A stretch of DNA of 64,000 nucleotides from Rebecca billardiae RCC1528. Taxonomy: Eukaryota; Protista; Haptophyta. Position numbers and translations under genes: made by a program. The notes beneath the pieces were generated by a model. That model was given only the letters and a program-made list of their open reading frames with translations. It was not told the origin of the DNA and searched no databases. Positions 1 to 64,000 of the stretch are shown here, piece by piece. The stretch lies in assembly GCA_965240325.2 (NCBI GenBank), contig OZ251238.1, forward strand, positions 930,001 through 994,000. The letters are read 5' to 3'. Position 1 is the stretch's first letter. The number at the start of each line of letters is the position of its first letter.

Positions 1-2
1 GT

Positions 3-269
3 GGACACGAGCGCGCAGACGCGCTCGCTGACAGCGCTGGCGCCTCCGGCTCACCGCTGGGGCACAAGGCGGTGCGGGCGCCGGCGGCCGCACCCGCGCC
101 GCCACACGGCGGCGCGCCGGGCTCCGCCCCCGTGCCTGCGCCGCCGGCTGCCACCAGCGCAGCCGCGGACATCGCCGCCCCGACCTCCGCAGCGGCGGCT
201 GGGCGCGGCGCGGCGGCGGCCGCGAGCGCAAACGACGACGACGACGACGACTGGGGAGACTGGTCCTGA
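3..269 (+). CDS. 3' end of an upstream gene; Ala/Pro-rich tail ending in acidic DDDDDDWGDWS (trafficking/adaptor-binding-type motif)
   Basis: Frame open from the window edge to TGA at 267-269; C-terminal DDWGDW resembles acidic-Trp motifs of trafficking accessory proteins. Identity not determinable. Confidence 0.5.
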   Translation, partial: GHERADALADSAGASGSPLGHKAVRAPAAAPAPPHGGAPGSAPVPAPPAATSAAADIAAPTSAAAAGRGAAAAASANDDDDDDWGDWS

Positions 270-742
270 CTGCTGACTCCTGAGCCGGACTCTTCTGAGG
301 CCTGCGGTCGCGGAGTTGCGCCTTGCGCCGTTGCGGGCGTGGGCGTCTTGGCACGGGCGGCCCGCTGCCTCGCATCCGCTGGATTCACACGAGCGCTGCC
401 AGCGGCAGCGCCCGTGAGCAGCGCCCGTGCCGAGGCCTGTCGGCGTCGGTCTTCCGTGCACTCGCGGCGGAACAGTACATCCCTCAGTGACGTGAGCGAG
501 GAGGGGCGCGCGTGGCCCCGAGCGCGTGGGCTCGGCCTGGGCCGGGCTCCAGCTCTCCCGCAGGCCGCAGCAGCCACAGGTGTGCAGGCCCAGGGCAGGC
601 GGCTGGAGAGCTCCCCACAATCGATCCGGAAGCACTCCGGTACAATAGGCCAGGAAGTCCGGCGAAAAGTTTCAACTTTCAAACCATATCGTTGCTTTGG
701 CCGGCCGGCGCCAGCTTTTCACGAAGTCGGACGAACGTAAGC

Positions 743-3700
743 ATGCCGGCGAGCCCGTCTACGCTGCCGTCGCGCTCGCCGACGGCCCCGGGCTCGAGGG
801 GTGGCGCGTCCGGACTCGGCAGCAGGACGAGCGGGTCAGCCACCAAGTCGACCGTCTCGCGCCTGGCGAGGCCACGCACGCCCGTGCGCACGCCGACATC
901 TGGCGCGCGCCGCGCAGGCGCGAGCGGCGCGGCAGAGTCGCCCGGGTCCAAGGCGGAGGCGGAGGAGCAGCAGCCCAGCGGCCCGGCCGTCGAGCTCGAG
1001 GCGCTCGCGCGGAAGAATGGCGTGCTCGTCGAGCGTCTGCACACGCTTCGCGAGGTCCGCGCCTCCGAGCTCTCCGCCGAGGAGCTCCGTGGTGTCGTGG
1101 CGCTCGTCGACGCGAGCGCATCGCTTGAGCGCCTCAGCATCATGTGCGCGCACGCGCACGCCACGCCGAGCCCTCGCGGTGGTGTCACGCGTCGTGCATT
1201 TTAGCATGGCACCTCGCCATCGGCTGGCACCGTCTGGACGCGCGTGCAGCTCGCACGCGCAGCGCGCGCGCGACAGAGTCGCCGCTCACCGCGCGTGCCC
1301 GCCCCTGGTGTGACCCCCGCGCGCGGCACGCGCGCCCGCTGCCCGCCAGGTGCACCGATGCGAGCGAGGCCGAGGCGGCAGCTCTGGCGACAGCGCTCCG
1401 GACGAACAAGACGCTCCGCTCGCTCTACCTCAGGTGCGCCGCGCCTCTGCATGTGCACCGACATTTGCGGACGCAGCGGCAGACGGGCGATGCGCGCGGC
1501 GTGGGCTGACCCACCCACTGATGCGCGCGCATGGCACGCGCGCAGCTACAACACGCTGGCGGATGGCGCGGCGGTGGAGCTGTGCTCCGCGCTTGCCGCG
1601 AACACAGGGCTGCACAGCCTGTATATGCGGTGCGCAGCGGCGCGCGGCGCGGCGCGGCGCGCGGCGTGGCGTGGCAGCACACAGCGGGCGCCGGTGGCTG
1701 CAGGGCCGAGCATGTCTCGCGCGCGGGGCCGAGTCCCGGGCCCCACTCACGCCCGCCGCCCGGCGCTCGCCCTCGCGCCGCGCCGCGCCGCGCAGCCATA
1801 CCGACCTCTGCTCCGCATCGACGGTGGCCCTTGCGAAGGCGCTCGGGGAGAACCTCACGCTTCAGACGCTGGCCCTCTCGCTGGCGCCCGGCGTGGAGGA
1901 GGGCGCGGCGCTTGCGCTGGCGGAGGCGCTGGGGGGGAACCGAGGGCTGCGCTCGCTCGAGATCCGGTGCGCGAGGCCGCGCGGCACGCGCGGATGCGCG
2001 GGCGGAGGGCACGGCCCCGCTGGCCGCGGTGGCAGGCAGGCAGCTGCGCGCGCGCGCTCAGCTGCCAGTCAGGGCCGCGGGCGAGGGCTACACACAGCCG
2101 GCCTGGCCTGGCAGCCTGCGCCGTGCGACTTGGCGCCGCCGTTGGCAGCGCGCGCGCGGGCCGCGGCGGCGCGACCGTCGGGCCGCGCTGGCCTGCTCGG
2201 CGCCGCTCACGCTGCACGAACCGCGCGCCCGCGCCGATGCGCCGGACGCGCGTGCGCCGCGCCTTAGGGAGCTCGCCCTGCCGGACCCGAGCGCGCTGCT
2301 GCATGCGCTCGCGGCAGCACTACGCAAAAACCGGACTCTGCACTCACTCTCAATCCCGTGTGCGCCGGCGCCCGGCGCGTCCGGCGCGTGCGGCGGCGTC
2401 CGGCGGCTCCCAGTGGCCCGGCCGCTCACGCGCGCGCGCGCGCTCGCCTGCCCTGCCCCTGCGCGCGCGTGCCTCGCGCGCGGCCGTGCGCGCAGCGTGG
2501 GCGAGGCCCGTTGCGATGGCATCGGCGCGCTGCGGGCGGCCATGCTGACGTCCAGCTCACTCCGCCGGCTTGCGCTCGGTCTGGGCGGCAGCCGCGTGCG
2601 CCACTGGGCCCCGCCATCCGACCAGTCGACAGCAGCAGAGCTCCGCGCGTCCGCGCTGCACTGGGCCGACGCGGTGGACGAGATCTCGCCGATCTCGCGG
2701 CTGAGCCTCGCGGCCGAGATCGCCGGCGGCGCGCACGGCCTCTCTGAGCGCGCGCGCGTGCGCTTTGGCGTCGAGGCCGCCATCGCGTGCGACGCGCGCG
2801 CCGCCGCGCTCCGCGCCGCGGGCGACCCGCATTCGGCCGCGGGCGTGGCGCAGGCTGGGCGCATGGTGCAGCTGGGCCTGTGCTCGCTGCTCGACGAGAA
2901 GTATGGCCGGGCGGCCGAGAGCCAGCTCGCGGGCGCAGGCGCGGCGCGCGGAGCCGCCGCCGCCGCCGCCGGCAGCGGCGGTGGTGTCCGCACCGAGGAC
3001 AGGCCGGCGCCGGGCGGGGCGGAGCGCTCCAAGCCTGCTGGGCGCGCGCTGGGCACGGCCGCGCTGGCCGCGGCGAGCGGGCAGCACGCCGGCCCGCGCG
3101 CGCTGCTCGTCGCGCACGCGCGCGCGCTCGAGCGCGCCGTCGAGCACGGCTGCCCGGTGCTGCTTACTCTGCCGGCGGTGCAGCGCGCACACGCGCTCGC
3201 GTTGCAAGGTGCGGGCGGCACGCTCGCGCGCGCGCTCGGCGCCGAGCCTTCCGTGCTGAGTCCGCTGCAGGCGACGGCGCTGCTTGCGAGCGCGCTCGCG
3301 GCGCAGCCCATCGTGTGGGCGATCCTCGTGCTCGTCCCGCCGCTCGACCCCGCGAGCGCGCGGCCGCCGCTCGGTGCCGCGGTGGGCGCGCGCGGCGTGA
3401 TGCGTCGCTTCACTGGCGCAGTCCTCTGGTCTCTTGACCCCTGGCTGAGGCTGTGTGCGCACGCGGCGTCAACGTGCGCGCTGGTTGGTCTGTGCGCCGC
3501 GCTGCCCCACCTGCCGCTCGCGCGCGCGTGGGCGGGCGCGGACGCGGACGCGCCCGCTCGGCGCCTGCTCGGCGGCGTCGGCGGCGGTGACAGCGACGGC
3601 GCCGGGCTCGGCGCGAGCGCCGGCAGCGCGGCGCCGCCCGGTGCCGCCTCCGACTCCGTGTTAGCCGCAGCGCTGCATGAGGCCCCCGGTCTGTCGGCCG

Positions 3701-5814
3701 AGGACGCGCGACTGCTGCTGGCCGCGGCATGCACCGCGCTCGGTGCCGTGCTCGTCGAGCTGGACACGCTCGTCACCGACCTCGGCGCGTGGCGCGCGCC
3801 GCGCGCCGCCCTCCGCGCGTACGCCTCCAACGAGCTCCGAGCGATCGGCGGCGCGGGCGTTCTGTGCGCCTGCGCGGGCGTGGGCGCGCACGTCGCCGCG
3901 GCTGTCGGCGTGCCGCTTGGCGCGGCTGGCGGCTGCGCGCACGTGTGCCTCTCCGCCGCCGTGCTCTGCCTCGGCCTGCGGCTGCTGCAGCTCGCCCTGC
4001 TCTCGCCGCTGCTTGCGCCCTACCTTCTGCTCTCCCTTCGGATGTGCGCCGATGTGGCGGCGACGGCCGCGCTGGCGCTGCCGACGGCGCTCGGCTGTGT
4101 CGTGGCTCTCCGAGTGTTGCTCGCGGGCTCAAGCGCGCTCGGCGCCGTCAGCCGCGCCGCCGACGCCGAGCCGCACTCGGCGTACGCGGCCGCGCCGAGC
4201 CCGAAGGAGCGCGGCCCTCGCGCGCAGCAGCCGGCCGGCGCCAGGCACGCCTCCCACGGCAGCGCGCGCTCGGGCGCCGCCGGCGCTCGGCAGGCTTGCG
4301 CCGGCGCGGCGGCCGGCGCGGACGAGTCGTGCGATCCGACCGCGGGTGAGGGTGGCGGTGCGAGCGAGGCGGTCGATGGCGCGGGCGTCTCCGGGCAGCC
4401 GCAGCCGGGCCCTGCGCCCCGGGCTTCGCCCGCGGACCCGAGCGGTAGGCCGGCAGCGGAGCCGGCGCCGGGCCCCTCCCAGCCGCGCCAGCCCCGCGCC
4501 GCGGCGGCGGCAGAGGCCGTTGCGAGCCCCGAGGCATCGCCGCGCGGCGCCGGCCGCCCGCCGGCGCCGGCTGTGGAGTCCCAGGCAGACATTCTCGCCT
4601 CGTTCGCGCAAGCCAAGGTGCTCTCGACGCAGTTCACTCAGCTCGTCGACATGATCGCCACCGCGGCGATCTCCAGTGCCGTCGGCGGCGGCGGCGGCGC
4701 GGCGGCGGCGGCGACCCTCGCCGGAATGCCGAGGCAGGCGGCGGCTGCCGCCGCGCCGGGCGGCCGTGAGTGGGCGGCGCAGTGTGGCGGCGCGAGCTGC
4801 GGCGAGCTGAGCACTTGGCGTGACTTGGACGCGTCGGCGCCGCCGCCCGCCGCCACGGCGGCGTCCGCCTCCTCCGCCTCGTGGGCGCTCGCTGCCGCGT
4901 ACGCGTGCGTCGGCGCGGTCCTGCTCCTCAACATGGCGGTGGGCGCCATCGCCAGGACGTTTGATTCCCACGCGGAATCTCTCGAGGCCGCGGCCGTGCT
5001 CGCGCGCGCTCGGCTCATCCACGCGTCCGCGCGGCTGCCGGTCGCGCCGCCGCCGCTCAATCTGCTCGGCCTGCCCGTCACCGTGGCCATGTGGCTGGCC
5101 CGCGCCGCGGGCGACTGGCTCACAGCGCAGCGTCGGGTCGATCGTGCATGGCTCGGCGGGGCGGAGGATGCGCGCTGGGCTGGCGGCGCGGCCCAAGGCT
5201 CCCCGACCGCACGGCGGGCCGGAGGCAGCGCCGATCGGTCAGCTGAGGAGCCGGGGGGCGGCGATCCCGGAGCGGATGGCGATGCTTTCACTGCGACGCT
5301 CTCCCCTTCCGCCGCCGGCGCGCACGGCGTCGGCGCGGGCGCCGACGACGAGCGCGACGCGCCGCCGCTCACGCGCGCCGACGCTGCGCGCGCAGACGCG
5401 GTGCGCGCGCGCGCGACGAGCCTCGCGGCCGAGTACATCCGCTCGCACTTGGCGGAGGCGGAGCTGGGCGAGCGGTGGCGGCGCTCGCTCTCGCAGCGCG
5501 TCTCGGGGCTCGGGCTCCTCGTCGAGCAGCAGGCCAGCGACACGCGCGCACGCCACGCCGCGCTCGAAGCCCGTCTGCTGAGGCTCGAGCAGGCGCTCGA
5601 GAAAGCGCCGTGGCTGGCCAAGCCGAAGGAGGAGGGCGCGACGAAGAGCCCACAGACGGCCAAGGGCACCGTTGTGCGCACGGGTACGCGTGCAACCACG
5701 CCCGGCGCGCGCGTGCGCCCGACGCCGGGCAGCAGCGGCGCGCGCGCGCGCTACTTGGATCCGCCGACACCGCGCTCGCGAGCGAGCACGCCAGGCGCGC
5801 GCGTTATGCGCTGA
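743..5814 (+). CDS. RI/NLRC3-type leucine-rich-repeat protein fused to a TRP-like cation channel domain (multi-exon)
   Basis: Proposed exons 743-1143, 1350-1433, 1546-1629, 1796-1966, 2268-2357, 2496-5814 (further introns possible). LRRs such as LATALRTNKTLRSLYL, LCSALAANTGLHSLYM, LAEALGGNRGLRSLEI. TRP-like motifs LRLLQLALLSPLLAPYLLLSLRMCADV (S4-S5 linker), LLLNMAVGAIARTF (S6), ARARLIHASARLPVAPPPLNLL (TRP box/Pro-rich), plus a C-terminal coiled coil. Confidence 0.7.
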
Positions 5815-6013
5815 CGGCTTAGAGATGCAGCCGGGCGCCGGCGGCGCGCGGAGGGCGGCTGACGGTGGCGGGACGGTGCCGCATGGGCCGCGTGCGACCA
5901 CAGACTAGCTGCAAACTCGGATTGAGGCGGTGCGGCACGGTTCGAACCGTCCATGCTGAAATCCGGCCACTCCGCTCGCCGGCCGCCGCCGCGGCCGCGC
6001 GCCCGGCATTCCG

Positions 6014-6165
6014 GCCCATTCAAAAAAAAAGTGGAACACAAACGGCCGGCAGTTCCAATCCCACGCCCGAGATTGTCCAACGCCTTTCCACTGGCCAATC
6101 CCACGTCCGGAAGCAGTGTGTCCAACGGCTTTTTACACGGCCAACTGCTGCTTTTTTGAATGGGC
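6014..6165. promoter_or_regulatory. 14-bp inverted repeat enclosing a degenerate ~40-bp tandem duplication (CCAATCCCACG...TGTCCAACG x2) upstream of the AP2 gene
   Basis: GCCCATTCAAAAAA (6014-6027) / TTTTTTGAATGGGC (6152-6165); two CCAATCCCACG copies inside; ~100 bp upstream of ATG 6269. Confidence 0.5.
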
Positions 6166-6268
6166 GCGAGCCACACGGCCGCCAGTAATCGTAGCCGCGA
6201 GGGGCCGCGAGGCTTGACCAGTACCCGAGGGCGCGAAGGCCGTTGTCACGCCCACTCGCTCGCTTGAA

Positions 6269-7060
6269 ATGCTCGCCGAACGCACGAACTTCATGGGCGT
6301 CTCGACGGAGGAGAGGCCGCGGTTTGTCGGCGTGCGCTTCCACGGCGAGTGCCGCACCAACCCCTGGGAGGCCCGCTGCCGCGCCGACGGCCGCAAGCAC
6401 AACCTGGGCTATTTCGCGACCGCCGGCGCCGCCGCGCGGGCCTACGACGCGTTCGCCCGCCAGTTCCCGAACCGCAAGCTGAACTTCCCGGATGAGGTGG
6501 ACGTGCCGGTGCCGTTGCCGAGCAGGGCACAGGCGTGTGCCACCGTCAAGCGCGCGCGCCCCGCCGACTCGCGCCCGCCGCTCACCGTCGAGACCCACAC
6601 CGCGCCGATCCACTTTGCGGTCTACGACGACGGCGCCGAGGACCTGCTCGACACGGTGGCGCGGCGCGTGTACGTGGACGACGAGGGCGACGTGACACCT
6701 ACCGAGCCGACCGTCCACCCCAAGCGCGCCAAGATGCTCCCGCCGTACGACCCGTACTCGGCCGTCCGCAACGCCGGCGCCACCGACCTGCCGACGATCG
6801 CGCTCGCGGCGGGCGAGCTCGGTGCGGCCTCTGACGTGGGCATGCGCGTGCCGGCGGGCCGGCGGGCGCTCCACTTCGCGCTGCGCGCATGCGACGCCGA
6901 CTTGGCCGCGGGCGCGCCCGCCGCCGACCACGTGCTCGTGGCGGCTGTGTGCGCGAAGGCGTCGCCGGGGTCTGAGGGCGCGCACAACGGCTGCGCCGAC
7001 GCGTCCGAGGCGCTCTTCCTCGCGGCGTCGTCGCTGCTGCAGCTGCGTGCGGGTGCATAA
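6269..7060 (+). CDS. AP2/ERF-domain DNA-binding protein
   Basis: RFVGVRFH...NPWEARCRADGRKHNLGYFATAGAAARAYDAFARQFPNRKLNFP matches the AP2 consensus (GVR..WEARI..LGxF.TA..AARAYD...LNFP); intronless ORF. Confidence 0.85.
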   Translation: MLAERTNFMGVSTEERPRFVGVRFHGECRTNPWEARCRADGRKHNLGYFATAGAAARAYDAFARQFPNRKLNFPDEVDVPVPLPSRAQACATVKRARPADSRPPLTVETHTAPIHFAVYDDGAEDLLDTVARRVYVDDEGDVTPTEPTVHPKRAKMLPPYDPYSAVRNAGATDLPTIALAAGELGAASDVGMRVPAGRRALHFALRACDADLAAGAPAADHVLVAAVCAKASPGSEGAHNGCADASEALFLAASSLLQLRAGA

Positions 7061-7562
7061 GGCGGCCTCCTCACCCGGCGCAGGCGCGCGTGGCCCCGGT
7101 CCGCCCTCTCGACCGCGCGCTCCGACGCGCGCGCTCGACCTGGGGCCGACTGTTGGCCATCGGCTGTCGCCTGCCACCGTGAAGTCGCGGGTCCCGGCGG
7201 CTTGCAGCGGTCTGCGTGGATGTCTCCACGCGGACTGCCCTCGACTGTGTCTGATGCATGCTCCTGCCTCAACGTGCGGGAAGCACGCTGCCGACCACCG
7301 ACCGTGCTGCGCGGCTGCAGCGCCGCCCGCACTGGGTCTCCGAGGAGTCTCTCTGTTGTGCTTTTCATTGCGGTCCGATCATCAGCCACTGTACTGATCC
7401 GTGATTACACCTTCGTATTGGCTGACGGTGAGTTCAGTACGGTAAGTACCGTAGTATTTGTCGTAACTTCTCCGCGAACCAAGGCGGTCCGAACGGTCAT
7501 CCAGCCGGGTGGGCGCAAAAGGGGCACGTCGTCGTGGACGGCACAAGCACAGCCACCGGTCC

Positions 7563-7643
7563 GCTCCCGCCGTGGACGGCCGAAATGCATATTTCGGCCC
7601 GAAATTCGAACAGATCGAAAATGGCCGCCGACCGGCCGCCCCA
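7563..7643 (+). repeat. Degenerate copy of the NAGLU promoter/start segment (9391-9484)
   Basis: Shared GCTCCCGCCGT, GGACGGCCGAAA, CCCGAAATTCGA and AATGGCCGCCGACCGGCCGCCCC (MAADRPP). Confidence 0.7.
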
Positions 7644-8307
7644 TGCGTCGCGCGCCTCGCACCACGCTCGCCGGCGCGCAGGAGGCCGCAGAGAGCCGCG
7701 ACTCCGGCGGCGGCTGCAGCTGCGTGGCAACACTTGCCAGCCGACGTCTCGCGCGCGCGCTCGGCCAAGCGGTACGGTGCTTCTGAAGCGCCTCGGCCGC
7801 CGAGCTCACACCACGATGACCGGCGGCGCGCTCGGCGAGCGTCACGCGGGCAACTACGAGAGTACTCAGCTGCTCGACCAGCCCTACTTTGGCAGCCCGG
7901 TGGCGATCCGCGCGGCGCTAGCGGCGGGCCCGCCCTTCACGCGCGCCTCGACCGCCCGCGCCCGCGCTCCCCGGCTTCACTCGGGTGACTTGGCAGCCGG
8001 CGGGCGCGGCCCATCCGGCCATGTCATTTGTGACTAACTGGCGGCATTATTCGGATAATATATATATATATATGCTGACTCCGACTGCGCGGTATTATCA
8101 GTTGCTAGTCGTCATCTAACACACACACATATATATACATATATGTGTGTGTGCGTGTATATATAGAACCTGCCGCCTGCCGGCTGCGGGCTGGGGCGCC
8201 CGACCCCGGACGCGGGGCCGATTGCCGAAGGCTGCCGGCTCGGGGCGCCGCCCCCGGAGCAGCGCGCGCGCATCACCTCGATCGCCGACGCCGCCGCGTC
8301 TCGCGGC

Positions 8308-9354
8308 TCACTCTCGCGCGTCATGCCCGCCCGACGGCCCGCCGCCCGCCGCCGCGCCACCGCCGCCGCCGCCGCGCAGCCAGCGCAGCGCCGCGCCGAG
8401 AGGGTCGGTGGGCGTCGGCGGCGCGCGCTCGGCGCAGCGCACCTCGTCGCCGAGCCGGATGGTGCGCGCGTCGTCGGCGGCGTCAGCGGCGAGCGGTGCG
8501 GGCCAGAGGTACACGCCGAAGGGCGTCTCGCCCGTCGGCCTCCGCCGGAAGCCGCGCAACGTCGCGACCGGCCCCTGGCCGCGCGGCGCGACCGCGCCGT
8601 CGTCCTGGCTCACGTCCGGCACGGCGCACCGCGGGCACGGCGCGGCGCGCGCGAACTCGACGCCGCCGATAGTGAGGGGCGTGGGCCAGGCCTCCTCCTC
8701 GAAGGGCGCGCCGACGCCCTCGACCACCACGTTGGGCCGGAAGCGGCTCCTCTCGGCCGGCGGCAGCCCGGCGGCCGCGCGGCGGTCGTTGAGCTCGGCG
8801 AGCGACTCGGCGGCGAGCAGCAGCAGCGGCGCCTGGTCGCAGAGCCCGGCGGGGCGGCCGGCGGCGGGCTCGGCGCAGCGGAGCAGCCGCAGCGGCGGCG
8901 CGCCCGCGCCGCCCGCCGGCGCCGCGCCGAGCGCGTGCGAGAGCCAGCCGGCCGCCTGGTCGCCCTGGTCGGCCAGCTGCACCGCCGAGCCAAACAGACG
9001 CGCGACCACCGGCGCGCGCGCCGAGCCGGGCGCGTCGGGGCGCGAGACGGAGACGGCGCAGCTGGCGCCGTCGCGTGCGGTCAGGCGCAGCGCGCCGTCC
9101 GGCCCCTCCTCCGCCGCGTGCGTGGCGAGCGCGGGCAGCTCGCGCTGCGTGAGGCCCACCAGCCCGGCGGGGGTGGCCGCGGCGACGAGCCAGCGCCGGT
9201 CGCCCGCCACGCCGTCGGCGCCGAGCGTGAGCGCGTCGGCGGGCACGGCGCGCGCCGACTTGACCGGGTAGCGGTACAGCCCGACCACGCGCGGCGCACC
9301 GGCGGTGCGGCCGACGGCCACTGCGGCGAGGAGGACGGCAGCCTGCGCAGCCAT
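8308..9354 (-). CDS. MOSC-domain (mARC/molybdenum cofactor sulfurase C-terminal-like) protein
   Basis: VVGLYRYPVKS, GVAGDRRWLV, RFRPNVVVEG.APFEEEAW, PCPRCAVPDVSQDDG, FGVYL are MOSC_N/MOSC hallmarks; ATG at 9354 followed by a hydrophobic leader. Confidence 0.9.
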   Translation of the reverse strand: MAAQAAVLLAAVAVGRTAGAPRVVGLYRYPVKSARAVPADALTLGADGVAGDRRWLVAAATPAGLVGLTQRELPALATHAAEEGPDGALRLTARDGASCAVSVSRPDAPGSARAPVVARLFGSAVQLADQGDQAAGWLSHALGAAPAGGAGAPPLRLLRCAEPAAGRPAGLCDQAPLLLLAAESLAELNDRRAAAGLPPAERSRFRPNVVVEGVGAPFEEEAWPTPLTIGGVEFARAAPCPRCAVPDVSQDDGAVAPRGQGPVATLRGFRRRPTGETPFGVYLWPAPLAADAADDARTIRLGDEVRCAERAPPTPTDPLGAALRWLRGGGGGGAAAGGGPSGGHDARE

Positions 9355-9462
9355 CGTGGATTGTGGCCGTGTAGTGGCGGTTTGCTCCCGGCTCCCGCCG
9401 TCCCGCGTCGTCGTCGGGGGACGGCCGAAAAGCTTTTCGTCCCGAAATTCGAGCAGGGTACA

Positions 9463-12018
9463 ATGGCCGCCGACCGGCCGCCCCGGCGGTCGCGGATGCT
9501 GCTCCTCGTGTGTGCCTGTCTGGCTCTTCGCGCGCATGCGCACGGCGGCCCGGCAGAGGCGCTCGCGCTCCTCCGGCGCGTCCTTCCGCACGACGCCGTC
9601 CCGTACTTCACCGTCGAGCTCCACGACGGCGCCGGCACGGCGGTGTTCGAAGTGCGCACGCGGCCGTGCGCCTTCAACAGCAGCGAGACGTGCGTGGAGC
9701 TGCTAGGCGCGGATCCGGTCGGCGTCGCGGCCGGGCTGCACCACTACCTTACGCGCTACGCGCTGCGATCGAGCTCGTGGGCGGGCGGCAGCCTTGGAGC
9801 GCTCCCCATGCCACGCCCGCTTCCAGCTGTCCGGACGCCCGTGAGCGCACGCCGGTGGTCTGAGTGGACCTACTACGGCAATCAGGTGACGCCGAGCTAC
9901 TCGCAGGCGTGGTGGACTTGGGAGCGGTGGGAGCAGGAGCTCGACTGGATGGCCATGCGCGGCGTCACGCTCCTCGCCACGCTCGGCGGGCAGGAGGAGC
10001 TGTGGTGGCGCGTGTACGGACGGCTTGGCCTCAGCGACACTGAGCTGCAGCGGTGGCTGACCGGGCCTGCCTTCCACGCCTGGGGGCGGATGGGCAACCT
10101 GCGCGGGTGGGGCGGCCCGCTGCCACGGCCCCTCGCGCGGGCGCAGCTCGCGCTCCACGCCCGCGTCGTCCGCCGCGCGCGCGCCCTCGGCATGCACCCC
10201 GTCCTGCCCTGCTTTGCGGGCCATGTGCCCTCGGCCGTGACGCGCGTCTTCCCGAATGCGTCGGTCGTGCGGCAGCCGGACTGGTGCGGCTTCGGCGAGA
10301 CGTACAGCGAGGCGTTCTTCCTCGAGCCCACAGACCCGCTGTACGCGCGGCTGGCGCGCGAGCTCATCCACGAGCAGGCCAGGGCGGGGCTGCTCGAGCT
10401 CGAGCGCACTGGCGCCGACGGCAGCGGCTCGGCTGCGGCAGCGGGCGCGGGTGGGACAGGCCTGGCGCCCTCGACACAGCTGTACGCGTGCGACCAGTTC
10501 AACGAGGTCCGGCCGACGGGCCGGAGCGCCTCGCGCGGGCTGCGCGGGCTGCGCGAGGCGTCGGGCGCGCACATCCGCGCGCTCACGCGCGCCGACCCGG
10601 GCGCCGTCTGGATGCTGCAGGCGTGGCAGTTTCTGGATATTTCCTTTTGGAGCGCGCGCCGGCGGCGCGCGTACCTCGGCGCCGTGCCGCGCGGCCGGCT
10701 GCTCGTGCTCGACCTGTACGCGGAGGTGCGGCCGCTCTGGCGGCAGACGGAGGCGTTCGGCGGCCACCCCTTCGTGTGGTGCATGCTGCACAACTTTGGC
10801 GCCAACTCGGGCCTGTACGCCAAGCTGCCCACAGTGCTGACCGCGCCGCGCGCCGACGCGGCCGAAGCGGCTCGGCTGTGGGGCGGGCGCGTGGCCGGCG
10901 TCGGCGTCTGCATGGAGGGGACCGGCACGACCGAGGCGGCGTACGACGCGCTCTTCGACGCGCAGTGGGACTTGGACGGAGCCGGAGGCGCGGCCGCCGA
11001 CGTGGCGCATGCCGCCGACCCAACCGCGGCGTGGCTGGACAGGTGGGTCGCTGCTCGGTACGGCTCGGCGCGCGACGACCGCCCGTTCCGGGCGTGGCAG
11101 CAGCTGCGCCGCACGCTGCTCTCGGCAGACAGCTCCCTCGACGCGGAGGTGCAGGGCGCGCCGGTGTCGATCATGACCCGCCGGCCGGCGCTGTCCATGG
11201 AGCGCTCGGGCTTCCAGCCCACCAAGCTCTTCTACGATCCGGCTGAGCTGCTGCCTGCCTGGGAGCTGCTGCTGGGTGCCGCCACGGATGCGTGCGCGCC
11301 GGCAGCCGAGGCGCCGGCGGTCACGGCCGAGCGCGGCGACGCGGCGCGTGGGCGCCCGAGTGGCGGCGCGGCGGCACGGCCGGCGTGCCCGCCGACCCTC
11401 GTGCACGACTTGCTCGACGTGTCGAGGCAGGTGCTCTCCAACCTCATGCTGCCGCTGCATCGGCAGCTCGTGGCCGCGTACGGCGACGCGGACGCCGCCG
11501 CCGTCCGGCGCGTGGGCGCTCGGATGCTCAGGCTGATGCGCGATCTGGACGCCGCGCTTGGCACAGCGCGCGGCTGGCTGCTCGGCCGCTGGCTCGCTGA
11601 CGCGCGGGAGCTGGCCTCGGGGCTGGAGCAGCGCGCCGAGCTCGAGGCGATGCTTGAGTGGAACGCCCGCAACCAAGTCACCCTCTGGGGGCCGGCCGGG
11701 GAGGTCGCCGACTACGCCTGCAAGGAATGGGCAGGCCTCATCCGGAGCTACTACGTGCCGCGCTGGGAGCTGTTCGTTCGCGCGCTCGAGGCCGCAGCGC
11801 GCGCGCAGAGCGCCTTCGACACCGACGCCTTTGCGCGTGAATGCCTTTCGCTCGAGCGTGCCTGGCAGCACAATTCGAGCGAACGCTTTTCGTCCGAGCC
11901 AGTGGCTGATGATGGGACTCGTCTGATGAGTCCGGTCGTCGAAGCGGTTGCACGGCTGCATGATCAGTACAGTCTGACGACGCGCGTCGCCATCAGCACG
12001 CATGATGCGCGTGAATAG
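9463..12018 (+). CDS. NAGLU: Alpha-N-acetylglucosaminidase (glycoside hydrolase family 89)
   Basis: YYGNQVTPSYSQAWWTWERWEQELDWMAMRG, GPAFHAWGRMGNLRGWGGPLP, WCMLHNFG, EWNARNQVTLWG..DYACKEWAGLIRSYYVPRW; signal-peptide-like MLLLVCACLALRAHA. Confidence 0.95.
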   Translation: MAADRPPRRSRMLLLVCACLALRAHAHGGPAEALALLRRVLPHDAVPYFTVELHDGAGTAVFEVRTRPCAFNSSETCVELLGADPVGVAAGLHHYLTRYALRSSSWAGGSLGALPMPRPLPAVRTPVSARRWSEWTYYGNQVTPSYSQAWWTWERWEQELDWMAMRGVTLLATLGGQEELWWRVYGRLGLSDTELQRWLTGPAFHAWGRMGNLRGWGGPLPRPLARAQLALHARVVRRARALGMHPVLPCFAGHVPSAVTRVFPNASVVRQPDWCGFGETYSEAFFLEPTDPLYARLARELIHEQARAGLLELERTGADGSGSAAAAGAGGTGLAPSTQLYACDQFNEVRPTGRSASRGLRGLREASGAHIRALTRADPGAVWMLQAWQFLDISFWSARRRRAYLGAVPRGRLLVLDLYAEVRPLWRQTEAFGGHPFVWCMLHNFGANSGLYAKLPTVLTAPRADAAEAARLWGGRVAGVGVCMEGTGTTEAAYDALFDAQWDLDGAGGAAADVAHAADPTAAWLDRWVAARYGSARDDRPFRAWQQLRRTLLSADSSLDAEVQGAPVSIMTRRPALSMERSGFQPTKLFYDPAELLPAWELLLGAATDACAPAAEAPAVTAERGDAARGRPSGGAAARPACPPTLVHDLLDVSRQVLSNLMLPLHRQLVAAYGDADAAAVRRVGARMLRLMRDLDAALGTARGWLLGRWLADARELASGLEQRAELEAMLEWNARNQVTLWGPAGEVADYACKEWAGLIRSYYVPRWELFVRALEAAARAQSAFDTDAFARECLSLERAWQHNSSERFSSEPVADDGTRLMSPVVEAVARLHDQYSLTTRVAISTHDARE

Positions 12019-12247
12019 CGCGTTCGACCGCCATCATGATCATCGATCGTCATCGGATCATCGACTATCATCAGCATGACATCATCAGGCACTACATTAT
12101 TATTCATCACATATATATATTGATGATGTCTAAATAATATATATATATATCATCGATATATCATCATCACTTATTATTGTCGTCATCATCATTACATGCA
12201 TCACAATTCACATCGCGCGCGAGAGTATACGGACTGCAGCACTCACC

Positions 12248-12356
<109 letters not shown>

Positions 12357-12717
12357 GAGAGAGCTGAGAGAGAGAGACAGAGAGTCAGAGAGACGGACAA
12401 TTTAATACGCGGGTCGCAGGGCAGGCGCCGCCGGAACCGTTTTACTTTATTTATTAATTTATTTATTAGTGAGCATCAGCCCGCCAGCATCATGAGTCGG
12501 AAACGGCGCGGGTCAGTTCTATCGCTGAGTGTCACTACTCACGGGACCCAATTTGTCAGCCGTACTGCTGTAGCGCAGTTATTATTCAATATAATCAGAT
12601 ATAAAGCAGCAGCGCCCTGGAGCAGTAGCAGTGACAATCAGCGTATGACGGGTCACGTGGCCGTAGTATATGACTAGTATGCCCGCAGCAGAGCTATTAG
12701 GTACCGTAACATATAGT

Positions 12718-14438
12718 CTATACCATCTGCTCGTCGTCGACTTGCTGTGCGGCGTTCGCCATTGCCGCCAGCAGCGGAGCGTGAGAACCGCAAAGCATCG
12801 CGGTCGCCAACACCGCGGCAGCGGCGGCACGGGCACGGGCTGTGTTGATGCCATCCACGCCGCCGGCTCCCGACGGCTGGCCTGTGCTCTCGGGTGGCAA
12901 GATTGGGTGCCAGCACGGTGGGGCATTATGCTGATTAGTGCGCTGCGCCCGCATCGGCGCGGCCGCCGCGGCAGCACTCGCAGTGTGCGCGCCATGCAGC
13001 GCAGCCAGCCCTTCTCCAGGCCACGTCTCCACTCTGCCGCCGCCGCCGCCGGAACCGGGCCAGCAAGGTGTCGCGCTCTCGCGGTCGGCGCCGGGGAGCA
13101 CAGCGTCATGCAGCGCCGCGAGCAGCGCGTCCATCGTCGCAGCACGCTGCGTTGGGAGTGCCGGCTGCCTGCACAGATGGCTGCCAAGGCGTTGCGTAGC
13201 GCCAGCGGCCATTTCGCCGTCGCTCTGCGCGCGGAGTGTGCGGAGTGCTGCGTCCTCAGCACCCATGCCGTACGACAAGCTGGTGGCGCGAGCATCGCCG
13301 CCGTGCGAGAGGCGTGACCAAGCTTGTTGTTGATGCGGCACGCCCACATCCAGGGCCGAGTGCTGGTTCGGCGGCTCCAACGACGGCAGGATGGCCGCTG
13401 CGGGCGGCACGCCCTCTGCACTCGGCCGAGCAGCTGGCGGCCGCTGTGCGCCAGCAAGCGCCTGGGCGGCGGCGCCGCCCATGAATGCGCTGCTGCCGCC
13501 ACCCTCCTCGCCCTCCATCGCCACCACCATGCCATGCGCGTGGCTCGGCAGCTGCGCCCACGTGGGCACAGCGGATTGAGCGACGTGCTGCCGATGATGA
13601 TGCCCATGCTGCTCTGCGACCGGCAGCTGCACCCGTCCGTGACGCACGGCGCTGGCCCTCACAGGCGCGAGCTGCGTCGTCTGCAGGTGCAGAGTGGCAG
13701 CATCTGCGCCCTGAGCGCCGCTGGTCGCGCCGCCAACGCGGCCCGCGCCCACAACAGCGGCAGCGACGGGCACGCCCCACTGTGGGAGATCAGGCCGAGG
13801 AGCGCGGCCGTCGTCTCGCGCGCAAAGCGGTGGTGGCACCCCCGCCAGTGGGAGCGCCACGGCCACGGGCGTGTTCACCGGCTGGTTCCGCAAAGTCGCC
13901 ACAGGAACGGGGATTGCCGGGACCGGAGGGCCTGCGAAGGACGAGCAGCAAGGCTGCTGCGTTTCAGCGTTCGCGACGGGCAGCGCGGGCTCCCCGTTGT
14001 CGCTTGCCTGCTTGAGAAGCGCGTAGAACCGATTCTTGATCGCGTGGCCGCTTCGACCCGGCACCACGTCGCGAAGTCGCGACCAGCGCTGTTGCACGCC
14101 GTGCGCGGGCGGGCGGGCGCGGGCGCGGGTGAACAGGCCGGTCTGGTGCGCGCATTGCGTCGCATCGCCTCGCGAGGCGGTTCGCCCGGCGCATCGCGGC
14201 GCACCTGGCCACGGCTGTGAACCCCTTGCCAGACCAGCGCGTCCTCCTCCGGTGTCCACGCCTCCTTGTTCACTCCGGGACGCAGATGGTTCCTCCAGCG
14301 CTCGCGGCATTGCCAGTCGTTGCGCGTGCCGTGCAGCCGGGCGATCTCAGTCCACCGTGCAGGGCCGTGCTCGTCAACGAGATCGCGAAGCCGCTTGTCC
14401 TCTGCCTCGGACCATGCGCGTCGCCGCTGTCCTCGCAT
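12718..14438 (-). CDS. R2R3-MYB transcription factor (intron 14089-14204)
   Basis: WSEAEDKRLRDLVDEHGPARWTEIA...QCRERWRNHLRPGVNKEAWTPEED...GQ|RWSRLRDVVPGRSGHAIKNRF; a GT-AG intron restores the R3 repeat; long low-complexity C-terminus. Confidence 0.9.
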
Positions 14439-15153
14439 GGGTCGAGCGCTCCTGATTGTCGTGTGCGATGCTGGGTTAGATGCGGGGATGAGGAGACGGC
14501 TCGACGATGCGACTTGGCACGACGTGCTCGCTCGGCACAACACACTGAACCTTCTGTGAAAGGGAGTGCAACCACTTTTGATATGGCCGTTCCCAGAAGG
14601 GCGTACATCACTAGGTGTCATTAACGCAAATTGGGCTCGGGCAGCCGACCTACATATTTGATAATCATAATTCAGTTTCGCGAACGCTTGCACGCCGCCA
14701 TCATTGTTTATGATACCGGTTTGCACCGATTCCGGTACGAATGCTCATATGATCATTTTAATCACCTTCATAGAAGGGCTGAGTCGCTGTACTCTCGCCT
14801 TCCAACGTATTAACTACGATACTGAAAAATGAAAACTTCCACCTAGAGGGCGAGGCTGCTCTCAATGAATAGGCTCAGCAACCTCGCGAGTCACGACCGC
14901 CGGAAATAGGCCTGCGTTTTGAAAGCTGAGAGCGTGAATACAACCTGGCGGTCGACCTAGAGTCATTAACGCACCCGCGACCCGCGAACTTTTCCGAATC
15001 ATACTCACAATCATCATCTTGCTCACATCTGGAAACCCATCACCGCCGCCAACTTGTAATAGTCTGGCGGTGCACCGTTTCAAGTTGGGTTCCCATAATA
15101 TATTCAATATTATCATAACCAATGTGCTCGGCGACGGGACGACGAATGTGAGA

Positions 15154-17681
15154 CCAAAGGACCATCAAATACCTAGGAGAGAAACTCGTTGGTTTCGTCA
15201 GTCGGATCTGGTGGTCGACGAAACCCAGGGTGCCGAGCAGAAGCCAGGTCGGAATGGCGAGGAGGCGGCCCTCTCCGCCCCGACCCACGATCCGCGTGTC
15301 TTCAGCGGGCACATGGGCACCGCCGTGGTCTCGGACGGGGCTCGTGTGAAGGGGACGCCCGGCCGGCACACTGGCACCCCTCTCGCGTGCCTTGGTTCAC
15401 CTCCTCCGTGCCTTCAGTGGGAGCACGCGCCTTCCGGTTCCATGCTCCCATTTGGCGTGCGCGGCGGCTCCGCGACTCGTGTGCAGCACTGCGTGGGCGA
15501 CCAAACGTGGGTGAAGTGCCCTGGTACCGCGGGGTGTGGTGCGTGTGGCACGCCAAACGAACTTTACCCACGTTTTCTTGCGAACTCGACGCCACGTACG
15601 TGTTGCCTTGCGTTGTGGCTGGGCGCCCATCCGAGTAGTGGCGAGCACGCCCTCAGGAGAGGTGAGGCGGGCATGGTGATGGCGTGTGCGGGCGCACAGC
15701 AACATTCTGGAGCATGTGCGTGCATGCGCGAGCGCTGGTCGACGGACCGCGCCTACCTGTGGCACGCGCGCGCTCACGCGCTGCTAATCTTTCCCACCCG
15801 ACCAGTGTGGTGAACTGGCTTGAGCGGCGTTGCACTTGCAAGGGCACGCTCGAGCACAGAAGCGGTTAGAACACGTTGCGCAGGTCGTGTGTACCCTACG
15901 CCGCTGCGCCAACGCGCTCCCCTGGTTTTGGTCGCCCAGGCAGTGCTGCACGTGATGCGCTGTCGGCACAGGCCGAGTGCTGCGCCGTTCAGCCCCCTCC
16001 TGTTTGGCGCGCTGTACGAGTCAAGCACGGCATGCATGGTCGACTAGCCCGCCGATCAGACAGCAGCTGCTCGTCATTATTGTGGTCGCGGCCCAATAGC
16101 AAACAGCGGGGGCCTGGCGGCCGTGTCCCGTTAGGGCTGGTCGAACACAGCGCGTCTAGGACGCGACGGAGGACGGGAGGAGCTTGCCAGGGCCGGCAGA
16201 CCCGACGACGATGGGACGAGTTGACCGTTCAGCGCTGACTAACAGTATCATCCGGTGGCGCGCTGCAGGCGCGCGCGAGCGGCGCGGCACCGCGGCACCG
16301 CACCGCCGGGTTCTGCAAGGCCCACCGAGGCGCATGGCGAGGCGCGTGTCGATGCAGTCGTTGCTGCGCACGGCCGCTCGGGAGTCGGGCACGACGGCGC
16401 GGCAACGGCACGCACCGCGGACCATGGCCCACCGGTCTGCAGGCGCGGGGCGAGTTGCGCAGGCCACAACCTGCACGGCGTACCGATGCAGACGTCGCTG
16501 AGCACGGCCCTTAGCAGAGTCACCGGCCAGGAACACACGCTGCTCAACCGCAGTGACGCGCGGCGGCGCGGCCGGGCAGCCGCGGCACACACTCCCGAGT
16601 CGGAGGCCAGTCTGACTCACTCCGACGACTCAGCATTGATGACACGACTGATGATAGTGCGGCGGGCGTGCGGCGCCCCTGAATAATAGCAATCGGCCCT
16701 AGCCTGGTGCTCGCAGTCACAGAGTTGGTCATCACTCACCAGTGTCAGGCCCTCTAGCGAGACCAGCTCAGCCACCGGCAGCCACACGAGCTAATCACAG
16801 CGCGAGCCCGGGCGCACGGCTGCTGCTCGTGCTGCGCCGCGCGCTGCTGCTGGCTCATCCACATCGCCGGCTCATGCCTTTCCGACTGGCTCGTCGGCAT
16901 ACCTGCCTGAATCTGCGCCGGCACAGGCCTCATCGCGAGCAGGCGCCGACTGGCGTTGCTTGAGCAGGCATATACCCGCCTCGATGCCAACCTCGGTGGA
17001 CCCACCGCAGCGCTGAGCGCGCGCGCGCGCGTGCCACAGGTAGTTGCGGTCCGTCGACCAGCGCTCGCGCATGCACGCACATGCTCCAGAACGTTGCTGT
17101 GCGCCCGCACACGCCATCACCATGCCCGCCTCACCTCTCCTGAGGGCGTGCTCGCCACTACTCGGATGGGCGCCCAGCCACAACGCAAGGCAACACGTAC
17201 GTGGCGTCGAGTTCGCAAGAAAACGTGGGTAAAGTTCGTTTGGCGTGCCACACGCACCACACCCCGCGGTACCAGGGCACTTCACCCACGTTTGGTCGCC
17301 CACGCAGTGCTGCACACGAGTCGCGGAGCCGCCGCGCACGCCAAATGGGAGCATGGAACCGGAAGGTGCGTGCTCCCACTGAAGGCACGGAGGAGGTGAA
17401 CCAAGGCACGCGAGAGGGGTGCCAGTGTGCCGGCCGGGCGTCCCCTTCACACGAGCCCCGTCCGAGACCACGGCGGTGCCCATGTGCCCGCTGAAGACAC
17501 GCGGATCGTGGGTCGGGGCGGAGAGGGCCGCCTCCTCGCCATTCCGACCTGGCTTCTGCTCGGCACCCTGGGTTTCGTCGACCACCAGATTCAAGATCCG
17601 ACAGCGTCCCTAACCAAAAACCACTGTGGGCAGACCGACGAAACCCGGAGTTTCTCTCCTAGGTATTTGATGGTCCTTTGG
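15154..17681. mobile_element. Non-autonomous foldback-type DNA transposon with ~630-675-bp terminal inverted repeats and 5-bp TSD (TGAGA)
   Basis: Left arm 15154-~15784 starts CCAAAGGACCATCAAATACCTAGGAGAGAAACTC; right arm ~17007-17681 is its near-identical reverse complement (few substitutions, one ~40-bp subterminal indel); TGAGA at 15149-15153 and 17682-17686. No transposase recognised in the 1.2-kb spacer. Confidence 0.9.
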
Positions 17682-17822
17682 TGAGACGAACTTTACCGGT
17701 GCGCGGGTAACATGCTCCGGGACCAACCACCCTTGCTCCGGAACTCATGAACATCCCCAGCCCGGTCCGGTCCGGCCTCCTCTAATCCGCTCATCGCTGC
17801 AATCTGCCGGACCTTACCCGCC

Positions 17823-19412
17823 ATGCTGACCGCCCTGCTACTAACGGCAGGGATGGGCGCGCGGCGCGCGGAAGGCTGGACGTACTTCCGCGGCTACGTG
17901 TCCAATCGCGACACCATCGGGGAGGCGAGGGGCGTCACGCTGGACGAGGCGAAGTCGCGCTGCGAGGCCGATCCCGAATGCAAGGCGTTCACGTACACAA
18001 CGCGCGCTGTCGGTGGGCAGGTGGCGACGTACCATGTCTTCTTCAAGGGCGGCGTGACGGTGGTCGACGATCCGCTCTGGATCTCGCTCGTCAAGACACG
18101 CGACGACCTCGGGCACAGCGCCCACCCGTCCGTGCGCAGGGGGGACAAGGACGCCGGCTGCGGCGAGCTCTCACTCGAGACGCTCGATAGCCGGACGCGC
18201 GCGCTGCAGCAGAAGATCGACGAGTACGTCGAGCATCACAGCATGAACCGGCAGTCCGCGAAGGCGAGCAAGTGCTGCGCCGCGCTCCGCGGGGAGCCGG
18301 TGCGCGGCGACGCCACCGAAGTCGCCGACGAGCGCTGCATGACGCGCGAGGTGCTCGTCACCCTCGAGACGGGCTGTCAGGACAGGGTCTGTACCGAGCG
18401 GGTGGCCGAGCTTCGAGAGCGGATCCACGGGCTGTGCGACGCGCTGAACCGGATCGACTGCTCGCCGCCGATCTGCCACGCATTCAGGCACGACTCGGCC
18501 GTCGCGCGCCTCGCCCTCGCCGCGTCGCGGCGCGACGCGCAGCCGTCGCAGTGGCGCGCGGGCTCAGGCTCGGCGCTTGGCGCCTCGCTGGGCGAGCCGG
18601 GAGCTGCCGCGCCCGACGACGGCTTCGGCGCGGCGCGCGGCGGGGCCGGCGTGGGCCTGTCGGCCTCGCCACTCGACGGCGTGCTCGTGGGCTGCATCGA
18701 CCTCAGCGAGCTCTCGCGCGTCGACGCGCAGCACTTCCGAGCCTTCTTCGAGCCTCCATCCGCGGCGGCGATCGCGGCGAGCGGCGGCGCGGGCCGGATG
18801 GCCGGGGGGCGGCGCGCTGACGCACTCGACGCGCGCGCGCGCGGCACGGTGCTCGCGTGCGCGCGCGCGTGCGCCGAGCACGCGAACGGCACCACGTACC
18901 TCGCCGTCGAGCGCGGCGCGTGCGCATGCGGCGTTGTCTTCATCCACAGGGAGAGAGACTACGTGCGGGGTGAGCAGTGCGGCGCGCCGTGCCGCCGGGA
19001 GTCGGCGCGGGTCGCACGCGCGGGCGTGAGCCTGCCGTGCGGCCGGCGAGACCACGTCGCGGTGTACTCGACGCGGCGACTACTGACGCTGCAGACGATC
19101 ACCGCCGGCACGGACGAGTCGACGCGGGCATGGGAGCTCAGAGGCGCCGTCCTCCAGTGGGGTGAGCAGTCCGGCTTGCCCGCACACGGTCCGTCCACGA
19201 TGGCACTCCTGGGCGCGTGCGCGTGCGCGGCGGCACTTGCACTCGCGGCGGTGGGCGCGGCGGCGCGGCTTTACAGAGTGCGTGATGCACATTCGCATGC
19301 AGAGGCGGCCGGTGTGACGCCAACGCCGCCGGCGAGCCGCCAACCAGCGGCATGCCCGAAGGACGACGTGCACGATGCAGCTGGGCCAGCTGGCAGCTGG
19401 GCACGGCTGTGA
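17823..19412 (+). CDS. Secreted/type-I membrane protein with N-terminal PAN/apple-like Cys domain and WSC domain
   Basis: Signal peptide; TLDEAKSRCEADPECKAFTY; WSC-like VGCID...CARACAE...YLAVERGACACG...CGAPC...LPCGRRDHVAVYS; hydrophobic TM segment near the C-terminus. Confidence 0.7.
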   Translation: MLTALLLTAGMGARRAEGWTYFRGYVSNRDTIGEARGVTLDEAKSRCEADPECKAFTYTTRAVGGQVATYHVFFKGGVTVVDDPLWISLVKTRDDLGHSAHPSVRRGDKDAGCGELSLETLDSRTRALQQKIDEYVEHHSMNRQSAKASKCCAALRGEPVRGDATEVADERCMTREVLVTLETGCQDRVCTERVAELRERIHGLCDALNRIDCSPPICHAFRHDSAVARLALAASRRDAQPSQWRAGSGSALGASLGEPGAAAPDDGFGAARGGAGVGLSASPLDGVLVGCIDLSELSRVDAQHFRAFFEPPSAAAIAASGGAGRMAGGRRADALDARARGTVLACARACAEHANGTTYLAVERGACACGVVFIHRERDYVRGEQCGAPCRRESARVARAGVSLPCGRRDHVAVYSTRRLLTLQTITAGTDESTRAWELRGAVLQWGEQSGLPAHGPSTMALLGACACAAALALAAVGAAARLYRVRDAHSHAEAAGVTPTPPASRQPAACPKDDVHDAAGPAGSWARL

Positions 19413-19822
19413 CACTGACGATAGGCTAAAAGGCTAGTGGCTCCGGTTGACCCCTGCCAAGCCGGTGACGAAAATCTAAATCAGTTATGGCGCACGGCCC
19501 CCCCGAAAGGTCTGAGCGTGAGCGAAAGCCGGGGGGGGCGGCGCACGTGCTCCGCAAAATCAAAAAAGAGGATGCGCGCAGGATTTGGGGGATTTTTTAT
19601 ATTTGCTGCTGGGCTGCTTACGACTGAAGTAGACTACTTCAGACTCTCTAGTAACTCATTTTTTCATATATATATATATATAGCTGTTTACCCAGTCCAG
19701 TGACATATTTCCAATAGCTATGGGTGCATCTGGATCGCTCCCGCGGCGCGCCCGCGGATGGCGTGTTCTGACCAGAGCCCCTGAAATGGGTAAATACAGA
19801 GTAAAAAGAGAGTAGTCTGAAC

Positions 19823-19985
<163 letters not shown>

Positions 19986-20553
19986 GTGAAAATGCTTGTT
20001 GGCGCCGAATATATCTGCTCTTCAGCCAAGGCGTCATCATCTACTGCTACTGACGACGATCTAGCTATAGGCATCGTCCATTGAGGTCCTCCTGATGATG
20101 ATGTGCAGTTTTCACGATCGTGTAACTTATTATTCATCATCATGAACGGTCCCGCGGAGCTCGGGCACAGTGTCAGTGCCAGTGGCAGTGCGGACACATG
20201 CATCTGCATTCTCAGATCATCTGGCTCAAGGGGTCAACCGAAGGAGCAGTGGCCAGTGCGGATACATCGTCATCCGATGGCGAGTGCTATAGCTAAGAAG
20301 CGGGCGAAGGACTCATGTCATCTGGCTAAACTCACGACTATAAAGCCTAAACGGGCCAAATTGTGGCCGGCCGCCGAATTCGAACGGCCCAGATGAGCCG
20401 ATATATTATCGATGCTGCTGAACGAACTATATGACGACGATGCCAGTGCGGCAGTGGTGTGAGCTCGGCGCCGGGCCCGCGTCCGCGGGCCGGGGCCGCC
20501 CTCGGAGGCGGCGGGCATCGACTTACACGACGAGACGCTGGCCAGATGATTCG

Positions 20554-22725
20554 TCAGAACGGCGTGACCAACTGCCACCATTCGCCGAAGCGAGCTCTGG
20601 GGCCGGGCGCAGTCTCTGCGGATGAGCCCCCCGACGCCGCAGCCGCAGCGCCGCCCTCCCCGCCACGCGCCCGCTGCTGCTGCAGGCGGCGCGCCTCGCT
20701 CGCGCGCTTGCTGCGCAGGCGCGCGCGCCTTGCCGAGCTGCCGGCTCCGGTCCTCTCATAGTCGCGATCTCCCGTCGCGAGATCGCGCGCGTCCTGCGCG
20801 AGCCGGAAGAGAACGACGGCGGAGATGGCGCGCCACGGGCCCACGGCGAGGCAGAGCGCCGCGGCCGCCGAGAGGATGATCGGCGCTCGCTCCGAGCTGC
20901 CGCCGAGCCAGTACGCCGCCTCACGCGCCGTGCGCACGAGGACAAGCCCGGCGGCGGTGAGCGCGGGCGCGGACGCCCAGCTGGCCACGGAGCGCGCGAC
21001 GCTCGCGCTGCCGACGGCGAGCGCGCGCGCGAGCGCGCGCATGTCCGAGCGCCCCAGGTTGTCGTCCTCATCCTCGAACTCGACGAGCTCCTCCTCCTCC
21101 TCCTCCGCAGCGGCGCCGCGGCCGCGCCGGCCGCGCCGAGCGCGCCGCGAGCCGGCCTGCTGAGCTTCGGAGTCTGACGGCTCGCTCACGTCACGCCACG
21201 CGGGGCGGCGGCCGGCGGCGTGGCGCGCGCTGGCGACGGGCGATCCAGCGGGGCGCGGCGGCGCCGACGTCTCCCTGCCGCCGAGCACCGCCGCCGCCGT
21301 GCGCTCGCACGCGAGCTCGAGCGCGAGGAGAGCCGCCTCCGAGCGCGCGTCGGCCGCTGACCGGCGCGCGCCGGGGTCGCTGTCGGCGCGCGCGCGAGCG
21401 CTGCCGGCGCGCGACTCCGCGCCCAGTCTCCGCCGCCTGCGCAGCTCGGCGCGGACGGAGGAGGTGCTCGCGCGCAGGCACGCGAGGCCCTCGGCCTGGA
21501 AGCGCTCGAGCGCGTGCTCCGCGACGCGCCCCGCCTCGCCGCTGGTGCACGCCGTCGCCATGGCGCGCTGCGCGCCATACCGCAGGGCGAGCACGGCGCG
21601 CGGCGCGAGCGGGTCTGCGCGGCCGTACTCGTCGTCGACGGCGTCCGGCCCGCCCTGCGCGGCGCTGATCGCCTCGAGGAGCTCGGCCGCGTTCATGCCC
21701 AGGCCCTCGGCCGTCGCGCCGCGCGCCACGTCCAGCAGCGCGCGCAGCCCAAAGTCACCGCCTGGGCCAGCGCCGGACATGTCCGGTGCAGCCGCAGCGG
21801 CGGCAGCGCGCGCCCCCGCGGCAGCGGCGCCGGCCCCAGCGGCCGCGGCGGCAGCGGAGCTGGCGGCGGCGGGCTCCTGACGCCGCGGGCCCTCGATGGC
21901 CGCCTTGCACATGCGTAGCTCGGCCAGCAGCAGCGCGAGCCGCTCCGGCGCCGACGCCTCGTCCGCGTCCACGCCCATCGCGAGCAGCCGCGCGAACACC
22001 TCGTCAGCAGGCAGCTCGAGCGCGCGCGCGGCGCGGACGCTCGCCTCAGCGACGAGCCTCTCCTGCCTGGCGCTGAGCTCGCGGGGCACGGGCCGCGCGT
22101 CGCGGGGCCAGTCGAGCGTGTCGTTCTCGACGATCGCCTTCGCCAGCCTCGGCGTCGGCGCGACGAGCGCCGTCGCGAGCGCGAGCGCCAGCTCCGCCCG
22201 AGGCCCCATCGGGTTGTACCCACGAATACCCAGTTTAACCATGCGGTGGAGCAGCGCGCGCGTGCTCAGGCTGGTCGCCCACGCGGCGAGGCGCTGCCAC
22301 GCGCGCAGCAGCGCGGCGTCGCGTGGGCCGTACGTGTCCTCCAGCCGCGCCAGCCCGAGCGGCACGCCCGACGCCGCGCTGCGGCGTGCGCGCGCCGCTC
22401 GGACGTCTGCGAGCCTCGCCAGCAGCGCGTCGCGCTCGAAGAGGCCGGCGGTGGAGATGCCGGCGGCGGCGAGCTCGCGGGCGATCTGGCGCGTGGGCAG
22501 ATCGGCGAGCGAGGCGCGTGCGCGCTCGACGACGTCGGCGTCGCTCCCGACCGCTCGTCGGCGGCCGGCTGCGCAGGCATAGATGGCCGGCCGGCGCGCG
22601 GCGCTGCCTCGGCCGCCGCCAAAGGCCGTGCGCGGCGCGGTGGCGGAGGCGAGGAACGGCGCGTGCGCGCCGCCGAGTGCGACAGGGCAGCACGTGAGCA
22701 CGGTGGCCACGGCGAGGGTCGCCAT
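20554..22725 (-). CDS. Hypothetical protein with probable bipartite (plastid) leader, repeated SAP/LEM-like helical motifs and C-terminal hydrophobic segments
   Basis: MATLAVATVLTCCPVALGG.. leader; LPTRQIARELAAAGISTAGLFERDALLARL and 2-3 similar units; divergent from the next gene. Confidence 0.6.
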   Translation of the reverse strand: MATLAVATVLTCCPVALGGAHAPFLASATAPRTAFGGGRGSAARRPAIYACAAGRRRAVGSDADVVERARASLADLPTRQIARELAAAGISTAGLFERDALLARLADVRAARARRSAASGVPLGLARLEDTYGPRDAALLRAWQRLAAWATSLSTRALLHRMVKLGIRGYNPMGPRAELALALATALVAPTPRLAKAIVENDTLDWPRDARPVPRELSARQERLVAEASVRAARALELPADEVFARLLAMGVDADEASAPERLALLLAELRMCKAAIEGPRRQEPAAASSAAAAAAGAGAAAAGARAAAAAAAPDMSGAGPGGDFGLRALLDVARGATAEGLGMNAAELLEAISAAQGGPDAVDDEYGRADPLAPRAVLALRYGAQRAMATACTSGEAGRVAEHALERFQAEGLACLRASTSSVRAELRRRRRLGAESRAGSARARADSDPGARRSAADARSEAALLALELACERTAAAVLGGRETSAPPRPAGSPVASARHAAGRRPAWRDVSEPSDSEAQQAGSRRARRGRRGRGAAAEEEEEELVEFEDEDDNLGRSDMRALARALAVGSASVARSVASWASAPALTAAGLVLVRTAREAAYWLGGSSERAPIILSAAAALCLAVGPWRAISAVVLFRLAQDARDLATGDRDYERTGAGSSARRARLRSKRASEARRLQQQRARGGEGGAAAAASGGSSAETAPGPRARFGEWWQLVTPF

Positions 22726-22934
22726 GCCCGCCCGGATGGCTGGCGTTGTGCCGCGCCGCCGCCCGTGTGCCGGGATCGACCGAGGACGAGCGCCCGAGGC
22801 CCCGAACGCGTGTGCTTCGTCACTTTTTCTCGACTCTCGCTCGGAACGCGTGCGGCAGCGCTCCCGACCGCGCTCCCACTCCAGCTGTCTCGGCGCACGG
22901 CTCGGCGCATCCACACGCGCGCGATCGGGCGGCG

Positions 22935-23978
22935 ATGGGGAACATCTTCGGGCGTGCCGAGATCGAGCGGCTGCAGGCCGAGCTCGAGAGCACGCAGCAG
23001 GCCCTTGAGCAACAGCGCCAGCGCGCCGCCGCCGAGCTTGAGGCGGAGCAACGCCAGCGCGCGGCCGCCGAGTCTGAGCTCGGCGCGTGCGACGCGGCCG
23101 CGTCTTCTCTACGAACGGAGCTCGCAGCCGTGCGGCAGGAGGAGGAGCAGGCGCGCGAGGCCGCGGCGGCCGCGCGCAAGGCGCACGACGAGCACGCCCT
23201 CCTGGTCAAGCGCATCCTCACCGCGCAGCAGGAGTACGGCGTGCGCGCGTCGCTCGCCGGCGTGCCGAGCCCGGCGGCCGCGGCGGAGCGCATAGCGCGC
23301 GAGCCGTCGCAGGGTGCGCTCTCGCGCGTGGACGCGTCGGCGTGGGCGCTCGAGGCGCCAGCCGTGCTCGCGCGCATGCTCGCCGATCGCGAGCGCGACG
23401 AGGAGCGCGCCGCGCTGCTCGGCGCCGGCATCGGCGCCGAGGCGGCGGGCATCGGTGACCTCTCTCTTGAGCTGCGCGGGGCGGCGACCTCGGCCGTTCT
23501 CGGGCTCACGGTGCGCGGCGCGGCGGGCGGCGGGCTGAGCTCGAGCCCGTTCGACGCGGCCGTCCTCGGCGGGGGGATCATGCACCGCCTCTCCTTCGGC
23601 GCGCTCGGCGCGAGCGCCGTCTATGACCCGGTCGCCAAGTCGATCGATGAGGCACGGGTCTCGATGTTGCTGCTGCCGCCGCCCGCCGACGGGTCCGCGC
23701 GGCCGAGCGCGCGGCTGCTGGCGAGTATGGACCACACGGGCGAGCTGGCGCTCGCGCACAGCTGGCGGCCCACACGGGCGCTCACGCTCAAGACGAACCT
23801 CGGCATCGACGTGAACAAAAGCTCGTGCGCGCGCGCGCGCGCGCACACACACCCCGAGTGCACTGCCGCCCGCGCCGCGTGTGCGCAGCGGCGCGCTCAC
23901 GCGCCCTCGGCGCGCCGCGTCGCGCCCGCCCGCAGGATCTCCAAGTATGGCGCGCACGTGACCGTCGACATGCGCTGA
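22935..23978 (+). CDS. Coiled-coil protein with C-terminal VDAC/porin-3-like beta strands (in-frame intron 23825-23935)
   Basis: MGNIFG start (N-myristoylation-like); heptad-rich N-half; ASMDHTGELALAHSWRPTRALTLKTNLGIDVNKSS|ISKYGAHVTVD resembles the VDAC C-terminus and beta-signal. Confidence 0.55.
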   Translation: MGNIFGRAEIERLQAELESTQQALEQQRQRAAAELEAEQRQRAAAESELGACDAAASSLRTELAAVRQEEEQAREAAAAARKAHDEHALLVKRILTAQQEYGVRASLAGVPSPAAAAERIAREPSQGALSRVDASAWALEAPAVLARMLADRERDEERAALLGAGIGAEAAGIGDLSLELRGAATSAVLGLTVRGAAGGGLSSSPFDAAVLGGGIMHRLSFGALGASAVYDPVAKSIDEARVSMLLLPPPADGSARPSARLLASMDHTGELALAHSWRPTRALTLKTNLGIDVNKSSCARARAHTHPECTAARAACAQRRAHAPSARRVAPARRISKYGAHVTVDMR

Positions 23979-24532
23979 ACACGGCGCGTACGTCTCGCCG
24001 CCGCCGCCGCCGGCGCTCTCGCTGCGCGCGCGTCGGCTCTCGCCCTCAAACTGGTTGCTGGTCGCCGAGAGAGCAGTGTAGACGGGTGGGTGCCGCAGAG
24101 CGCTCCGCAGCCTTGGCAGGCGCCCGGCGGTGGCGTTGTGTCGAAGCCTGGCGGTGGACGCGCGCGTGTGCGCGGCTTCTCTAACCATGCTGGCCGATAC
24201 ACTCGCGCGCGAAAACGACGGGCTGACCGCGCTCGGCCGCCTCGGCGCGCAGCAGCCAGCATCCACGCCGCCACGCGGTTCGGAAGGCGGACGGAGTTTG
24301 TTGTCCGTCGAAAGCATATGACGGCAGTAGTACCCGCCACCGTACTCAGCAGTCCTCAGGCCGTCGCAACGGCGCTGCGCCTTCGGAGGCCTGAGCCTGC
24401 TCAGACTTAGTGTCACATTGTTGGCGACGCGCGCGCTGTCTTGGTTCACCTCTGATGAGGGTTCGTCACGGTAAATGCGAATATATGATTTTTTTCATTT
24501 GATATGCAGAAAGCGGCCGGCGAGCTCGCAGG

Positions 24533-25765
24533 ATGGCGCTCGGCAGCGTCGCGATCGGAGGGTTCGGGGTGGCGGTGCTGCCGGTGCTGTGCGCCTTCGG
24601 CTTCGAGGCATGGAAGATGGGCGCGCACTTCCGATTCCTCCGGCCGGACCAAGTCTCGCCCACGCACACGATGAAGGCGGTGACGTACCACACGCATGGC
24701 GCAGCCAGCGAGGTGCTGCGCGTGGAATCGGTCGCAGCGCCGGTCACGCCGGCAGGGCCGGGGCTCATCGTCGTGCGCGTCGCCGGAGCCGCGCTCAATC
24801 CGGTGGACTTCAAGATGCGACGCAATCCCCAGCCCGCCATGCTCATCCCGCTGCCCAAGATCCCGGGCTATGACGTCTCCGGCGTCGTGGTGAGTGCCGG
24901 GCCGGGGACGCCGTTCGCGGCCGGCGATGCCGTTTTCGGCATGCTGCCGATCATCGGCAATCGGTGGGGCAGCCTCGCCGAGTACGTGGTCGGCGACGCG
25001 CGCGCATTCGCGCACGCGCCCAAGACCGTGCCCCTCGCCGACGCCGCCGCGCTGCCGCTCGTGGGCCTCACGGTGCTACAGGTTCTGGACATGGCCGTCG
25101 GCGCCGCGCTGGGCGCGCGGCCGCCGCCGCCTCGCGGAGAGCCAAGGCGGATCCTGGTGCAGGCGGCCTCGGGGGGCGTGGGCTCGTTCGCCGTGCAGTA
25201 CGCTCGGAACGTGCTGCGCTTCGACGAGGTGCACGCCACCGCGTCCGCGAGCAACGCCGACTTTGTCCGCTCGCTCGGCGCGACGCACGCGTATGACTAC
25301 ACAGCGGCGGACGGCGCGGCCCTCGCGGCGCGCGGCATGGACGTCGTGATCGACCCGGTGGCGTGGCGGTACATGGGCGCGACGCTGCAGCCGGGCAGCC
25401 ACGTGCTGCGCGACGGGGGCGCGTACGCGCACATTCTGTCCTCCGACTGGGCATCGAACGACGCCGAGTCGTCGCCGCTGCTGCCGTTTCTCGGCGCCTT
25501 CCACCGGTGGAGCTCGGCGCTGAGGAGCGTGCTCAACCCGTCGACGCGCCGGGTCTTCTCGTCCGCGGTGGTGCCGGACGCGCTGGGTCTGAGGCGCATT
25601 GCGGAGTACGTCGACAGCGGGCAGGTGCGGCCGGTGATCGACAAGGTCTTCGTCGGCCTCGACTCGGCGGTCGACGCGTTTCACCACCTGGAGACAGGGC
25701 ATGCGCGCGGCAAGGTGATCGTGCGGCCTAGCGAGGAGGAATGGTGGACGTCAGCACCAGCGTAG
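24533..25765 (+). CDS. Zinc-independent MDR family NADPH:quinone oxidoreductase (RTN4IP1/AOR-like)
   Basis: VRVAGAALNPVDFKMR, PGYDVSGVV, GSLAEYV, AAALPLVGLT, ILVQAASGGVGSFAVQYA, GHARGKVIV. Confidence 0.9.
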   Translation: MALGSVAIGGFGVAVLPVLCAFGFEAWKMGAHFRFLRPDQVSPTHTMKAVTYHTHGAASEVLRVESVAAPVTPAGPGLIVVRVAGAALNPVDFKMRRNPQPAMLIPLPKIPGYDVSGVVVSAGPGTPFAAGDAVFGMLPIIGNRWGSLAEYVVGDARAFAHAPKTVPLADAAALPLVGLTVLQVLDMAVGAALGARPPPPRGEPRRILVQAASGGVGSFAVQYARNVLRFDEVHATASASNADFVRSLGATHAYDYTAADGAALAARGMDVVIDPVAWRYMGATLQPGSHVLRDGGAYAHILSSDWASNDAESSPLLPFLGAFHRWSSALRSVLNPSTRRVFSSAVVPDALGLRRIAEYVDSGQVRPVIDKVFVGLDSAVDAFHHLETGHARGKVIVRPSEEEWWTSAPA

Positions 25766-26469
25766 CCCGCGGGGCCTGGTGGCGCTGTGTTGATGGAATA
25801 TGGTCCGAGCAGCACCGCGCGGGTGGTGCCTCCCGTGCCGCCGCCTGACTGCATGAAGCGGGGCGGCGCGCCGGCAGAGTTCCGTGGGGCCGTGTCCGCC
25901 GGGACGGTTACGTCATACGTACACGTGGCCGAGTCACAATACTGAGCATTGAGTAACTGAGAGTGAGTCCCGGCCGCCGGGCGCCGGGCCGGGGGCCCCG
26001 CGGGGCCCGCCCGGCGGCGGCGCCGTGGCCGCGGGCGGCCCGGTGACGCCGCGGGCGGCCCGGACGCCGCGGTCGGCGGTCAGCGGTGGCCCCAGCCAGG
26101 CCGGGACAGCCCAGGTGAGGCCGGTCAGACAGGCTGAGACTCGGAGGCCCGACCAGTGAGCGTTGCTGATAGGTACCGGCCTTACGGAGCACCTACTGGC
26201 CGCGGCGGGATCGGGCGATCGGCATCGTGCAGGTTGAGCGGCGAGGCTCATCAGGATTCAGGGTGGAGAATCAGAGCTCGTTCCGTTGACCGACCGCCGA
26301 GAACCCGGCCGCGTGCGAACTTCCACCAGTCCGGTGCATGTTTCATGTGCACAGCGCGTTCTGCGAGAAGGTTTTCGACCCACCGGCCGATCAATCGGTT
26401 CCTCACTGGCCAGTCGTAATTGCGCCGCAGCGAATCTACTGGCCGTCTGGCGTGCACGCGTCCCAGGAA

Positions 26470-27985
26470 ATGTGGAGGACCCTGCGCTTCCGCGCGATCG
26501 GCGCCTCCGCTGCCGCGGCGGGGTCGGCGCTGGGCTTCCGCCTGTACGATGGCGGGTTGACGGCGGCCGCCAGCGCCGACGGCCCGACTGCGGGCGGGCC
26601 GCACAAGCTCACCAAGCTGATCTCGCCCGTGCCGTCCGACATCGACATTGCTCAGGCGGCGACGGTGCTGCCGATCGACACGGTGGCGGCGCACGTGGGG
26701 ATTCTGCCCGACGAGCTCGAGCTGCACGGCAAGCACATGGCAAAGGTGTGCCTCGAGGTGCGCGACCGCCTCGCCGGCCACCCCGACGGCAACTACGTCG
26801 TCGTCACCGGCATCAACCCGACGCCGCTCGGCGAGGGCAAGTCGACGACCACGGTCGGTGTCTCTCAGGCGCTGGGTGCGCACCTCGGCGCGCGGGTGAT
26901 CACGTGCGTGCGGCAGCCGTCGATGGGCCCGACGTTCGGCATCAAGGGCGGCGCGGCCGGCGGCGGCTACGCGCAGGTCCTCCCGATGGAGGAGTTCAAC
27001 CTGCACATGACGGGCGACATCCACGCCATCACCGCGGCGAACAATTTGCTCGCGGCGGCGATCGACACGCGCATGTTCCACGAGCACACGCAGAAGGACC
27101 AGGCGCTGTTCGAGCGGCTGTGCCCGAGGCGGAAGGACGGCACGCGCCGCTTCGCGCCCGTCATGCTCAAGCGCCTCGAGAAGCTCGGCATCACGCCCGC
27201 AGTGCGTGGTAAGCCGCGGCCGCCGCCGCCGGGCGCGCTCGCTGGCATGCCTGCCCTTGACCCGTCGCTCGACTATGACCCGGAGTCGCTCACGGTGGAC
27301 GAGCGCGCGGCGTTCGCGCGGCTGGATCTGGACCCGTCGACCATCACGTGGAACCGCGTCGTCGACGTGAACGACCGCTTCCTGCGCAAGATCACCGTCG
27401 GGCAGGGCTCGGCGGAGAAAGGGATGACACGCGAGACTGTGCGCGCACGCGGCCGGCACCGCGCGCCGCGGCCGGGCTGTGCTGGGGCGGGGGAGGCGGC
27501 GGAGCCCGCGCGGCGGCACGCGCGCACGCCGCTCGCGCCGCGCCGCGCGCACGCGGCTGCACTCGGCGCGTGCGCACGCCGCCCGCGCTCACCACCGCCG
27601 TCTCCGCGCGCGCGCATGCGCGCCCGCGCCGCGCGCCCGCTCGGTCCGCGCCGCGACCCACCAGGGCTACGACATCTCTGTCGCATCTGAAATCATGGCC
27701 GTGCTGGCCCTGGCCACGGGGCTGTCGGACATGCGCACGCGGCTGGGGAACATGGTGGTCGGCGCGTCGCGCGCGCGGCTGCCGGTCAACGCCGACGACC
27801 TCGGCATCGGCGGCGCGCTCACCGTCCTGATGAAGGAAGCGATCAAGCCGACCCTGATGCAGACTCTGGAGGGGACGCCTGTTCTTGTGCACGCGGGCCC
27901 GTTCGCCAACATCGCGCACGGCAACTCGTCGATCATCGCGGACCAGATCGCGCTCAAGCTGGTCGGGCGTGACGGCTTCGTGGTG

Positions 27986-28029
<44 letters not shown>

Positions 28030-29565
28030 TAACATCAAGTGCCGCGCATCGGGTGCGTCGCCCGCGCGCGGCGCGGCGCGGCGCGCAGCGCAGCGCGGTG
28101 CACGGCGGCGCGGCGCGCAGCGCCTCGCGCGGCCGCGTGGGCGCGCGCGAGAGGAGAGGGAGAGCGCGCGCGCTTGAGCGTGCGTGCGTGGCACGCCGCG
28201 CGTGCCGCCACGCTGACGCGCGCGCGCACGCCCCGTGCACGCCGCGCGCGCGCGCGCGCACGCCCACCAGGCCTCAAGCCAAACTGTGTGCTGCTGGTCG
28301 CCACCGTGCGCGCGCTCAAGATGCACGGCGACGGCCCCAAGGTGGTGGCGGGGAAGGCCATCCCGAAGGAGTACACGGAGGAGAACCTGCCGCTGGTGGG
28401 CAAGGTGTGTGGCCCGCGCCCTCTGCCTCTGCGCGCGCGCCGTGCCCCTCGGGGCAGCACCGCCACGCGCGTGCGACGCCCGCGCGCGCGTGCAAGCGGT
28501 GCCTCCGTGCAAGCCTGGAGCTGCTTGGACGTGCCGGCAGCGGCTGTCACCACGCCCAGCCCGGCCGAGCCGCGGGAGAGCGTGCCGCTGGCTGCGACCG
28601 CTGGGTCTCTCGCGCGACGAGGCGTGCGCTGGGCACTCGCCCTCGCCCGCGCTCACTCGCGAGCCGCGGCCCTCTGTGCGCCTGTGGACGCTGCGCCGTC
28701 CGCCCGCGTTTGCGGCTGCTGCGCTGCGCGCTCGCTCGCGCCGTCCGCGCGCCGTCCGCTGCCTCAGGGTGTGACCAACATGCAGAAGCACATCAAGAAC
28801 GCGCACAAGTTCGGCGTGCCCGTCGTGGTGTGCGTGAACCGCTTCGCCACGGACACGGACGCGGAGATCGAGCTCGTGCGCGGCGCGGCGCTCTCGGCAG
28901 GCGCTGACGCGGCAGTTATTGGCGAGCACCACGCCAAGGGTGGCGCGGGCGCGGTGACGGTGGCGGAGGCTGTGAAGGCGGCGTGCGCCAAGTCGCGCGC
29001 ACTGGAGGCGAAGGGCCAGGGCGGCTTCAAGTACCTCTACGAGCTCGACCTGCCCATCAAGTCCAAGATCGAGACGATCGCCATGGATGTGCGCGCGCGC
29101 GCGCGCGTGCGCGAGCTGCGAGCAGCATGCGCCTCGCGGCCAGCCGGTCGGAGGGGGCGCCGTGAGGCCGGGCGCGGGGCGGCGCGCGCAAGCCCGGCTC
29201 ACACGCCCGATCCGCCGCCGCGCACGCACGCACGCGCCCGGCGCGGGGCGCAGATCTACGGCGCGGACGGCGTGACCTACTCACGCGAGGCGGAGGAGAA
29301 GATCAAGCTGTACACGGAGATGGGGTTCGACGCGCTGCCGATCTGCATGGCGAAGACGCAGTACTCGCTGACCGCGGAGGCGGACAAGAAGGGCGTGCCG
29401 ACGGGCTTCACGCTGCCCATCCAGGACGTGCGAGTGTCCGTGGGCGCCGGGTTCATCTACCCGCTGTGCGGCACGATGTCGACGATGCCGGGTCTGCCCA
29501 CGCGGCCTGCGTTCTACGACGTCGACGTGGACCCGAAGACGGGAAGGGTGCAAGGCCTCTTCTAA
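26470..29565 (+). CDS. FTHFS: Formate--tetrahydrofolate ligase (10-formyl-THF synthetase), probable mitochondrial presequence; multi-exon
   Basis: [110 protein letters not shown]; about 4 GT-AG introns. Confidence 0.97.
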
Positions 29566-29818
29566 GGCACGCTGCGCTGCGGGCCGGCGCGCCTCGCCTC
29601 CGCCATGCGTTGCGGGGGGGATCGAACGGGGCGAGCCAGGCAAGCAAGCTCCACCATCGTGCGTGGCGGCGCGCTTGGTTCAGACTCTTCGCTGAATGAT
29701 AACAGCCGAGCGATGCGGGTAGATTTTCGCCGTAACAGCAAGCGCAAAACTTGAGTGGGTGGAAGGGAGTCTTGGAGTCTGAAGCCGAGCGCGCGTTCAG
29801 TGCCCACGCACGCGCTAG

Positions 29819-33835
<4,017 letters not shown>

Positions 33836-34201
33836 CCGACTGACCGTGACGGCGGCGCCGCCGGACCGCAGCCCGCGGCAGCCGTCAGTCAGTCTGCTGT
33901 CAGACGTCGAGCCGACGCGCCTGCAGCCTGCAGCGATATGATCGATATATATGCTGACATGCACTGATGATGCGCTGTAGTATACTGATCGATGCACGCA
34001 GTCAGAATCAGCAGCAGCCTGATATGCTGATGACAAGTCGTGTCATCTGATACGAGACTGAGCCCCGCTGGTCCGCCGGAGCGCCGACGAGGCCCGCCCG
34101 GCGGCCGGCGGAGCCGCCGGCCGTTCCTCATCGGTCGCCGCAGTCACCGGCTCAGCGCTGTCGTCGCAGCGTGCTCCCACCCCTGATCCCGCGAAGACGT
34201 G

Positions 34202-35926
34202 TCATGCGACTGGCGGTGCCGCCACTGCGCCCGTCGCCAGCGGGGGTGGCTGCGCCGATTGCGGCGCGTCGTGCGCTGCCGCGTCTGGCAGCTCGTCGCT
34301 GGGTGGCGCTGTCGGCGTGCGCTGCGGCGGCTGCTGCGCCGCTGCCTGCGCCGCTGCCAGCTTCTTTTCACTGGCACCGCCGCTGCCGGCGGCGCCCCCC
34401 GCGCCGCCGCCGCCGCCCCCTGAGGCCACGTGCTGCAGCGGCAGCATCGTGGGCGGCGCCCAGCGCAGCCGCTGCGGGTCGACCATCAGACTCTTCCGCT
34501 GCTGCGAGCGGACGTGCTCCTCGACAGTGCGCGGGTTCACGGAAACTACGTGCTGCCCCTTCCAGTACCGCACGAGGTTGAGCGACTGCAGCGTGCTGAC
34601 CACGTCCTCCTGCTTGATCGCGGTGAGCGTCGAGAGCTGCTTGATCGAGACGTTCCCCTGATGCCTCGCCTGCGCGCGGGCGCCAAAGCACGCGCGCGCG
34701 CGCGTCGCGCCGGCAGGCAGCCGTCAGCGGCGCCGCCACCGCCGGCCGCCCGCGCGCCCGCGCGCCCTCCCCCTGCCGCGCACGCACCAGCACGTCAAGC
34801 AGCACCTCGGTCCAGTACGAGCGGAAGGTGACCTGGCCCAGGTCCGAGAGCGGCTTCTCCGGCGAGCCCGTGCGGCCCTCCCTGATCGACAGCTGGTACG
34901 CCAGGGAGATGAGCAGCTTGCCTGCGCGCCGCAGACAGGCCACGCAGAGGCGACGGCCGAGCTGAGACGGCGACCGCAGGCGCGACGCTGGGGCGCGCGC
35001 GCGCGCGCGGCGCGCGCACCGTAGCCCTTGCGCTGGTGCGGCGGCAGCACGAGGATGCAGGCGAGGTTGTTCCCCTCCGCCGAGTGCTTCTCCTTCGAGA
35101 AGTACCCGACGATGTGGTGCCCCGCCTCGTCCATCTCGCAGAGGACGTACAGTAGGAACGGGTCGACGTCGTAGTAGAGCGTCTTGTGGTCGAGGAAGAG
35201 CTTCGCGAGCAGGCAGAGGCACTGGGCGTACACCTTGTGCGCGCGGCCGTCGACCTCGAAGACGGTCAGGTGCGTGGGCGGCGGCAGCCCGTCGAGCGCG
35301 CTCGACGCCGGCGCGGGCGCGCGGTAGATCTCGCGGCCGGGCGGCGCGCGCTGCGTGCAGGCCGCGACGTGCCGCTGGTAGGTCGCAAACTGTGACATGT
35401 ACTTGAGCGTGTACTCGCAGATGAAGAGGCGCGAGCTCGCGGCGAACTCGTCGGGGTAGGGCGAGAAGTACCACGTGTCGATCTCGAACGGCCCCATCAC
35501 CACGCTGTGGATGTTCTTCACCTTGGCGTGCTCGGTCTGGTCCTTCTCGAGCGCGCGGTCGAGCTCGAGCGCTGCCTGCGACACGTTGAGCTCGTCGTTC
35601 TTGCGCTTCATGTTGCGCGTCTTGCGCACGTTCGCGTCCCCCGAGCCCGCAGACAGCCCCTGCTCCGCCGCCGCGGGCGCGGCGGCTGGCCGCTCGCTCA
35701 GGATCCGATCGGCCGCCACCCACTCATCCAGTCGGCGGTTCATGCCGTGGTAGTGCACGTAAAACTCCCACTCGCCTGGCCTGCCGGCGGCGGCCGGCCG
35801 CCGCTCGATGATCTGGCAGCGGTGCGGCTCGTTGTCCGTCCAGCGGCAGAAGACGTCGTCGCCGACGCTCGGCAGCGCGGCGAGCTCCGGGCCGTCGGCC
35901 ACGGGCGCGGCCGCGGGCGCAGCCAT
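34202..35926 (-). CDS. MYST-family histone acetyltransferase with Tudor-knot/chromo domain (MOF/Esa1/HAM-like); two introns
   Basis: [96 protein letters not shown]. Confidence 0.95.
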
Positions 35927-36130
35927 GGGTAAAAGTCAAGGCCTCAAGCGCACGACCAACGGACCACGCCAGCTGGCAGTGCAGCAAAGCCGCCCGGAAA
36001 TCCGGAATCTGAAAAAACCGCCTCCGGCCCGGCTCCCGCCTCCCGGCTCGACCGACGACGGCGACGCCTGTTGCCGTTGGCTGATGTCTCAGACTCAGTG
36101 TGATCCGAGTGAGTGATGGTAACACCAAGC

Positions 36131-36229
36131 GAGGTCCGGGCCGGGAGCTCCCAGCGAGCGGCCAGCGCAACATCACCTCAAGGTTTTTCCCTGAGCTGCA
36201 GCTCGCTGGGAGCTCCCGGCCCGGACCTC
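36131..36229. repeat. Perfect 29-bp inverted repeat forming a ~100-nt hairpin (pre-miRNA-like or micro-MITE)
   Basis: GAGGTCCGGGCCGGGAGCTCCCAGCGAGC (36131-36159) / exact reverse complement (36201-36229), with partial additional pairing in the loop. Confidence 0.85.
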
Positions 36230-37099
36230 CCTTGCCCCGTTGGTAACTCGCAAGTCTGACAGTCTGTCACTCTGCTGGCAGCCAAGTGCCAACGCCAGCG
36301 GGCCAGCCAACTGCCAAGCCGTTACAGGCGTTACACGGCCACCGCCTCCGCCCTCCACGCGAGTCGCGAACGGCGAAGGGGAAGCGTGTTACGACTATAC
36401 AACGTTTATAACTTCATTCTTGGCAGACATGGCAGTCTTGGCTGCAGCCTGCGGCTGCAGGGCAGAGTCTGGCCGTTACGAGCCTCGCGGTACTTACGGA
36501 AGTACCGTTGATCGGTCCACTGAATCTGATATCGGACCCGCGGGGCGGACCGCGCCGCTTACCGTAACCGGACCGCCGGAGCCGGAGGCAACGCCAACGG
36601 TCATAAATCATAATTAAATACCGATATTCCAAAGTCACCAAAGTGACTAGTGAGGCCTGCGGCAGCACGGGTCCCGGCGGGCGGGCCGGCGGGACTGCAG
36701 CGCAGGCACGGATCATGCATTATTAAGAATTATGATGTACAGGCAATCGCGGGCAATAAGGAGCTGTCACGTTAAGAAACTGGGGCTTGCTATCTGCGGA
36801 TCTAGCCTAGAAACTGAGACTATCGATTGGCTGGTTCGCCATACGCATAGTCACACTAAGAAACCGGGACTACAGTCACTACACTGCTCTACAGTCGTCG
36901 CGGCTGACGAGACTCACGAACGAGCTAGTGGTGATTGATGGTCGACGCCGAGGCGCAGTCGGCCCGTGGGACGCGGCGCGCGGCCCGACTACGAGTACAG
37001 CCTACAGGCCAAGTCCCGACTTCTCCTGATGACGGACTCCTGGCCAGTGGCACCGCAGCATCCATGCAACACCATGCCACCGATTAATTCATTGCTCCA

Positions 37100-37200
37100 A
37101 AATGGCCCAAAATTTTCTTCGGCCTCGCGCCGGCCAGGCCTGAAGACTCAGCGGGGGGCTCCGATGCCGCCCCCTGCGCCCCCCGCGCCTGCGCGGCGGG
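37100..37200 (-). repeat. Fragment related to the subterminal sequence of the hAT element at 48004-49750
   Basis: GGCCCAAAATTTTCTTCGGCCTCGCGCCGGCCAGGCC is close to the reverse complement of GGCCTCGCCGGCCCGAGGCGAAGAAAATTTTTGGGCC (~49442-49478). Confidence 0.6.
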
Positions 37201-37717
37201 CGGACCTAGCTAGCAGCTAAGAAACTGAGACTCCGTAGGCGCTCGGGCTCACCGAATGGCTACTATTAGTAATTATTTACTATACGGAAACCGCCTGTAT
37301 TTACCGCCGAGACTAGCCGTGAGCAGATTGGCTATATCTGACTTCTTTATTCTTAGTATTATTGCCCGCGATTATTGCCTGTACGCTTACGACTGGTCGA
37401 CTCACGACTGTCGACCGACGGGATCGTGCCCGCGGCGTTGCGGCCCGGCGGACTCCCGCCCGGCGGACGGCCGCCGTGCTCGGACGGGTGAGCCGTGAGG
37501 GTCCGGCGGCTCGGCACCGGGACGCGGAGTGTGACGTGTGTCCGGCGACTACCGTACGGTCAGATGTCACTGGCACAGCCCGGCGGCGCGGCCCTCTGGA
37601 ATCGCTGCCTATCAATACTGGCCCCTGACAGACTGGCCCGAGCCAACAAGCAACGCAGAGTCGCTCGGTGCTCGCGAGCAGGCTGCAGGCCCAGGGCACC
37701 CAGAGGTCCCACCCCGG

Positions 37718-38269
37718 TCAGAGCGGGGATCCTCTGTGGGCGCCGTTGCCGCTGGCTGGCTGCGGCGGCTCAGCGGCGTCAGCTGCCCGCTCGGCGGCCT
37801 CCTGCCCCAGCGCATCGATCAAGTCGGAGACGCGATGCGCCTGCAGCAGCCGATCGTCGTGCACGAAGGAGAGGCGCGGCACCCATCGCAGCTTGGCCGT
37901 GTTTGCAAGCTGCACGCTGAGCGGCCGCGCCTGCCGCTTGAGCGCGGTGGTGATGCGGTCGGCCGGCACGCGCGAGGTGGGCGAGGGTAGCCAGTACACC
38001 GTTGCGGCGCGCAGGTCACCGCTCGTCGAGACGTGCGTGATGAGCACGTCGGGCGGCACGCCCATCGTCCGCGTCGCAATCTTCTCCTGCAGCAGATCTG
38101 CGAGCACGCGTTGAATCTTGCTGCCGACGCGCAGCTGCCGGCGAGCGCGGTGCTCAGCCGTGCGGTGGGCCGCGTCGGACGACACCCCTCGAGCTGGCCC
38201 GAGCGCACACGCCCAGCCTGTGCGCGCCGGTGCCGCCCATCTGGGCGCAAGCACGAGGCGGCGCAGCAT
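37718..38269 (-). CDS. rbfA: Ribosome-binding factor A, organellar (mitochondrial-type presequence)
   Basis: RRQLRVGSKIQRVLADLL, VLITHVSTSGDLRAATVYW, LRWVPRLSFVHD; Arg-rich MLRRLVL leader. Confidence 0.85.
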   Translation of the reverse strand: MLRRLVLAPRWAAPARTGWACALGPARGVSSDAAHRTAEHRARRQLRVGSKIQRVLADLLQEKIATRTMGVPPDVLITHVSTSGDLRAATVYWLPSPTSRVPADRITTALKRQARPLSVQLANTAKLRWVPRLSFVHDDRLLQAHRVSDLIDALGQEAAERAADAAEPPQPASGNGAHRGSPL

Positions 38270-38341
38270 GGGTCGTGCCTTGGCCTTCGCTGCGCCTGCT
38301 GCCCGTGCTGGGCAGTGGCGCGAGCCGGACATCCAAGCAGC

Positions 38342-39733
38342 ATGGCGGCGCCCGCGTCCACGTCGCCCCCAGGGAGGAAGAGGCCCCTCTTCACAGACGC
38401 GCGTCTCCCCGAGGAGGTCCGCGCGCACCTCGCCAGCTACTACGGCGACGCCCACGTCGCGGCCATCGAGGCCGCGCTCGTCGTCCCGCCGTCGCAGACC
38501 ACCATCCGCGTGAACACGGCCGTCACGAGCCGTGAGCGGCTGCTGCGCGAGCTGAACGAAGCGCTCGCCGATTCGGACGATGGCGGCGGCGGCGGCGTCG
38601 CGTGCGTCGCGTCCGCGCACCCGGTCGTGCCCGACCTCGTCACGATCGAGGTGAGCGGGCCGAACAGCGTGCCCGAGCTGCCCCTCGCCGCGCTGGTTGA
38701 CGTGGGCTGCGCCGAGGCGGTCCTGCGCGGTGCCGACATCTTCGCTCCCGGACTCGTGGCGCTCTCGGCCGGCGTCGAGGCGAACGACGAGGTGTCCGTG
38801 TACGCGCAGCAGTTCGGCTCGCAGCTCACCAAGGGCATCAAGCTCAAGCCCGGCCTCCTGCGCGCGTCGGGCGCGCGGCACGTCGGGAACGGCCGCGCGC
38901 TGCTGAGCCGCGACAGTGTCTTTGGCAAGGGCAGTGGCGAGCGGCCGCCGCGCGGCCTCGCCATCCGGATGGGCGAGCGGATCTTCTCGAGCCCGCCGCT
39001 GCGGGACGTGCTCGCCGACCGCATGTTCCTGCAGAACCTGCCCTCCATGATCGCCGGCCACGCGCTCACGCCCATCCCTCCCGGCGCGCGCGTGCTCGAC
39101 ATGTGCGCGGCGCCTGGCGGCAAAACGACCCACCTGGCGGCGCTGCAGCCGGGCGCGAGCGTGGTCGCGCTGGACCGCTCGGCGAAGCGGCTGGCGCTCG
39201 TGGCGGAGCTCGCGGCGCGGCTGCGCACGAGCAACGTGCAGACGCGCTGCATGTCCGCCACCGACGCGCCCGCCACCTTTGGCCCCGAGAGCTTTGACTG
39301 CGTGCTTCTGGATCCGCCCTGCTCGGCGCTCGGTCTGCGGCCGCGGCTCAACTGGCGCGTGACGCGCGCGGAGCTGCGCAGCAACGCCGCGCTGCAGCGC
39401 AGCATGCTGCGCGCGGCGTACGACATGCTCAAGCCCGGCGGCACGCTGGTCTACTCCACATGCACGATCAACCCGGAGGAGAACGAGGAGAACGTCGCCT
39501 TTGCGCTCGCCACGTTTCCGGAGCTGCGGCTGACGGCCGCGCCGATTCAGCTCGGCGAGCCGGGCGTTCCGGTGGGCGGGCTCACGGCCGAGCAGGCGGC
39601 GCTGGTGCAGCGCTTCGACCCGTCGACGCCGAGCGGGGGCACCTCGATCGGCTTCTTCGTGGCGCGCTTCGAGCGCCGTGCCCAGCCGGCGCTGGCCGAT
39701 GGCGCGCCGCGTGCGACTGCGTCCGAGGCCTGA
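38342..39733 (+). CDS. NSUN6: NOL1/NOP2/Sun RNA m5C methyltransferase with PUA domain (NSUN6-like)
   Basis: CAEAVLRGADIFAPG (PUA), LQNLPS, VLDMCAAPGGKTTHLA, LLDPPCSALGLRP, LVYSTCTINPEENE, GFFVARF. Confidence 0.9.
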   Translation: MAAPASTSPPGRKRPLFTDARLPEEVRAHLASYYGDAHVAAIEAALVVPPSQTTIRVNTAVTSRERLLRELNEALADSDDGGGGGVACVASAHPVVPDLVTIEVSGPNSVPELPLAALVDVGCAEAVLRGADIFAPGLVALSAGVEANDEVSVYAQQFGSQLTKGIKLKPGLLRASGARHVGNGRALLSRDSVFGKGSGERPPRGLAIRMGERIFSSPPLRDVLADRMFLQNLPSMIAGHALTPIPPGARVLDMCAAPGGKTTHLAALQPGASVVALDRSAKRLALVAELAARLRTSNVQTRCMSATDAPATFGPESFDCVLLDPPCSALGLRPRLNWRVTRAELRSNAALQRSMLRAAYDMLKPGGTLVYSTCTINPEENEENVAFALATFPELRLTAAPIQLGEPGVPVGGLTAEQAALVQRFDPSTPSGGTSIGFFVARFERRAQPALADGAPRATASEA

Positions 39734-40136
39734 CTGAGCAGTGACACGTGACGCATTCAGACGCGGACCATCATCATCAGCGCAGTGTTGCCAATCAGCT
39801 GTGGCCGCAGGACGACACGGCGCATGACGGCATGCACCGTGCGCGTGGACTTCTGCACGACGTTGCGACGCGATGACGAGCAGTCTCATCAGTGCGCACG
39901 CGTTGCGTGGACGACGTTACTGGTAGTTACGTACCTTTTTGAAATTACGCCGTTACACCAGTGACATCCGTCCGCTCGACCTCGTCCTGCATGCTGACAA
40001 TGATTGACGAAGCGAAAGGATCGAAAAAGTTGGTCACGACTGTCATCGTGTTTCCACGCACTCGAGCCGTCTCGCGCGACGGAGACGACAGCGAGCGGCA
40101 ACTGGTGGTGGCGGGGGTGGCCCGGTACGGAGCACC

Positions 40137-41588
40137 ATGGACTTCAAGACCTTCGCTTCGACTGTCCCGATCATTCCCTTCAGCCGGCGGCGGCGCCAAT
40201 CCGTGACTGGGCTGAGCGTTCGCGGCATGCCGCGCTTTGGCAGCTTCGACTCGCACCGCCGACAGGAGGACGCGGCAGCGCAGCTGGAGAGCGGCGAGGG
40301 CTCGGGGCGCAAGCCGTCGATGGTGCGCTCGCAGACCTTGCACCGGGTCAGGCGAGACTGGCAGTCCGTGCCTCCGCAGGTCTTCGACCAGAACGTGCGC
40401 GCATGGCGCGCGCTCTCGCTGCTGTGGTGGCGCGCGGAGAAGAACGGCGACGTGCGGATGCGCTGGTTCATGCCCGCGCTCGAGATGGTGTGCCTCACGG
40501 CGCAGCTGGCGTACTGGATCTGGTACTCCGTGGTGAGCTGGGCCCTGCTCCCGTGCCTCGCCGGCATCGCCTTCTGCTGCGCAGTCACGCTGCTCGCGCT
40601 CACTGCGCGCCAGACGATGCTGCTCTGCCACCCGGGGCTCGGTGTACTCGTGCAGCTCTCGGCGCGCGTCGAGGTGCCGCCGCGGAGGCGGCGGCGGATG
40701 CGGCTCCGGCTGGCGGTGCTCCGCCTGCTCGGCCTCTCGCAGTTCCTCTACTTCGCCTTCTTCCTCCCGTACCTCCGCTCGTTCACGCCGCTGCGGACGG
40801 TGATTGATAACGTGCCGCCCGCGGTGTTCTGGGCAGCCGCCGGGCAGCCGCCGACGCGGTGGGAGGTGTTCCTCGCGGACACGGTGATGCTCTTCACGAA
40901 CGCGGTGCTCTTCACCCAGCTCTTCGACTACCTCTTCGCCCTCTCCGCGGGCGCCGACTTCGTCCACGCCATCGTCGACGAGTTCAAGGACGCGGTCTGC
41001 AACACGAACCCGTCCGCGCAGGAGGACTGGGAGGCGCGCGTGGGGCCGCTCGTGCATGCGCTGCAGGCGGACCTGCTCGCGCCGCTGTCCGACTGGTTCG
41101 CCACGGGCTTCAGCTCGCTCACGGGCTCGCTCGTCGCCATGTCCTTCGCCATGCTGTGCATCGCCGCGAACGCGTCGCACCCGCACCTCGACGGCTGGCA
41201 ATTCTCCATGGAAGCGAACTTGGTCCTATACCAGCTGTTCATCGTGCTGCTGATCTCGGCGGTGCCCGCGACGCTCACGACCTCGGTCGGCGGGCTGATC
41301 GAGGAGCTCAACGCGCTCAGGGTGACGCGCTCGCAGAGCTCGCGCGGCTTCGCCTCGACCGAGGTGAACGACCGCGTGAACACCCTCGTCCACTACCTCC
41401 GCAACCTGAACAACGGCCAAGGACCCGGCTTCGTCGTGCAGGTGCCGTTCCTCGACGCGGTCGTGATCTCGGCGCAGTGGCTCGTGCGCTCCGGCACGCA
41501 GCTGTACGCACTGCTCTTCGTCGCGCTGAAGTTCCTGGTCCCCGCGGCGATCACTCCCGCGGCGGCGGCGACCACGACGACAACGTGA
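40137..41588 (+). CDS. Multi-pass (~7 TM) membrane protein resembling the GRL/DUF3537 (7TM ion channel) superfamily
   Basis: About 7 hydrophobic segments, no signal peptide, C-terminal LVHYLRNLNNGQGPGFVV...AVVISAQWLVRSGTQLYALLFVALKF; intronless. Confidence 0.55.
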   Translation: MDFKTFASTVPIIPFSRRRRQSVTGLSVRGMPRFGSFDSHRRQEDAAAQLESGEGSGRKPSMVRSQTLHRVRRDWQSVPPQVFDQNVRAWRALSLLWWRAEKNGDVRMRWFMPALEMVCLTAQLAYWIWYSVVSWALLPCLAGIAFCCAVTLLALTARQTMLLCHPGLGVLVQLSARVEVPPRRRRRMRLRLAVLRLLGLSQFLYFAFFLPYLRSFTPLRTVIDNVPPAVFWAAAGQPPTRWEVFLADTVMLFTNAVLFTQLFDYLFALSAGADFVHAIVDEFKDAVCNTNPSAQEDWEARVGPLVHALQADLLAPLSDWFATGFSSLTGSLVAMSFAMLCIAANASHPHLDGWQFSMEANLVLYQLFIVLLISAVPATLTTSVGGLIEELNALRVTRSQSSRGFASTEVNDRVNTLVHYLRNLNNGQGPGFVVQVPFLDAVVISAQWLVRSGTQLYALLFVALKFLVPAAITPAAAATTTTT

Positions 41589-41760
41589 TCATCGGCGCTG
41601 GCACGGGCAGCAGCTGTCGCATTCTGAGTTTGAAATATGAATTATTATTATGATATACGACAATCTCGGAATAATGGCTTAATAATAATGCAGCATTGCC
41701 TGCTGCTGATGCTCCGTATTTTAATTTTTATTATAAATATAGTTAGCATAATAAGTTACA

Positions 41761-42008
41761 GCTGCTACAGCTTGCTTACTGAGTAACTTACTCTCTGACG
41801 CTTGCGCCCGTTGCATACCACGTCGTTAATATATGATACGTACGACCATTTTATTTAAATATATGTTATATAACCGCTATTTTCATAGCTGATTAAGCAG
41901 TCGTAAATAATAATAATAATAATAAATTGTTATAAATAATTATGACCGCCATATATTAACGACGTGGTATGCAACGGGCAGGCGTCAGAGTCAGCAAGCT
42001 GTAGCAGC
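41761..42008. repeat. AT-rich foldback/MITE-like element with interrupted ~60-75-bp inverted arms
   Basis: Perfect 30-bp core 41806-41835 / 41950-41979 plus outer GCTGCTACAGCTTGCT / AGCAAGCTGTAGCAGC; no TSD seen. Confidence 0.8.
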
Positions 42009-42473
42009 CGAGATCGAGCAGCAGAGACAAACACCAGGATCAGCGCTCCTCGCCGTCGTCCCCCCCCCCCCCTCGTAGTCGCCCATCACTCCATCGCCGA
42101 GCGGAAGCTCGACGCACCGTCTGGCGTCGACGCGCGCGCGCCACCGCGGTGGTCGCGGTGCCACGCGTCGTCAGCCGTCGTCTCGAAGTAGTCGTCGTAT
42201 GCAGCGCCCCCGCGGGCGCGTGCCCCCGGGCGCACCGCCATATATTACATATATATTATCAATTTACATGATATTGATATACTAATAATACATATATAAT
42301 CGTCTGCGCTCGTGTCTATATTGCGCGTCTGCTGCGCGCGAATGATGAAGCCTGCGGCATGCGTCGCCGGCCTCGCCCTCGGCCGTCGGCGCCGTCAGAT
42401 TTCTCGCGGCGCGGACGATTTCGGACTCGGGCTGGCAACAACGGCGGTGGGAGCGTGCCCACCGCGGACGCGG

Positions 42474-45027
42474 TCACCTGACGCCCGACGTCATGCCATC
42501 CGCAGAGCCAGAACTGAGCCCGACGCCGCCGGCGGGACGGCCGTGGTGCGGCAGTAGCCTGAAGATGATCGCGTCGACGACGCCCGACAGGGTGAAGACG
42601 CCCCCGACGATCGCGCACAGCCCGGTCAGAAACGCGCCCAGCCCGCGCGAAGACTGCGTGAACTTCGCCATTATTGGTGACAGCTCGTAATTGAAATACA
42701 CCGCCGGGAATTTGTCGGTCTCGGAAGTGGTGCGGAAGATCTCGGTGAAGGAGTACTGGTTGGTGTGCACCTTGCGCCCGTAGCGGTACTGGTAGATGGT
42801 GGGCACCACCTTCATGTTGTACTGGAAGTAGCCCGAACCTGGCCGGGCGCACCGCGGGGGCCAAGCGAGTCAGATGACGCGGGGCGCGCGCGCGGTGTGT
42901 GCGCGTGCGGAACGGGATGGGCTGTCGCGTGGCGGCGCGAGTGGCTGCCCCCGCGAGTCGGGACGGCCATGCACGCCGCCGCGCGTCGATCTTGCACTTT
43001 GACTCAGCTGATTGTTAGTCACCACCGACTCATCTCCCGCGAGGGGAAGCGTCGCTGGCCGGCTTACTGTGCGTGGAGGGATGGAGGGAGGGCGCGCGTG
43101 CCGGGCTGCGCTGCACGCCCGCCGCCGCGCGCACCGGAGGTGATGATTTTGCGCGTGCCGTCGAGCGGGTTGACCAAGCCCGGGTACGAGTCCCCGAACG
43201 AGATCTTGCCCACGATGTGCGACATGTTGATCGCCTCCTGCGGGCAGCGCACGGCGCCAGGGCCGCGGAGGGCGGGTCGCGTGAGCGCGGCAGCGCGTGA
43301 GCAGCAGCTCGCAGCGACCCGAGACGGGCGCTGCGCCGCTTGCCCGGCCGGTGGCGCAGGCGGTGGCTGTGCGGCGCTGAGAGGCCGCACGGCGACGGCT
43401 GAGCGCCGTGCCGCTAAGAGGCGCCGCGCACCACGCGAGGTGGCGCGCTGTCTGGAAGGCAGCCCGGAGGCGGCCGGGCGGGGAGGCCCGAGAGGCCGCC
43501 AGCAGGGTTGCGTGCCCTCCGCATTGCGGTGCCGGCGCGGCGCGCGCCCGCCCCGCGCCCAGAGCCGCCGCCCGCGCATGGGGAAAGCATGCAGGCACTC
43601 GGCCCCGCCGCGGGCACCTCCCCGCCGTCCGCGTCGGGTGGCGCGCGGCGCGCTGCCCAGGCTCCCGCGCTAGCCCGTCCACGCCGCGCCGCGGGCCGCC
43701 ACGCGCGCGGCGCGAGCGTACCCGTTTCTCATAGACGTTCATAAGTGTCGTGTGGTCGTTCTTATCGACGGCGAAGTGGAAGTTACCCGCGACCTGCGGA
43801 GTGCCGAGGGCGGCGGCGGTCGCGCGGACGCGCGCGCGCAGGGCGGCATGCCGGGGCGGCGCGCGCGTGCGTCAGAGCGCATACCGAGGCCAGCCCCGCG
43901 CCGTCCTGCCGCCCACCCACCCGCGCGCGCACGCCGCAGCCCACCCGGCCTCTTGCGCACGCCGCAGCGAACGCTCGCTCGCACTCGGCAAGAACGCAGC
44001 GCGGTGTTCGCTCAGGACCGGCCACGTGTGTGTGTGTGTGTGTGCCGGCCGGATCGCAACAGCGGCTCGTCATCGTGCGCGCGGCGCCGCTCCCCCGCCG
44101 CGCGCGGAGATCGCATCTCGAGATTGCATCTGGCCGCGCGCACACCTTGTTCAACATGAGCGAGCCCACTATGTGGCAGCCCTCGCCGAGGTGAGATCGC
44201 ATCTCGGCGATGGCCTGCTCGTCGTGGAACATGCCGGGGAGCAGCTGCTCGAGGAGGCGCGTGAGCAGCACGTTCTCGCCTGTGCGCACGAGGCCGCGGG
44301 CACCCAGCCAGAGCGCACGCAAGGTGAGCGCGCGCGTGCGCGCGGGACGAAAACGCACCTTCGCGCGGGGCGCGCGCGCGGCCGCGCGCACCCGCGCCCA
44401 CGACGAAGGGGGAGCCCTTGTCCCAGAGCATAAGCTCGGCGCCCGCCTTGCCGTGGTCCTGCGACGCCGTCTTCGCCAGCTCGGCGATCATCTCGTTGCC
44501 CTGCGCCGGGCGGGGGCGGACACGGGGCCAGCACGGGCGCGCAGGGGCCGCGCCGCGCGTCAGAAGCCTGGTGCGAGCGGTGCGTGTGCAGGCGGCACGC
44601 GCGGGGGCGAGCAGCACGAGAGTGGGACGCGGCGGGAGCGCGCCCACGCGCGCACCTTGGGCAGCTGCTTGTCGCGGAGCTTTGAGCCATCGCGGTCGAG
44701 TCGCGTCTTGGTGAAGTTGCGGCCGAGGTCGGCGATGAGGTTGCCCGAGATGTCCTGCGTCTCGAGGTGGACGACGGAGCATGGCAGCGCCGGGAACGTG
44801 ATGTCCACCTTCACCGTCATCATCTGCCCTCTGGACGTGTCCACGAACAGGTGCTCCTCCGTGCGCACCGTCATGTAGTCCCACACCTCAGAGATGGTGA
44901 GCACAAAGATGAGGAAGGAGCAGACGAGCGAGACGGCGCCGCCGCTCGCCGTCTTGTGCCTGAACTCCGCGATCGTCTTCGGGAAGACGTCGAACGCCCG
45001 CAGGGCGAGGCCGTCGTCCGCCGTCAT
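42474..45027 (-). CDS. ER-Golgi intermediate compartment protein (ERGIC3/Erv46 family); multi-exon
   Basis: LRAFDVFPKT...KTASGGAVS, DITFPALPC, EGCHIVGSLMLNKV, INMSHIVGKISFGDSYPGLVNPLDG, KVVPTIY, TNQYS, PAVYFNYELSPI, FLTGLCAIVGGVFT. Confidence 0.92.
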
Positions 45028-45304
45028 CGGTGCCCGCCCGGCGACGCGGCCCGGGCCCGCCGCGCCACTCGCGGCTTTCGGCGTGCGGCGCAGAGCGACA
45101 GACCCTCCCGCTCGGCCCGGACTTCGACTTGACTTTTCCCAGGCCGGCCCGCTGCGCCGCCATCGTACAATACAGTCGTCATTCTCGGCCGCCTGCCGCT
45201 TGCACGGCCACCGAGTCACCGGTCGGCAGCGGCGCGCACGGACTGCGCGCCGCTCCCTTGACGGGCGGCGCCCGGCCGGGGCGGCGGCGTGCCGCGCGGG
45301 CGTG

Positions 45305-47819
45305 ATGAATCCCAGCTTCCTACGCAAGGCGACGGCCGCCATGGGCGCGGCCGTCGACTCGGCTGTCGACCGCGTCGACCGCGTGGCCGATCGCGTGATC
45401 GCGGGGCAGCCGCCGACGCCCTCGCGCGCGCAGGCGCCGGCCACGCCGACGCATCCGCCGTCGGCGGCGCAGTCGCCCGCGCCCTCGACGTCCGGCGGCC
45501 CGAGGACCCCGCACACGGAGCCGGGCGCCGACAAGCCCTCGACCGCCGCCGCCGCCGCCGCCGCCTCGAGCGCAGACAGCGGCGTGCCAGACCTGACTCA
45601 CGTGCCCAAGTCGGACGTGGTCGCGCTGTGCGTGAAGACGGGGCGGCGGCTGAAGGCGCTGGAGATGCAGTACGCCGAGCTCAAGGCGATGCACCAGACG
45701 CTGCTCGACGAGAAGCGCCAGCGCCTCACCGCCGCCGGCACGCGGCAGGCGCGGCGCGGCGCGGGCGGCGCCGGCGCTTCGAGCGAGGAGGTGGCGGCGC
45801 TGCACGACGAGCTGGACGCGCTCAAGGCGGAGAAGGAGGCGGCGATCGAGGCGCAGGCGGCGGCGGACGAGCAGCACCTCCTCGCCGTCTCGCGCGCGCA
45901 GCAGCAGCGCGAGCTCGCCGCGCGCGCCGACGCGCACTCGCGCGTGCTTCTTATTGAGATGGGTAACGTCGAGCTGATGTTTCGTCACGCCGAGCAGGGC
46001 GCGGCGGCGCTGGCGGAGGCGCGGCGGAAGGACGAGTCGCGCTTCCTCGAGCGCGTGATGGCGCTGCAGGCCGAGCTCGCCACGCTGCGCGTCTCGGCCC
46101 GCGCGCAGCGCGCCGGCGCCGCCGCGGCGGGCGCGAGCGGCGGCGGCGCGGCGGCTGCGGGCGCGGCCGCGGCCGCGGGCTCGGCCGCGGGCGCCGAGGC
46201 CGCCGACAGCGCGGACAGCGCGGCCCTGCGCACGGAGGTGGAGAAGCTGCGCTCGCAGGCGGAAGAGCGCGAGGCCTTCTACGCGCAGAAGGTCGCCTCG
46301 CTCCAGGCCGCGCTGGACGCGGCCGAGGCGCGCTCCCTCGAGGGTGACCGGGAGAAGGACGGCGCGGCTGCCGAGCTAGCCTCTGCGCTGAAGGCGGAGC
46401 GGGCGGCGGCGGCGGCGGCGGCGCACACGTTCCACGCGCAGCTCTCGGCGGAGCACAGCGCCAAGGCGTCCGCGCAGGCCGAGGCCGAGGGCCTCCGCGC
46501 CGAGCTCGCGCAGCTCAAGGCCAACGCCGACGAGGCGCTGCACGAGGGCACGGCGCATATCGTCGCGGAGTCGGCGCGCGAGCGGCAGCGTCTGTACGCG
46601 CGCATCGAGACGCTGGGCTCGGAGCTCGAGGCGGCGAAGGACGAGGCGGAGGCGGCGCGGGGCGAGGCGGAGGCGTCGAGCCGGCGGCTCAGCGACGCCG
46701 AGTCGCGCGCCGCGCACCTCGCCGAGCAGAGCCAGGGCCTCTCGAGCGGCCGCGAGCAGTTGGAGGCGGCGCTGGCCGCAGCCGAGAGCGCGCTCGGCGC
46801 CGAGTCGGACGCGAGGCGCGCGGCGGCGGCCGAGGCGGAGCGCGCGCAGGAGGAGCTGCGCTCGCAGCTGGCGGCGGCGGCGGACCTGGCCTCCGAGCGC
46901 GCGCGCGAGGCGGCGCAGTGGCAGGCCAAGTGCAAGCAGCTCGCCGCCGATCGGCGCGCGGGCGGCGCGCTCGGCCGCGCAGGGGGCTGCGAGACGCGCG
47001 GCGCGTCAGCGGCGGCGGCGGCGGCGCACGGCGGCGGTGGCGGCCACGACGGCGCCGCGTCGGATGGCGCGGATGCCCGAGCGCGCGCCGCCTCGGCCAA
47101 CGCCCTCGCCGACAGCCTGCGCACCGAGCTCGCCGCGGAGCAGGCCGCGTCCGCCAAGGCGGCCGAGGCGGCGCGGCAGACGATTGCGCAACTGCGCTCA
47201 GAGCTGGGCGCGCTGAAGGAGGAGGTCTCGGCGAGCGGGCTCGGTGCGCGCGACGGGGTGGGGTGGGGATGGGCGCGGCAGCGCGCGCGCGCGCGCGCCG
47301 CATGGGTCGCTGTCCGCGCTCCGAGCCGACGCGCGCGCCGTGCGCACCTCGCTCACGCTCGCGCCCGCGCATGCGCTTTCGCGCCTGCGGTCCGGCCGCG
47401 TGCTGCGCGCAGGCGAGGTGCAGGTGATGCGGTACGCGCACATGCAGGCGCAGCGCGACGAGGAGCACACGAGGCTGCGCGGGCAGGTCACCAAGCTGCG
47501 CCGCATGCTGCTCGAGTCGCACGCGATGCTCAAGCGGCTGAACGAGCAGGACGGCGCGCTCAAGGCGGAGGTGGCGCGGCTCAACTCGGTGCGCGCGTGC
47601 GCGGAGACGCTGAACATCGAGTACCTGAAGAACGTGATGGTCAAGTTCCTCGAGATCGTCTTCATCGACTCGGAGGCCACCGAGATCACCGCGCTCGTGC
47701 GCGTGATCGAGACGGCGCTCCACTTCACCGCGGACGAGCGCGAGCGCGTCAACCGCGCGATGGAGCAAGGAGACTCGGGGATGCCGACATGGTGGGCCAA
47801 GTCGTTCATGCTGGGCTAG
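45305..47819 (+). CDS. GRIP-domain golgin (long coiled coil + C-terminal GRIP); one intron near the 3' end
   Basis: Extended heptad repeats; LNIEYLKNVMVKFL...ALVRVIETALHFTADERERV...WW matches GRIP. Confidence 0.85.
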
Positions 47820-48120
47820 TGGCACGCGGGCGTCGCTCGGCGGGGGCCGCCGCGGAGTGCTGGGGCCACGCTGCCGGGGCAGAGCAGTGATGCGTCCCTT
47901 GCGTCTTGCGGGCGGGCGGGCGGGCGGCAGCCATGCTGATCCTGTTCGCGTGTCTGCGAAAATGAATGACGATGTGAGCCGCGCCCTAGAACTCGCAATT
48001 AGGCAGGGCTCAAAGATCCGGTGCTCGGTACGCGTACCGGTGCACCGGCGCCGCAGGCGCCGGTGTACCGGTACACCGGTGCGCGCACCGCGGGGGGGTC
48101 CGGGGGGGTTTCCCCCCCGG

Positions 48121-49438
48121 GGCTTGTCAGACAAACCCACGCTGGGCGGCCCCGCGCGTGCACGGCGCGATGGCGGCCTCACGCGGCGCGCTCGGACGCG
48201 CACCCACGGCCGCTGCGGGTGCGCGCGCGAGGTCGGCGCGGCTCAGGACACCTGTGGGCCTGAATCGCGCGCGCTCCCACCCGACCTCGCCGCCCTCGCC
48301 GCGCGCAGGGCCCTGTTACTTTCGACGGGACACGCCCACGAGGCGTGCCCGCCGCGCGAGCGCGCGCGCGCGCGTGTGCCAGAGGCCCAATTAAGACGAG
48401 CCACGGCCTCTGCCCGATGGGCCTAGGTGTTGGCGCGTCGGCGAGCCCCCGCGCGCGACGATCGCCGCGCATACTCAGCGGAGATGAGCGGTTTTGTTGC
48501 TTGTTGAGCATATTGTTCGAACAGCTCAAATGCACATGTTACCGCATGGCACGTTCTCGGGCACCTGCTGCGTAGACAGTGCGCTCGACATGTGAGCGAT
48601 CATCTGCAGGCTCGTGCACATCCCCGCTGATGGCGTGGTGTGGTCTGATGTGGAGCAGGAAGGTGTCCACTGCTGCACGAAGATGGCCCGGTCAGGCTCG
48701 GGGCCCGCCGCATCGGCTCCGCCGGCTGGGCGCGGTAGTCACAGAGAGGTCGAGACACAGTGAGCGACGAAGCAGACCGCAAGGTATCAGGAGACGCAAC
48801 GGACGTGCTAGTTCAGAAGTTGATCGAAGCTTCGGATGCGTACACATCCCCGAACTGTGCGACGCGGCGTGCCGGCGGCGCCGACCGACACGCCAGGGCT
48901 GTAATGACTGAGCCGGTTGCTGGCTGTCACGCGCGTGCGTGCGGCCTGACCGACACCAGCATGGCTCAAGGCGCAGTAGTGATGTTCATCACTCTCAGGC
49001 TCACTCAGAGAAGCGAAAAAACGACCGTTGAATACCTCCACGCCGGCCCCGGTCATTGCTTGTCGGCCAGGCCGCACTGGCTGAGGAGCCGCGCGTCCCA
49101 GTCAGCAGGTCTCTGCGCGCAAATCGGGCGGCGAGGGCGTGGGACAAGGCGGCGCGATTGCTGCCATCGGGTCTTCTCGCCACCACGAGGCGCCCGCGCA
49201 CGCCTGTCAAGCTCGTATGCGGCCTTGGGCGCGTTGCGCAGGCGGGCCATCGCCGCCTCGCGTCGCCAGTGAACGCCATCCGCCGTTTGCGGCTGGGCCG
49301 TCCGGCGCCGCCCGCGCACGCGCCACGCCTATTCAGCTACTCCCGGAACACACACCTTCCTTAGGCAGGTGTGTGTTCCGGGAGCCGTCTGCGCCTTCCG
49401 GACTTTTGTGGCCCCAGCGTGGGTTTGTCTGACAAGCC
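48121..49438. mobile_element. Probable second TIR element nested within the hAT element
   Basis: Perfect 27-bp IR GGGCTTGTCAGACAAACCCACGCTGGG (48120-48146) / 49413-49439; flanking CGG (or CCGGG) duplication; removing it restores a contiguous sequence resembling the copy at 37100-37200. Confidence 0.65.
49340..49384. repeat. 18-bp perfect stem, 9-nt loop hairpin inside the nested element
   Basis: CTCCCGGAACACACACCT / AGGTGTGTGTTCCGGGAG. Confidence 0.85.
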
Positions 49439-49813
49439 CGGGGCCTCGCCGGCCCGAGGCGAAGAAAATTTTTGGGCCTATTTACTGATAGAAACAGCCC
49501 AATTATTGGACGAAATCGGCGGCGTAGTCGCCTTCCCTGAGCCAGCCTGCCAGCAGTGACTCCGACCTCGGACACTGACAAGTGACAGCTCCTGCAGTAG
49601 TCCGTACTCGCGGGTGCTGTGGTCCGGGCGCACACGACCCCTCCCGGACTCTCACCGGTGCGCGGCAGTTTGTGGCGGTGCATACCGGTACGCACCGGTA
49701 CGCACCGGTACGGTATTTACCGGTGTCCGGTGTACCGTCTTGGAGCCCTGCAATTAGGCCCCAGCATATTGATTATTATTGGCCGGAGGAGGCATCGCGT
49801 GCTACGCGTGACG

Positions 49814-52569
49814 ATGCTGCGCGCAACGCCGCTCGCCGTGCTCGCCGCGCTGGTCGCACACGCGTCCGCGTTTCGCACGCCCATCGCGCCGTCGCGCCGG
49901 CATGCGCGCAGCCTCCCCGCCGCGCGCGGCCGCTGCGCCGCCGCGCGCATGGCGGACGCGTGCGACGTGCTCGTCGTCGGCAGCGGCGTCTCGGGCTCGT
50001 CGCTCGGCTTCCACCTCGCGAAGGAGCAGAAGGTGGGCCGCGTGCTCGTCACCGAGGCGCGGGACGAGGTGGGCGGCAACGTGATCTCGAAGCGCTCGGA
50101 CGAGGGCTTCCTCTGGGAGGAGGGGCCCAACACCTTCCAGCCGACCGCGCAGATCATGCGGCTGGCACATGACGTCGGCCTTGCCGACGAGCTCGTGCTG
50201 GCGGACGCCAAGCTGCCGCGGCTGGTGTACTTCGAGGGCAACCTGTACCCGCTGCCGCTGAACAACCCGCTGCTCGACGGCGCGCTCAACTTCGACCTCG
50301 TCTCGTGGCCGGGCAAGATCCGCGCGGCGCTCGGCGCGCTCGGCCTCCCGTTTGTCCTTCGGCCGTACGGCGGCGCCGACGAGGAGTCGATCGAGAGCTT
50401 CGTCTCGCGGCACCTCGGGCGCGAGGTGTTCGAGAAGGTGATCGACCCGTTCGTCTCCGGCGTGTACGCCGGCGACCCCTCCAAGCTCGCGATGAAGTGG
50501 GCGCTCAAGAAGATCTACAACCTCGAGGCGCGCGGCGCCAACGACGGCCTGCTGAGCGGAGGGCTCGAGCGCTTTGCGGAGCTGCAGGAGGAGCGCTCGT
50601 CGGAGGCGTTCGTGCAGAAGGTGCGGGGCGCGGGGCGCGGGGCGCGGGGCGGTCGAGGGCGGGTGGGCGCGCGCGCGCGCATGGAGGCGGCGAGGGAGGG
50701 GGAGCGGCGTGAGCAGGGCGCGGTGTGCTCCTGCCCGCCTCCGGGCCGCGCGGCTCGCTGCCCGCTGCGCCGCGGTGTGGATGAGAGCGGGCGCGCCGCG
50801 GCCGCGCGCACGCGACGGTAGCGGAGCGCGGATGCCCTCGCCGGCCGCTGCGGGCGCCCCCGCAACCTGCCGACCCCCCGCGGCCCCGCCTACACCACGC
50901 CGCCCCTTCCTGCACCCTCCGCCCCGCCTCCTCGCCTCCCGGCGCGCCCTTCTTCGCTCCCGCGCGCGCCCGCAGTGGCGCGAGGGCGCTGCTCTGATGA
51001 AGGAGCGAGTGCAGGCGGGGGCGCTGGGGAGCTTCAAGAACGGGCTGCAGTCGCTGCCGATGGCGGTCGCGCGCTGCCTGGGCGAAGGTGGCGTGCAGAC
51101 CGGGATGAAGCTGCTGCGCGTGGAGAAGGTGCGGCCACGACGCCGAACAGTCCGGGGCGCGAGCACGACGCCCTGCGCGCCGGCGCCCACGCGCGCGCAC
51201 GCGCGCGCGCCCCGCGCGCACGCGCGCGCGGGTGAGTGCGCCTGCGTGGCCGCTGGCATCCGGCTGCCTGCGGCCTGCTGCGCGCGCCGACCGCCGCGCC
51301 CTGTGCCGCCGCGCCCTTCGCCGCGGCGCCGCCCCTCAGGGCTCGGGCGGCGCCGGTTACAGAGCTACCTTCGAGACGTCGGGCGGCGAGCAGCGAACGG
51401 TTGAGTGCCGCGCGCTCGCGCTCACGATTCCGTCGCATGCGTACAGCTCCATCCTTGCGGGCCTGGAGGGGTCGGAGGAGCTGATGGCCGCCATGCAGAA
51501 GATCCGGTGCGCGCACGCGCGCCGCGCACCGCGGGGCGGGGGCGGTGCGGGGCGGGCGGCGCGAGAGCGGCTGACGGCGGCGCTGCGGGGCCCTCACACG
51601 GCTCACAAAGAATGGGCTTGTGATGCAGAGCCGCCCGCGCCGCCGACCCGACCGTCTTCGGGCGCGCACGGCTCGCGCCGCCCGCCCGCGCCGCCTCTCC
51701 CGCTGCTCGCTCCGTGCGCACCCGCCGCTCCCCCGCTGCTCCGGACTCACCCCTCCGCCGCCCGCCGCCGACCCGCCCGCCCGCCCGCCCGCCCGCCTGC
51801 CTGTGTGCAGCTTCCCGCCCGTCGCCTCGGTCACGCTCGCTTACAAGTCGGAGTGGATTCGTGACGACGTCGGCGCGCCACTCCAGGGCTTTGGCCACCT
51901 GATCCCGCGCTCGCAGAAGGTGCGCACGCTCGGCACGATCTGGTCGTCGTCGCTCTTCCCTGAGCGCGCGCCCGACGGTTGGGAGATGCTGCTCAACTAC
52001 ATCGGCGGCTCGCGCGACGTGGCGCTCGGCGATCTGAGCGACGACGAGATCGTCAAGGTGGTCGATGCCGACGTGAAGAAGGCACGCGCGGCGTCGCGCG
52101 CGGCGTCGCGCGCTGCGCGGCATCGTGCGGCCCACGGCGCGCGGCGCGACACGCGGCACGCGGCGCGCAGCGCGTGTGGTCGTGGGGTGGTCGCGCGCAG
52201 CGCCGCGCGCCCGGGCGCGCTGCCTCTCTCTCACCGCCCCACGCGGCCCGCCCCGCCACCCGCCTCTGCGCGCGCGCGCGGCCGCACCAGGTGCTGCTCA
52301 AGCGCTCGGACGTCGAGCCGAAAGTGCTTGGCGTCCGGCTGTGGCCGACCGCCATCCCGCAGTACGAGAAGGGGCATGGGGAGATCCTCGCCGCGATCGA
52401 GGCGTTCGAGCGCAAGCACCCCGGGCTCTTCCTCGGCGGCAACTACCGCACGGGCGTCGCGTTTGGCGACTGCGTCGCGTATGGCGTCGACGAGGCGGAG
52501 CGGATCGCGAAAGCGCTGCCTGCGCTCGGCACGCCGGTGTCTGTGGGCGCGGCGGCGGCGTCGGTCTGA
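49814..52569 (+). CDS. PPOX: Protoporphyrinogen IX oxidase (HemY type), plastid-targeted; multi-exon
   Basis: Signal peptide + ASAF motif; [93 protein letters not shown]. Confidence 0.97.
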
Positions 52570-52978
52570 GGCCGAGCGCGCACGGCACGCGCCAGCATGG
52601 GGGCGGCGCGAGGGTCGAGCGCTCCGCCCGCCAGGGCGGGATCTGGGCTGTGGCCGGCGGCATGCGTACCACCGTGGGGCCTTGCCCGAACGCTCGGCCG
52701 AACACGCGATCGCCTGATCGCCGATTGCGGAGCAGCGCAGGCGGATCGCGGCCATTCGCGGCGAATCTCAACCACCACTGATGATGAACAATGAGCGGTA
52801 CGACGCCAATTAACCAGTGGATCTGCCCACTTGCCGATTCGTCCGCTCTACTACTACTATCATACGGTATGAGGGATATGATAATGACACTCCGATGATG
52901 TGCGCGGGTAAACCGGTACGACTGTATCAACTGGGCGGGTGCGGATGACTCCGATGGCCGTGTGAAAATGCGTGCCTG

Positions 52979-55877
52979 ATGCCCGATCCACTGCCATCCT
53001 CAGCTGACGTCGGCGCGGAGATGCTGCCGGAGAAGCAGCGGAGCCTGGATGCCGCGCCGCGCGACGACGTGCCGCAGCCCGTGCTGCCGCCGCCGGGCGA
53101 CGACGAGCAGCGCATCGCCGAGCCGGACGGCATCGAGCCCGTCGGCGAAGAGGCCGCGCCCGCGCTGGAGGCGGGCGGCTGGGAGTACGCGCCCGCGGCC
53201 GAGGGCAACGCGCAGTTCGAGTCGTTCGTGGCGGCGCTCGAGGCGGTGGACGCGCTCAAGGCCACGGAGGCGCGGCAGGGGCAGGACGCCTTCGCCGCCA
53301 GCGACGAGATCGTGCTCGGCGAGGTCGACGCGCAGCTCGAGAACCGCGGCAGGGATGACGACGACGTCACGTCGAACGCGTCGTCCGATGCCCCGAACAT
53401 GGAGGACGTGGATGAGCCGAAGCGCTCGGCGGCGCAGCCGCGCACCTCGCGGCTGAGCAAAGCGCTCCCCATCCTCCGCAACAAGACCACCTCTGGCGAG
53501 TCCGAGGCGGACGGCTGGCTGACCAAGCTGCTCGTGGGAGCCGTCTGGCTGGTGAGGAAGGGCGCGGTGACGCTCTGGCGGGAGACGTCGCTGCTGCTCC
53601 TGCTCGTGCCGTACGCCATCGGCTTCCTCAGCCGCGAGGACGAGGAGCTCCGCCTGCGCGGCGACCTCTGGCTGCTGCGGCCGCTGTACGCGCTCGTGCT
53701 CGCGCGCCTGGCCGTGTTTGTTCTCTTTGCGATCAAGGGCGCGGCCGTCGCGCTCGAGCTGATGCCGGCGGCCATCATCCACTTCTTCGAGGCGTTCCGC
53801 GGCTGGCCAGCGACGGTGCGCCCGCTGCTGCCGCGCCCGCCGCCGCCGCGGGCACGCGCCGACGCACAGCGCTCCCGGCGTCGCGCGCCGCGCGCCGCGC
53901 GCACCCTCACGCGCCGCCGCGCGTCGCGCTCTCCGCCCGGCGGCGCGCCGCGCGCGCAGTGCCTCGCGTTCCTCGGCCTGCACGCCGTCTTCTACACCGT
54001 GCCGCACCAGGACCGCAACGCGTGGCAGCTGCTGCGCGGCGAGCAGTGGCTGATCGCGGTGCAGTGGTGGCTCGGCGCGCTCGGGCTGACGCGCGGGCTG
54101 CTCGAGGCGAGCTCGCAGCAGCTGTTCCGTGGCCTCAAGGACGGCCATTTTGAGCAGCGCGTCGCGGATGCGGTCATGTCGATGCGCGTGCTCCGGCTGG
54201 TGTTCGCCACGTCGCGCGCCGCGCGCAACCGCGCAGCGCAGCGCGAGCGCGAGCTCGAGGACGCGGAGACGCACGCCGCCCCCGAGCCGCCGGCTGTCTC
54301 ACTGCTGGACGAGGTGCCGCCGGCCGAGCTGACGGGAGAGCTGCCGCCTGCGCGCGTCGCGGACGGCGCCGGGCTGTCCTCCGCCGCGCTCGTGCGCGCC
54401 ACCTCCGGCCGCGCCGAGAGTGAGCTGATGGTCCGCGACGACGGGCTGCTCAAGGGCTGGCTCCTCGGCTCGATCACCGAGCAGCTCGCGGCGCTGCAGG
54501 AGGCGGTGGCGGCGGGCTCGGGCTTTGTCACCTCAAGCCACGACGCGCGGCGCCGCGCGCGCCACGCGTTCAAGGCGCTGCACGCCGAGTTCCGTCACGA
54601 GGTGGTGCACGGCCGCTCGATGGGCTCGGACCCGCTGCTCGACGCGGAGGACGTGCCGGAGGACTGCCTGCCGCGCGAGCGCGTCGTGCGCTGGTGCGTC
54701 AAGGCGACGCGGCGCAAGCGGCCGGCGTTCCGCAAGAAGATCGCGGAGCGCGTCGAGGCGCTGTTCCCGACGGCACAGCTCGACCAGGACGCGTTCGTCG
54801 CGGCCGTCGAGGCGGCGTACCGCGAGCAGCGCTTCCTGAGCGCGAGCGTGCAGTCGTTCGACCACCTCAACTCGCACCTGCACAGCTTCTTCCTCGTGGT
54901 GTGGGGCATCGTGATGTTCATCGCAGGCATCTTCCTCGTCGACTGGGGCGTCGACTTCGACGCGTGGATCGTGCCGTTCTCGTCGTCGTCGCTCTCGCTC
55001 GCCTTCCTGCTCGGCCGCCTGCCGTACGAGACGGCCGCGGGCATCATCTACGTGCTGATCACGCGGCCGTACGACATCGGTGATCGCATCCTGATCACCA
55101 ACCCGGGCGTGGCCGGCGACAACTACGAGGGGCACACGGTGGCGCAGGTGCGCGGCGCGCGCGGCACGCGGCGCGGCAGCCGCGGCTCTGCGCTGCGCGC
55201 GCGCTCCGCCCCGTGGCCGTTGTCGCTCTCACACACACACCGCTCGCGCTCCGATCGCGCCCGCTGCGCGCGCGCGGCTGCGCTTGCTGCGCTCTCGGCC
55301 GCGGCCCGCCTTCCAGGTGGGCCTGCTGTCGACGCGGCTGGTGTCGTGGCAGGGCGAGCAGCACATGATACAGAACTTCACCGCGCGCAACCTCAACATT
55401 ATTAATTTGCACCGCTCCAACAACCCGACCCTCGTGATGCTCATCCAGGTGCCCGCCGGCACGCCCGGCGCGAAGATCTCGGAGATGCTCGACGCGCTGC
55501 GGCTCTTCGTGCAGCACGCGCCCGACGACTGGATCTCGATCAGCTCGTGCCCGATCAAGCGCGCGGACTACAAGGAGGGCGTGCTCGACGTGAAGATTGG
55601 GCTCAAGTCCGCCAAGCGGCGCATCGAGGACGGCCTCATCGAGCAGGCCAAGAACCGGCTGCTCATCTTTCTGCACGCGTACATGCAGTCCGCGGGCATC
55701 GAGTTCCAGAAGGTGCCCGGGCGCGTGGTGCTCACGCTCTCAGAGGAGGGCCTCGGCGGCAGTGGCGCGGAGATTGCGCCGAGCCGGCGGGAGAGCATGC
55801 GCTCGCAGATGGGCGCGGAGAGCGTGAAGAGCCCTGGGACGCCGCGGCTCTCGCTGGCGCGGCCCGTCCCATCGTAG
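52979..55877 (+). CDS. MscS-like (MSL) mechanosensitive ion channel; at least two introns
   Basis: Several TMs; IIYVLITRPYDIGDRILI...VAQ|VGLLSTRLVSWQGEQHMIQNFTARNLNIINLHRS matches the eukaryotic MscS core (F..HPFDVGDR...V..I.LLST......G......N..L....I.N..RS). Confidence 0.85.
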
Positions 55878-55952
55878 TCGCCGCGCACGGAGCCACCTGC
55901 TGCTGCCGTCACTTCTGCGCCGCTGACGACACATGAACGCAGTCGTATGATG

Positions 55953-55956
<4 letters not shown>

Positions 55957-56010
<54 letters not shown>
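55957..56010. repeat. (CT)n microsatellite, ~54 bp
   Basis: Read directly. Confidence 0.99.
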
Positions 56011-56014
<4 letters not shown>

Positions 56015-57258
56015 CTTGCCGAAATAATGACTCGGTTATTAATACTGTATCATACTAAAATTACTAATACAGCCGCCCTGCATGCGCCTGCTGCTCGCAT
56101 TAGTTACTACGGCTGATTAGTGACGATTTACTCGTCACAAACTCATCAGTTATAGATTCATTATCAGATATATAGTAATAATAATACTCACTTTATAAAT
56201 TACATATATATATAATTATCATCAATAACTTATATTTATTATATTACCGCGCTGTCAGAGCCGACCCCGTGAGGCTGAGTCACGGGCCCAGCCTCCACTG
56301 GCCGGCGGCGCGGACGAGCTGCATGATTGATGCGCGACTCGCGGATATATTCGATATATATCGAGTATATACTTTACTGGCGACAGACGAGTGACACGGC
56401 GGAGTATCGTGATGATAGTAGCGTAGCTTATTAGCCGTTGCTGTCGCAATGTTGCGGCGCGCAGGCGCAGCTGGCGCGCGTCGTCGTCATCTAGCTAGTT
56501 ACATATACTCGTGGGGTCAGAGCTCCGACCTGTGGCTGTTACACTCCCGGGTGCGCATGACACAATCATCTCCCGACGAAATCTCGAATAAATATGGAAT
56601 ATCTCCTCGGTGGTTTATATAACTGCTGTTCGATCAGGCTTAATTATAATTCCATCAGGATGTATAGAATCCGCCTGCGTGCCAATTTCAGACTGCCAAA
56701 ATGTGATCCAGCCGGTCCGATTCTGGTGCAATAAATAGCGGGATCACCTTGGAGATCGTGTATCTCCCGCCCTACTAATGTTGCTGAGATCGCGTCGAGA
56801 TTGAGGCGGTCGCATACATACTCCATTATTTTGTGCCTTTTTCCGCAAAACTTGTCAGCGGGAACCCAGGTCATTTCAGACGAATGGAGACGCATCCCGA
56901 AGTTTGACGAGGCCTCATCTCAAGACGACAGAAAGTTGCGTAGTGGGTTTTATTGGGCCACACACCCCACAGTGGGGCTCTGGCCCCTCTACTTTATTCT
57001 AGTCGTCATCGCGCGTCGGGCACCGGCTCGTCGCGTCATCATTGTCATTCACATTGTCGATCCGACCTCATCGCGCGCATCAACTACTAGTACTACTGCT
57101 ACAGCGTCGTATGACTAACTACTGCAACCACCGTAAGACTAAGACTACTAGCGCAGGTCTACATCGATCTATACTCTAAAGTGTCTACGGTGCTGATAGG
57201 ATCGACACTGTCGTCGTCAAGCGCGGCTGCTCACCTGCTCGACGACCCACGGTCTCGC

Positions 57259-59178
57259 CTATTCGTCGGCCCCGGGATGATCGACCTGCCGGAGGGCGAG
57301 AAGCAGGCGCGCGGCCGCCAACCTCTTCGCCTCCTTCTTCGTGCGGGCCGTCGCGCGCCCCTCCTCCCGACGCAGCTGCGACTCGTACACGAGTCGCACC
57401 TCATGCGCTGCGCTCGCACCGGCCGCAGGCGCGCTCGTCTCGTGCAGGTCGACCTTGGTCCACCGGCAGAAGAGCATGAGCGTGGCGAGCGCGCCGGCGG
57501 AGCTATCGGCGGGGCCGATGGCGGCGAGCTTGCGAAGCGCGGTCTGCTCGCGGGCCACCGCCGCCTTGCGGCCGGCCGCCACCGCAGCCGGGTCCCTTGT
57601 CCCGGCCGGCAGTGCAGCACGCGCGCGCGCGACCTCGACGGCGTGCGCTGCTGCCTCGTGCTCCATGTCAGCGAGCAGCGCGACCGGCCGGTCCTGCCTC
57701 TCGGCGAGCACGACGAAGCTACTGCCCGCCTGCCGCGCGCGCCCGCGGCCCTGCACGAACGAGACGGCGTGCTGCATGGGGTCGAAGCGGATCACGCAGT
57801 TCGCGGCGGGCACGTCCACACCCTCCTCGGCGGCGGAGGTCGCGATGAGCAGGTTGGTGGCGCCGCTCGAGAAGTCTGCAAGGCGCTGCGCCGCCTGTGC
57901 GCGCGAGACGGAGAGCGACGGCGTGGCAGGCGACGAGCTGGCGTACAGGCACGCGCTGCGCACGCGGCCGGCGAGGTCTGCGTCGGCGGCGATGACGTGC
58001 GCGAGGATGTGCGTCATGACGCGCTGCTGCACGAAGACGATCCCTCGAAAGGCGCGTGCGTCCTCGCCAATCTTGTCGAGCAGCACCTCGACCAGGTTGT
58101 CGAAACGCGCGTGCGAGGGCGCGGACGCGGCCCAGAACGCCCGCCTCGCCGCGAGCGCGCTGTGCGGCCAGCGTGCGGCCGCGGCAGCCGCCTCGTCGTC
58201 GAGGCCGTACATGCGGAGGAACTCGGTGGCCGCGTCCTCTGCCGCCTCCCAGCTGGTGACGAGCAGCCGCAGGGCCTCGTACCAGTGCTCCAGCTCCGCG
58301 CAACGCCCGCTGCGGGAGCCTAGCCGGCTGGCATACGCGCCCCACTCACGCACTGCCAGCCGCCGCAGCGCGGACTCGAACTCGGGCAGCTCCTCCTTCG
58401 CGGCCGCCTCGAGCGAGCGGACGACTGCGACAAGGCGCAAGGCGAATGCGCTCGCCTCGCCGGTGCGCACGCGCTCAAAGAAGGTCGCCTCCATCAGGTG
58501 CTGCGGCGGGCGCGTGGCGGTGCCGGCGTCGGCAGGCGCGGACCTCATCACGATGTCCGGCGTGCGCACCTCCGCCACAAGCCGCGTCGCGTGGTACCCG
58601 CCGGCGACGAGCTCCTCGCTGCTGGCGTGCTCCACAGCGTCGATGAGCAGGTCATCGCAGAGCTGGCGCACGGCGGCCTGCACCTTGCCCGCGCTGACGG
58701 CGTAGGTGAGCGAGGCGGTGAGGCCGAGGACGCGGGGCCGCGAGTCCGCGCGCTGCAGGGTCCTGGCGAGCTTGCGGTACGGGTGCTCCTTGAGCACGTG
58801 GTGCACCTCGTCGAACACCACGAGCCCGAACGAGCCCCAGCTGAGGCGCTCGTGCCGCGCCTGCGCCGCCTCGAACGCCTTGGGCGTCGCGACGAGGATG
58901 TCAAAGGCGGGCGCGAGAGACACGCCGCCCATGAACTCGGCGACGTCCATGCCACTCCACTCGCGGATGGCGGCAGCCTGCTGCGAGACGAGTAGGCACG
59001 TGGGCACCAGGAAAAGCGAGGGCCGCTCGCACTGCGCCGCGCACGCGGCGGCGATCAGCGTCTTGCCGGCGCCGGTGGGCAGCAGGACAATGGTGTTCTT
59101 CTCGACGGCGGTCTTGACGATGCGTTGCTGGTACGGGCGCAGCGCGGCCTTGGGCGCGATCCGTGAGTGGAGCGGCAT
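57259..59178 (-). CDS. Dicer/RIG-I-like DExD/H helicase with C-terminal dsRBD/DUF283-like domain; no PAZ or RNase III
   Basis: LRPYQ, NTIVLLPTGAGKTLIA, LVVFDEVHHVLKEHPY, LGLTAS, RGIVFVQQR, NLLIATSAAEEGVDVPAANCVIRFD, SFVQGRGRAR; C-terminal GALATLMLFC...ARTKKEAKRLAAARLLLAL; intronless, 639 aa. Confidence 0.9.
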   Translation of the reverse strand: MPLHSRIAPKAALRPYQQRIVKTAVEKNTIVLLPTGAGKTLIAAACAAQCERPSLFLVPTCLLVSQQAAAIREWSGMDVAEFMGGVSLAPAFDILVATPKAFEAAQARHERLSWGSFGLVVFDEVHHVLKEHPYRKLARTLQRADSRPRVLGLTASLTYAVSAGKVQAAVRQLCDDLLIDAVEHASSEELVAGGYHATRLVAEVRTPDIVMRSAPADAGTATRPPQHLMEATFFERVRTGEASAFALRLVAVVRSLEAAAKEELPEFESALRRLAVREWGAYASRLGSRSGRCAELEHWYEALRLLVTSWEAAEDAATEFLRMYGLDDEAAAAAARWPHSALAARRAFWAASAPSHARFDNLVEVLLDKIGEDARAFRGIVFVQQRVMTHILAHVIAADADLAGRVRSACLYASSSPATPSLSVSRAQAAQRLADFSSGATNLLIATSAAEEGVDVPAANCVIRFDPMQHAVSFVQGRGRARQAGSSFVVLAERQDRPVALLADMEHEAAAHAVEVARARAALPAGTRDPAAVAAGRKAAVAREQTALRKLAAIGPADSSAGALATLMLFCRWTKVDLHETSAPAAGASAAHEVRLVYESQLRREEGRATARTKKEAKRLAAARLLLALRQVDHPGADE

Positions 59179-59379
59179 GGACGGTCAAGTGCGAGTCAGG
59201 GTCAAGAGTGGTCAACGTCTCGTGTGTGATCGACTTGAGACTGATCGTGACCCGGATTCCTCCGGCAGGGGCAGGTGGGGGCGAGTGGTGACCCACCGGG
59301 CGGTCGCTCCGCACTGGCGACCCCCCATTATTTTGATCTTCTGGCGGGAACTTGGAGAACAGGTCAACAGGACAGCCAG

Positions 59380-60324
59380 ATGGCGGCCGACCCGCTCACA
59401 CGTCTGCTCGAGGCAGCTGACAAGACGATCCTCAGCGTGGGCTCGGGCGACGGCTCGCAGCAGGCTGCCATCGTCGCTCGCGGGCACCGCAACGTGACCA
59501 CCACCTTCTTCGACTCTCGAGCAGCGCTGCTCGCCAAGTACCCACAGTCGGCACCGGCCAGCCTGCGCGTGCTCGAGGGCGCCGCGCGTCCGCCTCTCTT
59601 CGAGGTCGACGCGACCAATCTGCAGTCGTACGGGCTTGGCATGTTCGACATCTGCATCTTCTCCTTCCCGCACACGGGCGTGCCCAATAACGATCCCAAC
59701 AACGTCGCTTCGAACCGCGCGCTGCTCACCGGCTTTTTGCGCTCGGTGCAGCACGTGCTTAAGCCTGACGGACAGGTGCAGATCACACTCAAGACGGGCG
59801 AGCCGTACGATCGATGGGAGCTGCCCAGGCTCTTGAGTGACGAGTGCGACCTTCACTTGACCTCGACGCACCCGCTCGACAAGTCGCAGTTCACCGGCTA
59901 TGTGCACCGCCTCACCGTCGGCGCGACCGGCAAGATGACGCAGGTGCGCGACAAGGGCGCCAAGGTCTACTCCTTCGAGCGGCGCCAGCCCGCCAACGCC
60001 GAGCCGACTGTCGCGCAGCTGCCGCTCTCGACGTCCGCGTCCGTCGTCATCGTCGCGCTGCTGCACGCGGCCCTCAGCTATGCTGAAGTCGAGACAATGA
60101 TCGGCGAGGTCCTTCACGCGGCACGTGGCGAGGCTGAGAGTCTGAGCGTGCTCGACATTCGCAGGCGGGCGGCGGGCAGGTGCAAGATCGCCTGCGCCAC
60201 ACTGCCTGACACGCGTCAGATGAACCGGGTGCTGTACGCGATGGAGCACAAGGGCTGTGCATGCCGAGGGGGCTCCCGGGCGGGTCGCGGGATGAAGCCG
60301 GCCTGGATGGCACCCGCCGAGTGA
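59380..60324 (+). CDS. DUF2431/Bmt5-like SAM-dependent RNA methyltransferase fused to a C-terminal Z-alpha winged-helix domain
   Basis: ILSVGSGDGS, LLAKYP, FEVDATNL, FDICIFSFPHTG, NRALLTGFLRS, ITLKTGEPYDRW (DUF2431); C-terminal TRQMNRVLYAMEHKG...KPAW (compare ADAR1 Z-alpha KKEINRVLYSLAKKG...PPLW); intronless. Confidence 0.8.
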   Translation: MAADPLTRLLEAADKTILSVGSGDGSQQAAIVARGHRNVTTTFFDSRAALLAKYPQSAPASLRVLEGAARPPLFEVDATNLQSYGLGMFDICIFSFPHTGVPNNDPNNVASNRALLTGFLRSVQHVLKPDGQVQITLKTGEPYDRWELPRLLSDECDLHLTSTHPLDKSQFTGYVHRLTVGATGKMTQVRDKGAKVYSFERRQPANAEPTVAQLPLSTSASVVIVALLHAALSYAEVETMIGEVLHAARGEAESLSVLDIRRRAAGRCKIACATLPDTRQMNRVLYAMEHKGCACRGGSRAGRGMKPAWMAPAE

Positions 60325-61153
60325 CCGGGCCTCGTTCGTCGTTGGCGACGTGCGGCAGGAGACTGACCCTGACGGGCAGTCCGAGTGGAGCGTACAACAC
60401 GCTTGGCCGGGTGAGCGTGACGTGGAGCCGGCTCTAGCTAGATGAGGCGTACAGTGCATATATGCGCAGATATATGTATGGTATGGTAGCCTCTTACTTC
60501 ACTCCGCCCGACTACAGCAGCCGCATGCGGTGACGGCGGTCCGCCGGTCATCCCGGGGACGGTCGTATCCAGATCTGCCCATCACAGCAGTCACACAGTG
60601 ATCACCGTGCCAGGCGTGCCATGACTCATGACTGCCCCGAGTCAGCAGCGCCGCACGCCCGCAGCATATCAACTGACTGATTGCTGCGGCTGATATCAGA
60701 TGCGACGAGCTGACCGCCTCGGTGATAACGATCATCAGTTGTGCTGATGATGATTATTATCAGCCTGATATGATATGACGAATGTCGTATGATGATGACG
60801 ACGGAGATGACGATCGATGTATATGATGGCGCACGCATATCCTGCTCGACGACCTCGGCCAAGTAGCCATAGTGCCCGCGGCCGGCGCCAGGCGATTGCG
60901 CTGTCGATCGAGCGCCACGTTGCGTGCCGTTATTATTCGTTATGACGACTATACTGAATGAATAATAAGACTCACTACGAGACTACCAAGTCACGCATGA
61001 TCGACTCATCCGAGCAGTCGTCAGTCGTGCCCTGCATATAAATCCGCCGGACGCGCGGGACGAATGCCTGGCGAGTGAGACAGCGGCACAGGCGACTGTG
61101 CCGGACTGTCCGGCGCCTACGTACATCCGATCGGAAGCACGGAGGCGCTGTGC

Positions 61154-62890
61154 TCAAACGCGGGGCAGCGGCACAGACGGCTCGTCGAGCTGCGGGCAGC
61201 GGCTCCGCTGCCGTCGGTGCCACGCCGCCAGATGCGTCGCGTTGAGAGAAGGCGGCGGGCTGTGCTCAAACGTGGGGCAGCGGCACAGGCGGCTCGCGCG
61301 CGAGGAGAACGTGGAGCCCTTCGTGCCGACGAAGAGAGCGGCGTGCGCGATCAGCTCGCCCTCGACCAGCGACACGAGCTTGGCCCAGGCGAGCTCAGCC
61401 AGGTCTGAGAAGCCGAGCTTGGTGGGTGCGCGCTTGGTGGGTGCGCCAATGTCAAGCGGCCGGCGCGCGGCGGGGGGGGCATGGCGCGCGAGGCGCGGAG
61501 CAGCAGCCGCGCGAGCCGCCGCCTCGACATCCGCCCAGAAGCGCGTGCGTTGCACGATGCCCCCCGGCCACGCAGCCCCCGCGCCACCCGTGACGCCGTT
61601 CGGCGGTGCGAACCAGCCGGTGGGCGCGTCGGTCGCGACGTAGAGCGATCGGCGCGCTGGCGCCGCGGCCGCGCCCGCGCGGGCTGCCGCGGCCGGGGCG
61701 GCGTGCGCGACTGGTGAGGCCAACGGCTCGCACTCGAGAATGTCGAGCACGCGGCGCGCGAGCGCGTCGGGCGTGTCGCTCGCGTCGTACAGGTCGAACT
61801 CGCGCGTGCGGTAGTGCAGCGCGGCGTATGCGCGCGGCCCTCCGAGCGCGCCGGCCGCCGCGCGCCACGCATGCTCAATGGGAGCGCTCGGTCGCACGCC
61901 CGCTTCGAGAGCGGAGCGGATGCGCATGAACTCGTGCGCTCGCCGGTCGACGGCGCAGTCAAGCAGCCGGGGGTACTCCCAGCCCTTCATCAAAAAGTTC
62001 GCGTCCATCGGCCAGTACTGCACCTTCGCCTCGATCGCGCGCAGCACAGCCTCGTCGTCGCCCCCTTTGGTCGGCTTGGCGCGCGGCCGTGCGAACGCAG
62101 CGGACGGCGCGTCCGCAGCGCGCGCACGGCCGAGCAGCTGCCGGCGCAACCGCACGTAGTCGCTGAGCCAGGCGGAGGTCTCGGCGCCGGCGAGGCGGAG
62201 GCGCTTCGGCAGCCGCTTGCCGAGCGGGCAGTCCCGCCGATGCGGCACCCAGAAGTGCTCGCGCGCCCACTGGCCCAGGTCCGGCTCGGCAGCGCCGCCC
62301 CGCGCCGCGCGGAGGCCGCGCGCCGTCGCGCACAGCTGGACGGCTCGCCTGCTCCAGTAGCGCGGGCGCGAGGCGTTGATGTGCTTGCTCCGGTACAAGT
62401 TGCCCAGCCGGCGCGACTGCCGCTGCATCGACTCGCACTCCGAGCGCACCATCAGCCGCGCCTCGTCCACGCCCGCCGCCCACGGCAGCCTGAGGCTCGC
62501 CGACTCGGCGCGCAGGAAGTTCTGGAAGCTGAGCACGCGCACGTGCGCGCGCAGCGAGCAGTCGGCGCCGCCGAGCGCCCAGTAGTCCTCGATGCGAGAG
62601 ACCGAGACGGGCATGCGCATGGCGCCCGACCGGTCGTCCAGCGGCGAGTTCGGGCCCCAGTCCTTCATCCAGACCGCGCCCGCCGGCGGCAGCACCAGCG
62701 TTCGGCCGGTCACGCACGCCATCTCTGCGGCGTAGAGCATGCCGTCGTAGACGTTGGTCAGCGCCCCGTGGTCGAGTTCGAAGAGGAGGTACTGCCCGGG
62801 CGCCTCAGGCTCGCATGGCGACTCACCAGACGCGAGGACGCTCAGAGCCACAAGGAGCACAAGGGCGCGCGCGCCGTACGCCGCCATCAT
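61154..62890 (-). CDS. GDP-fucose O-fucosyltransferase-like (POFUT/GT-B) secreted or Golgi protein
   Basis: Signal peptide; YLLFELDHGALTNV, GRTLVLPP, YAALHYRTREF, LYVATD, LVEGELIAHAALFVGTKGSTFS. Confidence 0.8.
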   Translation of the reverse strand: MMAAYGARALVLLVALSVLASGESPCEPEAPGQYLLFELDHGALTNVYDGMLYAAEMACVTGRTLVLPPAGAVWMKDWGPNSPLDDRSGAMRMPVSVSRIEDYWALGGADCSLRAHVRVLSFQNFLRAESASLRLPWAAGVDEARLMVRSECESMQRQSRRLGNLYRSKHINASRPRYWSRRAVQLCATARGLRAARGGAAEPDLGQWAREHFWVPHRRDCPLGKRLPKRLRLAGAETSAWLSDYVRLRRQLLGRARAADAPSAAFARPRAKPTKGGDDEAVLRAIEAKVQYWPMDANFLMKGWEYPRLLDCAVDRRAHEFMRIRSALEAGVRPSAPIEHAWRAAAGALGGPRAYAALHYRTREFDLYDASDTPDALARRVLDILECEPLASPVAHAAPAAAARAGAAAAPARRSLYVATDAPTGWFAPPNGVTGGAGAAWPGGIVQRTRFWADVEAAARAAAAPRLARHAPPAARRPLDIGAPTKRAPTKLGFSDLAELAWAKLVSLVEGELIAHAALFVGTKGSTFSSRASRLCRCPTFEHSPPPSLNATHLAAWHRRQRSRCPQLDEPSVPLPRV

Positions 62891-63010
62891 GGACCTCCGC
62901 ACCTTTTCTCGCCGCCGAGTTTTGGTGACTTTGGTCCGCCCGAGCGTCGGACTTTCATCGCGCGACGAAAGATTTTTGCCTGCGGGGAAGCCTCCATCGT
63001 GTCCTCGTCG

Positions 63011-63592
63011 ATGACGATGACGAGCAGGCGACGCGCTAGCCGCGTCGTCGGCGCGCTGATGCTGGCGGCGGCGGGCGCGTGCCGCGCTCAGGCGCCGCCG
63101 GGGAGCGCAGGCGCGGCGTACGCGCGGTCCACGCCGGCCACACCCGCCGCCGGCCCATTCGCGCAGCTGCTCAAAGCGCGCAGGCTGCTCTCGCCGCCGT
63201 GCGTCGGCTGCGTGACGCAGTGCGCGACCGCGACGGCGTCCGAGACGTTCAGCCAGCCGGCCATGCGCGCGGTGGGCATGTTCGCATTCCGCCACCTCTT
63301 CTGGAACGAGGCGAAGGAGTGCGCCGAGTTCGGTGAGGGCCTCGCCCTCGTCTTCCGCAACCTGCGGCTGTGGCACTTGGCGGCGGTGTTTGCAAACTTC
63401 TATTCGCAGTGCGTCGACGCGTGCTACCGGCAGTGCCCGTACTGGGGCGTGCGCGCGAAGCGCGCGGCTCGGCTGCTCGCGGCGGAGGAGCAGTCGCACG
63501 ACTGGGCGTACAAGATCGGCCCGAGCTACGCGTGGGAGGAGCGGTTTGCCGAGCAGAAGCTCGGCGAGGTGCGCTCTCGGGCGCACGCCTGA
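63011..63592 (+). CDS. Hypothetical Cys-containing secreted protein
   Basis: Signal-like VVGALMLAAAGACRA; non-low-complexity, aromatic-rich body; divergent from the fucosyltransferase across 120 bp. Confidence 0.55.
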   Translation: MTMTSRRRASRVVGALMLAAAGACRAQAPPGSAGAAYARSTPATPAAGPFAQLLKARRLLSPPCVGCVTQCATATASETFSQPAMRAVGMFAFRHLFWNEAKECAEFGEGLALVFRNLRLWHLAAVFANFYSQCVDACYRQCPYWGVRAKRAARLLAAEEQSHDWAYKIGPSYAWEERFAEQKLGEVRSRAHA

Positions 63593-64000
63593 TGCACAGA
63601 GCCGGCTGGCTGCCCATCGCCCCACGGAGGGGTCCTGCGCATCCGCACGACGGCCCAGGCAGCATCGAGAACGGGCCCTTTGGGCAGCCGCAGCCGCACG
63701 GCGTGGACCTTGCGCTCGCGGATCTTGATCCACCAATCCCTTACTTACCGCTGCGGCATATCTCCGATCAACTGCATTTACAACTTCAGCAGCAGCAGCC
63801 TTCTGCTCGCCGCCAGCACCGCCTGGCAGGCGCCCGCAGGCGCGGCGCGACGGACCTGCTTTGCGGCGCATGGCCGCCCATCGAGCTGCACCCGGGACGG
63901 GCAGACGGCGACATGCTGGCTGCTGCGCGGGTAGTCCGCTTCCACGCGACTGCGGGGGGTCGTCTCCGACGACGACTCGTCCTCGCGACTCGATGCCAGC

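Follow-up and report, generated by a model that had tools for sequence, protein, structure and literature searches.

To our knowledge, the biology of the Z-alpha domain comes almost wholly from vertebrate ADAR1, ZBP1, and PKZ and their viral antagonists. These three are the only eukaryotic Z-alpha proteins listed in a 2023 review (PMC10523160), and two 2024 studies have since predicted non-metazoan Z-alpha folds, including those of phytoplankton and Symbiodiniaceae, with p15/PC4 and acetate-CoA ligase as partners (Romero 2024, PMC11298590; Herbert 2024, PMC11293857). The word methyltransferase is absent from both texts, and neither mentions a fusion of a helicase to Z-alpha. Work cited in PMC11293857 includes a model in which torsion by a RIG-I-like receptor (RLR) helicase induces Z-RNA that is then read by Z-alpha, and a report that the ADAR1 Z-alpha recognizes ribosomal RNA segments (Nichols 2021). 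A separate line of work concerns a T. pseudonana protein with DEADc and HELICc domains and a C-terminal dsRBD (De Riso 2009; Maumus 2011), for which a role was speculated in the RNAi of diatoms without a canonical Dicer; the helicase-dsRBD composition was reported from no other organism (PMC3145265). The window, by which we mean the whole 64-kb stretch of haptophyte DNA analyzed here, contains a gene of this same domain composition placed head-to-head with a gene that encodes a methyltransferase fused to Z-alpha.

Layout of the divergent gene pair

The helicase ORF (57259-59178, minus strand) encodes 639 aa and the methyltransferase-Z-alpha ORF (59380-60324, plus strand) encodes 314 aa, with an ATG-to-ATG gap of 201 bp (59179-59379) between them; the open frame of the latter reaches back to a GTG at 59275, with 59380 as the position of its first ATG. 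Both ORFs align to their homologues end to end without gaps and are therefore intronless and complete. The GC content is 0.64-0.77 within the two genes and drops on either side of the pair (0.34-0.58 over 55950-57150, 0.51-0.62 over 60300-61050). The preliminary description of this DNA, which had two intronless genes diverging from a 201-bp spacer and lower-GC DNA on either side, was thus reproduced in both ORFs, their ATG positions, and the GC profile. The features of the locus are as follows.

57259-59178, minus strand: helicase gene (ORF, Pfam, PDB phmmer, AF2, Foldseek)
58585-59142, minus strand: Hel1 RecA domain, aa 13-198 (AncD1D2 alignment; columns invariant in 49 homologues)
58126-58503, minus strand: all-helical Hel2i-like insertion between the RecA domains, aa 226-351 (AF2 secondary structure, Foldseek)
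57709-58110, minus strand: Hel2 RecA domain, aa 357-490 (Pfam, PDB alignment, conserved columns, AF2)
57517-57684, minus strand: two long pincer-like helices, aa 499-554 (AF2 helices 499-521 and 530-554)
57289-57501, minus strand: C-terminal dsRBD, aa 560-630 (AF2 secondary structure, family profile)
59179-59379, no strand: spacer of 201 bp, presumed bidirectional promoter and 5' UTRs (sequence)
59183-59215, plus strand: three GGTCAA repeats, at 59183, 59200, and 59210 (spacer motif count)
59362-59367, plus strand: fourth copy of GGTCAA, lying 13-18 bp before the methyltransferase ATG (spacer motif count)
59380-60324, plus strand: methyltransferase-Z-alpha gene, 314 aa, intronless (ORF, homologue alignment)
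59431-59910, plus strand: BMT5-like (DUF2431) class I SAM methyltransferase domain, aa 18-177 (Pfam, invariant columns)
60079-60309, plus strand: Z-alpha winged helix, aa 234-310, with recognition helix TRQMNRVLYAM and wing KPAW (profile, AF2, Foldseek)

None of the neighboring ORFs within the window has an RNAi-related Pfam match. Public sequencing runs were looked for over 57100-60500 (RNA) and over the methyltransferase gene (any kind), and none was listed.

Domain architecture of the two proteins

The first gene encodes a free-standing N-terminal half of Dicer, a DExH helicase of the Dicer/RIG-I clade. Its Pfam matches are ResIII, DEAD, and Helicase_C, and a phmmer search of the PDB returned the ancestral Dicer helicase (AncD1D2) as the best match (1.4e-36), together with DCL1, LGP2, MDA5, DRH-1, and RIG-I. 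The motifs PTGAGKT, DEVHH, and TAS in Hel1 and QGRGRAR in Hel2 are invariant in 49 homologues, and Hel2 also contains ATSAAEEGVD. When the AF2 model (pLDDT 92, pTM 0.90) was submitted to Foldseek, the best matches, which extended over the full length, were the Dicer helicase, LGP2, MDA5, and DRH-1, with RIG-I also found. The hallmarks of duplex-RNA-activated SF2 helicases (SF2 core motifs, Hel2i insertion, and pincer helices) are present by motif, AF2 model, and Foldseek. The order Hel1, Hel2i, Hel2, pincer, and dsRBD-fold domain is that of the Dicer N-terminal module (AncD1D2, Dcr-2, DCL4), which is the best match in both sequence and structure and of comparable length (639 aa vs 652 aa). Unlike Dicer, the protein is the product of its own separate gene, with no Pfam match to PAZ or tandem RNase III domains, and its chain stops at aa 639, past the dsRBD. 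It shares the SF2 fold, Hel2i, and pincer with LGP2, MDA5, RIG-I, and nematode DRH-1 (Foldseek E 1e-24 to 1e-22 over ~560-600 columns); unlike RIG-I-like receptors, it begins with Hel1, without CARDs, and ends with a dsRBD in place of the zinc-binding C-terminal regulatory domain, as judged by Pfam, profile, and AF2 model.

The C-terminal domain occupies the position of DUF283 in Dicer, contains the sequence KKEAKRLAA, and is modeled with the alpha-beta-beta-beta-alpha topology of a dsRBD (H560-574, E578-584, E592-599, E604-611, H614-630). A profile of this domain family (A4) matches R2D2 (5.8e-9), Staufen, Loqs, TRBP, and residues 549-631 of AncD1D2. Pfam dsrm matches were found in 35 of 43 family members, the best at 1.4e-9, and Dicer_dimer matches in 19 of the 43; the window's own copy, at 17 bits, falls short of the 23-bit Pfam cut-off for PF00035.

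The N-terminal part of the second protein is matched across its whole catalytic domain by Pfam PF10354 (E 5.2e-31; 108.6 bits vs a 24.7-bit cut-off), a family named after the 25S rRNA U-N3 methyltransferase. Yeast Bmt5 is the 25S rRNA m3U2634 methyltransferase, and characterized BMT5 is a housekeeping rRNA enzyme. As in that family, the GSGDGS and FPHTG motifs are conserved here, the SAM motif in the longer form GSGDGSQQ, and both are invariant across the methyltransferase alignment. The window protein shares only ~31% identity with fungal BMT5-like proteins, across about half its length, and is therefore not a simple Bmt5 orthologue; it also carries Z-alpha. We identified 96 homologues of the 314-aa protein, mostly covering ~97% of its length, and the methyltransferase-Z-alpha fusion is retained in ~90 proteins of haptophytes, diatoms, and pelagophytes. 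The ESM Atlas returned only BMT5-like clusters below 0.9, of which the fungal, plant, and bacterial ones are without Z-alpha.

In the C-terminal domain, none of N282, R283, Y286, K306, and P307 varies among 39 aligned sequences (35 in the domain-only alignment), and W309 is conserved in more than 90% of them. N282, R283, Y286, P307, and W309 align to the ADAR1 contact residues N173, R174, Y177, P193, and W195, respectively, with K169, K170, and P192 of ADAR1 replaced by T278, R279, and K306. Conservation of N and Y is shared with the algal Z-alpha folds of Romero 2024 (PMC11298590) and Herbert 2024 (PMC11293857). When the PDB was searched with the domain profile (A2), 19 of the 21 matches belonged to the Z-alpha/Z-beta family, with PKZ the best (0.0064). 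The AF2 model (pLDDT 85) has the topology a1-b1-a2-a3-b2-b3, and its top five Foldseek matches are all of the Z-alpha family (ADAR1 Zb and Za, ASFV I73R, PKZ; target TM 0.6-0.8); Fur, MarR, and other winged helices are also listed, at similar E-values. Pfam z-alpha (PF02295) matches 29 of 35 family members, all below threshold, with 12.4-14.6 bits for the window copy vs the 21-bit cut-off. The threshold is exceeded by related Z-alpha domains in other proteins: P0234 (31.5 bits), P0335 (35.3), P0310 (61.5), and also P0280.

A Z-alpha bearing the complete contact signature is here attached to a predicted RNA-modifying enzyme of a new class. Its closest described counterpart is ADAR1 p150 (Z-alpha, Z-beta, dsRBDs, and adenosine deaminase), in which an N/Y/W-type Z-alpha is likewise attached to an enzyme that modifies RNA bases, and the recognition-helix core NRVLY is identical in the two. 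Unlike metazoan ADAR1, the algal protein has a SAM-dependent BMT5-like methyltransferase instead of a deaminase and a single, C-terminal Z-alpha, and the dsRBD is on a separate chain, that of the neighboring helicase. The literature searched, in which coverage is incomplete and silence is absence of evidence only, contained no description of a BMT5/DUF2431-Z-alpha fusion. The domain calls of the preliminary description all held: the Dicer/RLR-type helicase by agreement of Pfam, PDB phmmer, AF2 model, and Foldseek; the dsRBD-like domain by family profile, Pfam on family members, and AF2 topology; the RNA methyltransferase fold by the BMT5-like Pfam match (E 5e-31); and the Z-alpha-like domain by contact residues, profile, and AF2/Foldseek.

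Recurrence of the pair and Z-alpha fusions in other genomes

The head-to-head arrangement is shared by Pavlovales sp. CCMP2436 (L005) and by two diatom-type species (metagenome contigs L027 and L028, Logan contig L121). The spacers are 629 bp (L005), 125 bp (L028), and 126 bp (L121) long. By tblastx of window positions 40-64 kb against the Pavlovales locus, the pair is the only sequence common to both, the flanks being unrelated. The window methyltransferase groups with that of Pavlovales sp. CCMP2436 (support 91/81), so these two loci may be separated by less than a class-level split; in the same tree the paired loci fall in two well-separated clades, and the diatom loci provide the deep comparison for linkage. 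The search for conserved adjacency in haptophytes and other protists proposed in the preliminary description therefore found it in independent lineages, namely the window, L005, L027, L028, and L121.

The linkage is not general across taxa that hold both genes; it is patchy and missing from most informative loci. The helicase partner is missing at at least 14 methyltransferase loci with at least 1 kb of upstream DNA (L006, L011, L013, L015, L016, L017, L021, L022, L025, L026, L030, L037, L039, and, in Thalassiosira exigua, L040), and the methyltransferase is missing beside the helicase at L001-L004 (the closest homologue, 61% identical), L034, L035, and L036. Three unlinked helicase loci are backed by DNA, and the unlinked status of the P0101, P0136, and P0234 contigs comes from gene calls only. 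The helicase family has hundreds of members, in haptophytes, dinoflagellates, diatoms, and brown, red, and green algae including Mesostigma, and is far commoner across lineages than the methyltransferase-Z-alpha; by comparison, PMC3145265 reported its domain composition from a single organism and noted no link to a Z-alpha methyltransferase. Among the matches from dinoflagellates, brown and red algae, and Mesostigma there was no methyltransferase-Z-alpha, so the helicase functions without such a partner in these lineages.

GGTCAA occurs four times inside the 201-bp spacer and at most once in any other 201-bp stretch of the window (Poisson ~1e-7 per 201-bp stretch). The L005 spacer also has four copies, in the same orientation as in the window. 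No motif common to all pair spacers was found; GGTCAA clusters are confined to the two haptophyte spacers, and the diatom-type spacers have another repeated palindrome instead.

Direct fusions of Z-alpha to other domains also exist. Environmental eukaryote proteins combine it with Dicer/RLR-type helicases, RNase III, and caspase-like proteases: P0234, encoded by a single ORF of an ENA contig, joins a Dicer/RLR-type helicase to two Z-alpha domains of the window subfamily (profile E 3.3e-22; PDB DCL4 1.4e-33), P0349 combines Z-alpha, helicase, and dsRBD, and P0327 combines Z-alpha and RNase III. The helicase was seen fused to Z-alpha, never to the methyltransferase. The helicase-Z-alpha fusion, too, was found undescribed in the literature searched, within the same limits of coverage.

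An origin of the pair from giant viruses was considered and dropped, because IMG/VR contained no relative of the methyltransferase-Z-alpha and, for the helicase, only remote SF2 helicases (at most 41% identity over short stretches, mostly 25-34% over Hel1).

Possible functions of the pair

We tentatively favor the reading that this is a conserved divergent pair, each product of which has a duplex-reading module, and that the two act in one duplex-RNA pathway, a proposal that we regard as nearly balanced between being right and wrong. The helicase is predicted, from what Dicer helicases, LGP2, and DRH-1 do, to bind A-form dsRNA and translocate along it. Z-alpha would dock the methyltransferase on segments of duplex RNA (or DNA) flipped to the left-handed Z form, where the BMT5-like enzyme could modify nearby bases in a SAM-dependent manner; the principle would be that of ADAR1 p150, with a different chemistry. 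The short promoter region common to both genes may give joint expression, and the likeliest substrates would be long dsRNAs of viruses, transposons, and antisense transcription, handled in a silencing or defense-like pathway. Co-regulation within a single pathway, as the preliminary description had it, is plausible: the recurring linkage, the haptophyte GGTCAA cluster, and the helicase-Z-alpha fusions speak for it, and the absence of linkage at most informative loci speaks against it. An antiviral sense-and-modify system, with cooperation of the two proteins in immunity, is speculation.

Another possibility, which we find somewhat doubtful, is that the two proteins function independently and share only a promoter region, through which an old adjacency has been kept. 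The helicase-dsRBD protein would then be a "split Dicer" cofactor for RNase III-only Dicers, in line with the RNAi role speculated for its T. pseudonana counterpart (PMC3145265), and the methyltransferase a housekeeping enzyme of the m3U type acting on rRNA or ncRNA, its Z-alpha docking on Z-prone rRNA helices. The rRNA methyltransferase after which PF10354 is named and the reported binding of ADAR1 Z-alpha to rRNA (Nichols 2021, as cited in PMC11293857) would fit such a role, yet the clade's distance from fungal BMT5-like proteins and the repeated fusion of Z-alpha to Dicer/RLR-type helicases count against it. The distribution of the genes bears on both sides: they are unlinked in most lineages and the helicase is much more widespread, but the head-to-head pair recurs in two distant phyla amid unrelated flanks, with a GGTCAA cluster common to both haptophyte spacers.

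We consider it improbable that Z-alpha here reads Z-DNA rather than Z-RNA, with Z-DNA forming behind RNA polymerase in a GC-rich genome, the methyltransferase acting on DNA or nascent RNA at transcribed chromatin, and the helicase handling R-loops or nascent duplexes. Z-alpha domains generally bind both forms, a coding GC of 0.64-0.77 would favor alternating CG tracts, and algal Z-alpha-like folds have been linked to p15/PC4-family transcription factors (PMC11293857, PMC11298590); nevertheless, the catalytic domain comes from an RNA methyltransferase family, the partner belongs to the duplex-RNA-activated helicase clade and has a dsRBD, and RNA is the substrate of the subfamily's other partners, RNase III and Dicer/RLR-type helicases. 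Hardly credible, in our view, is a meaningless adjacency combined with a winged helix of generic type that has no affinity for the Z form. Head-to-head pairs are frequent in compact genomes, but two phyla have this one, at no fewer than four loci; and the sub-threshold Pfam scores of the methyltransferase family and the Fur and MarR matches are countered by the near-invariant contact positions, the Z-alpha/Z-beta bias of the profile matches and of the five best structural matches, and the above-threshold scores of P0234, P0335, and P0310.

The presence of the pair in another haptophyte and in diatoms means that Z-form reading may be tied to dsRNA machinery far outside animals. A broader scenario, which we think unlikely, is that Z-RNA recognition in marine algae is coupled to Dicer/RIG-I-type helicases and belongs to an ancient, pre-animal nucleic-acid immunity of eukaryotes, in which the helicase would find or twist long dsRNA, the Z-alpha-guided methyltransferase would mark its foreign, self, or transposon origin, and the sister fusions to RNase III and caspase-like proteases would be the cleavage and cell-death arms. 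The linkage of a Z-alpha methyltransferase to a Dicer/RLR-type helicase recurs in two phyla. Should the pair be functional, joint recognition of A-form and Z-form duplexes would go back much further, and extend much more widely, than the innate immunity of animals, and a first candidate partner would be at hand for the widespread helicase-dsRBD protein that the 2009-2011 work described in T. pseudonana. These bloom-forming algae suffer heavy infection by both giant and RNA viruses and would in that case offer an experimental entry point.

Composition and layout of the divergent gene pair

The helicase gene and the methyltransferase-Z-alpha gene of the window lie head to head with 201 bp between their ATGs, and both proteins align end to end to their homologues without internal gaps, so that both genes are complete and intronless. 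GC content is 0.64-0.77 within the two genes but lower on either side of the pair, at 0.34-0.58 beyond the helicase stop and 0.51-0.62 past the end of the methyltransferase gene. ORF coordinates, homologue alignments and GC content thus agree with the preliminary description of two intronless ORFs diverging from a 201-bp spacer between lower-GC flanks.

ORFs of the pair, and regions of the helicase in its AlphaFold2 model
57259-59178, minus strand: helicase ORF, 639 aa, ATG at 59178
59380-60324, plus strand: methyltransferase-Z-alpha ORF, 314 aa from the first ATG (59380); frame open from a GTG at 59275
Helicase aa 15-192: Hel1
Helicase aa 226-351: all-helical insertion
Helicase aa 357-490: Hel2
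Helicase aa 499-554: two long pincer helices
Helicase aa 560-630: terminal alpha-beta-beta-beta-alpha domain

The flanking long ORFs, 52979-55877 (plus strand) and 61154-63871 (minus strand), contain no significant Pfam family, their sole match being a weak one to O-FucT (E 0.005), and neither is common to the locus of Pavlovales sp. CCMP2436 (L005); many overlapping long ORFs in the GC-rich DNA of the window are probably spurious. A 29-nt inverted repeat (58944-58972 and 59155-59183; arms 90% complementary, 182 nt apart) has one arm over the ATG of the helicase (59178) and its second arm within the helicase coding sequence, so that the helicase mRNA could fold back onto its own start.

Pfam identifies ResIII, DEAD and Helicase_C in the helicase. 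Among PDB sequences it matches AncD1D2, an ancestral Dicer helicase, best (1.4e-36), and plant DCL1, LGP2, animal Dicers, DCL4, DRH-1, MDA5 and RIG-I come next. The AlphaFold2 model drew on 49 homologues and has high confidence (pLDDT 92, pTM 0.90), with Dicer helicase, LGP2/MDA5, DRH-1, DCL4, Dcr-2 and RIG-I as its best Foldseek matches. A profile of the C-terminal domain, made from 43 homologues, matches dsRBD proteins only (R2D2 at 5.8e-9, Staufen, Loquacious and TRBP), together with the DUF283 region of AncD1D2; Pfam dsrm is matched by 35 of the 43 members and Dicer_dimer by 19, with the window helicase's own copy under the Pfam cut-off. Both the duplex-RNA-activated type of helicase and the dsRBD-like domain that had been proposed for this gene are therefore upheld, the latter by the profile and the modeled alpha-beta-beta-beta-alpha fold. 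By its sequence, model and C-terminal domain matches, the protein therefore corresponds to the N-terminal half of Dicer as a stand-alone unit, without PAZ or RNase III domains; unlike RIG-I-like receptors, it has neither CARDs nor the RLR C-terminal domain. Its family has many members and a wide distribution, occurring in haptophytes, dinoflagellates (including Symbiodinium, Polykrikos and Prorocentrum), diatoms (including Chaetoceros and Corethron), brown and red algae, and Mesostigma.

Residues 18-177 of the methyltransferase-Z-alpha protein match the BMT5-like family PF10354 (Pfam, E 5e-31), which confirms the RNA methyltransferase fold of the preliminary description. The search returned 96 homologues, most of them ~300-350 aa long with ~97% of the query covered; those named are from Pavlovales sp. 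CCMP2436, Thalassiosira exigua, Mediolabrus comicus, Amphora coffeaeformis and Pelagophyceae sp. CCMP2097. Across 39 of the homologues, aligned together, the C-terminal ~85 residues are strongly conserved (...VLxIRR...PDTRQLNRVLYxME...KPxW), with L258, R261, P276, R279, N282, R283, Y286, K306 and P307 invariant and W309 kept in more than 90%.

When the profile of this C-terminal domain was compared with the PDB, 19 of the 21 matches were Z-alpha/Z-beta family domains, the best being PKZ (0.0064, whole domain aligned) and others including ADAR1 Z-alpha and Z-beta, ZBP1, ORF112 and an E3L chimera; the weakest matches included the Tn7 endonuclease TnsA (0.7) and ribosomal protein S30 (2-3). The N, Y, P and W of the algal domain fall on known Z-alpha contact positions in the profile alignment. 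Its recognition helix shares the core NRVLY with ADAR1. Two contact positions depart from ADAR1, with T at K169 and K at P192. Pfam z-alpha is a sub-threshold match in 29 of 35 members, with no other family recurring, and the AF2 model (pLDDT 85) has the topology a1-b1-a2-a3-b2-b3, its five best Foldseek matches being ADAR1 Zb, ADAR1 Za, ASFV I73R, ADAR1 Za on Z-DNA and PKZ. As far as sequence signature and predicted fold go, the earlier Z-alpha-like assignment stands and we accept the domain as Z-alpha, with putative Z-form binding. Among variants of the methyltransferase family, P0269 and P0312 both contain two Z-alpha-profile stretches after the BMT5-like domain, and P0228 combines the family with prenyltransferase alpha repeats, perhaps through a merged gene model.

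Recurrence of the pair and its spacer motifs

Conserved adjacency in other genomes, which the preliminary description had put forward as a check, was found in both Pavlovales and diatom-type loci. Pavlovales sp. CCMP2436 has its methyltransferase-Z-alpha gene arranged head to head with a helicase orthologue that contains introns (65% identity over Hel1; matches spanning residues 13-606) across a spacer of 629 bp, and nothing besides the pair is common to this locus and window 40-64 kb. On two lake-metagenome contigs (L027 and L028) and a Logan contig (L121), a divergent helicase start with the motif MAI.SLR.YQSRIV...LPTGAGKT lies 125-126 bp upstream of the methyltransferase start. The methyltransferases of the diatom-type loci (P0086 and P0083) fall within a clade of good support that also holds Thalassiosira exigua and Mediolabrus comicus, far in the tree from the window-plus-Pavlovales clade. 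By these loci and tree positions, two phyla and no fewer than three species groups have the pair. The Pavlovales locus also contains a second RNA methyltransferase-type gene (Pfam Methyltrn_RNA_2; L005 13376-15173) ~4 kb downstream of the pair, for which tblastx found no counterpart in the window.

The window spacer contains four copies of GGTCAA, all on the plus strand (59183-59215 and 59362-59367), and every other 201-bp stretch of the 64-kb window has at most one (Poisson ~1e-7 per window, ~4e-5 corrected for the number of windows). Four copies also occur inside a 37-bp stretch of the Pavlovales spacer (L005 7754-7790), in the same orientation to the gene pair. The reverse complement, TTGACC, is the plant W-box core, a likeness that carries no functional claim here. 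In place of the haptophyte cluster, the diatom-type spacers repeat a GTGAAATTTTCAC-like palindrome in two or three copies.

Diatom-type spacers with the GTGAAATTTTCAC-like palindrome
L028 172-296: 125 bp
L121 186-311: 126 bp

Z-alpha fusions in environmental proteins

An exhaustive profile search over 1.84 billion proteins found 141 with the Z-alpha subfamily of the methyltransferase. In P0234, a single ORF of an ENA contig encodes a Dicer/RLR-type helicase (DCL4 1.4e-33, AncD1D2 1.5e-31) followed by two Z-alpha domains; in P0346, the helicase-dsRBD protein nearest to it (44% identical), a dsRBD takes their place. Z-alpha (40 bits, above threshold), helicase and dsRBD share one chain in P0349, and other proteins combine Z-alpha with RNase III (P0327), a caspase C14 domain (P0335) or a CHAT domain (P0251). 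The fusions tie Z-alpha to Dicer/RLR-type helicases and to enzymes of dsRNA and effector type, and the partner set resembles an immune toolkit in microbial eukaryotes. Of the gene fusion named as a check in the preliminary description, the helicase-Z-alpha half was found; the fusions give no direct tie between the methyltransferase and the helicase. Among the environmental proteins of this set (P0234, P0349, P0327, P0335, P0251 and P0280), all from contigs outside the window, the subfamily is also found fused to Sel1 repeats.

Readings of the pair

The best-supported reading, which we favor tentatively, is that the pair is co-regulated and acts on duplex RNA. The helicase-dsRBD would engage A-form dsRNA, and Z-alpha would bring the methyltransferase to Z-prone segments; torsion from the helicase may favor such segments, in line with the MDA5/Z-RNA model (cited in PMC11293857). 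Base methylation would then mark the RNA. Meaningless adjacency combined with a generic winged helix is highly improbable in our estimation; it is very unlikely that the same two families were juxtaposed twice by chance, which leaves three options: an ancestral linkage lost many times, gain on more than one occasion, or transfer of both genes together.

The main rival, a possibility of some weight, is that the functions are separate: the helicase would serve RNAi, the methyltransferase would act on rRNA with Z-alpha for docking, and the two genes would have only an old bidirectional promoter in common. A Thalassiosira pseudonana protein of helicase-plus-dsRBD composition was noted earlier and tied speculatively to RNAi (PMC3145265). 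Several observations argue against a general module. No helicase was found at 14 or more methyltransferase loci that have 1 kb or more of DNA upstream, among them Pelagophyceae CCMP2097, Thalassiosira exigua and a number of long contigs of diatom type. The homologue nearest to the helicase (61% identical; L001-L004) has a glycosyltransferase-like gene as its divergent neighbor, three further helicase loci (L034, L035 and L036) are likewise unlinked to the methyltransferase, and methyltransferase-Z-alpha was not found in many lineages that have the helicase. As to the search of giant-virus genomes raised in the preliminary description, neither family is present among IMG/VR viral contigs. Targeting of Z-DNA or of chromatin is unlikely.

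As had been supposed, the literature, as far as searchable, contains no description of the helicase/Z-alpha-methyltransferase combination, of the BMT5-like-Z-alpha architecture or of helicase-Z-alpha fusions. Two surveys of non-metazoan Z-alpha give p15/PC4 and acetate-CoA ligase as partners, and neither mentions a methyltransferase or helicase fusion (PMC11298590, PMC11293857); a 2023 review recognizes only ADAR1, ZBP1 and PKZ as eukaryotic Z-alpha proteins (PMC10523160). All parts of the pair belong to known families.

Follow-up and report, generated by a model that had tools for sequence, protein, structure and literature searches.

A start codon probably supplied by an inverted copy of internal codons in an algal Dicer/RIG-I-like helicase gene

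Background

In phages MS2 and Q-beta, the start of the replicase gene is paired to a sequence of the coat gene, the so-called Min Jou interaction, until ribosomes translate the partner segment. In eukaryotes, hairpins of about -50 kcal/mol reportedly inhibit scanning, as Kozak's experiments are said to have established. Hairpins in the 5' part of the Dgcr8 mRNA are cleaved by Drosha-DGCR8, an autoregulation of Microprocessor described from many species and cell types (review PMC3814725). Inverted repeats can appear abruptly: a single template-switch mutation is able to generate a reverse-complement repeat and, with it, an RNA hairpin (Monttinen and Loytynoja 2022, PMC8794818), and template switching is also a source of de novo miRNA hairpins (PMC10710096). 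An expansion of inverted repeats in yeast promoters represents a further case of templated mutation (PMC13100816).

The helicase gene analysed here lies in a 64-kb stretch of a haptophyte genome (64,000 nt of contig OZ251238.1 of Rebecca billardiae RCC1528, referred to as the window), and its start codon falls within a near-perfect inverted repeat of its own codons 70-78. The repeat resembles the template-switch mutations, being a reverse-complement copy of tens of bases with its source 182 nt away and mismatches acquired later, and having a conserved source and a lineage-specific target. Unlike in the described cases, however, the target is the 5' end of a coding gene, to which the copy supplies the start codon and the first eight codons, and the event is deduced from the repeat itself and from homologues of at most 61% identity. 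As in Dgcr8, the mRNA of a protein related to dsRNA pathways carries a stem at its 5' end or start, which the pathway in question could recognise, but the Dgcr8 structures are local pri-miRNA-like stem-loops with cleavage shown, whereas the helicase stem is long-range (182-nt loop), confined to one lineage and predicted, and the protein has no RNase III domain. As in the Min Jou pairing, an initiation region is paired with a distant coding segment and transit of ribosomes would free the start; by contrast, the phage system is bacterial, relies on a Shine-Dalgarno sequence and involves two genes, whereas the partner in the helicase mRNA lies downstream in the same eukaryotic ORF, so that translation would keep its own start open. 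Finally, the predicted stem of about -56 kcal/mol, which includes the AUG, falls within the range known from the Kozak hairpins to depress cap-dependent initiation, although those were compact, synthetic and placed in the leader, whereas the helicase helix is long-range and the mRNAs of this organism are all very GC-rich. We regard the locus as a further case of a documented type of mutation, its unusual outcome being a start codon probably donated by the antisense of the gene's own coding sequence.

The helicase gene and its product

The gene is a single-exon, uninterrupted ORF of 639 aa on the reverse strand (57259-59178). Its product matches the Pfam families ResIII, DEAD and Helicase_C, and its nearest relatives of solved structure are an ancestral Dicer helicase construct (E 1.4e-36), followed by plant DCL1, LGP2, animal Dicers and MDA5. 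A Pfam search of the protein for RNase III, PAZ and the C-terminal domain of RIG-I-like receptors (RLRs) found none of them. By these domain and structure matches, the protein is clearly a stand-alone SF2 helicase of the Dicer/RIG-I-like type, with a Hel1 and Hel2 core, and is not a true Dicer. Over its last 110 residues, the Pfam matches stay below threshold: dsrm at E 0.009 and 17 bits, where the cut-off is 23, and Dicer_dimer at E 0.047. The sequence-only reading had called the protein a dsRNA-binding helicase, which is a reasonable label; the Dicer/RIG-I-like type is clear, but the C-terminal dsRNA-binding domain is matched below the Pfam threshold. A role in handling dsRNA appears likely.

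The neighbouring gene, which encodes a BMT5-like methyltransferase, is transcribed divergently from an ATG at 59380 on the forward strand. The intergenic region between the two (59179-59379) is 201 nt long, and hence the promoter and leader of the helicase gene must both be located there. The G+C content of the 64-kb window is about 70%.

An inverted repeat over the start codon

A repeat search, together with our own count, identified an inverted repeat with arms of 29 nt each at 58944-58972 and 59155-59183, complementary at 26 of 29 positions (90%) and separated by 182 nt. The 5' arm (59155-59183, reverse strand) corresponds to mRNA positions -5 to +24, the A of the ATG being 59178, and comprises five nucleotides of leader, the ATG and codons 2-8 (MPLHSRIA including the initiator). 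The 3' arm (58944-58972, reverse strand; mRNA +207 to +235), which we regard as the source copy, covers codons A70-D78 (AIREWSGMD), directly after helicase motif Ia. The start codon (59176-59178, reverse strand) is part of a palindromic CATG, whose pairing partner is the CATG at the Met77 codon (58948-58950, reverse strand); this codon is the next in-frame ATG, lies inside the 3' arm and represents the mirror source of the start codon. Outside the arms, an in-frame TGA (59185-59187, reverse strand), 9 nt upstream of the ATG, pairs with 58941-58943 as a 3-bp outer extension of the stem, a single nucleotide (C59184) being bulged between this extension and the repeat.

The 29-nt repeat consists of 26 Watson-Crick pairs, one G.U wobble (G59173.U58954) and two mismatches (A59164/C58963 and C59158/C58969). 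The sequence-only reading had described arms of 28 nt matching at 25 of 28 positions, which are contained in the 29-nt repeat. It had further counted 26 of 28 positions, one of them a G-U pair, as able to pair across a loop of about 185 nt. A position check also agreed with its statement that all three differences fall at third codon positions in both reading frames. Since third positions always face third positions in this register, however, the coincidence in the two frames amounts to one observation and not two.

Three local inverted repeats with at least 26 of 29 complementary positions within 400 nt are present in the 64-kb window, compared with none in eight block shuffles, which together yielded a single repeat of at least 24/29. 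The other two are intergenic, leaving the helicase repeat as the sole one within coding sequence in the window. The shuffles thus exclude a chance origin of the repeat. Two Logan contigs from two other runs (L004 and L005) are identical to the window across the repeat region, which rules out an assembly artefact. Over 7048 bases these contigs differ from the window at 2 and 0 sites, respectively; given that the arms themselves differ at three of 29 positions, the repeat long predates present polymorphism and has reached fixation in the sampled material.

Source and target of the copy

To distinguish the source arm from its copy, 24 homologues were aligned over their first 110-130 residues. The 3' arm encodes a block conserved throughout the family, QQAxAIRxW(S/T)G, following motif Ia. 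The 5' arm, by contrast, belongs to an N-terminal extension of 12 codons, MPLHSRIAPKAA (59143-59178, reverse strand), that precedes the conserved LRPYQ. Most of the 24 homologues begin with M-x-LRxYQ and are devoid of the extension, which is likewise missing in the closest one (P0002, 61% identical), starting with MLTLRPYQ. A 3' arm conserved in the family and a 5' arm specific to the lineage imply that the internal codons are the source and the 5' end is the target. Consistent with the suggestion of the sequence-only reading that a small inverted duplication might have created the present N-terminus, the conserved coding arm thus faces an extension that is absent from the closest and most other homologues.

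The sequence of the source accounts for how a mirror image could serve as a start. The triplets GGC ATG GAC (Gly-Met-Asp) contain CATG, which is its own reverse complement, and a mirror copy consequently carries an ATG, here in the helicase frame. Met77 itself is unusual, most of the 24 aligned homologues having Leu at that position. Owing to the TGA 9 nt upstream and the lack of any in-frame ATG before Met77, a protein containing both the Q motif and the GAGKT motif can be translated, within the ORF, only from the present start ATG.

A scan of metagenomes with the N-terminal alignment, by way of the generic P-loop pattern, retrieved, among the matches listed, only distant and mostly prokaryote-like helicases of 29-49% identity. 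Tandem duplication of the Q-motif codons was considered as another origin of the extension and rejected: the local alignment score of 13 is reached or exceeded by 42% of random in-frame 39-mers of the gene.

Based on the repeat and the homologue comparison, we infer that the present start was made by a replication template switch or a small inverted duplication and that the mRNA stem is a tolerated by-product, a reading to which we assign a probability of roughly 0.6. According to this scenario, one event at the DNA level would have placed some 29-33 nt, antisense to codons 70-78, at the 5' end of the gene. Its mechanism would have been either a replication template switch, in which synthesis folds back and uses the complementary or the nascent strand as template, or a small inverted duplication with the same result. 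The mirror image of these codons would have taken the place of the ancestral 5' end with its start, and the mirrored ATG would now act as the start codon, adding the lineage-specific residues MPLHSRIA. Subsequently, the repeat would have been eroded by three synonymous third-position changes. As the nearest relative is 61% identical and the 5' regions are not alignable, the template switch is read from the repeat and the comparison of homologues.

Sequence change since the copy

Comparison with the DNA of the closest orthologue (L001) offers some indication of the direction of these changes. At the positions of the C.C mismatch and the G.U pair, the 3' arm of L001 has GCG and AGC, that is, bases that would pair with the 5' arm. 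For the A.C mismatch, three of the four relatives share the CGC of the window, suggesting that the 5' arm changed from TCG to TCA. These patterns fit an originally perfect copy that may later have lost three pairs by synonymous substitutions. This polarisation is weak, because the window gene and L001 agree at 48.5% of four-fold sites, where 37% would be expected by chance, a level close to saturation. Among third-to-third pairs, 7 of 10 are complementary against 42% by chance (p ~0.07), which is too weak to date the event.

Elsewhere in the 5' arm, 23 positions are unchanged. By our own estimate, the probability that all three changes would be synonymous under neutrality is about (10.7/33.7)^3 = 0.03, suggesting that the 5' arm is under some constraint, either on the peptide or on the pairing. 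Coding constraint would explain the restriction of changes to third positions and would in turn favour this ATG as the genuine start codon. The same pattern could also reflect selection on pairing, as only third-to-third mismatches could later be compensated.

The predicted mRNA stem

In the mRNA, the repeat and its outer extension are predicted to form a stem of 30 bp, among them 19 consecutive uninterrupted pairs, with a duplex energy of -56 kcal/mol across the 182-nt loop. Folding of the first ~300 nt, the check proposed in the sequence-only reading, places the stem in the minimum free energy (MFE) structure of 331 nt (z = -4.8). The burial of the AUG that had been proposed is likewise predicted by folding (pair probability ~1.0), and the bases of the AUG retain a pair probability of 1.00 in folded contexts from 330 to 1350 nt. 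An Rfam search returned two insignificant matches only, both outside the arms. Judging from the ORF, both arms should be present in the mature transcript, and a stem of such predicted stability probably lowers or delays cap-dependent initiation. The stem would be opened by scanning helicases and by any ribosome that translates codons 70-78, so that ongoing translation would tend to leave the start codon exposed.

The same stem could instead be a selected cis-regulatory element with the same mutational origin, hiding the AUG and being tuned by the helicase, by other dsRNA-binding proteins or by competing viral dsRNA, and perhaps diced into small RNAs, so that the protein would be under feedback control. 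Its stability and the full pairing of the AUG in every context folded would agree with such a role, and so would the affiliation of the protein with the dsRNA-handling Dicer/RLR helicase family; the cleavage of the Dgcr8 5' hairpins by Drosha provides a precedent for such a logic. To compare the stem with the genomic background, 6364 windows of 40 nt were taken from both strands, and for each the most stable duplex with the following 300 nt was computed. The median energy was -45.6 kcal/mol, and 14% of the windows reached the helicase value of -57 or lower. Since comparable energies are widespread, the translation machinery of the organism must routinely cope with them, which weakens the case for regulation. 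By contrast, only 0.4% of the windows of the same composition (GC 0.60-0.70) reached the energy of the helicase duplex. The first ATGs of 24 long ORFs were used as a crude proxy for gene starts. Among these 24 putative starts, the helicase had the highest mean pairing probability and came third by duplex energy, although four others also had an AUG pair probability of at least 0.98. Therefore, the stem is exceptional only partly, and what sets it apart is a near-perfect, dsRNA-like continuity, with 19 uninterrupted pairs within 30.

A lack of conservation of the structure counts against regulation. The DNA of four homologues (L001, at 61% identity, L086, L087 and L088) was folded over the region from -50 to +280. 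The folding z of the start region (330 nt each) was -4.1 for the window and -0.5, +0.5, -1.0 and +0.1 for the homologues, and the pairing of the start with the AIRxW segment was not part of the MFE fold of L001. The covariation expected in orthologues by the sequence-only reading was thus not seen: excess structure was present in none of the four homologues (z -1.0 to +0.5). Between the Q-motif codons and the AIRDWSG codons of L001, 21 of 28 positions are complementary. This weak match results partly from the genetic code: in a register that sets third positions against third positions, Ile and Arg codons lie opposite codons of their own kind, Gln lies opposite Trp and Pro opposite Gly. Nevertheless, the AIRDWSG segment is the best of 92 possible partners of the L001 start region (-48 kcal/mol). 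Three more distant homologues show nothing there, the complementary fractions being 0.26, 0.46 and 0.58. A family-wide stem between the start and AIRxW, which we considered as a candidate, is accordingly not supported, L001 having a z of -0.5 and lacking the pairing in its MFE fold. It may be speculated that a quasi-palindrome in the ancestor seeded the template switch. The position of the helicase duplex in the top 0.4% of its GC class, together with the best-of-92 rank in L001, leaves room for selection on pairing.

The history of the arms can be read in either direction. All 19 first- and second-position pairs remained unchanged while third-position pairs drifted (constraint p ~0.03, own estimate), and the repeat persisted far beyond the age of current polymorphism, as would be expected of a stem under selection. 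However, two of the three changes since the event (A.C and C.C) break pairs and are uncompensated, and coding constraint on both arms would account equally well for the third-position pattern. The sub-threshold match to a dsRNA-binding domain also counts against a selected stem. Overall, the feedback switch envisaged by the sequence-only reading would be thermodynamically possible, but it sits uneasily with four homologues devoid of excess structure and with the frequency of equal-energy stems at 70% GC. We therefore regard a selected regulatory stem as possible but doubtful. A more specific version, in which the mirror copy would have been kept as the mRNA's own 30-bp dsRNA ligand over the AUG, so that free helicase or viral dsRNA would set the level of helicase, appears to us still less likely. 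As it stands, the evidence supports an origin by inverted copying and does not support regulation.

Alternative gene models and chance complementarity

The predicted stem requires both arms in the mature mRNA. Alternatively, the gene model may be wrong at its 5' end: translation could begin at an in-frame ATG at 59326-59328, with a GT..AG intron of 150 nt (~59146-59295) removing the 5' arm, or the transcript could start inside the arm. Spliceosomal introns do occur in this genome, as illustrated by the FTHFS gene (26338-29565), which is frame-split by a GC-rich GT..AG intron. Moreover, the upstream ATG lies exactly 150 nt from the present one, and the GT at 59295 and the AG at 59147-59146 would keep the frame. 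On the other hand, the helicase ORF has no interruption and can be aligned, for 97% of its length, with homologues that are themselves single ORFs, the same ATG was chosen by the gene caller on two independent contigs, and the alternative N-terminus is unsupported by any aligned homologue. The restriction of changes in the 5' arm to third positions also fits a translated sequence. A transcript start inside the arm is unlikely because homologous contigs of transcript size carry 120-145 nt upstream of the ATG. Taken together, these observations make a different 5' end improbable.

Least of all can the repeat be attributed to chance complementarity in a GC-rich, codon-biased gene, aided by the partly antisense RPYQxRI and IRxWxG motifs: although L001 reaches its 21 of 28 complementary positions without any duplication and random third positions of the helicase gene are complementary 42% of the time, the first- and second-position pairs match at 19 of 19, the block shuffles of the whole window contain no such repeat, the Q-motif codons of the window gene itself agree with the 3' arm at just ~10 of 25 positions (hand alignment), and the segment that does match it is the non-conserved N-terminal extension.

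Implications

With a template switch or small inverted duplication as the preferred origin, one inverted copying event would have had two effects, providing a conserved gene with a new start codon and N-terminus and placing a dsRNA-like stem over that start. The locus therefore bears on how N-termini and mRNA structures emerge through templated mutation. If the stem is functional, it would constitute a simple feedback device controlling a Dicer/RLR-family protein, in an algal lineage that has received little study. Should, furthermore, the mirror copy indeed serve as a dsRNA ligand of the helicase, it would represent a self-titrating circuit of innate immunity in a microalga, born in a single template switch.

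Complementarity in the orthologue

The start region of the closest helicase orthologue, carried on metagenome contig L001, was compared with the inverted repeat of the window, whose arms lie over the helicase start codon (59155-59183) and over the AIREWSGMD codons (58944-58972). In L001, the codons of the Q-motif (TLRPYQKRI) and those of AIRDWSGLSV are complementary at 21 of 28 positions (L001:3007-3034 and 3200-3227), in a register identical to that of the window's repeat, and among 92 partners the AIRDWSGLSV segment is the best for the orthologue's start region. This pairing is absent from the minimum-energy predicted structure of L001. The antisense of IRxWxG resembles RPYQxRI because of the genetic code itself, in which Ile/Ile, Arg/Arg, Gln/Trp and Pro/Gly face each other. 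A short upstream ATG frame (ATGCCAGTGCCATGCTGA, L001:2990-3007) overlaps the start codon of the orthologue out of frame; its first five bases, ATGCC, are identical at the window's start codon.

Other inverted repeats in the window

The strongest local duplex energy across the whole window, -83 kcal/mol, belongs to an intergenic GC-rich hairpin at 36124-36236, the arms of which share at least about 27 matching bases (26/29 in the inverted-repeat scan). Directly 3' of the ORF at 40137-41588, the sequence, elsewhere 70% GC, is interrupted by an AT-rich island that is about 300 nt long (41640-41985). A perfect terminal inverted repeat of 27 nt, with arms at about 41805-41831 and 41954-41980, bounds the island, which looks like a small MITE-like insertion.

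Upstream region of the helicase gene

The helicase gene is divergent from a plus-strand gene for a BMT5-like methyltransferase (59380-60324; Pfam E-value 5e-31), which is separated from the helicase ATG (59176-59178) by 201 nt. The L001 orthologue adjoins a Glyco_transf_61 gene instead, and therefore the pairing of helicase and BMT5-like genes is not syntenic in L001. On the minus strand, 59326-59328 is an upstream ATG that shares the reading frame of the helicase. The 38-codon frame that it opens (59212-59328) ends at a TGA (59212-59214) located 33 nt 5' of the main ATG, and represents a uORF if the transcript begins 5' of the upstream ATG. The region opened by this ATG is also the sole candidate for an alternative first exon of the helicase.

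GC-rich introns

The formate-tetrahydrofolate ligase gene (26338-29565, plus strand) is split among three or more reading frames. An intron of this gene starts with GTGCGC directly after the GMTRET codons (about 27437), closes with AG directly 5' of the next coding stretch and is extremely GC-rich. Thus, as this split gene shows, GC-rich spliceosomal introns exist in the R. billardiae genome.

Follow-up and report, generated by a model that had tools for sequence, protein, structure and literature searches.

Two divergently transcribed genes lie head to head in the Rebecca billardiae window, the 64,000-nucleotide stretch of DNA that was analysed as a whole. The forward-strand gene encodes a BMT5-like methyltransferase fused to a C-terminal Z-alpha-type winged helix, and its neighbour encodes a helicase. 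The main features are as follows.

59380..60324, forward strand: complete, single-exon coding sequence of the BMT5-like/Z-alpha-type fusion, 314 residues plus stop (ORF list and sequence)
59179..59379, no strand: head-to-head spacer of 201 bp between helicase and fusion gene (ORF coordinates)
57259..59178, reverse strand: divergently transcribed helicase of the Dicer/RIG-I-like type, 639 residues (Pfam ResIII, DEAD, Helicase_C)

The fusion gene starts with the ATG at 59380 and ends with the stop codon at 60322-60324. No intron needs to be assumed, because 44 homologues align with the protein end to end, from D4 to the C-terminus; an independent assembly contig yields an identical protein. An earlier interpretation made from the nucleotide sequence alone (the sequence-only reading) had quoted the strings SLSVLDIRRR, PDTRQMNRVLYAMEHKG and KPAW, all of which are found in the protein. 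The span it gave for the C-terminal domain, 60091-60324, is exact at its end, but its start lies two codons inside the segment EVETMIG, which begins at 60085. It had also taken the host to be an alga, and the genome indeed contains at least 50 nuclear light-harvesting-complex genes, which identifies a photosynthetic alga.

The closest solved relatives of the helicase are an ancestral Dicer helicase (E-value 1.4e-36), DCL1, LGP2 and MDA5. The spacer is presumed to be a bidirectional promoter region. The same divergent helicase/methyltransferase pair occurs in Pavlovales sp. CCMP2436, where it is orthologous (43-65% identity over five segments), and the remainder of that 17-kb locus has nothing else in common with positions 45-64 kb of the window. 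At none of the seven other loci examined, including pelagophyte and marine metagenome contigs, was a helicase paired with the fusion gene. Since the adjacency was seen only in two pavlovophyte genomes, it was set aside as functional evidence.

The methyltransferase domain and its family

The N-terminal part of the fusion protein contains the catalytic domain, with two characteristic motifs.

59431..59910, forward strand: BMT5-like class I SAM methyltransferase domain, residues 18-177 (Pfam PF10354)
59440..59463, forward strand: motif I, GSGDGSQQ, residues 21-28, family-specific SAM-binding loop (alignment of 45 sequences)
59659..59679, forward strand: motif IV, FSFPHTG, residues 94-100, presumed catalytic loop (alignment of 45 sequences)

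The match to PF10354 covers profile positions 1-167 of 168 with an E-value of 5.2e-31 and a score of 108.6 bits (cut-off 24.7), in agreement with the Bmt5-like methyltransferase proposed initially. Five residues of motif I (G21, G23, D24, S26 and Q27) and five of motif IV (F94, F96, P97, H98 and G100) are invariant in the alignment of 45 sequences, and the predicted SAM-binding GxGD and catalytic FxFPH motifs are thus intact. Both motifs had been singled out as deviating from those of housekeeping Bmt5. For motif I the deviation is real and family-wide, as GSGDGSQQ replaces the G[ED]G[DN]FS[FW] of canonical and fungal-type proteins (e.g. GEGDFSF or GDGDFSW). The difference in motif IV (FSFPH versus FNFPH) is not diagnostic, since FMFPH stands there in a fungal Bmt5-type protein and FTFPH in the consensus of the family. 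The only Pfam matches in the protein are the BMT5-like domain and a weak z-alpha match; no dsRNA-binding (dsrm) or A_deamin domain was detected.

Five further BMT5-like loci are present in the genome, one of which (L001) is canonical, so that the separate canonical Bmt5 whose presence was to be checked does exist. The fungal Bmt5-type protein P0092 scores 116 bits against L001 and 75.5 bits against the fusion protein, so that, by sequence similarity, the fusion gene is not the closest relative of fungal Bmt5 among the paralogues of this genome. In a tree of methyltransferase domains the fused members are united in a single clade with 100/99 support and a branch length of 1.28, from which the canonical proteins and the other paralogues are excluded. 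This topology indicates that the fusion arose once and, together with the five other loci, upholds the view that the gene is a diverged paralogue and not the housekeeping Bmt5. L001 also has a basic N-terminal tract that is absent from the fusion protein. Another paralogue, L006, bears JAZ-type dsRNA-binding zinc fingers, so that the combination of a BMT5 catalytic module with a reader of duplex RNA recurs within this genome.

The fusion had been regarded as a single gene in one alga, but the same two-domain design is found in about 85 relatives, or more, in haptophytes and ochrophytes, including diatoms and pelagophytes. MMETSP transcripts are known for homologues. The domain was found on BMT5-like proteins only. 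When 1.84 billion representatives were searched exhaustively with the domain by phmmer, ten matches emerged, eight of them BMT5-like proteins or fragments. The other two, a TPR protein (P0099) and a repeat protein (P0100), were rejected as domain carriers, being compositional artefacts. Two region searches (168-537 aa and 401-1276 aa) revealed no other architectures. Viral contigs in IMG/VR contained no relative. A search of the Rebecca billardiae genome with the domain gave no second copy, the remaining matches being noise-like (E-values 0.04-4). The six-frame PF02295 search of the genome, blank at E-values up to 10, is uninformative, because it also missed the known domain.

The winged-helix domain and its likeness to Z-alpha

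Within the C-terminal domain, three segments deserve separate mention.

60055..60321, forward strand: Z-alpha-type winged-helix domain, residues 226-314 (AlphaFold2 model, PDB profile search, Pfam, Foldseek)
60169..60186, forward strand: insertion AAGRCK, residues 264-269, in the α2-α3 loop, peculiar to the Rebecca billardiae copy (homologue alignment)
60205..60237, forward strand: start of recognition helix α3, PDTRQMNRVLY, residues 276-286, with R279, N282, R283 and Y286 (HMMER alignment)
60295..60306, forward strand: β-wing motif K306-P307-A308-W309 (aligned to KRPVW of PKZ and PPLW of ADAR1)

An AlphaFold2 model of the domain, built from an alignment of 38 sequences, has a pLDDT of 87.2 and the topology α1-β1-α2-α3-β2-β3 of a winged helix (model residues 9-22, 32-42 and 53-66 for the helices, 70-72 and 83-85 for strands), in line with the helices-plus-wing layout read from the sequence. 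The model of the full-length protein from its lone sequence was unusable (pLDDT 34). When a family profile of 64 domains was compared with the PDB (177,635 distinct sequences), the best 17 matches were all Z-alpha proteins, among them PKZ, ZBP1, ADAR1 and ORF112. The best match was with PKZ (E-value 0.0065) and spans nearly the whole domain, and the alignment with ADAR1 runs from α3 through the wing. The Z-alpha structures are reached only by family profiles, as phmmer with the single domain found no match in the PDB.

HMMER places the start of α3 opposite NRvLY in PKZ, ZBP1 and ADAR1. In the alignment with ADAR1 (PDB 2acj), KEINRVLYSLAKKG...P-PLWKI stands opposite RqLNRvLYamekkg...KPtWkl, and N282, R283, Y286, P307 and W309 fall on N173, R174, Y177, P193 and W195 of ADAR1. 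The Z-contact residues and the NRVLY identity of the sequence-only reading are thereby recovered. Binding of the Z-form by winged helices requires N173, Y177, P192/P193 and W195 (PMC11298590). Among 85 homologous domains, N282 and K306 are conserved in all, R283, Y286, P307 and W309 in 84 and R279 in 83; the single exception at the wing tryptophan is a Phe. Overall, PDTRQLNRVLY and KPxW are held in 80-85 of the 85 sequences, while α1 is variable. As judged from these alignments, conservation is concentrated on the predicted contact face, and the likeness to Z-alpha exceeds chance. Of the basic residues at the start of α3, R279 and R283 correspond to K170 and R174 of ADAR1 and are both nearly invariant, and the position of K169 is taken by Thr278. 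The position of ADAR1 P192 is occupied by Lys (K306), and PKZ is likewise basic there. Compared with PKZ and ADAR1, the wing loop has 3-5 extra residues, and wing length is reported to affect B-to-Z conversion (PMC2190711). The Rebecca billardiae copy itself has two peculiarities: it is without the GPP that precedes the wing in the family, and its AAGRCK insertion corresponds to a gap in 83-84 of the 85 homologues (model confidence there 76). These departures from ADAR1, PKZ and the family pattern count against the Z-alpha reading.

Alternatively, the domain may be a generic winged helix with ordinary right-handed RNA or DNA, or a protein partner, as its ligand, its likeness to Z-alpha reflecting convergence or remote ancestry without Z specificity; the enzyme would then amount to a paralogue of Bmt5 that has gained an additional domain for docking its substrate. 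Several observations agree with this. The Pfam z-alpha score (PF02295) of the fusion protein is 14.5-14.7 bits, below the gathering threshold of 21, and even the best family member reaches only about 19.5 bits. The best Foldseek matches in the PDB are Z-beta and Z-alpha of ADAR1, PKZ and I73R, with poxvirus E3-type proteins and a Solumvirus Z-binding protein among the viral matches, but by fold alone Z-alpha could not be separated from generic winged helices (Fur, PadR, H5 and RPC34) in the structural searches. The leading match is Z-beta, which is not known to bind Z-DNA. Furthermore, the neighbours in an ESM Atlas feature search are exclusively generic HTH clusters. Against this stand the 17 best profile matches in the entire PDB and the residues that mark Z-binders, i.e. 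Asn and Tyr on α3 and Pro-x-Trp in the wing, which are nearly invariant in the 85 homologues. Z-beta is without the Tyr, which the family keeps. In addition, sub-threshold Pfam z-alpha matches occur in 28 of 38 members (best E-value 0.00098), while other Pfam families match two members each at most. What the sequence-only reading observed is thus confirmed, and its interpretation is supported in part, namely as to the two-domain architecture, the kept Z-contact residues and the diverged paralogue. On balance, a generic winged helix seems unlikely to us.

Proposed function and comparison with known systems

We are inclined to favour, with some reserve, a Z-alpha-guided RNA methyltransferase that acts on structured RNA. 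The winged helix would dock the enzyme on duplex RNA that has taken up the left-handed Z conformation or could be forced into it. Binding would create an A-Z junction beside the bound segment, where bases are unpaired, and the methyltransferase could then modify an exposed base, by analogy with its family at N3 of uridine. In uridine, N3 is accessible to such an enzyme solely in the unpaired base. The Z-alpha domain of ADAR1 has been described to bind rRNA hairpins, inducing A-Z junctions possibly with flipped-out bases (PMC7862695). Among BMT5-family proteins, only yeast Bmt5 has been characterised, and its substrate is rRNA (PMC3950682); since it alone has a known substrate, m3U chemistry for the fusion is an extrapolation. 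The likeliest substrates would be structured cellular RNAs, rRNA hairpins first, and the enzyme may have a structure-guided housekeeping or regulatory role in preference to that of a demonstrated immune sensor. We consider it no less likely that the enzyme works constitutively on structured cellular RNA, for instance rRNA, than that its role is immune-like.

The immune-like role would make the protein an analogue of ADAR1, which methylates Z-prone dsRNA, self or viral, in surveillance together with the neighbouring helicase. This is suggested by the presence, 201 bp away and head to head, of a helicase of the Dicer/LGP2/MDA5 type, by retention of the divergent pair in Pavlovales sp. CCMP2436, and weakly by the lack of the basic N-terminal tract that L001 has, which argues to a slight degree against a nucleolar location. 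However, none of the seven other loci examined shows the pairing, no dsRNA-binding domain was identified by Pfam, viral contigs in IMG/VR contain no relative, and the family shows strong and uniform conservation and not the rapid turnover that immune genes usually display, all of which makes such an analogue quite improbable. Equally doubtful is the wider notion of a Z-RNA-directed methylation system in haptophytes and ochrophytes, in which a genuine Z-binding domain would bring the base methyltransferase to RNA that is left-handed or forms an A-Z junction, and which in pavlovophytes would be co-regulated with the helicase through a common promoter as a two-gene module for dsRNA surveillance. 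Such a module, if real, would have evolved independently of ADAR1 and the RLR proteins, as their counterpart outside animals. As to DNA, N3-methyl pyrimidines are lesions there and not marks. A DNA target, with the domain reading Z-DNA behind RNA polymerase and the enzyme methylating the DNA bases there, would fit the binding of Z-DNA along with Z-RNA by Z-alpha domains (PMC11298590) and the roughly 70-76% GC of the coding stretches in the window, which may favour Z-prone tracts, but it is very improbable given the absence of DNA methyltransferase motifs (Pfam) and the action of the only characterised BMT5-family member on rRNA (PMC3950682).

No description of a Z-alpha-type/BMT5-like design was found in the literature. 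To our knowledge, Z-alpha is accepted in only a few proteins, namely ADAR1, ZBP1, PKZ and some viral antagonists, and nearly all of these are tied to animal innate immunity. Here a Z-alpha-type domain is joined to a class of enzyme that is not known to have been linked to Z-alpha before, and its Z-contact residues are kept in about 85 homologues from main lineages of marine phytoplankton. If the domain binds the Z-form, recognition of Z-RNA or Z-DNA would reach well past animals and their viruses, a natural enzyme activity would report Z-prone RNA in cells, and base exposure at A-Z junctions could place m3U, a modification of the Watson-Crick face, in duplex RNA. Even without Z-binding, these proteins constitute a well-defined, unannotated family of RNA-modification enzymes in ecologically dominant algae.

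The domain has the same α1-β1-α2-α3-β2-β3 fold as the Z-alpha domains (PF02295) of ADAR1, ZBP1, fish PKZ, poxvirus E3, CyHV-3 ORF112 and ASFV I73R. It shares with ADAR1 the NRVLY string, the Asn and Tyr four apart on α3 and the Arg after the Asn, and with known Z-alphas the basic residue three positions before the α3 Asn and the Pro-x-Trp of the wing. Peculiar to the family are an invariant PDTRQ cap and, in α2, the motif VLDIRR. The partner domain is a methyltransferase, whereas known Z-alphas are combined with a deaminase, a kinase, RHIM or dsRBD; the family occurs in haptophytes and ochrophytes, and binding of the Z-form is predicted from sequence.

With yeast Bmt5, the N3-methyltransferase of U2634 in 25S rRNA, and its family (PF10354, formerly DUF2431), the fusion protein has in common the GxGD and FxFPH loops, a DAT motif and an acidic residue following strand 2. 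It differs in the GSGDGSQQ motif, the C-terminal Z-alpha-type domain and its separate clade, with the canonical gene located elsewhere in the genome.

Algal Z-alphas have been predicted before, in a p15/PC4 activator of phytoplankton and an acetate-CoA ligase of Symbiodiniaceae (Romero et al. 2024, PMC11298590; Herbert 2024, PMC11293857), on the basis of a winged-helix fold and at least three of N173, Y177, P192, P193 and W195 (PMC11298590). Like these candidates, the present domain is a computational prediction in unicellular algae by the same criteria. Judging from their descriptions, it is distinguished from them by another partner domain and other lineages, and a fusion of Z-alpha to a methyltransferase is mentioned in neither PMC11298590 nor PMC11293857. 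Compared with ADAR1 p150, the fusion protein has no dsRBDs, no Z-beta and no known link to interferon-like signalling; its reader is C-terminal where that of ADAR1 is N-terminal, and methylation would take the place of deamination. What it shares with ADAR1 p150 is the union of a Z-alpha-type reader and an RNA-base-modifying enzyme in one polypeptide.

The gene, its neighbour and its catalytic domain

The gene had been read from sequence alone as a fusion of a Bmt5-like methyltransferase with a Z-alpha domain. It is an uninterrupted open reading frame, and the features concerned are the following (window positions, or residues of the encoded protein).

59380-60324, forward strand: gene for the fused protein, 314 aa, first ATG at 59380, stop codon at 60322-60324
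57259-59178, reverse strand: upstream helicase of 639 aa, divergently transcribed, with a 201-bp spacer to the fusion gene
Residues 18-177: BMT5-like domain (PF10354), whole profile matched, E 5e-31, 108.6 bits against a cut-off of 24.7

The protein can be aligned end to end, from residue 4, with homologues of 300–350 residues, and therefore the start codon is correct and no intron is required. An identical protein is encoded in an independent public assembly; the closest named relative is from Pavlovales sp. CCMP2436 (53% identity), with which alone micro-synteny is shared, and therefore the host is probably a pavlovophyte haptophyte. GC content at the locus is 60–76% in coding parts and 54–63% in the flanking spacers. 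In the host genome (72 Mb, 41 contigs), 50 or more nuclear light-harvesting-complex genes identify a photosynthetic alga.

The full-length PF10354 match bears out the methyltransferase half of the fusion. The SAM loop GxGD (G21, G23, D24), F43 and the loop F94-x-F96-P97-H98-x-G100 are invariant in an alignment of 45 sequences, and D45 and D77/A78 are retained in at least 90% of them, as would be expected if this class I methyltransferase is active. The deviation noticed in motif I extends to the whole family: the gene has GSGDGSQQ where fungal-type and canonical proteins have GEGDFSF, GEGNFSF or GDGDFSW. A second supposed mark of divergence, FSFPH instead of FNFPH in motif IV, is not diagnostic: FMFPH occurs in the fungal-type protein P0092, and FTFPH is the consensus of the family.

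The nearest solved relatives of the helicase are the helicase domains of Dicer, LGP2 and MDA5 (best match ancestral Dicer helicase, 1.4e-36). Pfam detected no RNase III, PAZ or dsRBD domain in it; its C-terminal tail contains a dsRBD-like string, KKEAKRLAA, which Pfam does not call. The same head-to-head pair occurs in Pavlovales sp. CCMP2436 (helicase at L014:4647-7371; 43–65% identity over five helicase segments), and is the sole content shared between that 17-kb locus and positions 45–64 kb of the window. The pairing is missing at the pelagophyte locus and at six other loci examined; it is suggestive within the pavlovophytes alone and is no hallmark of the family.

The C-terminal winged-helix domain

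An AlphaFold2 model of residues 226-314, built from a 38-sequence alignment (pLDDT 87.2, pTM 0.78), shows three helices (model residues 9-22, 32-42 and 53-66), a short strand ahead of helix 2 and a beta hairpin (70-72 and 83-85). The modelled domain is thus an a1-b1-a2-a3-b2-b3 winged helix, in agreement with the helices-plus-wing layout proposed earlier.

With the single sequence, the Pfam z-alpha match is sub-threshold (14.5 bits against a cut-off of 21, helix 3 only) and a PDB search gave no match. Judged by these comparisons, family profiles give a much clearer Z-alpha signal. Against 177,635 distinct PDB sequences, the best 11 matches of a 38-sequence profile are all Z-alpha proteins, as are the top 17 of a 64-sequence profile, headed by fish PKZ (E 0.0065, spanning nearly the whole domain) and followed by ZBP1, ADAR1, DLM-1, an E3-ADAR1 chimera and ORF112. 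Weak z-alpha matches occur in 28 of the 38 family members (best E 0.00098), none attaining the curated Pfam threshold, and any other Pfam family is matched by at most two. Foldseek against the PDB gave ADAR1 Z-beta and Z-alpha, PKZ and I73R as top matches (E about 1e-3), intermixed with Fur, H1 and RPC34 domains; fold comparison of the model by itself does not single out Z-alpha. Top matches in a viral structure library included poxvirus E3-type proteins and a Solumvirus Z-binding protein, together with generic HTH proteins.

HMMER alignments to PKZ, ZBP1 and ADAR1 match N282 to the Asn and Y286 to the Tyr of the segments NRxLY, NQVLY and NRVLY, and K306-P307-x-W309 to KRPVW of PKZ and PPLW of ADAR1. 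Sequence searches found 96 homologues, 85 of which bear the domain.

Conservation of domain residues among the 85 domain-bearing homologues
N282, K306: 85
R283, Y286, P307, P276, L258: 84
W309: 84, plus one Phe
R279, R261: 83
T278, Q280: 81

Free variation is seen in helix 1 and the loops, and conservation therefore lies on the surface through which ADAR1, PKZ and ZBP1 contact Z-form nucleic acid. The claimed retention of these contacts consequently holds. The copy in the window is a divergent member, with six extra residues of its own in the a2-a3 loop and without the family GPP ahead of the wing, and retains every contact residue despite this divergence. A published scheme calls Z-alpha from a winged-helix fold with at least three of N173, Y177, P192, P193 and W195, and restricts Z-form binding to winged helices that have these residues (PMC11298590); the family possesses four of the five. 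Homology of the domain to Z-alpha is, in our judgement, quite probable. That it actually binds Z-form nucleic acid is predicted with odds only slightly better than even.

Distribution, paralogues and origin of the fusion

The domain was found on no proteins other than BMT5-like ones; the searches covered 1.84 billion representatives (exhaustively, with a single sequence), lengths of 168-1276 aa in two region-restricted searches, viral contigs and the rest of the host genome. Among named organisms, it is borne by the haptophytes Pavlovales sp. CCMP2436 and Phaeocystis antarctica, by Pelagophyceae sp. CCMP2097 and by several diatoms, of the genera Thalassiosira, Mediolabrus and Amphora; expression of homologues is evident from MMETSP transcripts. 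The 729-aa protein P0101 of Thalassiosira profunda combines prenyltransferase alpha-subunit repeats with a truncated BMT5-like domain and a Z-alpha-type domain; rather than a third architecture, it is probably two adjacent genes merged by annotation.

Five further BMT5-like loci are present in the host genome (G000). One, L001, has the canonical motifs GDGDFS and FNFPH, a basic N-terminal tract and the highest Pfam score, and is the best match of the fungal Bmt5-type protein (116 bits, versus 75.5 for the fusion gene). When methyltransferase domains were placed in a maximum-likelihood tree, the 26 fused proteins sampled and two short forms all fell in one clade, set off from all other paralogues and fungal-type proteins (branch length 1.28, support 100/99), and therefore the fusion has a single origin. 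Tree and canonical locus together confirm that the gene is distinct from housekeeping Bmt5. Short family members (P0028, P0044, P0056, P0058, P0064; 207–285 aa) have GSGDGSQQ without the C-terminal domain; P0028 and P0056, those sampled, are nested within the fused clade. They either lost the domain secondarily or are gene models cut short at an intron.

The remaining paralogues differ in kind. L002 (G000:C7:2534330-2537848) and L004 (G000:C3:3772880-3776383) are a near-identical duplicated pair on different contigs, in which the catalytic-loop His is replaced by Cys (FNFPC and SNFPC, respectively); L004 has also lost the motif I GDG (LTVGDLTFS) and may be a decaying duplicate. L003 (G000:C8:1739395-1742895; ORF 1360-2778, forward strand) is extended at its C-terminus by about 250 aa, a stretch in which Pfam names no domain, and also has a CEGQGG motif; it is nearest to the separate subfamily P0094-P0096 (111–112 bits), possibly an FDXACB1-like branch. 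L006 (G000:C32:161917-165726; ORF 478-2646, reverse strand) has a long insert within the methyltransferase domain and C-terminal C2H2 zinc fingers of the JAZ type (PF12171, E 2e-5). Such fingers bind double-stranded RNA, and L006 is, by its predicted domains, a second instance of a BMT5 module coupled to a duplex-RNA reader.

Proposed mode of action and relation to known Z-alpha proteins

One protein thus combines an intact BMT5-type catalytic module, a variable linker and a Z-alpha-type reader whose contact face is under strong purifying selection. N3 methylation of uridine is the reported activity of the only characterised BMT5 family member (PMC3950682). The Z-alpha domain of ADAR1 binds rRNA hairpins and creates A-Z junctions, possibly with flipped-out bases (PMC7862695). 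We propose that the reader would dock on Z-prone duplex RNA. Since uridine N3 is accessible only when the base is unpaired and A-Z junctions may hold flipped-out bases, a junction-exposed base would be the natural substrate of the enzyme. The target, in our view, is more likely to be structured cellular RNA, with rRNA as the first candidate; an ADAR1-like role in surveillance, in line with the earlier suggestion of an ADAR1 analogue acting by methylation, is a minority possibility.

No paper was found that connects a Z-alpha domain with a methyltransferase, or that reports one in this form from haptophytes, diatoms or pelagophytes. Surveys of non-metazoan Z-alpha name a phytoplankton p15/PC4 protein and a Symbiodiniaceae acetate-CoA ligase, and no methyltransferase fusion; in public databases the homologues appear as 'hypothetical protein' or '25S rRNA (uracil2634-N3)-methyltransferase', with PF10354 as the sole Pfam entry. 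The Z-alpha assignment is limited by differences from ADAR1, namely Thr at the K169 position and Lys at the P192 position, and by a wing loop 3–5 residues longer than those of PKZ and ADAR1. In the fusion, a reader domain that is already known occurs with a new kind of enzyme and in new lineages.
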